Source of the DNA: the human T2T-CHM13v2.0 reference genome, Homo sapiens
Reading direction: 5' to 3' (one strand)
NCBI RefSeq assembly: GCF_009914755.1
Contig: NC_060927.1
Length of the DNA: 64,000 nucleotides
Shown: piece after piece, positions 1 to 64,000 of the stretch
Layout: each line of letters opens with the position of its first letter
How positions within the stretch are numbered: the stretch's first letter is position 1
Notes under the pieces: model-generated
Databases searched by the model: none
What the model saw: only the letters and a program-made list of their open reading frames with translations
Told to the model about the DNA's origin: nothing
Program-made: the position numbers and the translations under genes

Positions 1-830
1 TTAAAACCTACCCTCTTAACAATTTCAAGTATACAATACATTGTTAACTATAGCCATCATGTTTTACAACAAACTTTGGGTCTAACCGAAATTTTACGCC
101 TTTGACCATCTCTACAACCTCCTCCGAAGTGCCTTGAAACCACCATTCTAGCCTCTGTCTAGTCTCTGGTCTATGAGGCTGACAATTCTACATATAAGGG
201 AGATCATGTGGTATTTGTCTTTCTGTGTCTGACGTTTCCCTTAACATAATATTCTCTAGATTTATCCTTGTTGTTGCAAATGACAGGATTTTATTATTTT
301 TGAAAGCTAAATAATATCCCATTGTGTATATATACCACATTTTCTTTGTCCATTCGTCCACTGATAGATATATTATAATACTTAAGTTGATCCCTTAGCT
401 TGGCTATGGTGAATGATGCCACAGTGAACGTGGGAGTGCAGAAACTAATTTCATTTAGTGGAATTGCTGGATTATATGGTAGCTCTAGTTTTAATTTTTT
501 GAGCAACCTTCATATTGTTTTTCATAATGGCTGTACTAATTAACATTTCCACCAACAGTGTAGAAGGGTTCCCTTTTCTCCACATCCTCACCAACATTTG
601 TTATCATTTTTTTTTTGATAATAGACATTCTAACAGGTATGAGATGATATCTCATTGCAGTTTTAGTTTGCATTTCCCTGATGATTAGTGATGTTGAGCA
701 TTTTGTCATATACCTGTTTGTTGTTTGTATGTATTCTTTTGAGAAATGTGTATTCAAATCTTTTCCCCATTTTTTAATCAGGTTATTTGTTTTTTTATTA
801 TTGAGTTGTTTGAGTTCCTTATATATTCTC
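1..830 (-). mobile_element. Old L1 (L1MA-like) 3' end: ORF2 C-terminus plus 3' UTR
   Basis: Minus-strand ORFs 294-506 and 536-757 give degenerate L1 ORF2 C-terminal peptides (LELPYNPAIPL; [22 protein letters not shown]). L1M-type 3' UTR occupies 1-290. Confidence 0.85.
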
Positions 831-867
831 TTTCAATCTCTCAAAATATATTATTGAACTGTACTCG

Positions 868-945
868 CCTATTTTTGGACTGTGATTGACTACAGGTAAC
901 TAAACCATGGAAAGCAAAACTGCAGCAGATAAGGAGGGACTACTG
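868..945 (-). mobile_element. Tigger7/MER44-like DNA transposon terminal fragment
   Basis: ...ggtaactaaaccatggaaagcaaaactgcagcagataaggagggactactg followed by TA resembles the TcMar-Tigger terminal inverted repeat (cagtagtcccccctt) with a TA target. Confidence 0.6.
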
Positions 946-2008
<1,063 letters not shown>

Positions 2009-2033
2009 TTTCCTCTTTAAAATATTAACTTTT

Positions 2034-2387
<354 letters not shown>

Positions 2388-3022
2388 CTAATTGAGCTTT
2401 TCTAAAATTATAGACTATATCGTGGATATTAGACACTCAAATACTTATGTTAAATCACGGTAGGAGCTGGAAAGACCAATAAGATATGTGTGAACTCAAG
2501 AGTTGCTACTGGCATAAAAATTGATGCACTATTTCTAGCAATATATAGCAAGAACCCTAAAAAGTTTGTAGCTTCAACGTTATAATCCCAATATTGGAAA
2601 TTTAAAGAATAAAAGCTTTATTTATACACCTTTGTAAAACAGCGGCATTTGTAAGAGCAAAGCCCTTGAAACAATCTGATTGTGTAGCAGCTACACAATG
2701 GCTGATTAAACGACAGGTGTCATGAGGAAATTTGTGCAACCACTAACAACACAAATACAAGATTGTAGAAAAGTGAATGCAAAACTATCTTAAGTACAAA
2801 CAAGGGTAAAGTGATTATGACTAGGCAAAGCCAATGCATGCATGTATACAACTGAAAAAGCCATGTAGAGATATAAATAATTCTTTAATATGAAAGCATT
2901 TGTTTATTTTAACAGCTTAGTGAGATATAATTTACATGTCATAAAATTCATCTGTTTAAAGTGTACTATTGAATGGTTTTAAGTACATATATAGACTGCT
3001 TATTTTTAAAAATGACTTAAAC

Positions 3023-3318
3023 TTTTTTTTTTTTTTTGGTGAGACAGGGTCTCACTCTCTCACCCAGACAGGAGTGTGTTGGTGCGATCTTGGCTCATCG
3101 CAACCTCTGCCTCCCAGGCTCAAGTGATTCTCCTGCCTCAGCCTCCTGAGTAGCTGGGATTACAGGTGCACACCACTACCACCCGGCTAATTTGTGTATT
3201 TTTAGTAGAAATGGGGTTTCACCATGTTGGCCAGGATGGTCTCCAACCCCTGACTGCAAATGATCCACCCAAAGTGCTGGAGTGCTAGGATTACAGGCAT
3301 GAGCCACCGCACCCAGCC
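3023..3318 (-). mobile_element. AluS
   Basis: Poly-T followed by reverse-complement Alu; small deletion/duplication near 3270-3290. Confidence 0.9.
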
Positions 3319-3321
3319 AAC

Positions 3322-3629
3322 TTTTCTTTTTTCTTTCTTTTTTTTTTTTGAGACAGAGTCTCTTTCTGTTGCTGATGCTGGAGTGCAGTGGTGGGATCTT
3401 GGCTCATTGCAACCTCTGCCTCCCAGGTTCAAGCAATTCTCCTGCCTCAGCCTCCTGAGTAGCTGGGATTACAGGCACGCATCACTACGCCTGGCTAATT
3501 TTTTATTTTTTTAGTAGAGACGGGGTTTCACCATGTTGTTCAGGCTGGTCTCAAATTCCTGACCTTGTGATCCGCTGCCTCGGCCTCCCAAAGTGCTGGG
3601 ATTACAGGCATGAGCCACCGTACCCGGCC
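3322..3629 (-). mobile_element. AluS (Sg-like), tandem to the previous Alu
   Basis: T-rich tail and full reverse-complement dimer ending cccggcc. Confidence 0.9.
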
Positions 3630-4019
3630 CCCAACTTTTAAGATGAGGCAAGAGATCAGTAGATCTAATTGCCTGGTACAAATAGGACTCATATTTGAAT
3701 TTGTTTAAGCTCTACTGAAAAATTATTGCTACTGTGTCCATGTAGTGAACATAATTCCAAATACTATGTTTGGATCTAACATCCAAATAGATATCAAGCC
3801 AGTCCAACAAGATTTTTTTTTAAATCTGAGTCCATTACTGGCAGTAAATTTCCTCTTTATTTCCCAGCTCACATAAGGTTTGTATTCTGTCCCAACTGGT
3901 CCCAGCAAGTTTAAATGCACTATGTCTAATGTCACTTCTAGAGCCTACAGTCTCTCATACATTCTGCTTTGTTAGGAAGAAAGAAGCAACATGATATAGT
4001 TGGTTTTATCTTAAGAAAA

Positions 4020-4225
4020 AATGTGGAATGATGATAAACACACAGGCTTTGGATTTACACTTGGATTTGAACTCAAGCTCTGCTATTTGTTATGTACTCT
4101 GAGGCTTACTTGCCCCAGTTACCTCGTCTATAAAATAGGGCTAATGTCACTTTTTTGCAGGGTGGTAATTGACCTGGTAAATATTAAGCACTTAGCACAA
4201 TAGCTGGAATGTTGGTGAGGCTCAT
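4020..4225 (+). mobile_element. MIR
   Basis: ggctttgga...tggatttgaactcaagctctgcta...cagttacctcgtctataaaataggg...aagcacttagcaca resembles the MIR core and tail. Confidence 0.65.
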
Positions 4226-4993
4226 TCCCTGGAGTAACTACTATGATGATAAATCCCTGATTAATTAGCACAGAGCCACATACACTGGAGCTTTGTTTCC
4301 CAGACCGCACCAACCATGAGAAAACCAAATAGAGGCATGAGTTACAATTAAAGAATTATTTCTGCACCCCTCCCTTTTCCTGGGACTCTCACTGTGGCGA
4401 ACACCATTGCAGAACAGAGGGAATGCCCCACACACCTCCTCCTTGGTTGTCTGTGCGTGTCCACAGAGCTGTCCTGCATCAACAGTGCCACCGCCACTCA
4501 TCTTCCTCTAGCACTGATGACCTGTCTCACCAAAGTGCCATCCTCATCCCAAGTATATGGTTCTGCTTTTTCCCATTCATAACTTTTGGAAAACTTCAAA
4601 AGATGGTCTTGTTCCTTGGGGGAATAACCCAGCCACACCAGCTGTGATTACAGAATCAAGTTAAACTTCCCTACTGTCTTGGCAGGAACCTCACCAACCT
4701 ACTTGCTGGACATTTCCACACCTGCACACATACACATCTGCTTAAACTATACCCCAAACATTTTTGAGATTTTCCCAAAGTATTTTGGTTATAAACCCCT
4801 CAGGTTCTTTCGACAGAATTCCTGTAACTATATGTGCATAAGTATGTGTGTGAGTGTGTGTGTTTTCTTCTTAGATGTGAACTCAAACATTATTTTTTTC
4901 CTGCTCTAAAGAGGTTTGGCAAGGTTTTGACCATTGAGAGGCTGAGTTTCACTTTTGCCAAAAAAAAGAAAAAAGTTGAGGGCTTTGTTTTCA

Positions 4994-5340
<347 letters not shown>

Positions 5341-6049
5341 AAACTAGAATGGCATCTAGGAGGTGGGTTGTTTGAAAAGGTCAGGGTTCCAAGGGTTGAG
5401 AGGGAAAGGAGTGGCCTGGACTTGAGGAAGGGGAGTGGTGGAAATCTTTTTGCACAACCTCAATGTGGTGCAGCTATGCGGGCATCCCCTATGTGAGAAC
5501 AGGCAGTGGTTCCTGATCGTAAAGCTTAGTGTAGAATGCATTGTTCAGTTTGGAAAAATGAACATTTTCACGTGACAAACATAGGGTCAAGATCAGCAGT
5601 TCGTCCTTAAATTACCAAAGGCCCTAGGATTCCTGTAGAATTGTCAGTTAAAATTAAGATTTTCTACCACATAAAAATTAGATTTTCTTTCACCTTTGAT
5701 GGGTGTTGTTGGGGAAGGGAGGTCAGATTGATTTTATTTGGAAAATAAAATAATGTTACATTTTCTTTACTTTGAGTGCCTGGAATAAATCACGTTGGTT
5801 ACTCTCCCATTTCAGCTTCATTCAACTCATAGCAAGGATTCCTACGCTTGCTGAGAAGTACCCTTGGCTTCCCTATTATTTTGAGAAGTTGCATTCTCAA
5901 GGGATTATCTGGAAAGCAAAGACAGATTTATATAAAATTAATTATTTTTCTTTGGAGTTTATGTGATTAGATTCAACCATCTAGATTATTAAAATAGTTA
6001 TTGTCTGAAAAGACAATGTGTGAACTCTGAAGCAAACTAAAACTATATA

Positions 6050-6240
6050 CATACGGTGCAGAAAACAGAAGTTTTGGAGACAAAAAACAACCTTTGCCAC
6101 CTTGGACAAGTTGTTTACTCTCTCTAAGGCTTGGTATTTTCAACTGTAAAATAAAAAAATTAAGTATATTTTTCATGAGGTGATAGTGAAGAAGAAAACA
6201 AATACATACTTAAAGGGACATAGGCTTCAAGAAATACTCA
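6050..6240 (+). mobile_element. MIR (degenerate)
   Basis: ccttggacaagttgtttactctctctaaggcttggtattttcaactgtaaaat is the MIR core. Confidence 0.55.
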
Positions 6241-7741
6241 TTTTATTCTCTGTTATAGCCACAGTGGTTTCTTTTGATCTCCCTTTTTAACAAACCTTAT
6301 TGATATATATACAGAAAAGACTATCATAAGCATAGAATTTGATGAATTATCACAGAAAGAACATATCCTAATAATCACCGTAATATCAAGAACTAGGACA
6401 TCCCAATGTCAGGGAAGAACCTCCTGTGTCCGTTCTGATCATTACCTCCTCTACCTCATCCCCTAATGTAAACAATCTCCTGACTTCTATCATTTAGTTA
6501 TGCCTGATTTTAAAATTTAATACATAATGAATCATATAGTCTATATCATTCTGTATCTGGCTTTTTTCACTTACCATTATGTTGGTAAAATTTGCTCTGA
6601 TTTTGCACTAAACAGGAATTTGTTCATGTTCATTTTTCAAGAGATTTTCCATTGTTTGAATGTGCCATATTATATTTATCCTTTCTTACGTTGGTGAGCG
6701 TTCATGTTGTTTCCAGACTTGAGCTATTATACATAGTACTGTGTGACAATTTGTATGTATGTGTATGCATTTCTGCTGGGAATATGAATAGGAGCCAAAT
6801 TGCTGGATCACGTGTTATGTGCAGGTACAGCTTTAGTATACCCTGCCATAGTTTTCCAAATTGCTGTGCCAGTTTTCTCTCTCAAACAAGTATATGAGTT
6901 CCTTTTGTTCCACAGCTCTGCACTTGGTATTTATAATTTTAAGTTTTAGCCATTCTGCTAGAGACAGATAGATTACTGTTTCACTGGGGTTTGATTTACA
7001 TTTAGCTATCTTCTTTTGTGAAGTGTCTGCTCAAATGTCTTTTGAGCATTTTTTTTACTTTGTTATCTGTGGCTTTTTTTTTTAAGGATTTCTTTATATA
7101 TAACCCTTCTTACTCTGTGGTTTGCCTAGTAACTTATACGAAAAATGTCTTCTGATTGAAAAGAAAGTTTCCAAGTCTAACATGGCCCAATTTGTCTATC
7201 TTGTTTTTGTTTATTGGTGCTTTCACCATGCTTAAGAAATCATTCTTACCCCAAGATCGTGATAATATTCTCATGTGCTTTCTTTTAAAAGCTTTGCATT
7301 TTAACCCTTATATTTGGTATAAATCCACCTGGAACTGATTTTTTAACATGGTGTTAAAAAGGGGCCAGGATTCACTTTCTTTCTCCATATGGAGATCCAA
7401 TAGACGTAGCACCTTCTATTTGTAAAGAATATTGTTTCCTCACTTCTTTGCAGAGCCACCTTTCTCACTAATTCAGTTCTGTATGTATGAGTCTGTTCAG
7501 ATTCTCTATTTCATTCCAGTAGTCAATTGCTTATTCTTAACTATTGTAACATTAGGGTAAGTATTCATATTTAGTACTATAACTTCTACAACTCTTTTAT
7601 TTTTCTTCAAGATTACCTTGGCTCTTCTTGTCTCTTCCATTGCTATACACATTTTAGTATTAGCTTGTCAATTTTTTCACAAAAACTGCTTGGGCTTTCA
7701 TTGAAATTGCATTAGATCTATAGATGTATAGAGCTATTTAG

Positions 7742-8170
<429 letters not shown>

Positions 8171-8646
8171 TCAATAATGCTTTATGGTTTGTGTAGAGAA
8201 CCTACACATTTCATTACATTATATCTAGATTTTGCTGTTTTGATGCTATTGAAAATGTTAATTTCTCAAGACTTTAGTATTAAGAAATATAGATTTATGT
8301 ATATTGGCATGTATTCAGTAATCTTACAGATTCACTTATTAATTTTAATAGTTCACCTATAGATCCTTTTGGGTTTTTTGTACACACTAACAATTATTTA
8401 TTTCTTCCATTCCAATGCTTACAACTTTTTTTCTTGATTTATTGCACAAGCTGGTTCCTCCAGAATAATGTTTAACAGAAATGATGGTAGCAGGCATTCT
8501 TATTTTATTCGTGAAATTGGGGGAGATATTTCAATATTTCACCATTAAGCATGATGTTTGTGGTAAGTTTTTTTAAGGCATCTTTATCGGATAGTCCTTT
8601 TTTATCCCTAATTTTGTAAGAATTTTTATAATGGATAAACATTGAC

Positions 8647-9934
8647 TTTTTAAACTTTTATTTTAAGTTCTTGGGTACATGTGCAGGATGTGCAGGTTTG
8701 TTACATAGGTAAACCTGTTCCATGGGGATTTGTAGTACTGATTACTTCATCACCCTGGTATTAAACCTAGTATCCATTAGTTATTTTTCCTGATTGTCTC
8801 CCTCCTCCCAGCCTCTATCCTCTAATAGGCCCAAGTATGTGTTGTTCGCCTCTTTGTGTTTGTGAGTTCTCATCATTTAGGTCCCACTTTTAAGTAAGAA
8901 CATATGGTATTCGGTTTTCTGTTCCTGTGTTAGTTTGCTATGGATAATGGCCTTCAGCTCCATCCATGTCCCTGCAAAGGACATGATCTCATTCCTTTTT
9001 ATGTCTGCATAGTATTCCATGGTGTGTATGTACCACATTTTCTTTATCCAGTCTATCGTTGATGGACATTTAAGTTGCTTCCATGTCTTTGATATTGTAA
9101 ATAGTGCTGCAATGAACATACACATACTTGTGTCTTTATAATAGAATGATTTATATTCCTCGGTTATATACCCAGTAATGGGATTGCTGGGTCAAATTGT
9201 ATCTCTAACTTTAGGTCTTTGAGGAGTTGCCATACTGTCTTCCACAATGGTTGAACTAATTTACACTCCCACCAACAGTGTATAAGCGTAACTTTTTCTC
9301 CACAACCTTACCAGCATCTGTTTTTGTTTTTTATTAATAGCCATTCTGACTGGTGTGAGATGGTATCTAATTGTGGTTTTGATTTGCATTCTCTAATGAT
9401 CAGTGTTAAGCTTTTTTTCGTGTGCTTGTTGGCCACATGTATGTCTTCTGTTGAGAAGTGTCTGTTCATGTCCTTTACCTACTTTTTAATAGGGATGTTT
9501 GTTTTTTTCTTGTAAATTTTGTTTAAGTTCCTTATTAGGCCTTTATCAGATCCATAGATTGCAAAATTTTCTCCCATTATATAGGTCATCTGTTTGCTCT
9601 GTTGATTGTTTCTTTTGTTGAGTAAAGCTCTTTAGTTTAATTAGATCCTCTTTGTCAGTTTTTGCTTTTGTTGCAATTCCTTTGGATATCTTCAGCATGA
9701 AATCTTTGCCCGTGCCTATGTTCAGAATGGTATTGCCTAAGTTGTCTCTCAGGGTTTTTACAGTTTTGGTTTTTACATTTAAGTCTTTAATTCATCTTGA
9801 GTTAGTTTTTGTATATGGTGTAAGGAAGGGGTCAAGTTTCAATTTTATGCATATGGCTAGCCAGTTATCCCAGGATCATTTATTGAATAGAAAATCCTTT
9901 CCCCATTGCTTGTATTTGTCAAGTTTGTCAAAGA
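8647..9934 (-). mobile_element. 5'-truncated L1PA (L1PA13-like)
   Basis: Primate L1 3' UTR (gggtacatgtgcagg...ttacataggtaaac...); ORF 8877-9125 is the ORF2 C-terminus (CMFIAALFTISKTWKQLKCPSTIDWIKKMWYIHTMEYY); flanking aaacattga at 8637-8645 and 9940-9948. Confidence 0.88.
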
Positions 9935-11044
9935 AGAAAAAACATTGAAATTTTATCTCATGTTTTTTTGTTTCTATTAAATGATTATATTATTTATCTT
10001 CTCTTCTCTTTTAATGTAGTGAAATCCATTGGGAGATTTTTCTTTAATGCCAAACTAACCTTGAGCTCCTGGAATACATCTATACCTGTTCATGACGTAT
10101 TGTCATATATATATATGTGACAAAACATATATATATATAAAACATTTTATTTAGGATTATTCCATCAATGACTAGCCTATAACGTCATTTTCTTGTTAAA
10201 TCTTTCTCCAATTTAATATTAAAGTTGTGTTTGTCTCATAAAATGAGTTGGGAAGAGTCACCTCTTTCTCTACTCTCTTTAATGGTCCTGTTTCTTCCTA
10301 AAGTTATTTGGAAGAATTTCCCATTGAAGTGTGTGGTCCTAGAATTTTATTTTTATAATTTTAATTACAGATTCTACATTGACATAGGATTGTTTATACT
10401 TTTTGTTTGGTGTTGTATACATTTTGGTCAATTTTGATTTTTTTTGAAAATCTTTCTATTTCATTCAAGTTTCCAAATTTATTAGCATAATGTTATTTAA
10501 AACATCCTCTTATGATGTTTCTAATATTCATTGAATTAGTAGGTTTTTTTTCATTGTTGATATAATTTATGACTTATTACTCTTTTCTAGATTAATTTTT
10601 CCAGGAATTTATCAATGTTTTTACTCCTTCCAAAGAACCAAACTTTGAGTATATTCATCTTCTCTATAATAAAATTGATTTGTATTTCATTAATTTCTAC
10701 TTTTATCTTGGTTATTTTCTTCTTTCTAGTTTCAATGGGTTTAATTTACAGTTCTTTTTTTAACCTCTTGAGCTGGACATTTAGATAATCTATAGATATT
10801 CTTAAAAAGAAACCCAAAACTTACAATGGACATTTTAAATATTTTCACTTAAAGCTATAAATTGTTCTTTTAAGCATGCGTTTTCATCCAATTAAGTTTC
10901 AATAGTCTGTATTTTCACCCTAATTCAGTTTAAATATTTCTATATTTTATTGTGATTATTTTGATACATGCACTATTTAGAATTATATTGCTTAATTTTC
11001 AAGCATTTGGAAATTTTCTACTTTGTTTCTTTTAATTCTCTTTT

Positions 11045-12168
11045 CTAATTCAGCTTTATTGAGACATAATTTAACATAAGTGTACTGATTTTAAGTATAT
11101 AAGACAAATGTATGTGCCTATTTAGCCACCAACAAATCCAAGATACTGTACTTTGCCATCTACCCTAAAATGTTCCCTCATGACCTTTTGCAGTCAATTC
11201 CCATACCTCTGACCCCAGGCAAACACAATTGTTGTTTCTGTCACTACAGATTAAGATTTGCTTACTTTAGAATTTCATATAAATGGAATAATACAGAATG
11301 TTATCTTTTGTTATCTGAATTATTTTGTCAATATATGTTTTTGAGATTCATCTATTTTTGTTGTGGGTATCAGCAGTTTGTTAGCATTTATGGCTGAGAA
11401 ATATTCCATTGTATGTATATGCCACAATTTATTAATTCATTCACCTGTTGATAAGTATTTGGATTTGTCTGGTTGGGGCTTTTTGAATAAAGCTCACATG
11501 AGCATTTGTGAATATATATTAGTATATTTCTTTCTGTGCACATACACTTCCATTTCTCTTGGTTAACGTGAAATCCCTGGGTGAGATGGTGTTTACTAAT
11601 TACTTAGTAATTATGAAACTCTTTTCCAAATTGATTGTACCATTTTTTATTCCCACTACATGAGAGTTCCAGCTGCTTTACATCCTAATACTTGGTATTG
11701 TCAACCCTTTTAATTTTAATCATTCTAATTGTTTTGCAGTGGTATATAATTGTTTTTAATTTATATTTCTTGTGATGACTAATGATGATGAGCATTTTGC
11801 ATGTACTCGGTCATTTCTATATATTCTTTTGTGAAATGTCTATTCAAATCATGTGCACGTATTTTAAACTCAGGTTGTTTGTCCTCTTATTCAGTTGCAA
11901 ATATTTTTTTATATTATCTTCTCCTATTTTCTTAATGATGTCTTTTGAAGACTAGATTTTTTTTATTTTAATGAAGTCCAGTTTATAATTTTTCTTTTTT
12001 ATACCTAGTGTATTTTGTGTATCATATAAGGGACCTTAGCCTACCAAAGGTAACAAAGGTCCTGTATTTTCTATAAAAATTTTCTAAATTTTCCTTTTAC
12101 ATTTAGGTGTATAGTCCATTTTGAGTTAATCTTTGTCTATGAAGTGAGGTATGGGTTGAGGCTTTTTT
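11045..12168 (-). mobile_element. Second old L1 3' end (L1ME1/L1MB-like), nested in the ancient L1
   Basis: A new 3' terminus cagctttattgagacataattt...ccccaggcaaacac...atttcatataaatggaat starts inside the older element. Confidence 0.7.
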
Positions 12169-12685
12169 AAACCCTAATTATCTTTTGGTTACTGTTTTTT
12201 TTTTTGAATTGTGATCAGAGAATATCTTCTGCATAATTTAAATTTGTTAGAATTTGTTAAAACTTCATTTGTGGCCTATCATATTATCAATTTTGATAAA
12301 TGTTCTATGTACATGTGAAAAGAATGTATGTTCCATAGCTACGGGTTACAATGCTGTTCAAATGTTCTGAATGTCTACTTTTTTTATTGCTTCATCGGTT
12401 ATTGAGAGATTTGTGTTAAGATTTTCTACCATGATTGTGGATGTGCTTCATTGGTTTTTTTAGTTTAGTATGGTTTTGCTTTAAATATTTTGAAGGCTAT
12501 TTGGTTAATATTCTGTCATTTAGAACATTGTATCTTCTGGTGGATTAATTTTTTATCATTTGTAGTGTCCTTTATCTCTAAGTAAATGTTTTTACCTACA
12601 TTATCTGATATTAGTGTATCAGCGCTGTTTTATTTAGTGTCTGTATGGCTGTATGTTTCCATCCTTTTACTTTTAATCTTTGTGC

Positions 12686-12973
12686 TTTTTTTTTTTTTGA
12701 GACGGGATCTCACTCTGTCACCCAGATTAGAAGGCAGTGGTGCTATCACTGCTAACTGCAGCCTTGACCTCTTGGGCTGAGTTAATTCTCCTACCTCAGC
12801 CTCCAAAGTAGATCGGACTACAGGCATGCACCACCATGCCTGGCTGATTTTTTGTATTTTCTGTAGAAACAAGATTTTGCCACATTGTCCAGGCTGTTCT
12901 TGAACTCCTGGGCTCAAGCAATCTGCTGGCCTTGGTGTCCCAAAACACTAGGATTACAGGCCCGAGCCTGGCC
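12686..12973 (-). mobile_element. AluJ
   Basis: gcagccttgacctcttgggct and ctcctgggctcaagcaat diagnostics; TSD tttgtgc. Confidence 0.9.
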
Positions 12974-15092
12974 TTTTGTGCATTCTTATATTTAAAATGT
13001 GTCTCTTATAAGTAGCATATAGTACTGTTATTATCAGGTCTGAAAATGATTGTTTTTTAATTAGAATATTTACTCTGATAAAATTTGATATAGTTTCTGA
13101 TATTTAGGGGTTTAAATTTAGTGTTGATTCTCTATGTGTTTTTCTCTTGCTCTTTCTCTTCCTTTGTTCCTTCTTCCTCTCTTATAGCCTTTTGAATTAA
13201 TTAGACACTTTATTATTTTATTTTTCAACTCTTTCAGCTTATTACACATTTTTTTTACTGTTCTCTTAGTTGTTACTCTAGAGATTACTATGTGCATTCT
13301 AACCTGTTAAAATCTGATATAAAGTAGTACTTTTATATTACTTCCAAAAAAATGCAACATTCATGAAGCACATTAAGACCATTTATCCTTCTATCTTTTG
13401 TGACTTTTGTGCTATTGTTGTTGTGGATTTTGCTCCTGCATATATTTTAAACCCACATATTATTATTGTTTATATATTTCATATTTTTAGATTTACTCAT
13501 GTACTTATCCTTTCTGTTGTCCTTTATTTCATCCTATTGCTTTGTAATTTTTATATGGAACCATGTACCTTCTGACTAAAGAACTCCCATTAGTATTTTT
13601 TTGTGTGAATCTATTAATAAATAATTATGTTTTTTTAATCTCAAAAATCTTCATTTCACCTTTACTTTAGAAAAATATTTCTAACAGGTGTAGAATCCTA
13701 GTACAGTTATTTTCTTTTAGCTTTGACCTTATATTAATAGATGTTTATGGCGTACTTTCTTTTATGTTTTATGGCTTACTTACTTATTATGATGCTTATG
13801 GCTTACTTTCTTTTGTTAAGAATTCAAGTGTCAGTCTTCTTGCTGCTTTTGAAGATTATACTCATTTTTCCTCCAGTTTGTATTAACATTTCCTCTTTAC
13901 CTTTGATTTTTAGCAGTTTTGGTATGATACACTTATATGTTGTTTTCTCTGTATTGAATTTGCATGGGATTTATGACTTCCTGAATTTATGCCTTGAGGT
14001 TTTGTAAAATTCTGCCATTTTGTTCTTCAAATTTTGTCTCTGTTTCATACATCACTTGTTCATTACTTTCTTCTCCTCATCATCCCCCTTCTCCTCCTCC
14101 CCTTTCTTCTGATTTTAGGATTTCAATTGCATATATATTAAATATTTTCACTATTTCCCATATTTTATCGCTTTTAAATTATTTTTTATATTTTTCTTTC
14201 TATTTTCTCTGTGTGCTTTGTACTGAATATTTTCTTCCATCTATATTCCAATTTACTAATGCTTTCATTGACTGCTTCTAATTTGCTTTTATTAACTTTT
14301 TAATTTTAGTTATTATAGATTTTTTCAGTTCCAGAATTATCATTTGAAGAATTTTTAGATTTTTTTAGTTGTATGCTGAGATTCTCCATCTTGTCATCTG
14401 ATTTCTGGAACATATTAACATCAGTTATTTTAAAGTCCATGTACAACGATTTCAATATTTGAATCTTCAGTGGGTATATTTTTATAACCTATTTGTACTG
14501 TTGATTTTGAGTTCTGTGGTCTCATCTCCTGATATGCCTAGTAATTTTTTATTGACAACTTGACAGCCTATATGATAAATTTTACAGATATTTTAACATT
14601 CTAGATAATATTATCTTCCAGAGATAATTCACTTTTGTTTAAAAGTTAGGTAAAAGGAACATTAATTTTAACTTGACTAGCAATTTAGTTGTTTCTAGAG
14701 TTACAACTAAAAACTACTACACATTATAAGAAAAGAAAAAAAAACTCTGCTGTCTTTCAAAGATCTTATTAAAGTAATAAAAAGTATTAACCCCATATGC
14801 CACTAACATCTAAACATAGCTAAAAACTAGTTGACATTATCCTCACAGTACAACTAATGAGTCACCAAGAGGTCAGGTTCTCACCTACAGCAATAAATTG
14901 ACCCATATCTACATATTGACTCCTCACATAAGTTCAGTAGATGTTTTCAATGTCTAATTGCATATAATTTATTCAGATTAATCACTAACTGTATCATTCA
15001 TCTTACAGAAATTCCCATTATGACTAAAGTACTAATCATGAGTAGGGCCATAAAAAAGGTGATTAATCTCCTCTTTAAAATACAGCGGAGTT

Positions 15093-15389
<297 letters not shown>

Positions 15390-15513
15390 TACATATATAT
15401 ATATATATACACACACACACATATATATATACACACACATATATATACGTATATATATGTGTGGGTGTGTATATATATGTGTATATATATATGTGTGTGT
15501 GTGTATATATATA

Positions 15514-15565
<52 letters not shown>
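15390..15565. repeat. Compound (TA)n/(CA)n/(TG)n microsatellite in the Alu tail
   Basis: Alternating purine-pyrimidine tract, CA-rich left half and TG-rich right half. Confidence 0.95.
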
Positions 15566-15566
<1 letters not shown>

Positions 15567-15971
15567 CAGAGTTGGTGTAGCTGACAAGACAGCCGAATAG
15601 GAACAGCTCCAGTCTGCAGCTCCCAGCAAGATCAACGCAAAAGGTGGGAGATTTCTGCATTTCCAACTGAGGTATGCGGCTCATCTCACTGGGACTGGTT
15701 AGACTGTGGGTGCACCCCGCAGAGGGTGAGCCAAAGCAGGGTGGGGCGTTGCCTCACCCAGGAAGTGCAAGGGGTCAGCGAACTCCCTTCCCTAGCCAAC
15801 GGAAGCTGTGAGGGACCATGCCATGAGGAATGGTGCATTCCAGCCTGAATACTATGCTTTTCCCACAGTCTTCTCAACCTGCAGACCAGGAGATTCCCTT
15901 GGGTGCCTACACCACCAGGGCCTTGGGTTTCAAGCACAAAACTGGGCGGCCATTTGGGCAGTTATCAAGAG

Positions 15972-16008
15972 TTTGTTTTTTTTTTTTTTTTCGTTTTGTT
16001 TTGTTTTG

Positions 16009-16052
<44 letters not shown>
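15972..16052. repeat. T-tract/(GTTTT)n/(TG)~20 microsatellite in the L1 5' UTR
   Basis: Read directly from the sequence. Confidence 0.95.
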
Positions 16053-16055
<3 letters not shown>

Positions 16056-16970
16056 CTAGTGGCATCTGGAATGCCAGCAAGATAGAACCTTTCACTCACC
16101 TGAAAGGTGAGCTGAAGCCAGGGAGCCAAGTGGTCTAGGTCAGCAGATCCCACCCCCATGGAGCCCAGCAAGCTGAGATCCACCGGCTTGAAATACTTGC
16201 TCTCAGCACAGCAGTCTAAAGTCGACCTGGGATGCTCAAGCTTGGTGAGGGGAGGGGCGTCCACCATTACTGAGGCTTAAGTAGGCAGTTTTCCCCTCAC
16301 AGTGTAAACAAAGCCACCGGGAAGTTCGAACTGGGTGGAACACACCACAGCTTGGCAAAGCCACTGTAGCCAGACTGTCTCTCTAGATTCCTCTTATCTG
16401 GACAGGGCACCTCTGAAAGAAAGGCAGCAGCCCCAGTCAGGGGCTTATAGATAAAACTCCCATCTCCCTGGCACAGAGCACCTGGGGGAAGGGGCGGCTG
16501 TGGGCACAGCTTCAGCAGGCTTAAACTTTCTTGCCAGCCAGCTCTGAAGAGAGCAACAGATCTCCCAGCACAACGTTCGAGCTCTGAAAAGGGACAGACT
16601 GCCTCCTCAAGTCAGCCCCTGACCTCCTTGCCTCCTGACTGGGAGATACCTCCCAGCAGGGGTCGACAGACACCTCATACAGGAGAGCTCTGGCTGGCAT
16701 CTGGTGGGTGCCCCTCTTGGACGAAGCTTCCAGAGGAAGGAACAGGCAGCAATCTTTGCCGTTCTGCAGCCTCTGCTGGTGATACCCAGGAAAACAGGGT
16801 CTGTAGTGGACCTCCAGCAAACTCCAGCAGACCTGCAGCAGAGGGGCCTGTAGAAAGAAAACTAGCAAACAGAAAGGAATAGCATCAACATCAACAAAAA
16901 GAACGTCCACACAAAAACCCCATCCGAAGGTCACCAACATCAAAGACCAAAGGTAGATAAATCCACAAAG

Positions 16971-17996
16971 ATGAGACAAAACCAGTGTAAAACGGCTGAA
17001 AATTCCAAAAACTAGACTGCCTCTTCTCTTCCAAAAGATCACAACTCCTCGCCAGCAAGGGAACAAAACTGGACGGAGAATGAATTTGAAGAATTGACAG
17101 AAGTAGGCTTCAGAAGGTGAGTAATGACAAACTCCTCCAAGCTAAAGGAGCATGTTCTAACACAATGCAAGGAAGCTAAGAACCTTGAAAAAAGGTTGGA
17201 GGAATTGCTAACTAGAATAACTAATTTAGAGAAGAACATAAATGACCTGATGGAGCTGAAAAACATAGCACAAGAACTTCGTGAAGCATACACAAGTATC
17301 AATAGCTGAATGGATCAAGCAGAAGAAAAGATGTCAGAGATTGAAGATCAACTTAATGAGATGAAGTGTGAAGACAAGATTAGAGAAAAAAGAATGAAAA
17401 GCAACAACCAAAACCTACAAGATATATGGGACTATGTGAAAAGACCAAACCTACGTTTTACTGGTGTGCCTGAAACTGACGGGGAGAATGGAATCAAGTT
17501 GGAAAACACTCTTCAGGATATTATCCAGGAGAACTTCCCCAACCTAGCAAGACAGGCCAACATTCAAATTCAGGAAATACAGAGAACACCATAAAGATAC
17601 TCCTCGAGAAGAGTAACCCCAAGACACATAATCTTCATATTCACCAAGGTTGAAATGAAGGAAAAAATGTTAATAGCAGCCAGAGAGAAAGATCAGGTTA
17701 CCCACAGAGGGAAGCCCATCAGACTAACAGCAGATCTCTCTGCAGAAACCCTACAAGCCAGAAGAGAGTGGGGGCCAATATTCAACATTCTTAAAGAGAA
17801 GAATTTTCAACACAGAATTTCATATCCAGCCAAACTAAGCTTCATAAGCAAAGGAGAAATAAAATCCTTTACAGACAAGCAAATGGTGAGAGATTTTGTC
17901 ACCACCAGGCCTACCTTGCAAGAGCTCCTGAAGGAAGCACTAAATATGGAAAGGAAAAACCAGTACCAGCCACTGCAAAAACATATCAAATTGTAA
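16971..17996 (+). pseudogene. L1 ORF1p remnant (RNA-binding/chaperone protein)
   Basis: ATG at 16971; ORFs 17124, 17310 and 17655 share its frame. In-frame stops at ~17118, 17307 and 17592. Motifs WDYVKRPNLR, PIRLTADLSAETLQARREWG and YPAKLSF. Confidence 0.92.
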
Positions 17997-18059
17997 AGAC
18001 CATCGACACTAGGAAGAAACTGCATCAAGTAATGGGCAAAATAAGGAGCTAGGATTATA

Positions 18060-21867
<3,808 letters not shown>

Positions 21868-22076
21868 ATAATGAGAACACATGGACACAGGGAGGGGAAC
21901 ATCACACAACAGGGCCTGTCAGGTGGTAGGGGTCTAGGGGAGGGATAGCATTCAGAGACATACCTAATGTAGATGACGTGTTCATGGGTGCAGCAAACCA
22001 CCATGGCATGTGTATACCTATGAAATAAACCTGCACATTCTGCACAAGTATCCCAGAACTTAAAGTATAATATAAA

Positions 22077-22790
22077 TCTATATGTGTATGTATATATCTC
22101 TGCTATATATATGTACATGTATATATACATATATATCCGCTATATATGTGTATGTATATACACATATATGTCCACTATATATGTATACATACAGATATAT
22201 ACATATAGGTACATATGTAATATATATGTGCACATGTATACATATATGTACATATATACATATATTACATATGTAATATATGTATATATACACATATATA
22301 CGTATACATGTGTATATGTACATATGTACATATGTAATATATGTATATATACATATGCATATATTATACGTATATGTATAATATAATAATATATTAATAT
22401 ATTAATGAATGAATTAATTAATTCATTAATATAATAATATAATAAATTATACATATACGTATAATATATGTACTATATGTATATATACATATATGTATGG
22501 TAATATATGTATATGTACATATGCGTATATACGTGCATATATACATATATGTACATATGTGTATGTGTGTATATATACATATGGGTATATATGTGTGTAT
22601 ATGCATATATGTACCTATGTGTATATATGTGTGTATATGCATACATGTACTATGTGTATATATGTGTGTATATACATACATGTACATATGCGTATATCTG
22701 TATATACATATGTGTATATATGTGTATATATACATATACGTACATAAATGTATATATGTCTATATATACATATATGGCAGATATATAATA
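22077..22790. repeat. Degenerate (TA)/(CA)/(TG) low-complexity tract
   Basis: Alternating purine-pyrimidine sequence immediately after the L1 3' end. Confidence 0.95.
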
Positions 22791-25700
22791 TATATGGAAA
22801 TATATATAATATATTATATATGGAAATATATATTGCATTATATATGGAAATATATATAATATATTATATATGGAAATATATATTGTATTATATATGGAAA
22901 TATATATTATATTATATATAGAAATATATATTATATATGGAAATATATATTATATTATATGAGGAAATATATATTATATTATATGTGGAAATATATATTA
23001 TATTATATATGGAAATATATATTATATTATATATGGAAATATATATTATATTATATATGGAAATATATATTATATTATATATGGAAATATATTATATATT
23101 ATATGTATGGAAATATATAATATATTATATAAAATATATATTATATATAATATATATTATATATGGAAATATATATTATATATTATATATGTGGAAATAT
23201 ATATAACACATAATATATGGAAATATATATATAATAAATATATATGGAAATATATGATACATATTACATATATAGAAATATATGATATATATTATATATA
23301 TGGAAATATATGATATATATTATATATGGAAATATATATTATAGATGGAAATATATATAATATATATTATATATATGGAAATATATATAATATATATTAT
23401 ATATATTGAAATATATATAATATATATATTGAAATATATATAATATATATTATATATATTGAAATATATATAATATATATATTGAAATATATATAATATA
23501 TACATGGAAATATATATAATATATGGAAATATATATAATATATATGGAAATATATATAATATATATTATACATGGAAACATATATTATATATGGAAATAT
23601 ATATAATATATATTATATGGAAATATATATAATATATATTATATGGAACTATATATAATATATATTATATATGGAACTATATATAATATATAATATACAT
23701 GGAAAATATATAATATATGTTATATACATGGAAAATATATAATATATATTATATACATTTCCATATATAATATATATTATATACAAGGAAATATATAATA
23801 CATATTATATACATGGAAATATATAATATATATGATATACATGGAAATATATATAATATATATTATATATATGGAAATATATAATATATATTATATATGG
23901 AAATATATAATATATATTATATGGAAATATATAATATATATTATATATATGGAAATATATAATATGTATTATATATGGAAATATATAATATATATTATAT
24001 ATGGAAATATAAAATATATATTATATATATGGAAATATAAAATATATATTATATATATGGAAATCTATATAATATATATTATATGGAAATCCATATAATA
24101 TATATTATATATGGAAATCCATATAATATATATTATTTATGGAAATCTATATAATATATATTATATATGGAAATATATAATATATTATATATGGAAATAT
24201 ATATAATATATTATATATATGGAAATATATAATATATTATATATATGGAAATATATATAATATATTATATATATGGAAATATATATAATATATTATATAT
24301 ATGGAAATATAAATAATATATTATATATATGGAAATATAAATAATATATTATATATGGAAATATATAATATATTATATATATGGAAATATATAATATATT
24401 ATATATATGGAAATATATAATATATTATATATATGGAAATATATAATATATTATATATATGGAAATATATATATTATATATGGAAATATATATATTATAT
24501 ATACGGAAATATATATAATATATATATGGAAATATATATATTATATATGGAAATATATATATTATATATATGGAAACATATATAATATATTATATATGGA
24601 AATAAAATATATTATATATGGAAATATATATAATATATTATATATGGAAATATATAATATATATATGGAAATATATAATATATATATGGAAATATATAAT
24701 ATATATTATATATGGAAATATATATAATATATATTATACATGGAAATATATATAATATATTGTATATATGGAAATATATATATTGTATATATGGAAATAT
24801 ATATATTGTATATATGGAAATATATATAATATATATTGTATATATGGAAATATATATAATATATATTGTATATATGGAAATTTATATAATATATATTGTA
24901 TATATGGAAATTTATACAATATATATTGTATATATGGAAATATATGTAATATATATTGTATATATGGAAAAATATAATATATATTGTATATACGGAAATA
25001 TATATAATATATTATATATGGAAATATATATTAAATATTATATATGGAAATATATATTATATATTATATATATGGAAATATATACTATATTATATATGGA
25101 AATGTATATAACATATATAATATATATGGAAATGTATATAGCATATATAATATATATGGAAATATATATAACATATATTATATATATGGAAATGTATATA
25201 ACATATATTATGTATATGGAAATGTATATAATATATATTATATACGGAAATATATATAATATATATTATATATGGAAATATATAATATATAATATGTATT
25301 ATATATGGAAATATATAATATATATAATATATATTATATATGGAAATATATAATATATATAATATATATTATATATGGAAATATATAATATATATTATAT
25401 ATGGAAATGTATAATATATATTATATATGGAAATATATAATATATATTATATATGGAAATGTATAATATATATTATATATGGAAATGTATAATATATGTA
25501 ATATATATTATATATGGAAATGTATAATATATGTAATATATATTATATATGGAAATGTATTATATATGTAATATATATTATATGGAAATGTATAATATAT
25601 GTAATATGTATTATATATGGAAATGTATAATATATGTAATATATATTACATATGGAAATGTATAATATATGTAATATATATTACATATGGAAATGTATAA

Positions 25701-27846
25701 TATATGTAATATATATTACATATGGAAATGTATAATATATGTAATATATATTACATATGGAAATGTATAATATATGTAATATATATTACATATGGAAATG
25801 TATAATATATGTAATATATATTACATATGGAAATGTATAATATATGTAATATATATTACATATGGAAATGTATAATATATGTAATATATATTACATATGG
25901 AAATGTATAATATATGTAATATATATTACATATGGAAATGTATAATATATGTAATATATATTACATATGGAAATGTATAATATATGTAATATATATTACA
26001 TATGGAAATGTATAATATATGTAATATATATTACATATGGAAATGTATAATATATGTAATATATATTACATATGGAAATGTATAATATATGTAATATATA
26101 TTACATATGGAAATATATAATATATGTAATATATATTACATATGGAAATATATAATATATGTAATATATATTACATATGGAAATATATAATATATGTAAT
26201 ATATATTACATATGGAAATATATAATATATGTAATATATATTACATATGGAAATATATAATATATGTAATATATATTACATATGGAAATATATAATATAT
26301 GTAATATATATTACATATGGAAATATATAATATATGTAATATATATTACATATGGAAATATATAATATATGTAATATATATTACATATGGAAATATATAA
26401 TATATGTAATATATATTACATATGGAAATATATAATATATGTAATATATATTACATATGGAATATATAATATATGTAATATATATTATATATGGAAATAT
26501 ATGATATATAATATATGTAATATATATTATATATGGAAATATATGATATATAATATATGTAATATATATTATATATGGAAATATATGATATATAATATAT
26601 GTAATATATATTATATATGGAAATATATGATATATAATATATATTATATATGGAAATATATGATATATAATATATATTATATATGGAAATATATGATATA
26701 TAATATATATTATATATGGAAATATATGATGTATAATATATATTATATATGGAAATATATGATATATAATATATATTATATATGGAAATATATGATATAT
26801 AATATATATTATATATGGAAATATATGATATATAATATATATTATATGGAAATATATGATGTATAATATATATTATATATGGAAATATATGATGTATAAT
26901 ATATATTATATATGGAAATATATGATATATAATATATATTATATATGGAAATATATGATATATATAATATATATTATATATGGAAATATATGATATATAA
27001 TATACATTATATATGGAAATATATGATATATAATATACATAATATATGGAAATATATGATATGTAATATACATAATATATGGAAATATATGATATGTAAT
27101 ATACATAATATATGGAAATATATGATATGTAATATACATAATATATGGAAATATATAATATATATAATATATATAATATATGGAAATATATAATATATAT
27201 AATATATATAATATATGGAAATATATAATATATATAATATATATAATATATGGAAATATATAATATATATAATATATATAATATATGGATATATATAATA
27301 TATATAATATATGGAAATATATAATATATATTATATATGGAAATATATAATATGTATTATATATGGAAATATATAATATATATTATATATGGAAATATAT
27401 AATATATTTTATATATGGAATATATAATATATTTTATACATGGAAATATATAATACATTTTATATATGGAAATATATATAATACATTTTATAGATGGAAA
27501 TATATATACTATATTTTATAGATGGAAATATATATACTATATTTTATAGATGGAAATATATATACTATATTTTATAGATGGAAATATATATAATATATAT
27601 TATATGGAAATATATATGATATATATTATATGAGGAAATATATATAATATATATTATATGTGGAAATATACATAATATATATTGTATATGTGGAAATATA
27701 TATAATATATATTGTATATGTGGAAATATATATAATATATATTGTATATATGGAAATATATATATGGGAATATATATAAAATATATTATATATATGGGAA
27801 TATATATAAAATATATTATATATATGGAAATATATATAATATATAT
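22791..27846 (+). repeat. AT-rich minisatellite of ~20-42 bp units, each built around TATGGAAAT
   Basis: Continuous array with sub-blocks: ~26 bp, 30 bp (~24811-24960), 35 bp x24 (25616-26455), 42 bp, 33 bp and 29 bp units. Confidence 0.97.
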
Positions 27847-28002
27847 AACGGAGTTTCTTTTTTTTTCCTATAATATGTAGTGGAAAACAAGAAAAATTTA
27901 AGAATTAATTTTTAAAAAATTCAGTCTTAAGACTAAATTTTTTCGTCAGGTAGTGTGCACTCAGCTTCAAGTAACAATACACTGCTAAAAGTAGCTTTAT
28001 AA

Positions 28003-28585
<583 letters not shown>

Positions 28586-28794
28586 ATTTATTTTTGAGAC
28601 AGAGTTTGGCTCTTGTTGCCCATGCTGGAGTGCAGTGGCGTGATCTCGGCTCACTGCAACCTCCACCTTCAAGCGATTCTCCTGCCTCAGCCTTCTGAGT
28701 AGCTGAGATTACAGGTGTGTGCCACCATGCCCAGGTATTTTTTTAAATATTTATTTATTTATTTATTTGTGGGCATGAGCCACCACGCCCGGCC
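28586..28794 (-). mobile_element. AluS with most of the left monomer deleted
   Basis: Right arm and linker expanded to (TTTA)n, then a jump directly to ggcatgagccaccacgcccggcc. Confidence 0.85.
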
Positions 28795-28866
28795 TCAACT
28801 TTCATTTTAAATGGTGATACATATTCCATACCAAAAAAAAAAAAAAAAAAAAGAAAAAGAAAGAAA

Positions 28867-29200
28867 GGTCGGGCACAGTGGCTCATGCCAGTAATCCCAG
28901 CACTTTGGGAGTCCGAGGCGGGTGGATCACCTGAGGTCAGTAGTCCAAGACCAGCCGGACCAACATGGCGAAACCCCGTCTCTACTAAAAAATACAAAAA
29001 TTAGCTGTGCATCGTGGCAGGTGCCTGTAATTCCAGCTACTCAGGAGGCTGAGGCATGAGAATCGCTTGAACCCGGGAGGCAGATGTTGCAGTAAGCCAG
29101 TATCGTGCCACTGCATTTCAGCCTGGTCTACAGAGTAAGACTCCATTTCAAAAAACCACAACAACAACAACAACAACAACAGGAAAAAAAAAAGAAAAGA
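28867..29200 (+). mobile_element. AluS inserted in an A-rich tract
   Basis: Full dimer with (CAA)n tail; A-rich TSD ...aaagaaagaaa. Confidence 0.9.
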
Positions 29201-29239
29201 AAGAAACAAAGAGAAAAACAAACCACACACCCTATAATT

Positions 29240-29528
29240 GGACAGGCCCAGTGGCTCATGCCTGTAATCCTAGCATTTTGGTGGTCAAGGCAGGAGGATC
29301 ACTTGAGTCCGGCAGTTACCAGCTTGAGCAACATAGAGAGACCTGGTCTCTACTAAAAATAAAATTAGGCTAGCATGGTGACTCATGCCTGCAGTCCCAG
29401 CTATCTGGGAGGCTGAGGCACAGGAGAATAGTTTGAGCCCAGGAGTTTGAGGTTTCAATGAGCTATGATCACATCATTGCACTCTAGCCTGGGCAACAGG
29501 GTGAGACTCTGTCTTAAAAAACCAAAAA
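29240..29528 (+). mobile_element. AluJ
   Basis: ggaggatcacttgag and agctatgatc diagnostics. Confidence 0.88.
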
Positions 29529-29562
29529 CTGTAGTTGACTTAACATAATAAACAGCGTTCCT

Positions 29563-29752
29563 TTCATTTATGGAATACCTGAGTATTAAGAAATATATAC
29601 TAGAGGTTTTACACAAACACCTCTAATCCTTAAAACAATCTTGCAAGGTAGCTATTATCATTCTGATTTTACAAATGAGAAAACTGAAACTCAGAGAGCT
29701 TAAAACTTATCTGATATTTCCGCTAGTTGCAGAACAGGGAATTTGAGCCCAT
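29563..29752 (-). mobile_element. MIR
   Basis: attttacaaatgagaaaactgaaactcagagag core. Confidence 0.7.
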
Positions 29753-29870
29753 TTCCAAACCAGCAGTCATAATGATATTTATTTAACACTGGGGGCGGGT
29801 GGGTTGGGTAGGGAGAAATCAAAGCCCAAAGGAATAGGCAAATTCATAACTAATAAACATAGAATTAGTT

Positions 29871-30266
<396 letters not shown>

Positions 30267-30534
30267 CTATGATGGATATTCAGATCTATTTATAACCTAC
30301 AGTTCATCATTGCACTTTCAGTAGACGGTAAGCAATTATTCAGTTTGCATCAGTAGCTATGTTGAGCTTACTCTGACATCCTGTTTTCCACACCTCTTGA
30401 TCAGGCTTACTGGCATTTTGTTCTTCATAAGTCTTTGTCAGCACTTCCTACAGTTGTCCAACACTATCTAGCACATACAATTAGTCACATTTGTCAACAG
30501 TCCTCAGTAAGGTTAGATTAAGTTCAATTTCTCA

Positions 30535-31049
<515 letters not shown>

Positions 31050-32117
31050 CTATACAGTGTCTATAGGTGTTAGCAGTTAAATGGAATACATGGATAAAAA
31101 AGGAAAAATAAGGAGGGAAGCAGTGTAAGAAGGAAGAAAGAACTGTATACATAGGGCAAGGGAAGGGGACAGACAGTGCTGTCACTATTGTCAATTTTGC
31201 TGTGACAGAATAAATTCTAGAACAGACTGGGAAACAGCACAGGGCAAATGTTTCTGTCCTGCCAACAGGACTAGCAGAGACTAAGCCAAACTGCTGTCAC
31301 TGATTGCACCACTGCAGGTTGTCACGGATTACATCACTATGGTTTCTCTTCTCTGAGGACACATTTTTCTCTGCTCTCCACCCAGGGACTTGGACACTTG
31401 ATTTCAAATTCTCCTAACAAACAGTTTCAGGCTCTTTAGGCCCAGTCTCACTTATTTGCCTACCCGCTTCCAGGACATGCTCCAAAGGGCTTTACCAATA
31501 TACCCCTCATGTCGAAGACCAGCCCCATCTCTGGCTTCCTCTTCTCCCCATGTCATTCCTGACTATGGCATGGGTGGTTCTGGGAGAAAGGTGACATAAA
31601 CAGGTTCCCTCTGGACTCAACACAGCAGAGCCAAATGGGAAGTGATGTTGGGAGCTTTCCTTGTGAGGCCAGTCAGTGAAAAGTGCCGACAGTCTGGCAG
31701 ATGGGAAATCAGTGTTTCCTGAGAGAACAGGAAACACTCACCAAGCTTCTCAGCCTCCTTTTTTTGCCCTCTGCTATAGCTATCTGAAGCTGTCCTAGGG
31801 TCAGTGAACAAGAAAGTTCTCCCCAGTCTGTCTGGCCAGACCAAAGTAATATTTTGGATTAAGCTTCATGACATTTCTTTGTCCCATCCTGAAACAACCC
31901 TCTGGGAAGGAGAGGGGAATTCATAAATTTACTTTAGTTTGATTTTTGTGACTAAGAAAGTGGTGTTTTACCTTTTCTTCATTCTAGGTTGCTAATGTGC
32001 TCACTCTTGGCACCTTGTTAATAATATATAAGATTTATTTACCCCATCTTCATTTACTTATCATCTTTCTCCTGTCTTAAACCCCACACTTGGAGCATAT
32101 AAATTTACACAGTTTAT

Positions 32118-32300
32118 TTTAAAAGAACAGACTTTGAAGACCTACAGATCTGGTTTTCATACTGGCTCCCACGTGTCTTAGCAGAGTGACATTGGACAAG
32201 CTGGTCAACTTCTTTCAATATCACTCAGTTGCTTCATCACCAAAATGAAGGTTATGATGTCTACCTCAGAAGGTTCTTAAGATTTAAGAGAAAGGATGTC
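32118..32300 (+). mobile_element. MIR
   Basis: gtgacattggacaag...ctcagttgcttcatcaccaaaatgaag core. Confidence 0.65.
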
Positions 32301-32422
32301 CATCAAGTGAAAGGCAAGGAGTGACTGAGTAGAAATATCCATTCCCTTTCCCCTCTCTTTAACCCATCAGCCAAAAGAATATAGCATTTTTTGTTTGTTT
32401 GTTTGTTTGTTTTTTAACAAGT

Positions 32423-32709
32423 TGTGAACCCAGAAAATCTGAGACAGGTCTCAGTTTATTTAGAAAGTTGATTTTGCCAAGATTGAGGACAAGCCTATAA
32501 CACATCCTCAGGAAGTCCTAATGACAGGTGCCCAAGATGGTCAGGGCACAGCTTGCTTTTATACATTTAGGGAGACAGGAAACATTAATCAATATATGTA
32601 AGAAGTACATTGGTTCCGTCTGGAAAGGCGGGACAACTTGAAGCAAAGGCAGGAAGACTGGAAGCGGGGAGACAGCTTCCAGGTCACAGATAAGTGATAC
32701 ACAAATGGT
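32423..32709 (-). mobile_element. ERV1 LTR (MER4A-like), truncated
   Basis: tgtgaacccagaaaatctgagacaggtctcagtttatttagaaag... matches the reverse-complement MER4A 3' end as I recall it; homology stops abruptly at ...acaaatggt. Confidence 0.75.
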
Positions 32710-32768
32710 GTACACAAAAAAGGGTGTACACAAATGGTGTACACAAAAAGTGATACACAAACCTACTC

Positions 32769-33968
<1,200 letters not shown>

Positions 33969-34579
33969 TCCACATAGAATTAATCTCTCCTTCCAATCCT
34001 CTTATAAATCTATAACACTTTGCTCCTAACTTGTGCCTATCATGATGATTATAAAAGTATTTTACATAAAAATTTCCCCCTGCTTACTCAGTCAATAAGA
34101 TTCCATCAGAAATGTATGAAATAAGAATTTCCCAGCTCCCTTCTACTCCCACTTACCAAAGAAGCAGAAATTCTATCAAATATCAGGAATAATTTTTTTT
34201 AATGCAAATTCCTCTTTGAAACCCTTTGACCCTCAGGAGATTTAAATTCTATGAGGTGAAAAAGAGAACATACCAGACCTTTAAAACAGTAGATGAGAAA
34301 TATTTGCATTTCTGAAAGAATTTTCATATGATTCATGAGTCATCTTCCTCTTTGGCCACCTAATACAAATTCAGGATGTTATTTATTGTCTCTATAAAAA
34401 CCATTTTTTCCATATATCTCTGGATAATTCTTTTGCCACAACCTAAGGGGTTATGATACTTTTCCTTTCAAGAATCAAAGTACTAAGTGTGGCAAAAAGA
34501 CAACAAGTATCCTCTGGACAGAAACCAAATAAGCTCACTCAAAATTAAAGAAGAGAGTTAAAGAACTTTCATGTTTTTC

Positions 34580-34775
34580 ATGCCAGATACTATTGAAAAC
34601 ATCTCATAATTAGCTGATTCAGTCCTCACAACTGTCCTAGGCATAGGGTAGGTATAAACGGCCTCATTTTGTAGATGAGAAAAATGGGGTGAGAGAAATG
34701 AAGTCATTTACCCAAGGTCACAGTGCCAGAAAATGGCAGAACCAGGATTCTAACGAGCAGTTGGACTCAAAACCT
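34580..34775 (-). mobile_element. MIR, extending beyond the inner edge of the right arm
   Basis: tcagtcctcacaac...cctcattttgtagatgagaaaa...cccaaggtcacagtgccagaaaatggcagaaccaggatt. Confidence 0.75.
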
Positions 34776-35048
34776 AAATGAGTGTCCCCAAACCAGAATT
34801 TCGTAAGCACTGGTGAATTCTGAGCAAGCACAGGAGAATCTTTATTTAGTATAATTAAAGAATGGCAAATTCTATTAGGCCAGAAATTCCTTTCTATGAC
34901 AATGCATTGCTGTAAACCTCTCTTTAAACTCATCTACTTCCTTTTCTTATAAATTTCATATGTATGTTTATATACAAATTATATATAAACAGAAGCAACA
35001 TGATGTGTATGTGCATGTATATATATGTAGATAGATAGATAGATAGAT

Positions 35049-35090
<42 letters not shown>

Positions 35091-35471
35091 GGAATTGGCT
35101 CACATGAATATGGAGGTTGGCAAATCCAAAATCTGCAGGTTGGGCCAGCAGACTGGAGACCAGGGGAGAGTTAATGGTGCAGTTCACTACTGAAGGCCAT
35201 CTTCTGGAAAATTCTCCCTTCTCTGGGGAAACTATTGTTTTGTTCTATTGAAGTAATTGGATGATGTCTACTCACATTATGGAGAGCAAGCTGCTGCACT
35301 CAAAGTCCACTAATTTAAATGCTATTTTCATCCATACTCCCCTATCCAGAAATATCCAGAATAATGTTTGATCACATATCTGAGCAGCATGACCCAGCCA
35401 AGTTAACACATAAAATTAACTATCATATATATGATAAATATATATATATGTACACACACACGTATCTCATA
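34617..35471 (-). repeat. Right arm of long inverted repeat (MIR piece, (GATA)n STR, MLT2 LTR copy 2)
   Basis: Reverse complement of 32769-33632; the ORF track shows mirrored peptides (MSLKRGLQQC..., MNCTINSPL...). Confidence 0.97.
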
Positions 35472-36538
35472 TATAACCCCTCTCTATATAAACTTTTCAT
35501 AAAGGAAAGGTGATATTTTTGTAGTACCTTAGGAATTACGAATAGGAACATTTGAAATCACTGTTGAAGGGCTAAACACATAGAAAGCATTGGGTCAAAT
35601 TCTGTACTGACCACCAGACATAACCAGGAATTTAGATTCATGAATAACTTCTGACTATTAGCTTTTCTTGTGATTCATTTCTTTCTCCTAAAGCTTGAGG
35701 GCAAACAAAACAAAAATCAGGTTAATCAAATAAAATGATACATTTCTGCCTATGAATTATCTAATTTATCTATTTGTCTGTCAGTTCATCTATCTACTGA
35801 GACTTAGAAGAAGGTCTACATTCTTTCTCAGCCAGAACTGAAAATAGGGCAGACTGGATAATACAGGCTTCTTTGCTTTCCAAAAAGAGAATGACCAGAC
35901 CTCCCACTACCCCGCTTAAAAGTTATGTACAAATGACTTAGTTAAAGTGATGCAAGTTTTCCAAAATGTTGTGGGTAGCCTTGATGATGAGGAAATTATC
36001 GAAATACCGGTGCAAACAATCTCTAGAGAGTACACCAGACAATCCATTAGGGTGCAAGTAGAATATGCTGTATTAGGATATATGCATTCTCTTTATATGT
36101 AGTTTTAGTTTAAAATATTTTAAAAACATATATTGACACTTCCCTTATGATTGTCAGCCAATCACCTGTCATGTACAATGTGAAAAGGGCCTAAGGGACA
36201 AGTAGAAGATACACAATGACAACGCAACAGCACCATTGCTCATTGGTTTGCTATATATTGCAGAACACAGGTGCCTTGTTAAGTGAATTTACATATTCTG
36301 GCTCTGATTTTAACCTAACTAGTCCTCACAAAATGGGTAGGTGACTAAAAAATCTATTCCAGCAAAGAATTGAAGGTGTTAATAATGCATGTACGAGGGA
36401 ACAATTAGAAAACTGCAGGGCTAACACTTTTATTCCTGCCACAAGCTGTTGCCAGAAACACTAAAATTACCAAGAATATTATTTGAAATATCTATTTATA
36501 TACATTATCGTTATATAGGTGGCTAATATACAAAATAA

Positions 36539-36826
36539 TTTTTTCGTGAGATAGAGTCTCACTCTGTTGCCTAGGCTGGAGTGCAGTGGCGTGGTCTCAG
36601 CTCACTGCAAACTCCTCCTCCCGGGTTCAAGCAATTCTCCTCCTCAGCCTCCTGAGTAGCTGGAATTACAGGCACCTGCCACCAAGCCTGGCTAATTTTT
36701 GTATTTCTAGTAGAGACAGGGTCTCACCATGTTGACCAGGCTGGTCTCGAACTCCTGACCTCATGATCCACCTGCCTCAGCCTCCTAAAGTGCTAAGATT
36801 ACACATGTGAGCCACTGCGCCCCGCC
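36539..36826 (-). mobile_element. AluSg-like
   Basis: Short T tail; TSD acaaaataa. Confidence 0.9.
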
Positions 36827-36872
36827 ACAAAATAAATGTTTAAACTACTACTTTAAAATATTTCATGTTATT

Positions 36873-37178
<306 letters not shown>

Positions 37179-37182
37179 TTAT

Positions 37183-37875
37183 TGATAAATTGCAAAAGTG
37201 GCCACAAATTCTATCTATCCCTGTATGCTTATCCATTCACAATGTGACTTTGCAACTACTCCCATGAAGAGGTAAATTCTGTTCTATTCCTTGAATCTGA
37301 ATTTGACCATGTGGACAAAGAAATGGTTGTAAAAATTATACAAGAAGACTTAAACAGATATTTCAATATGTTTATTGAAATAATCCTGTCCCTGCTTCAT
37401 CATTATATATCACGTGTGTTGGGGCAGATAATTTGTCTTTTTAGTTCATTGGCTTCTAAAACTAGAAGAGCAATATCGGAAGAGACTCATCTGATCTGAT
37501 TTAGATTATGAGATCCCAAACCATTATTAGATGAGACTGTGGTGCAAGGATCTCATCTGCAGAAGGAATAGTTTCAGGCCTAGATCACTTTGGCTCTAAA
37601 CATAACAGTTTGCCCCTTGCAAACCCACAGGGAATACCTGCTGGATGACAAGAGATGTGTGTCCCAACCACCGCTGTCACCCAGCCAACAGCTGATCAAC
37701 CTTCAGGAGCAGAGCTGTCAGAGCAAGTTTTACCTGCTCAGAGGCACTCTGAACTAAATGAGCCAGTTGAGAAAAGCATCCAATTGATCCCAGCCAAAAT
37801 AGTTGACTTAAAAATTATAAAATAAACATAACTGTTATTCCAGGCAAATGAGTTGGCTAGAGGGTGGTTTGTCTA
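37183..37875 (+). mobile_element. MLT1H/G-like MaLR LTR, probably interrupted at ~37400-37630
   Basis: ttgcaaaagtggccacaaattc...aatgtgactttgcaactactcccatgaagagg at the start; gatcccagccaaaat...aaataaa near the end. Confidence 0.55.
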
Positions 37876-37879
37876 CTTG

Positions 37880-38310
37880 TCTGTGTCTACACCAGTTGGA
37901 TACTAAAATTCAATATAGCTTGATATCTGCTGAGGCAAATCTCTCCCCACCATACACACCTTTTCCTTCAGAAGAGTCCTGGGGCTATTCTTGGCTTTTT
38001 TTTCAGCTCTATACATTTTGAATGAGCTTATCAAGTACAGTGGAACCAAAAAATACCCTGTTGAAATTTTCACTGGAATTGTGTTAAATCTATAGATACA
38101 TTTAGAGGAACTGGCATATTTTTAATGTTGACTCTTTCTATCCATAAATAACATTTCATACATCTTTTAGATTTATTTATAAATATATTATTTTGTTGCT
38201 AATCTAAATTAGATTTTAAAAATTCTACTTTTCCAAATGATTGTGGCAGGTGTATCAAAGTGCAAATGACTTAATTGTAATAATTTGTCTGTGGGTGTCT
38301 GAAAAATTTT
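37880..38310 (-). mobile_element. Ancient L1 ORF2 fragment
   Basis: ggctattcttggc...ctggaattgtgttaaatctatagat...ttctatccataaa. Confidence 0.6.
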
Positions 38311-38312
38311 TC

Positions 38313-38982
<670 letters not shown>

Positions 38983-39639
38983 AAAATTTTCTATGTAGAC
39001 AATAATCTAGAGAAAATAGCTTTCTCTCTCTCTCTTCCCATTATACTTGATAATGGATGAGTCCAAAGTAACAGCTGCAAATACAAGAGGAAGCAGAAGG
39101 GAAAGAAAAGAAATGAAGCCAAAGTGCCCTTTTCTTCCACTATAAATTTGCAAGTCTGAAGCAGACTGAGGAAGGAGTAGCTACTCGGGTAAGAATTTCA
39201 GTTTTGATGTTACAACTGCAGGGAATAGAGGTAAATTATATTAGATAAGACTGAACTTGTATTTTCTAAGAACAATTGTAAAATCTGTGGCACAATGGAA
39301 CATTGCTCTCTTAAATGTTTCAATCAATAAAAATAACTTAAGCCTTAAAAAAGGAAGTATAACACATATTTAATGTTGCTCTGGCATGGCAAGGAAACTG
39401 AGGTAGCCATAAAAGCCAAAAAAATCAAAGTAAAAGTGGGAAATCTAAGAAGTAACCAAAAAACAAAGCCAGCATTTGCCTGAGGACACATTCAGACCCC
39501 TCCATTTCCCACCCACCCCCAGTGACTCTGAGTTTCTGCTTTCATGAATGCTCAATTCTGGTGACGTAAAGCCCAGTTGTGGTGACATAAAGCTTCCATC
39601 AACATCGGAAGTCTAGTTGGACCACTTCCTGTATAAAGC

Positions 39640-40118
39640 TGGTAGATGAATAATTGTCTCCAAAAATGTCCATATCTTACTTCCCAGAACCTACAAATAT
39701 GTGGTTACATGGAGAGGGAGAATTAAGTTTGCAGATAAAATTAAGGTTGCTAATCAGCTGACTTTAAGATAAACAGATTATCCTGGATTACCCAGTGGAC
39801 TCAGTGTAAGCAGAAGGACTCTTTAAGTGTGGAAAAGGGAGGAAGAAGGTCAAGAGTCAGAGAGATTTGAAGATGCTATCCTGCTGACTTTGAAGATGGA
39901 AGAAAAGACTATGAGCCAAGGAATGCATGTGGCCTTTAGAAACTGGGGAAGGCAAGGAAACAGATTCCCCAGTACAGCCTCCAGAAGCAACGCAGACTAG
40001 CTGACACTGATTTCAGCCCAGACTTCCAACTTTTAGAGCCATAAGATTATAAATTTGCATTGTTACTAGCCACTAAATTGGTGATAATTTGTTACAACAG
40101 CAATACAAAAGTAATACA
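39640..40118 (+). mobile_element. MLT1D-like MaLR solo LTR
   Basis: gcagataaaattaaggttgctaatcagctgac...ctttgaagatgga...gagccaaggaatgca...tttgttacaacagcaatacaaaagtaataca. Confidence 0.8.
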
Positions 40119-40215
40119 GAGCCCAAAGGGATAATATATCTTCAATACAGAAATGTTGGGGGAAATTATGGTTATGAAGAAAATAGAATAATTTTTATAA
40201 TACATGTTAAGATGG

Positions 40216-40555
<340 letters not shown>

Positions 40556-40925
40556 TCAGGAGTTCAAAGCACTCTTACTAATTGAATTTGATTTGATGAA
40601 ATTAAAAGTGTCATCTGCCTCTGAGAAAGGCAGGGCAAGATTCATTAACAATTAAATTTACTGGAAAAGGAAGAGCTGAGTCACTATGCCTGAAGCATGA
40701 GAATATCTTCATTCTGTGGAATTCAGGATCTTATAAACAGAAATAGATGCCCCTCCCAGCAATGAGTTCCTTCCTATCTTCGAGATGCTTTGATCATGCT
40801 CCCCAAATGGAAGAAATGGTTTTTGTAAGTTAAGGAAATAATTTCAATTTTATGACATTCAAAATATGAATTATGAGGGTTATTTGGGGAACAGACCACT
40901 GAAGTTCACAGAGTAAAAAAATCCA

Positions 40926-41226
<301 letters not shown>

Positions 41227-41302
41227 TCCAGGACTCCTTCTGAGACTTTTTCTAAAAGTGCTAAAAGTGCTACTGCTTCTACACATGAGAAGCGTTACAT
41301 CA

Positions 41303-41603
<301 letters not shown>

Positions 41604-41806
41604 TAGATCTTCTTTTAAGTCCATGGACCTTTGATATCACAGTAGTGACTTTACAGTTTAATATTTTTTTTTCAAAGTTTGAGTGTTTCAGAAAACTTTG
41701 GCTAAAGATTTTGTGGTGGGAGGTGTACTGACTTCAAATCACTGAAGAAAAGGCAATTTAGTTGGCCAAATGGTAGCTATGTTTGAAATGTCTCAATGTT
41801 GAGTGA

Positions 41807-42218
<412 letters not shown>

Positions 42219-42406
42219 TTAGTGCTCTTACTCTTTACCTCTGCCCCTTGCTAAAGACTCAGGAACTGAGTACTGCCAGCCTTGTATCCTCCACAGCTAC
42301 TCCAAGCAGTACCTTATCTGTGGATATCTTACTTCCCATCTTTGCATCTCATCAAATCTCAACTGTTATGATGTTCTAATTTCCCTATTTCCCTGCTTCC
42401 ACTTCC

Positions 42407-43239
<833 letters not shown>

Positions 43240-43590
43240 TCATGTTGAATGTTAGCAGTGAAGGTGAAACCTGGGAGGTGGAGGAGAAAGGAATGAAGTT
43301 AAGCTAACCTTCAAAATAAGCAGATAAGAGGATTTTGGAAATTGAGGGCAAATGAAAGGTGCTAGAATAAAGTGGAGGTAAGATAATTGGGGAAGAAGGA
43401 AAAAGGTAAACGGGTTGTTGCCAGGGGGTTGGTAAAGAATCAACTTTAATACATTTTCAAAAGCACAAAAATTAGAACATAATTCCATTTTTCTTACTAA
43501 ATAGATATTTGGTCTGAGCTTCTATGGATGAGACTGTATGCATGGACTGGACCATATAGGTCAGAGGCTAAAAGGGTTACACACTAAGTT

Positions 43591-43704
43591 TAGGGTGGCC
43601 AACTTGTATCAGTTTTCCTAGGACTTCCCCAATGTTAGCACTGAAATTTTTACATCCAGGGAACTCCTTCAGTCTTTGTCAAACTGGGATGGTTGTTTAC
43701 GCTA
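43591..43704. mobile_element. MER81-like hAT-Blackjack MITE
   Basis: Termini tagggtggccaact ... ggttgtttacgcta form a degenerate TIR; internal ttagcactgaaa; ~114 bp. Confidence 0.7.
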
Positions 43705-44109
43705 AGTTGTTAGTGACTAATAATGGCTCCATGTGTTACATTTTCTGGGAGAATAGTAAGCTCTTGGTTTTCATAAGAAAGGCTTAGAGGATGAAGAAAC
43801 TATTATGGCATTTGACTTCCAGTGATGTCCATAGAAATATTATCTTTAGTTGAAATGCAAACACTTATATTTTACATACCCACAAGTGGTTCTTGGGATT
43901 CTAATTCTAGAATCTGAATTTCTCTTTCTCCTGCTTGCAAGAGAAGACAAATATAGTACTCAGAAAAAGAGACAGTCTCGGGGGAAATTTAATGGAAAAG
44001 AAGGAGGTGGAGGAAGAGGAAGAAGTGAAAGGAAAGAGAAAGGGCTCAAAGAAGAATGAAATTTAAGTGCATGTGTGTCTATAAGGGAGAAACTCTTTTC
44101 TCTAAAAAA

Positions 44110-44328
44110 GAAGTTCTTGGCTGGAGATGATTCCATCCTCCAGGGGATATTTAGCAATGTCTGGAGATATTTTTGGTTGTGACAACCAGAAGGAAGGCAC
44201 TACTGGCATCTAGTGGGTCAATTGCTACAGGGCAAGAATGCTGCTAAACATCCTACAATGCACGGGACAGCCCTTCATAACAAAGATCTAGCCCAAAGTG
44301 TCAATAGTGCCAAGGTTGAGAAATCCTG
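44110..44328 (+). mobile_element. MER20 (hAT-Charlie)
   Basis: caggggatatttagcaatgtctggagatatttttggttgt...tactggcatctagtggg...gctaaacatcctacaatgcac...tcaatagtgccaaggttgagaaa. Confidence 0.85.
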
Positions 44329-44734
44329 ACCTAAAGAATGTATCATTAATAATGGACTAATAGACATCAGAAAAAATGTATAGAATGAGGATTGAGGACA
44401 CAGCCTCCCTATCTGTCCTTAAATCATACCATATATAGAGTGATGCTAAAAAAATGATTTTCAAGGGTCTAAAATGGTAGTGTTAGCATATAAATAGAAT
44501 GCTAAAAGAACATCAGCAAAAAGCAGGAAATAGGTGTCAATTTTTTATTTAGCTGCCCATGTCTCAGATAAAGTACTTGATGTAGAAAATAACAATACTT
44601 TTCTCCAAGGTTTTCCAATGTTAGGACAAAGGGAAGTATCCCAATTTACCCAGAATCTGTAAGACACTGTCAAATTGGAATTGAATCAGCAATTAGGACA
44701 GGTGAACTTTGCCTTATGAACATTAGAATCAGCC

Positions 44735-45050
44735 AATTTATTCACTCAACAAGCATATTCTTTCATGCCAGGATTCTTGAGGAAACTGGGGATGCAAAGA
44801 TGAACATGATACACTGAAGGTACAAAAAATATAATTATTTATTGAAGATGAGCATTGTGTCATGGGAGCACAGCAAAGGAAAGACTCATTCTGCTTGAAG
44901 GTGTCTCAGAATAGGTAAAATTCTACCCGGCCCTTGAAAGATGAGTAGTAAATAACCCATCAGCGACAGGGCAAGATAAGGACAATCCTGGCCAAGGCTG
45001 CAGAGAGTGCAAATCATGGAGGCTTTAAAGAGGGGTAGACCTTGACATTT
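44735..45050 (-). mobile_element. L2 3' fragment
   Basis: ttattcactcaacaagcat...tgccagg...ctggggatgcaaagatgaaca. Confidence 0.55.
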
Positions 45051-45923
45051 GAGCAACTCATCTTTGTGGCTAGATTTCATGGAGAAAAGAAAGAAGTGAT
45101 TGTGTATCAGATGTCAAGAAAAAGACTACCATAATGCCTACATGTCATCCTCTCAAGTCAAACAGCATATACATTCTCCCCCATGCCCATCATTGTCCTC
45201 TCCCAACTCAGAGGCTTAGACCACATGTCCCCCTCTCTCTGCCTATTCAAGGTCCCTGCAAATATCCCTCAGACCAAAGAGATGCTTCCGTGCTTGCACT
45301 ACGCATAGTTTATGTCATTTAACATTCATTTGTAACTCTGTTAGGGTGGCTGCATCTCCTGAGTATAAATTGTATCCTTGCCCATCTATGTCATGAACTT
45401 TCCAAAAGATGGACCAGATATATATGGCTTGAAGCTCCCAAGGACATATTGCCACATCCCTGGCAATCATATTATAGACTAAATGTTGGTGAGTTAATAT
45501 TATAAGAACACTGTTGGTGTCGACAAAATGGAAAAGGAAACTTAAGTCTGAAACAATGTGGTGCTCTGCTGAAGTGTTATTTCAAAAAGAAAAAGAAATC
45601 ATTCTTCTAGAAGTGGGATTAGTAAAGCTTACGTATTTAGTACCTGACACAAACTGGACACTCAATAAATATTTGTCCCATAAGTAAAATATCAAATTTT
45701 ATTGCCCAAGTTGAGTTGATGTTAATGGTTAGATTGCTTACTCTACAGGTCATCTCACTCTTCATATCAGCAATCTATTCCTGTGTTGCTGCTTTCAACC
45801 CACAAAGGCAATAATCAATTGCCCTGATACTCTCTTACATTCCCCAAAATGTATGAACACATGAACCTACTGCTAAGCCTCCAATAGGTTTTACCTCAGT
45901 TACCAATAGAAAATAGGTAACAA

Positions 45924-46222
45924 GGCCGGGTGAGATGGATCACGCCTGTAATCCCAGGACTTCAGGAGGCCGAGGCTGGCAGATCACCTGAGGTCGGGAG
46001 TTTGAGACCAGCCTGACCAACAAGGAGAAACCCCGTCTCTACTAAAAATACAAAATTAGCCAGGCGTGGTAGTGCATGCCTGTAATCCCAGCTACTCGGG
46101 AGGCTGAGACAGGAGTATCACTTGAACCCGGGAAGTAGAAGTTGCCATGAGCCGAGATAGCACCAGCCGAGATCACACTCCAGCCTGGGCAACAAGAGTG
46201 AAACTCCGTCTCCAAAAAAAAA
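45924..46222 (+). mobile_element. AluSp-like
   Basis: gtcgggag...ctgaccaacaaggagaaa; TSD gaaaatag(g/a)taaca. Confidence 0.9.
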
Positions 46223-46727
46223 GGAAAATAGATAACAGATAGTGTATTGAAATACATAAAGTCCCTATCACAGTTTGTGACATATTGTAGGTGCTCAATG
46301 AAAGGTGGCTATTATAACTTATCTTGTTACTATGGAACCCGATGGTCACAATTCTCCCAAACGTGTGTGTGCGTGTGTGTGTCTTACACACCTACCCAGA
46401 AAGGGCAATTATGCAGTCAGCGATCATCTGCTCAGTACATGTTCTTTAGAAAATCTTTTGACACTTCCCCCTAGAATCATTTCACTAATCAGTGCCATTA
46501 TTTAATATTGCCATAATCCCTTGTCCCTTATTTCAATGATAGTATTTTTCTCTTTGTCCAGAGATTTCCTGTTCAGACTTGATTGCTGTTTTGTACTGCA
46601 GTTATTCTGTACTTGTATAACAGAATCAACCTGCAAAATATAAGTAATATCATATTTTCAGAACCAGCCATTAAACACTGATTAAATAATAAAACTTATA
46701 TTTTTCTTATCATTAAAAAACACATGG

Positions 46728-46910
46728 GGCTAGGCATGGTGGCTCATGCCTGTAATCCCAGCACTTTGGGTGGCTGAGGTGGGAGCAATCCCTTGAGTCC
46801 AGGAATTCGAGACCAGCCTGGGCAACAGAACCCCATCTCTAAAAAAAGAAAAAAAATCGTATAAAAAATAAAAAGTAAAAAAAGAAAAAATTACTAAACA
46901 AAGAAACAAA
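46728..46910 (+). mobile_element. FLAM / Alu left monomer
   Basis: Single monomer followed by a long A-rich tail. Confidence 0.8.
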
Positions 46911-46930
46911 CAAAATATGGTAGCACATAT

Positions 46931-47634
46931 TGTAATGCCAAAGGTTCTTGCCTTAGCCACGCCAAAGAATTAGTGTGGCGGCTGCCCGCGGAGAGTGATG
47001 GAGACACGGACCAAGAGAAAAAAAGCTGTAGGCTTTATTGAGCAGAGTGACAGTACAAAGCTTCCACAGTGTGGAAGGGGTCCCCAGCGGGTAGCCAGAG
47101 TTAGATTATGCAATTGCCTTTTAAACTCTTTAAAGCGGGAAATACGTGCCTGCAGAGGGAAGATGTTGCCAGAGCAGAAACAAAGGCAGTAAATTATTTT
47201 GTGACATGTTTTAGATTTTGAGGAAAACTGGAATTGCAACTTAGGTTTTATCTACTTTATGACCTTGCAGCGGCATGGCAAAGGAGACAGGATCTCACAG
47301 GACTTTACAAAGCATGTTTACAAGGAATTGGAATTAGGAGCATAGATAAGGTCCAGCAGAAAATGGGCATTTAACGTTCCTTTTAGTTTTAGGGGAGGGG
47401 GAAGAGAGAGAGGGAGAGAGGACACAGGGAAACTTACAGCAAAATTTTTGCTGTTTATAGGTTTCTTGGGGAAGAAAACACATGCACAAATCCTGGTGTT
47501 AGGAATATTTTAAGCATATATCTTCAATATTATTCATCCAGGACCGAAATAAGTCCTGATGCAGGAAATGAGTGAGTTTCACAGCTTTCTGAGCCCCTAC
47601 TTGACCCAGGAAGCCAAGCTGGAACGTCCTCTCA
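46931..47634 (-). mobile_element. ERV1 solo LTR (MER50-like), complete
   Basis: TG...CA termini, 4-bp TSD atat at 46927-46930 and 47635-47638, AATAAA on the minus strand at ~47034-47039, length 704 bp. Family name is from recall. Confidence 0.8.
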
Positions 47635-48544
47635 ATATTATAGATATCTATACTAGTCATGCAAAAATAAATAGGTGGATGGGTTTCTTTGCTTTGAACT
47701 GAGAAATACTATGGTTAAAAAGCTTCAAGTGTTAATAACCTTACTTGCTTTCATTATACACAGTACTATCTAGGCCTTCAGTGGTGAGATAATCTGGTAA
47801 CTGGTCACAGGCTATAAATCCTAAGGCCAAGGAAATAACAATTTACTGCAGGCTACCAGATCAGACAAAAAAAAAAAAAAAAAGAACAAACAAACAAACA
47901 AAAACACTTAACAGGGAACGTGTCATACTCTAGGACCCAGCTAGTACCAAGGCCAGCAGAAATTTGGGTGTAGTCCTGGCTAACCCCAAAGCCCATGATA
48001 CTTCTCTTATTCTTGCCTCCCACTGCCTCTGGAAGGCAGAATGCAGTGTGTGAATGACTCCTGAAACCCACTCTTCTCACTCAATATTGGGAACCTAATT
48101 TGTTATTCTATCAGGACTATGCAAGGAGGTAAGGCTTCAAAGAATCAGTCCAAAAACAAATTTCCAACATCTCCTATACATATGCAGATAATTGAAGACT
48201 AGAAGGTAGGCAGTTTGTTGCACATCTATAAATAACGTTGACCCTGGTCAACCATTTTCCACAGACAACTCTTTTGGTGCTGACTTCAAGTAGTGGTTTT
48301 GTGTAGTCCCATGTTGGTTTCTGGATAGTTCAAGATGAGATGGACAATTTTACAGTTAAGGAGGTAGGGGCAGCGGGGGGTGGATATCACTGTCTTCCTC
48401 CTTCCTCAGGGCTTGTCAGACCAGTTGGAAGGGGATGAACTTGTCAGTTGCTGGAAGCAATTTTCAGGCCCTGTGGACTGTAGAAAGGGTTTTAATCAAT
48501 CTGGTATTTCCTAGTCCTGACTCTCCTAGGCCAAACTTGGCCCA

Positions 48545-48800
48545 GCTAACTTCCTCACTTCCCTAGGGGCTTCCCTTTCTTAAGGAGATAACTCTCTTTT
48601 GACTTAGCCAAGGCTAGGCTCAGGTGTGGGGAAGGAAGTCTTTAAATAATTTGTACTTTAATTAAAGGAGGAAGTAAAAAAGAAAAAAAGAAAACAAAAC
48701 AAAACAAAAAACAAGAAAGAGGAAAAGCCAGCTGTTTTCTGCAAACCTTTGACACAACAGCTGTGCACTCTTCTCCTGCTCCAGTAGAAACTGGCTTCCT
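48545..48800. promoter_or_regulatory. Candidate enhancer/promoter: ETS/PU.1, NF-kB, GATA and E-box cluster
   Basis: Motif matches only: acttcctc 48549, acttccc 48557, ggggcttccc 48566, agataa 48586, caggtg 48621, aggaagt 48633, gaggaagt 48668, cagctg 48729 and 48758. Confidence 0.35.
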
Positions 48801-48974
48801 CCCCAACCCTGAATGTTGCTTTTCTAGTCTCCTTAGTTTATCCCAATGGCTGTGACCTTGCCACTATCATTTCACCTGTAAGTAAGATTCTGAGATATGT
48901 TAAGTGAGCTCAGAGACAGCTTGTTCAGTTCTTCACTCGGCTATGATCAAAGCTATACGTTTCACATAATAGCC

Positions 48975-49085
48975 ATAATAGATAACACTTTATAAATACA
49001 ACCTCGTTTAATCCTCAAAGTTACCCAATGAGGAAGATTGTATTATTATCCTCATTTCACAGGTGATGAAAGTGAGATGTAGGTC
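48975..49085 (-). mobile_element. MIR
   Basis: tttaatcctcaaag...attattatcctcatttcacaggtgatgaaagtgag. Confidence 0.65.
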
Positions 49086-49125
49086 CTATGTCCGAGTCAC
49101 CTAACTTCAAAACCTATTCCATAAA

Positions 49126-49290
49126 TCAGAGGATCACAAAAAGTCTTCACATCAGAAGGGTGCTTGGTCAAAAACATAGATTTCTAGGCAGCCAACTCAG
49201 AGATTCTGACTGAGTAAATGTGGAGTGAAGCCCAGTAATCTGTTTTTTAACAAATGTCTCTGTTGAAGCAAGAGTTTAAATCTTTACAAT
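49126..49290. mobile_element. MER5-like hAT-Charlie
   Basis: cagagattctgactgagtaaatgtggagtgaagcccagtaatctgttttttaacaa. Confidence 0.6.
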
Positions 49291-49426
49291 GCTACTCTAT
49301 AATTTTGTATATTCTGCTTGGCACAGCCCTTTCTCAATTCTTAGTTCTAATTAATCACTCCTTCCACTGGATTCCTGTTCTCATGCCTGGTGCAGCAGGA
49401 ACCGCATTGTGTTAAAATCAGCTCTC

Positions 49427-49727
49427 TTTTTCCTTTTTTTTTTTGTTTTAGACAGAGTCTCTCTGTTGCCCAGGCTGGAGTGCAGTGGCACGATCTCTGC
49501 CCACTGCAATCCCTGCCTCCAGGTTCAAGTGATTCTCGTGCCTCAGCCTCCCAAAAAGCTGGAACTACAGGCGTCTGCCACCATGCCCGGCTAATTTTTG
49601 TATTTTTAGCAGAGACAGGGTTTCACCATGTTGGTCAGGCTGGTGTCGAACACTTGACCTCAAGCAATCCACCCACCTCAGCCTCCTAAAGTGTTGGGAT
49701 TAAAGGTGTGAGCCACCATGCGCGGCC
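49427..49727 (-). mobile_element. AluS (Sz/Sx-like)
   Basis: TSD aaaat(c/g)agctct. Confidence 0.9.
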
Positions 49728-50378
49728 AAAATGAGCTCTTTTTATGTCTGTCTCCCTGACTAGATGGGGAGCTACTTGATGTCCAGGATCCTGTTTCTTC
49801 TTTCTTTCTTTTTCCTGGGTTGCTCATTCCATTAATCTTTACGTAGCTGGGTTCTCCTCATCATTTAGACCTCAACTTGAAAGTTCCCTCCTCAGAGAAG
49901 TCTGTTCTGATAACGCAATCAAGAAGCCCTCCAGTCATTCTCTGTCATATCCCATTTCCTCATCTAGTGTAAAGCACAGCAGATGCTCAACTGCAACTGG
50001 ATTACCCAAATGCAGCTTAAATACATTCTTAGGACACCAAAAACAGAGGCATCAAAAGAACTTTTTTTAAGTTAAAAAGTGGTTATTTTTAAACTACAGA
50101 AAAAGTCATTTGAAAATTATCAGGATCTTGCTGGTCTCCCACTTACATTATGGACTAGTATTATTTTTATATAGAATTACATATTGAGTATGGACTCTAT
50201 AACATTTTTGAACTTTGAGTCTCTAAAGGTTTTAATCTGGCACTCTGCATAGTACCTGCTTATCAATATCTTTGTTTTCCAAAACATATTGAAAATATGT
50301 TGGATGGGTATCATTATCCAGTCTTACCTCGAAGAGGTTAAAAAACAGAAGCACAAAAAAGAACAGAAAAAACATTGA

Positions 50379-50682
<304 letters not shown>

Positions 50683-51174
50683 CGAACTGATTTTTTGGAA
50701 TCCTTCCTGAATTTGAGCATTTTACTGGGAATAGAATATTAGACTAATAAATTGAGCATTGAACAATGCCCAAAGAGTATGTTCTTTCCTTGCAAAAAGC
50801 CTCTTGAGCATTAAAGAATCTACTCTCCAGAGGTTTAATTTGGGCAAGACCCTCACCACGATGAGTTCACTTCATTTTTCTTACTCATGAAATATGGGAA
50901 CCAAACTAGATAACCTGTAAGATGTGGACCACCTAAGCATTAGACAATTCTACCTTGAGACGTTAAAAAAAAAAAAAGTGCGTGACTCAAGATTTTTTAC
51001 CAGAAACTCTTCTTCCCCTGATTAAGGTGACTCATCATTCTATCAAAGAAAGAAATGATCTGGCATTATTTATACTCCTCAGGGTCCCACTTGTTATTCT
51101 GCTGGGGCTTGAGTTTGTCTCATATGAGACTAGTCTTTGATTTTCTGCATTCTTTAGGATAAATTTAGATGGCA

Positions 51175-51552
51175 CTGGGCTCCATATCCACAGCCGCCAG
51201 CATGGTCCAAGCCATTGTCATCTCTTGCCTCAGGTCCTGCAGTAGTCTCCAGACTGGCTTTTCTGCTTCCACTCTTGCATCATTGTAATTCTTTCTCCAA
51301 GTAGACCTCAGAGTGATTTTTTAAAAAATATGTCAGATTCAATCACTCCTTGCGTAAAATATTTTATTTACTTCCTTTCGCATTTAGAATCAAATCCCAA
51401 TTCCTTACCCTTGCCTTCGAGGCCCTGCGTGATGAACGATCTAGCTCCTACCTCCTCTTTGGCTTCCTTGCCCATTACGCTCCCCTCGTATGATATGCTC
51501 CAGCCAGACCGATCTGCTGGTTCTTCCCTGCACATGCCAGGCTCATTCATAC
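51175..51552 (+). mobile_element. L2 fragment, interrupted by the LTR10
   Basis: tggtccaagccattgtcatctcttgcc...cttccactcttgc...cagagtgatttttt...atttagaatcaaatcc; resumes at ~52036-52095. Confidence 0.7.
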
Positions 51553-52035
51553 TATTATAAATAAAGTTTCAGTGCCGCAAAAGAAATAGCGCTCGAATAT
51601 AAAATTTTCTTTTTAATTCTCAGCAAGACAACGTACTTCTATAGAAGGGTGCACCCTTACAGATGGAGCAATCGTGAGCGCACACTTGGACAAGGGAGGG
51701 GAAGGGGTTCTTATCCCTGAGGCACGTGGTCCCTGCTGCTGTATGGTTCCCCTATTGGCTTGGGTTAGACTGCACAGGCTAAACTAATTCCAATTGGCTA
51801 ATTTAAAGAGAGTGACAGGGTGAGTGGTTTGGCGGGAAAAATGGTTACAGGGCAGAGCAGGAAATCAGAGTAAGCCAGGGTGGAGAATGAGCAGGTAATC
51901 AGAATGAGTCAGGGTGGAGCAGGTAATGGAAAAAGGTTGCTTTACGAGGAAGTTAAGTTTAACAGTAGAAGGCAAAGAACTGAACATACTGACATATTGA
52001 TTCTTTGAAGAGAAATTTAGAACTCATACCTAACA
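51553..52035 (-). mobile_element. LTR10 (LTR10A/F-like, HERV-I) solo LTR
   Basis: Minus strand starts tgttaggtatgagttctaaatttc; internal cagggtggagcaggtaat repeat with TGAGTCA; flanks atac/gtac. Confidence 0.8.
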
Positions 52036-52098
52036 GTACTTGGAGAGTGTGCATGAGCCATTCCCTCCGCCTGAATTGCTCTGCATAGCAGGTCCAGC

Positions 52099-52657
52099 TG
52101 TTGAATTTATGTTTTAAAATGTGCTCAGGATTTGTTTAAATCAGGTATAGTAAGGCAGCAGTCATGGAAATGACTGTCATGAAGAAAGAAGTTTTTACAC
52201 TTGCAGGTTCCTAGAAACACGAGGTAAGCCACGAAGGCCCACAAAGGAAAGCACCAGGGTCAGTCCGGAGGCAGAGGGAGCAGAAGGAAAATGTGGCAAG
52301 ACCCTTTATTGCGTTTTGCAACAAAAGGAATAAGGTCAAGGTAGGGCAAGCAGCTTAGAATTGTCTAGTTTTAATAATGTCAGTGGGCTCTGGAGGTGTA
52401 GTGGCCGTCCTGAGTTGCCTGGTACCTGGCCCCAAGATGATTAGAGCAGGGGAATATCGGGCAGGAGAGTAAGAGTCCTATAGAGGAGGTTGGGGAAGTG
52501 TGGACTCCAGTTTGAGTAGTTTGCATATGAAAAGCATGCTCCCTGTATCTCTAAGAATTAGCTCTTCCTGAGAAGAGCTATCCCTCCCCAGTTACCAAGT
52601 CCCCAGTTGCCAGCACATCAAACACACACACAAAAATAAGAAAATATAGTGAATATA
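52099..52657 (-). mobile_element. Old ERVL-class LTR (MER74/MER76-like)
   Basis: LTR-sized segment with minus-strand AATAAA (ctttatt ~52304) and tgcctggtacctggccc. Family uncertain. Confidence 0.45.
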
Positions 52658-53814
52658 GTTTAGTCCTATAAACTCCATTATAGGTAATTGAAATACAGGT
52701 GCAGACTTCTGGAAACCATCACCTTCTAACTGGAAGAGGGCCTGGACAGGAACACCTCTTCTTTTCCCATTGTCTTGGACTTCATAAAGTTTAACTTGAT
52801 ATTCTTCCCTAGACTGGGAAATGACAAATCAAATGTTATTGCTTTTCTCAGTTTTTATTTTTATTTATTTAGTGACAGTGTCACTTGCCAATCTCCCCAG
52901 TTTTTAATAAAGAAATCCTTGTAAATATGTTGTCCTTTACCAATATTCTCAATAAATTTGGGCAAGGATGTGACACCAAATGAAACTATTGTTTTCAGAT
53001 GTAAATGTAGGCAGAAGTCCTGTAAATTCTTTAAAGAGAAGCAATGTGAGAAGAGAAAAGCATGTCACTATCATCTCTGAATAGCTGTCCCTTTCTAGAA
53101 TCTGAACTAGGCCATCAAACTGTATTAACTCATCTGAATTCAAAATAAGGATGAGATGAAGGGGCTAGAAAAGAAAATGAAGGAGTGAGAGGCCTAAGAA
53201 GATTGTGAGGGTATTTAGGGGAATATGGTTCAAAAAGGAGAACAGCTCTCTTTTCCATAAAAGGGAAGAAAGTATGTTAAATAATCTTTTGCTGCAGTCT
53301 CCATTAATTTGTTGTTGCCATTGACCCATTTTCCTATCTCTTAGTTGAATTTTTGCAATAGCAAAAGAACCAGCTTATCAATATATATTGAGAGTTTAGT
53401 ATAATACTTGAAAATTTTGATATCACAGAATCTTAGAGTTGTAGAAATTGTAGGAATTAGAGAATTACTCATTTACCTATGCAGGAATTAATTCTGAAAG
53501 ATAGTTATATAGTTAATACAGGTGATGTATTCTATTGCTGGACCCTTCATGGTATTAATTGTAAGGGATAAAAACATAGCCCTTTCATGATATAGTTTGA
53601 TTCAAAGATAAAATTGAGAAAGATTTTTTCCCCATGTTTTACTCAAGAGAAAAAAATGAATCCAAAATTTTGTCTAATAGGGTCTCTCACCTGAAAATCA
53701 CATCAGTAATTTTCATTCATAATTAGTTCTCAAAGCCAGCATTTTGGTAAGAGCATAAAGAGTCTGTGGTTGATTTCTGATGAGAGGTTTGTCAGGATTC
53801 TGTGCTGCCAGTTG

Positions 53815-54740
<926 letters not shown>

Positions 54741-54966
54741 ACAGTGAGTGGTGCACAGAGAAGGGTTTATATTGTCCTCAAAAAATTAAGGAAATCCTTA
54801 TTAATCACAATTTCTTTCAAATATGGAGATAAAAGTTATTTCTGTCATTTCCACTTAGGCTTGGGTATTTTTCTGGATAGAAGTAAAATAAGTCTAATTT
54901 CTCATTACTGTGTCAATATCCAAGCACTATATATCTATATCTATCAAAAGATATAGATATATAGAT

Positions 54967-55613
<647 letters not shown>

Positions 55614-55867
55614 GAAGCACAATATTTAAATATTGGTCCTCCTTGACCCCCAGCCCTTTTCCTCCCAATCTCCTCAGCCCTTCCTCATGGTTTCCAAATT
55701 CATCACTATGTCTGCTCCTGGCATAACCCTCATCTCTTCAACTCCCAACTGATGACATGAAACTCAGCTTTCAAGGCTTAGCTCTGGAAAGCCTTTCCAA
55801 AGTCCCTATGGCAGTAAGTACTCCATGTTCTGTTTGTAGTCCTCTCTAGTTCCTCCTCCATGCCCAC

Positions 55868-56102
55868 ACTTCTTGAACTCTTTATGCCAGTCAGTGTGCC
55901 AAAAACGTTATCAATAACCTTATTTAGTCTTCACTAGAACCCTATGGTACAGATATTAATTTTCTTAGCTTCATAAGTGACAAAATTGAGGTAAACACAG
56001 ATGAGTAATTTGCTTAGGTCATAAGGTTTATAAATCGTGGGGCCAAGATTCAAAGCCAAATCATAAGACTCCAGAGTCCTGGCTCATTAGTACCACACTG
56101 TA
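55868..56102 (-). mobile_element. MIR, near full length
   Basis: tatgccag...tatttagtcttcac...aaattgaggt...taatttgcttaggtc...gattcaaagcc...gactccagagtcc. Confidence 0.7.
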
Positions 56103-56215
56103 CAGCTTCAGCATGTTCTTACCCATATCCCCAGAGTTATCCTTGCCCTAAGTCTGGCTCTGTGTATCAGTATGTCTGGTGCATAGGGAATGCTTCATGA
56201 ATGTTTGTCAAGTGA

Positions 56216-56654
<439 letters not shown>

Positions 56655-56665
56655 TAAATAGCATA

Positions 56666-57218
56666 TGTAGAAAAATAATTCCTCCCTCCACCCACAAAGA
56701 TGTCTACATCCTAATACCCAGAAACTGTGAATACGTCACCTTACACAGCAAAAGGAATTTTGCAGATGTGATTAAGTGAAGAATCTTGAGATGGGAAGAT
56801 GATCCTGGATGATCTGGATGGGCCCAATGTAATCACAAAGTCCTGAGAAAAAGGAAGCAGGACAGACAGTCAGAAAAGGAGATCTGATGACAAAAAGGAA
56901 GCAGGACAGACAGTCAGAGAAGGAGATCTGATGAGGGAAGCAGGGCCTGCAGTCAGAGAACTCTTTCTCTAAAGACACCGTGCTGCCGACCTTGAAGGTG
57001 GACAAAGGGGTCAAGAGCCAAGGGATGCAGGTAGCCTTTAGAAGCTGAAGAAGGCAGGGAAAAAATTGCCCCCAAGGGCCTCCAGAGGGGAACATAGCCT
57101 TTCTGACACGTTGATTTCAGACATCTGACCTCCAGGACTAAAAGAAAAATTAATTTGTGTTGTTTTAAACCACTGAGTTTGTGATACTTTGTTACAGCAG
57201 CAGCAGAAGGAAAATACA
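56666..57218 (+). mobile_element. MLT1D/C-like MaLR solo LTR with a 44-bp internal tandem duplication
   Basis: aaagatgtctacatcctaat...ttgcagatgtgattaag...gggcccaatgtaatcaca...tttgttacagcagca; duplication at 56848-56934. Confidence 0.8.
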
Positions 57219-57469
57219 GTATAGATACTTTCTTTTTTGACTTGGTTATGATGTTTCTATTTATAACTCTGTTTATGAGTATAGTCCTCTTGATACTGGG
57301 TACACTGAATTTTCAGACCTCAAATAGATTCTTCTGAAAATATAAATTCTCTCCATGTTCATTTTGCTTTTCTCATTTCAAGTCACTTAGTTGGCATCTG
57401 TCTCTTCATGTTGCCAAATTCCTCTGGACTGTTACCACCATCATTGTCCCTGTTGTTTGCTCTCACTGA

Positions 57470-58035
<566 letters not shown>

Positions 58036-58451
58036 GGAATTTGCCTACCTACATTAAAGCAGTGGCCTTGAGGCCGCATCATGAAGTCCAGCATTATAAT
58101 ACTGGTCACAGATGCGGTCACAACTTTTTAATATCTAAATTTCTAAAACATCTGTCTATGAGATTAAAAAAAGAGAGTGATAACAAGTCAAATAAAGCAT
58201 TTCATCCTCAAAGTATTTTGGATTCTGATGATCAGTGATAGATGGAGGCTTTGGGCTTCAAGTTAATAGACTGTTGCACTGAGGACATGAAATATTTATT
58301 ACTGTATTTAGTTTTGTCTATCTCCTTATAACTTTGCATTTTCTAAATAACCTAGGCTTGTTATTCATCCTGTGAAACAGAGATATTATCTGCCTCACAA
58401 TCTTCCAATAATTATTTTAACTTTTAAGTTGGTATATTTAATCCTTTAAAC

Positions 58452-58575
58452 TATGATTTTTAAAGTGTGGCCCCTGGACTGGCAGCATCAGCAACTTCTG
58501 GGAGCCTGTTAACAGTACAAAGTCTCATATCACACTTTAATCCTACAGAATCAGAAACCCTAGGCAGGCATCAGT
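58452..58575. mobile_element. MER5A fragment
   Basis: aaagtgtggcccctggactggcagcatcagca...cctacagaatcagaaaccct. Confidence 0.7.
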
Positions 58576-58915
58576 GATCCATGCTATGGCTTTGAGCTAT
58601 GTTAGGTGGTATGAATCAGAGTGTCCGAGCACTGAAGATTTTTTTGGAAAGCCATTTCACATCTCAGTGGCTGAGAATCCTGAGATAGAATCGTTCTTCT
58701 GGCAAATCTTGGGTACATGCATGCTTTATTTAAAGCAAAGATAAGGCAATACTAGTAAAGAAAAATTAAGAAAAAAAGAGACAATTATATTCTGCATAAA
58801 GCACATCACCAATTCCATCTTTCCTGATGTACCTAGGAGGTTGTGTCCTTTTTTCTATTAATGCTGTTTATGTCTAATAGTTGCAATATGCTGAAATAGT
58901 ATTAGTCTACATATC

Positions 58916-59255
58916 TGCTATGGTCTGAATGTTTGTGTTTCCCCCAAACATGTTGTACCTAGTCCTCAATGCAATAGTGTTAAGAGGTGGGGTTAGGAGG
59001 TGATTAGGTCATGAAGGAAGAGCCTTATAAGAGATTAATTCCCTTATCAAAGAGGCATCAGAGAGCTGGTTGGCCCCTTGCACCAGGGGAGGACAAAGAA
59101 GTTGTCATCTATGAGAAAGCAAGCCTTCTCCAGACACTAAATCTGCCAGCACCCTGATCTTGGACTTAACGGCTTCCAGAACTATAAGAAATAAATGTTT
59201 TTTGTTTACAAGCTACCCAGTTTATGGTATTTTGTTATAGCAGCTTGAATGAACA
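58916..59255 (+). mobile_element. MLT1A-like MaLR solo LTR
   Basis: tgctatggtctgaatgtttgtgt...ggaggtgattaggtcatga...tgatcttggactt...ccagaactataagaaataaat...tatggtattttgttatagcagc. Confidence 0.85.
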
Positions 59256-59804
59256 ATGTCTGCAAGCATCATCAAGATAGGGAACCTGTCTGTTCACCAC
59301 TGTATTCTCTGAACCTAGCTCAATGCATGACAAGTATGAATCTCAGTAAATATTTTTAGTCTCAATGACTATTTTCCTCATATCACCTCCCAAGGCAGAA
59401 ACTCCATCTAGAACTGTGTATGTCCAGTGCCTACAATGCCACTGTGCTGGACACATAGGTTCTCATGAAATATGTAAAGCAATAAATTAATGAAGGCGTG
59501 ATACACATATCAAATATCATTCCAATATTCAGTTCACATTCTGATGTACTATCAAGTTGTGCTGGAAATAAGTAGACATAGGTTGATGCCAAAGGAATTT
59601 CTGTTGCACTAAGACTTTGATTGTAAAAGTATTTAATGCTAGAGAATTTACATTGCACAAGCTGCTTCTATAGAAATGAGAAAAGCCAGCAGACAAAATA
59701 ATAGAAAATTATTTCAGACATTTATCCAGATTTGGACCAGAATCTATTTTATTATGCATGAACTAAAACATAAATACTTATATAATAAAATATTAGAAAA
59801 TGCT

Positions 59805-60107
59805 GGCCGGCTGCGGTGACTAATGCCTGTAATCCCAGCACTTTGGGAGGCCGAGGTGGGTAGATCACTTGAAGTCAGGAGTTCAAGATCAGCTTGGCCA
59901 ATATGGTGAAACCCCATCTCTACTAAAAATACAAAAATTAGCCAGGCATGGTGGCATGCACCTGTAATCCCAGCTATTCAGGAGGCTGAGGCAGAAGAAT
60001 GTCTAGAACCCAGGAGGTGGAGGTTCCGGTGATCCGAGATCACGCCACTGCATTCCAACCTGGGCGACAGAGCGAGACTCTGTCAAAAAAAAAAAAAAAA
60101 AAAAAAA
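59805..60107 (+). mobile_element. AluS (Sz/Sx-like)
   Basis: Full dimer with A23 tail; TSD ~aaatgct. Confidence 0.9.
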
Positions 60108-60210
60108 GGAAATGCTGATAGATGTATGGTTTCAAAAATACAGTGATGATTTTATATTAAACCTGTCACTGCAAGTTTGCCAAGCAATTTTCTTCTAAAT
60201 ATATTTCTAG

Positions 60211-60553
60211 AGCTGGGTGCAGTGGCTCACACCCATAATCCCAGTACTTTGTGAAGCCAGCTTGGGAGGATTGCTTGAGGCCAGATATCTAAGGCCAGCT
60301 TGAGCAACATAGCAAGACTCCCTGTCTACAAAAAAAAAAATAAAATAAATAAATAAGTAAAGATAGATAGATAGATAGACAGACAGACACACAGATAGAT
60401 AGATATGCCGTGTGTGGTAGTATTATCCCTTAGTCCTAGATAGTCAGGAGGCTGAGACAGGAGGATTGAGCCCAGGAGTTGAGCTTGCAATGAATAACTG
60501 TGCCATTGACTCCAGCCCTGTCTCTAAAATAAATTAATAGATTGATAAATAAA
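60211..60553 (+). mobile_element. AluJ with linker expanded into a (TAAA)(GATA)(GACA) STR
   Basis: Left arm, STR at ~60330-60405, then a degenerate right arm. Confidence 0.85.
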
Positions 60554-61455
60554 TTCCTAATGAAATAAAGTGACTTTCATCTTTAACCCTTTATAGTCAC
60601 AGTTGATTTTATCAAAGATCCCAGCTGTTGGTCCTCCAACTGGATATATACAGACCCAAATCTACAGCAATTGGTTTTTTTATTGTTGTTTTAATTTGCT
60701 TTGGGAGATAGAGATAGGAGATTATGATAGAATACTGAATAAAAAAGTCTTTGACACAAAAACAAGCTTGTTTAGATCTGTTTAACATTTAAGGAAAGTT
60801 AAACAGCTTTCCTTTTTGCTGTTTTTACCTGGTTCTTTAATATGCTAATATGTACTGAATATGGCCTGGAGGCAGGGGTGTGGGAGGCGAGGTTAGTACT
60901 CAATCTTGTTTGCGAGATATCCTTTGTTCTTAGAACTCAGATTAGCATCTCCCAGCACGATACAATTTGGAAAAGGCTACTCAATTCCTAAAGTACTGAA
61001 TCTTTTCCGAAATAACATTTACAAAGAAGGGAAAACTGTAAGGTCTGGGCTGCTGCATCAGACAGCTGTTTACTTAATAGGCCATTCCCAGATCTTTCTT
61101 TTTAAGGATAGTAAGAAAAGCACAATTTTTACAAGGAAAAAAATGGAAATGTAATGACAAACTTGAAATTTAGTCTTAAAGTTAAAAAAAAAGTAATGAC
61201 ATGAATTAGTTACTTGTTATCAATATTTCATCAAACCTCAGAAAGTTGAGAATTAAATTATATCTGTTCTCCTCAGTTAAAATTTTTATTTTTATGTCAG
61301 AGTCAATTGAGAGGGTTCCTAAAAGAGCACTGGATCCCCCGCTTCTGTCAGGTGAGTTTGTGTGTCTTTGCTTTGGACCCACGGAGACCTGGGTTTGCCT
61401 CTGGTTCTGTCCTTGACTGTTTCTGCTCTCATCATATTACCTCAGTAATATCTAA

Positions 61456-61800
<345 letters not shown>

Positions 61801-62433
61801 TTTTTTTTTTCCCCCTGCTTCATCTGACTTCTTGTCTGTTGAGGGCTTTCATATATTTGGGGTGGCCATATTTTGCCTTGTGTTGATAGATGACTGTTAA
61901 ACAGGAATTACTCTTAAATCTCTTTATGTTCCCACATATATCCCTGCTGTAAATATTTATCACTCCTCCATCTCAAGAAGGTAACAGAGCTTTGGTGTTC
62001 TGTTGGCTCAGTGATTTTTTGGTTACAGAATAAAAACTAAAAGTCACCAGATATCCAGAAGACAACTCAACTTGTGTTTCTTTTGTTTAGAAATCTTAGA
62101 CTGATTGAGTCAGAGAAGCAGGAGTCCACTGTTGTGCTTCATGTTAGGGGAATGAGTGTGGCGAGGTGGAAGAGGCAGGTTATTCTACAGAGAAAGAGAA
62201 AAGAAACCTAAGGAGAGAAAGAGTTTGGGCGACTAGCCCAAGACTGAGAAGTAGAATGGTGAGTTGTGGATCCCTGGGATAGCATCGCACAGATCCCAGC
62301 TCTAGGTGACCTCCCACAGGGAATGCGAATGAACACTATGGGAGGGGAAGCACAAGTGAAACAGAGATAAAGCGATCAACAAGATGACCTCTGAAGACTC
62401 TTTCTGGACACCATTAAATATTAGACTGTAAGC

Positions 62434-62741
62434 AGCCAGGCATGGTGGCTCACACCTGTGATCCCATTACATTGGGAGGCCAAGCGGAGGATCACTTGAA
62501 GCCATGAGTTGGAGCAGCAGCCTGGGCGACATAGTGAGACTTTGTCTCTACAAAAAATAAATAGCTGGTGTGGTGGTGCGCACCTGTAATCTGAGCTATT
62601 CAGGAGGCTGAGGTGGAAGGATCACTTGAGCCCAGGATTTGGAGGCTATAGTCAGCTATGATTGTGTTATTCATTATACTCGAGCCTGGGTGACAGAGCA
62701 AGAACCTGTCTCTAAAAATTTTATAAAATAAAAATAAAAAA
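62434..62741 (+). mobile_element. AluJ
   Basis: ggaggatcacttga and agctatgatt diagnostics. Confidence 0.88.
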
Positions 62742-62839
62742 TTTGCTCTCTCTCGAGGGTGGGAGAGAGAGAGAGAGAGAGCGAGCGAGCACCTCTAGAG
62801 AGAGCAAGCAATAATTTCTTTTTATTTTCCTGCTGGTAA

Positions 62840-62916
62840 ACTGTACTCCTAGCACCTAGAACTATAGTGCCTGGCAAATAGTAGGCACTAAGTAAAAATG
62901 TATTTAATGATTGAAT
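62840..62916 (+). mobile_element. L2 3' terminus
   Basis: cctagcacctagaactatagtgcctggcaaatagtaggcact...tgattgaat. Confidence 0.7.
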
Positions 62917-62969
62917 ATGAAGTATGTTAATGACATGAAGGAGGAAAGTTCAAGTAAGATGAGAAAAAG

Positions 62970-63290
62970 GAGAGGTCAGGATGACTGAGGTTTCATAAGT
63001 GGGAGAAAAAGCATTATCACCAATAAAAATGTAAGTTAAATGGCTGGCTGAGCTGGAAGCCTAAAGAGTTTAGCTTTACATTGGGAACTGATAAACACAT
63101 GTTGAACTGAATGTTCAGCAGGCAATTGGAGATACAAGACTAAGACTTAAGAAAGTAGTCAGAGCTAGGAATAGAAGACTCGCTAGTCCCTCAATGGAAG
63201 TTGGGTAATGAATCCTTGAGAGATCTCAGATACAGAGTAAGTGTTGGAGGTAGGCGGTACTGAACTGGAAGGGACATGCACCTTTTCTGA
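62970..63290 (-). mobile_element. L2 fragment
   Basis: gatgactgaggtttc...catgttgaactga...caggcaattggagatacaagac...agtcagagctag. Confidence 0.5.
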
Positions 63291-64000
63291 AGTGATGTTC
63301 AAATGAACCTGTGAATAATCCTGGGGTTAAGTAAAATTTAGGAACAACTTCCAAATCTTTAGTATTGGTGTGTTACTGTTTTTCAGCCTGTGGATTAGAG
63401 TTTTGTCTGAGACATTGTCAGTAAGCAGGACTCTTCACTATCAAGGGCCCAGGAAGATTCAAAATATTCAACTTTGTAATCTATAGCCAGTAAAATCTTT
63501 TATCGCTTATACAAAATATTGTGGGTCCAAAGTCCAGGACCCATTTGATTTTGTTAAAATGCATTAATTTATTATGTGATAAGCAGAGACATACAATTAA
63601 ATTCTGCTTACATCCTTCCCTTTCTCCAAAGAGCACAAATTATATGTGTTCTTTTTTAGTCCTTAGGTAAGGATTCATAAGACCCTTCATTTTTGGGGAT
63701 AATAAAAAATTATAATGATGATTGAAGTTATCAGTATTTACCACTTTTGAAGCATTGCAGATAGCTGTTTGGATGGTCAGTATATCACCATATGGTTAAC
63801 ATACTCGTCACAAGTAACAGTCACTGCCATTAATGAACAGGATTTGGAAAACTTTTGCTAACATGGCACTTTTGAGTACAAAAAGTAAATTAAAAGGTTT
63901 ACAAGAAGATATAGTAAAAACAAACAAAAACTGTAGTAAAACAGATTAGTAGTCAAAATCACTGGGAAAAAATCGCCAATTTAAATCTTTCTTTATACTT

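What the first reader, a model, noticed from the sequence alone, without database searches (positions are those of the whole stretch)
22077..27855. A 5.8-kb minisatellite apparently born from the poly(A) tail of a full-length L1
Seen: the array starts exactly where the L1 poly(A) should be (after cttaaagtataat). It ends at atataacggagtt (27843-27855), which matches atatagcagagtt immediately 5' of the L1 (15561-15573) at 11/13 bases. The array therefore lies inside the L1 TSDs. It grades from random TA/CA/TG (22077-22790), to variable TATGGAAAT units, to homogeneous fixed-length blocks. Established: retroposon tails seed microsatellites. Inference: this is a dateable, in-place record of tail to microsatellite to multi-kb minisatellite, younger than the L1PA7 insertion. 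The scale is unusual. A 3' transduction is possible but less likely, since there is no unique sequence or second poly(A) before the TSD.
Basis: partly seen in the sequence, partly recalled or inferred. Interest (0 to 1): 0.8.

Follow-up and report, generated by a model that had tools for sequence, protein, structure and literature searches.

The report
AT-rich minisatellite grown from L1 tail
A 5.8-kb, 88% A+T tandem array sits between the end of an old full-length L1 retrotransposon and its target-site duplication, so it almost certainly grew there from the element's tail; it is an unusually large example of a process that is already well known.

Summary
Homology to other genomic L1 copies stops at window 22076. 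A 5,779-bp, 88% A+T array follows and ends at AACGGAGTT (27847-27855), which matches AGCAGAGTT directly 5' of the L1 (15565-15573).

It lies directly 5' of an Alu that sits upstream of the L1. Alu and L1 therefore used one target site, which strengthens the placement of the array inside the duplication.

No second poly(A) and no unique stretch lie in the array. No sister array, junction or flank copy was found elsewhere in T2T-CHM13. 3' transduction is therefore unsupported.

The "gradient" is not monotonic. A homogeneous core (25.4-27.0 kb, including 14+10 near-identical 35-mers) lies between heterogeneous edges. The units are GGAAAT plus an AT palindrome and fold as 20-22-bp hairpins, like the FRA10B/FRA16B AT-rich minisatellites.

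Tail-born TA repeats are common but small: at most about 200 bp in 14 sampled L1 tails. No orthologous or population data could be examined. Verdict: a real but ordinary mechanism at a large size; modest interest.

The parts
15077..15092 (+). Target-site duplication, copy 1: AAAATACAGCGGAGTT. It is intact and unexpanded, and is preceded by cctcTTT, giving a TTT|AAAA L1-endonuclease-type site.
   Evidence: Read. AGCGGAGTT matches exactly at 15084-15092. It abuts the Alu left monomer, which starts at 15093.
15093..15389 (+). Alu element (two SRP-derived monomers) with a 16-A tail at 15374-15389.
   Evidence: Rfam Metazoa_SRP matches 15093-15209 (E 5.3e-15) and 15227-15375 (E 2.3e-08), both below the gathering score. 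Sequence read. The AluS-type label is recalled, not tested.
15386..15573 (+). Target-site duplication, copy 2, split open: AAAATACA (15386-15393), then a 171-bp (TA)n/(CA)n/(TG)n compound microsatellite (15394-15564), then AGCAGAGTT (15565-15573).
   Evidence: sequence; TRF rows 15389-15565; 9-mer with 1 mismatch. Positions 15400-15540 fold as a CA..TG quasi-palindrome with z -5.8.
15574..22076 (+). Full-length, decayed L1 of the primate L1PA type. It has a 5' UTR with an internal (T)n(TTTGT)n(TG)n tract, ORF1 domains, a broken ORF2 and a 3' end reading ...CTTAAAGTATAAT.
   Evidence: 5' terminus and 3' terminus. Pfam finds Tnp_22_trimer, Transposase_22 and Tnp_22_dsRBD at 17310-17996. RVT_1 matches a fragment at 19692-19868 (E 1.3e-4, below cut-off). 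Many stops interrupt the frames.
22077..22795 (+). Proximal part of the array: TA/CA/TG compound repeat (about 17-18.5% G+C in the two 400-bp windows that lie within it) with diverged higher-order periods of 35, 26, 58, 70 and 99 bp. It includes a palindrome centred at 22415/22416.
   Evidence: The three 35-bp copies differ at a CpG (CCGCT / CTGCT / CCACT), read.
22796..27846 (+). GGAAAT-anchored AT-rich minisatellite of 173 units, 15-57 bp long (modes 35, 26, 28, 33, 30, 24). All but one unit are in the same orientation.
   Evidence: parse; TRF; identity against lag; 8.5-13.5% G+C with strong G>C skew.
25619..26458 (+). Youngest, homogeneous core: 14 identical 35-mers followed by 10 identical 35-mers that differ from them by one G>A.
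   Evidence: The exact 35-mer occurs 14 times in T2T-CHM13, all here.
27847..27855 (+). Target-site duplication, copy 3: AACGGAGTT. It is followed by the original downstream flank tcttttttttt...
   Evidence: sequence; 1 mismatch to copy 1. The downstream flank 27847-28270 is single copy in the genome.

Best explanation
An Alu and a full-length L1, both on the + strand, inserted by target-primed reverse transcription into one and the same site, ...cctcTTT|AAAATACAGCGGAGTT|tcttttttt.... This left three copies of the target. The order of the two insertions is not resolved.

The 5.8-kb array occupies the place between the L1 3' terminus and the last target copy, so it arose there after the L1 insertion. 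The proposed course (inferred) is:
1. The A-tail and the adjoining TACA of the duplicated target decayed into a TA/CA/TG compound microsatellite. The same thing is visible at 171-bp scale behind the Alu tail.
2. Point changes created G-containing interruptions (TATGGG, TATGGCAG, TATGGAAAT are read at 22590-22800). This turned the tract into 24-35-bp units made of GGAAAT plus an AT palindrome.
3. These hairpin-forming units were multiplied by replication slippage and unequal sister-chromatid exchange, mostly in the interior. That produced a young homogeneous core between older, diverged edges.

The array has no shown function. It is best seen as a neutral, probably length-polymorphic and replication-unfriendly by-product of retrotransposition.
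For: Shown:
- The L1 3' terminus is at 22076: 26 of 39 other copies end at 22075-22077. The array starts there.
- The L1 5' terminus is at about 15574.
- + strand 9-mers AGCGGAGTT, AGCAGAGTT and AACGGAGTT lie exactly at the Alu 5' edge, the L1 5' edge and the distal edge of the array. The chance of an 8/9 or better match at one fixed position is 28/4^9, about 1e-4 (my calculation).
- Copy 1 follows a TTT|AAAA site.
- The array contains no A-run of 6 or more and no stretch of unique sequence.
- The exact 35-mer (14 of 14 hits), the 26-mer dimer with up to 2 mismatches (24 of 24 hits) and the L1/array junction with up to 3 mismatches (1 of 1 hit) occur only here in T2T-CHM13. Both flanks are single copy.
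- Unit identity falls with distance, from 0.90 at lag 1 to 0.74 at lag 120. The core is 0.95-1.00 identical between neighbours, and the edges 0.67-0.90.
- Units fold as perfect 20-22-bp hairpins, z -5.3 to -7.7, with 0 of 200 shuffles as good.

Established in print:
- Poly(A) tails give rise to TA and other microsatellites (PMC3812793, passages and Fig. 3 legend read).
- AT-rich minisatellites form secondary structures, stall forks, and gain or lose whole units (PMC2875025, passages read).
Against: - No outgroup or second human haplotype was examined, so 'absent before the L1' is inferred from the TSD geometry alone.
- The L1's own TSD pair matches at only 7/9 outside the TA part. Confidence rests on the intermediate third copy.
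- Two insertions sharing the identical distal nick position is itself a coincidence that needs explaining.
- No remnant of a poly(A) run survives at 22072-22090 (ATAAATCTATATG), so derivation from the tail is positional, not sequence-based.
- L1 endonuclease favours AT-rich DNA, and adjacency can mislead. At chr4:66.64 Mb a 2.5-kb AT-rich array abuts an L1 tail but lies outside its TSD.
- GGAAAT-punctuated TA arrays also arise away from L1 tails, as at chr1:172.05 Mb.
Confidence: 0.72

Rival explanations
1. Seed carried in the TSD (Alu first). The Alu inserted first, and its tail/TSD junction grew the TA/CA/TG microsatellite. The L1 then nicked inside that tract, so its long TSD duplicated part of the microsatellite together with AGCGGAGTT. 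The copy behind the L1 tail later expanded to 5.8 kb. In this reading the array is still post-L1 and in place, but its seed is an Alu-born microsatellite, not the L1 poly(A).
For: - Both copy 2 and copy 3 are preceded by TATATATA.
- The Alu-side tract and the proximal array have the same TA/CA/TG make-up.
- Both show ~34-35-bp higher-order periods.
- Alu A-tails are known insertion targets (recalled).
Against: - No alignable homology between 15394-15564 and the array was shown; both are low-complexity sequence.
- It requires an atypical nick in a TA tract.
- Parallel growth from two identical A-tail+TACA seeds explains the same facts.
Confidence: 0.15
2. 3' transduction. The L1 transcript read through into an AT-rich array downstream of its progenitor and carried it (or a short version of it) to this site.
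For: - The array follows the L1 3' end directly, and no clean poly(A) separates them.
- L1 3' transduction is common (recalled).
Against: - There is no A-run of 6 or more and no second poly(A) before the distal TSD, and no unique sequence.
- Unit, dimer and junction searches hit only this locus in T2T-CHM13.
- The looser gapped GGAAAT pattern gave 160 matches, of which 100 were listed: 84 at one unrelated 14/16-bp array on chr1 that is not next to an L1, and 16 here. The other 60 were not shown.
- An old progenitor or its array could have been lost, so this is absence of support, not disproof.
Confidence: 0.05
3. Pre-existing array. An AT-rich array was already at the site, the L1 (whose endonuclease favours AT-rich DNA) landed at its edge, and the distal AACGGAGTT match is fortuitous or belongs only to the Alu event.
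For: - The L1 TSD pair alone matches at only 7/9.
- The 9-mer with up to 1 mismatch is not rare in the window: 6 found against 5.0 expected.
- A 2.5-kb AT-rich array lies outside the TSD next to an L1 tail at chr4:66.64 Mb.
Against: - Copy 1 (15077-15092) shows the target with no array in it.
- AGCAGAGTT sits immediately 5' of the L1 (15565-15573). The L1 therefore duplicated that 9-mer, and its partner should lie 3' of the insertion, which is exactly where AACGGAGTT is found.
- No copy of the 9-mer with up to 1 mismatch lies near 22077.
Confidence: 0.07

Closest known systems
Microsatellites born from L1/Alu poly(A) tails (reviewed in PMC3812793; passages read)
   Same: It starts at the retroposon 3' terminus, lies inside the TSD, and is TA-based. 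The review's Fig. 3C legend describes exactly a TA repeat forming at the end of the A-tract. In T2T-CHM13 the pattern L1 3' end + up to 25 bp + (TA)10 gave 78 forward and 390 (redundant) reverse matches.
   Different: Size and unit length differ. The 11 distinct chr1 cases sampled had AT-rich tails of 80 bp or less. Three further cases were about 40-190 bp, the longest read by eye from the printed sequence. Here the tract is 5.8 kb and has moved on to 24-42-bp units. The review deals with 1-6-bp repeats only.
AT-rich minisatellites of the rare fragile sites FRA10B (~42-bp unit, 91% AT, fragile above 5 kb) and FRA16B (33/35-bp unit), as described in PMC9714581 and PMC2875025 (passages read)
   Same: 88% A+T, variable 24-42-bp units, kb scale, and strong predicted hairpins. 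Local blocks of identical units imply whole-unit gain and loss.
   Different: - No cytogenetic fragility is known at 3q12.1 (recalled).
- Unit homology with FRA10B/FRA16B was not tested.
- The array is heterogeneous rather than a long pure expansion.
- Here the origin from a retroposon tail can be read from the TSDs.
- I found no statement on the origin of the FRA10B/FRA16B repeats in the passages I read.
TE-derived minisatellites (PMC3389668; passages read)
   Same: A tandem array attached to a transposable element and expanded by local duplication of neighbouring units.
   Different: That survey counted arrays made of TE body sequence. It deliberately excluded repeats below 40% G+C as poly(A)/poly(T)-derived low complexity, so arrays like this one fall outside its catalogue.
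Other AT-rich arrays seen here: chr4:66.64 Mb (2.5 kb, 20-29-bp units), chr4:106.96 Mb (0.6 kb), chr6:102.27 Mb (0.6 kb), chr5:39.24 Mb (0.4-0.5 kb) next to L1 3' ends; chr1:172.05 Mb (1.7 kb, 14/16-bp GGAAAT units)
   Same: They are AT-rich minisatellites abutting L1 tails. The chr1 array has the same GGAAAT punctuation.
   Different: All are smaller. The chr4:66.64 array lies outside the L1 TSD. The chr1 array is not next to an L1 tail. Units are not shared: the 37-nt dimer with up to 2 mismatches was found only at the chr3 locus.

Membership tests
Retroposon-tail-derived tandem repeat | Begins at the 3' terminus of the element, where the poly(A) tail should be | tested here: met
   Homology of 26 of 39 other L1 copies ends at window 22075-22077. 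The array begins at 22072-22077.
Retroposon-tail-derived tandem repeat | Enclosed by the element's target-site duplication | tested here: met
   AGCAGAGTT lies at 15565-15573 directly 5' of the L1, and AACGGAGTT at 27847-27855 directly 3' of the array. Each matches at 8/9 the intact copy AGCGGAGTT at 15084-15092.
Retroposon-tail-derived tandem repeat | Absent or shorter at orthologous loci that diverged near or before the insertion | not testable with these tools
   Only T2T-CHM13 is held; no primate assemblies or other human haplotypes were available.
Retroposon-tail-derived tandem repeat | Motif derivable from an A-tract | tested here: inconclusive
   The array is A>T and 88% A+T, but there is no A-run of 6 or more anywhere. 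The TSD's own TACA is an equally good seed.
L1 3' transduction | Unique non-L1 sequence after the L1 end, closed by a second poly(A) before the TSD | tested here: not met
   There is no A-run of 6 or more. Only one 100-bp window (22372-22472, a palindrome) has more than 30% of its 8-mers unique within the array. The distal end reads ...ATATATATAACGGAGTT.
L1 3' transduction | The same sequence present downstream of a progenitor L1 elsewhere | tested here: not met
   The 35-mer (14/14), the 26-mer dimer with up to 2 mismatches (24/24) and the junction with up to 3 mismatches (1/1) occur only at this locus in T2T-CHM13. One genome only; a lost or diverged source cannot be excluded.
AT-rich fragile-site-type minisatellite (FRA10B/FRA16B class) | AT-rich (~90%) units of about 30-45 bp in a kb-scale array | tested here: met
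   88.1% A+T, unit modes 26-35 bp (up to 42), 5.8 kb. Compared with the descriptions in PMC9714581.
AT-rich fragile-site-type minisatellite (FRA10B/FRA16B class) | Stable intrastrand secondary structure | tested here: met
   Three unit blocks fold into perfect 20-22-bp hairpins, z -7.7, -6.8 and -5.3, with 0 of 200 shuffles as stable. The proximal part gives z -0.8 and a flank control z -1.8. This is prediction only.
AT-rich fragile-site-type minisatellite (FRA10B/FRA16B class) | Cytogenetic fragility induced by distamycin A or BrdU, with expanded alleles segregating | not testable with these tools
   No cytogenetic or population data. No fragile site at 3q12.1 is known to me (recalled).
Full-length L1PA element | Family 5' and 3' termini, ORF1 and ORF2 remnants, TSD, TTTT/AA-type target | tested here: met
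   Termini. ORF1 domains. A weak RVT_1 fragment. TSD and the TTT|AAAA site.
Full-length L1PA element | Subfamily L1PA7 (diagnostic positions) | not testable with these tools
   No repeat-family library is held. The best-scoring other copies are 87-90% (5' end) and 87-93% (3' end) identical. This fits an old primate L1PA but does not name the subfamily.

The most novel reading that the evidence does not exclude
The locus may be a natural triplicate experiment. One 16-bp target exists three times. The two copies that follow a retroposon A-tail both sprouted TA/CA/TG repeats (171 bp and 5.8 kb), and the copy without an A-tail stayed intact. This would show that A-tail plus TACA context is enough to determine repeat birth. 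The L1-side product, a >5-kb hairpin-forming AT-rich array in an ordinary haplotype, would then be an unrecognised FRA10B-like unstable or fragile locus at 3q12.1, about 43 kb upstream of ST3GAL6.
Probability: 0.1. Interest if true: 0.5.

Novelty: new member of a known kind. Interest (0 to 1): 0.3.

Why it matters
The origin of minisatellites is harder to document than that of microsatellites. At this locus the bounding target-site duplications, present in three copies, fix where the array began. Its internal map (diverged compound microsatellite, variable units, young identical blocks) also shows how it grew. With ape and monkey T2T assemblies it could give a timed series for microsatellite-to-minisatellite conversion. 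With pangenome haplotypes it could give a mutation-rate estimate for an AT-rich hairpin array of fragile-site type. The underlying principles are all established, so it matters as a clean worked example, not as a new mechanism.

Tried and rejected
- Paper searches for this locus or for tail-born AT-rich minisatellites found nothing specific. ST3GAL6+VNTR gave 4 irrelevant papers. The AT-rich/LINE-1/T2T terms gave reviews only. So I found nothing in print on this array, and I claim no more than that.
- The human-specific VNTR table of PMC8327921 has no entry near the estimated hg38 position. I searched the number prefixes 9867/9868/9869, and one of its files could not be searched. The hg38 position is my own estimate from a recalled ST3GAL6 start coordinate.
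- Rfam at gathering threshold finds nothing in 21900-28100. The sub-threshold miRNA-family hits in the Alu-side microsatellite (best: mir-3149, 62 bits against a cut-off of 100) are TA/CA/TG hairpin look-alikes and were rejected.
- A paralogous empty-site test failed for lack of paralogues; both flanks are single copy.
The plain-letter substitute is insensitive and missed this locus itself. It gave 6 places. I fetched 4 and dropped 2 (chr5:167.40 Mb and chr6:48.95 Mb) whose printed starts were not repeats. The frequency of kb-scale cases is therefore not established.
- My AT-content 'extent' measure failed on arrays below 80% A+T (it returned 0 for this locus), so I replaced it with TRF.
- A single Alu-L1 template-switch chimera was considered and rejected because a TSD copy sits between the two elements.
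- ORF2 endonuclease and most reverse-transcriptase fragments gave no Pfam match.
Full report
**1. What is there**

The window holds, all on the + strand, an Alu (15093-15389), a full-length but decayed L1 (15574-22076) and a 5,779-bp AT-rich tandem array (22077-27855).

The array:
- TRF reports one array running to 27847. The best row has period 26, 204.5 copies, 74% matches and score 3130.
- Composition is A 2708, T 2383, G 552, C 136, which is 88.1% A+T.
- G+C is about 17-18.5% in the two 400-bp windows that lie within the proximal part and 8.5-13.5% in the rest, with strong G>C skew.

The element boundaries were fixed independently by comparison with other L1 copies in the same genome (T2T-CHM13, searchable as G000).
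- For query 21650-22140, 26 of 39 other copies end at window 22075-22077 and 9 end at 22070-22072. The remaining 4 run on only because they have TA-type tails of their own (40 of 8,821 candidates were scored, at 87-93% identity).
- For query 15540-15800, none of 39 other copies starts upstream of 15567, and 21 start at 15573-15577 (87-90% identity).
- Pfam finds the three L1 ORF1 domains at 17310-17996 and a weak reverse-transcriptase fragment at 19692-19868 (E 1.3e-4, below the cut-off).
- The frames are full of stops.
- The label 'L1PA7' could not be tested, because no repeat-family library is held.

**2. The target-site duplication exists in three copies**

- Five of those 13 bases are just TA repeat. 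The informative 9-mers, AGCAGAGTT and AACGGAGTT, agree at only 7/9.
- The 9-mer with up to 1 mismatch is not over-represented in the window: 6 found against 5.0 expected.

A third, intact copy settles the matter.
- AGCGGAGTT lies at 15084-15092, inside AAAATACAGCGGAGTT (15077-15092).
- It sits immediately 5' of the Alu, whose left SRP-derived monomer starts at 15093 (Rfam Metazoa_SRP 15093-15209, E 5.3e-15, and 15227-15375, E 2.3e-08, both sub-threshold).
- It matches each of the other two copies at 8/9.
- It is preceded by cctcTTT, which gives the classical TTT|AAAA endonuclease site (the consensus is recalled).
- The three + strand copies sit exactly at the Alu 5' edge, the L1 5' edge and the distal edge of the array. 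A match of 8/9 or better at a fixed position has probability 28/4^9, about 1e-4 (my calculation).

The Alu and the L1 therefore hit the same target, and the array lies inside the L1's duplication. The order of the two insertions cannot be read from this one genome. A single Alu-L1 template-switch chimera is unlikely, because a TSD copy lies between the two elements.

**3. A small-scale replica behind the Alu**

After the Alu's 16-A tail the sequence reads AAAATACA. A 171-bp (TA)n/(CA)n/(TG)n tract follows (15394-15564), and then GCAGAGTT. The middle TSD copy has thus been split open by a microsatellite that grew out of ...A(n)TACA.
- TRF sees a 34-bp higher-order period in this tract.
- It folds as one long CA..TG quasi-palindrome with z -5.8.
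- The proximal 0.7 kb of the big array has the same TA/CA/TG make-up and a 35-bp period.

Two readings fit. Either two identical A-tail+TACA contexts gave rise to the same kind of repeat independently, or (Alu first) the L1's TSD duplicated part of an existing tract. The copy without an A-tail in front (15077-15092) did not expand.

**4. Anatomy of the array**

The proximal part, 22077-22795, is not random.
- It holds diverged 35-, 26-, 58-, 70- and 99-bp periods.
- It holds many quasi-palindromes, including one centred at 22415/22416.
- Its three 35-bp copies differ at a CpG (CCGCT / CTGCT / CCACT, read), which suggests they are old.

From 22796 on, parsing on GGAAAT gives 173 units of 15-57 bp. 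The commonest lengths are 35, 26, 28, 33, 30 and 24 bp. All units are in one orientation except a single TTTCCA (count; read at 23758-23763).

The similarity pattern along the array is as follows:
- Unit identity falls steadily with distance: 0.90 at lag 1, 0.83 at lag 10 and 0.74 at lag 120.
- Neighbour identity is 0.74-0.94 up to 25.4 kb and 0.95-1.00 from 25.4 to 27.4 kb. It is 0.93 in 27.39-27.72 kb and falls to 0.67 for the last four units.
- The core contains 14 identical 35-mers followed by 10 that differ by one G>A (25619-26458).
- The first and last 15 units resemble each other (0.76) more than either resembles the core (0.69 and 0.71).

The rare junction TATGAGGAAAT occurs only at 22958 and 27629. 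In both places TATGTGGAAAT follows one unit later.

This is the usual picture of interior turnover with relic edges.

**5. Structure**

A typical unit is GGAA plus a 22-nt perfect AT palindrome. Folded as single-stranded DNA, three blocks of units form perfect 20-22-bp hairpins with the GGAAAT segment in the loop. The z-scores are -7.7, -6.8 and -5.3, with 0 of 200 dinucleotide shuffles as stable. The proximal part gives z -0.8 and a flank control z -1.8.

There is no pure (TA) run of 12 bp or more in the array.

**6. Tests of the rival readings**

Transduction:
- There is no A-run of 6 or more, no second poly(A) before the distal TSD, and no unique stretch.
- The exact 35-mer (14 of 14 hits), the 26-mer dimer with up to 2 mismatches (24 of 24) and the L1/array junction with up to 3 mismatches (1 of 1) occur only here in T2T-CHM13.
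- Both flanks are single copy.
- A looser gapped GGAAAT pattern found one other array, at chr1:172.05 Mb. It is 1.7 kb with 14/16-bp units and is not at an L1 tail. Sixty of that search's 160 matches were not listed. The motif has thus arisen elsewhere, but this is not a source locus.

Pre-existing array:
- This is contradicted by the intact copy 1 and by the 9-mer sitting directly 5' of the L1.
- It cannot be excluded without outgroups.
- Adjacency alone would not be enough. At chr4:66.64 Mb a 2.5-kb AT-rich array abuts an L1 tail but lies outside its TSD.

**7. Scale**

TA repeats at L1 tails are common. The pattern L1 3' 13-mer + up to 25 bp + (TA)10 gave 78 forward and 390 (redundant) reverse matches.
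- The 30 loci returned collapse to 11 places on chr1, all with AT-rich tails of 80 bp or less.
- Three further L1 copies had tails of about 40-190 bp, the longest read by eye from the printed sequence.
- An insensitive pattern for arrays of 0.5 kb or more missed this locus itself. It gave 6 places. The 4 that I fetched carry arrays of 0.44, 0.58, 0.6 and 2.5 kb.

The 5.8-kb array is the largest seen here. Kb-scale neighbours exist, and the true frequency of such cases was not established.

**8. Comparison with what is known**

- Birth of TA and other microsatellites from L1/Alu poly(A) tails is textbook. PMC3812793 (passages read) describes in its Fig. 3C legend a TA repeat forming at the end of the A-tract.
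- TE-derived minisatellites have been catalogued in PMC3389668 (passages read). That survey excluded repeats below 40% G+C, so this class was left out.
- By composition, unit size, length and predicted hairpins the array works like the AT-rich minisatellites of FRA10B (~42-bp unit, 91% AT, fragile above 5 kb) and FRA16B (33/35-bp unit). Those form secondary structures, stall forks, and gain or lose whole units (PMC9714581 and PMC2875025, passages read).
- Membership of the fragile-site class is not shown. Fragility and expansion were not testable and unit homology was not tested. No fragile site at 3q12.1 is known to me (recalled).

I found nothing in print on this particular array. NCBI's file already masks 21928-27928 as repeat (hub annotation).

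**9. Verdict**

It needs correcting on the 'gradient', on the seed (A-tail plus the TSD's TACA, or a tract carried in the TSD) and on dateability (only an upper bound follows, and the subfamily is unverified). This is a large, clean example of a known process: a new member of a known kind, of modest interest (0.3). My confidence that the array grew in place after the L1 insertion is about 0.72. The missing piece is cross-species and population data.

Noticed in passing
window 15394-15564: The microsatellite behind the Alu tail is CA-rich on the left and TG-rich on the right. It folds as one ~140-nt hairpin (z -5.8). It gives sub-threshold Rfam hits to several miRNA hairpin families (best: mir-3149, 62 bits against a cut-off of 100). 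These are probably look-alikes, not genes.
   Followed up: partly
window 15972-16052: A (T)n(TTTGT)n(TG)20 microsatellite lies inside the L1 5' UTR. It lengthens the element.
   Followed up: no
window 22358-22470: A distinct AT-only palindrome centred at 22415/22416, with arms 87-90% complementary. It is the only 100-bp stretch of the array with many 8-mers that are unique within the array.
   Followed up: partly
window 23730-23786: This is the only inverted unit in the array. A single TTTCCA sits inside a 57-bp double unit, which suggests one local inversion or template switch.
   Followed up: no
L073 (G000:C1:172051165-172052860, - strand): A second GGAAAT-punctuated TA array lies on chr1. 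It has about 1.35 kb of 14/16-bp units plus about 0.34 kb of a palindromic TATAAGTATATATACTTATAG-type repeat. It is not next to an L1 tail. The GGAAAT interruption of TA tracts has therefore arisen more than once.
   Followed up: partly
L081 (G000:C4:66638460-66641100, - strand): An L1 3' end and a 24-bp L1 3' fragment are each followed by an A-tail and the same ATACTCCATGGATACA. This is another re-used target site. A 2.5-kb AT-rich minisatellite then follows, lying outside the TSD.
   Followed up: partly
window 15077-15092 / 15386-15573 / 27847-27855: Two independent retroposon insertions share the same distal nick position (after GAGTT). Whether this reflects a preferred second-strand cleavage site next to the T-run tcttttttttt was not examined.
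   Followed up: no
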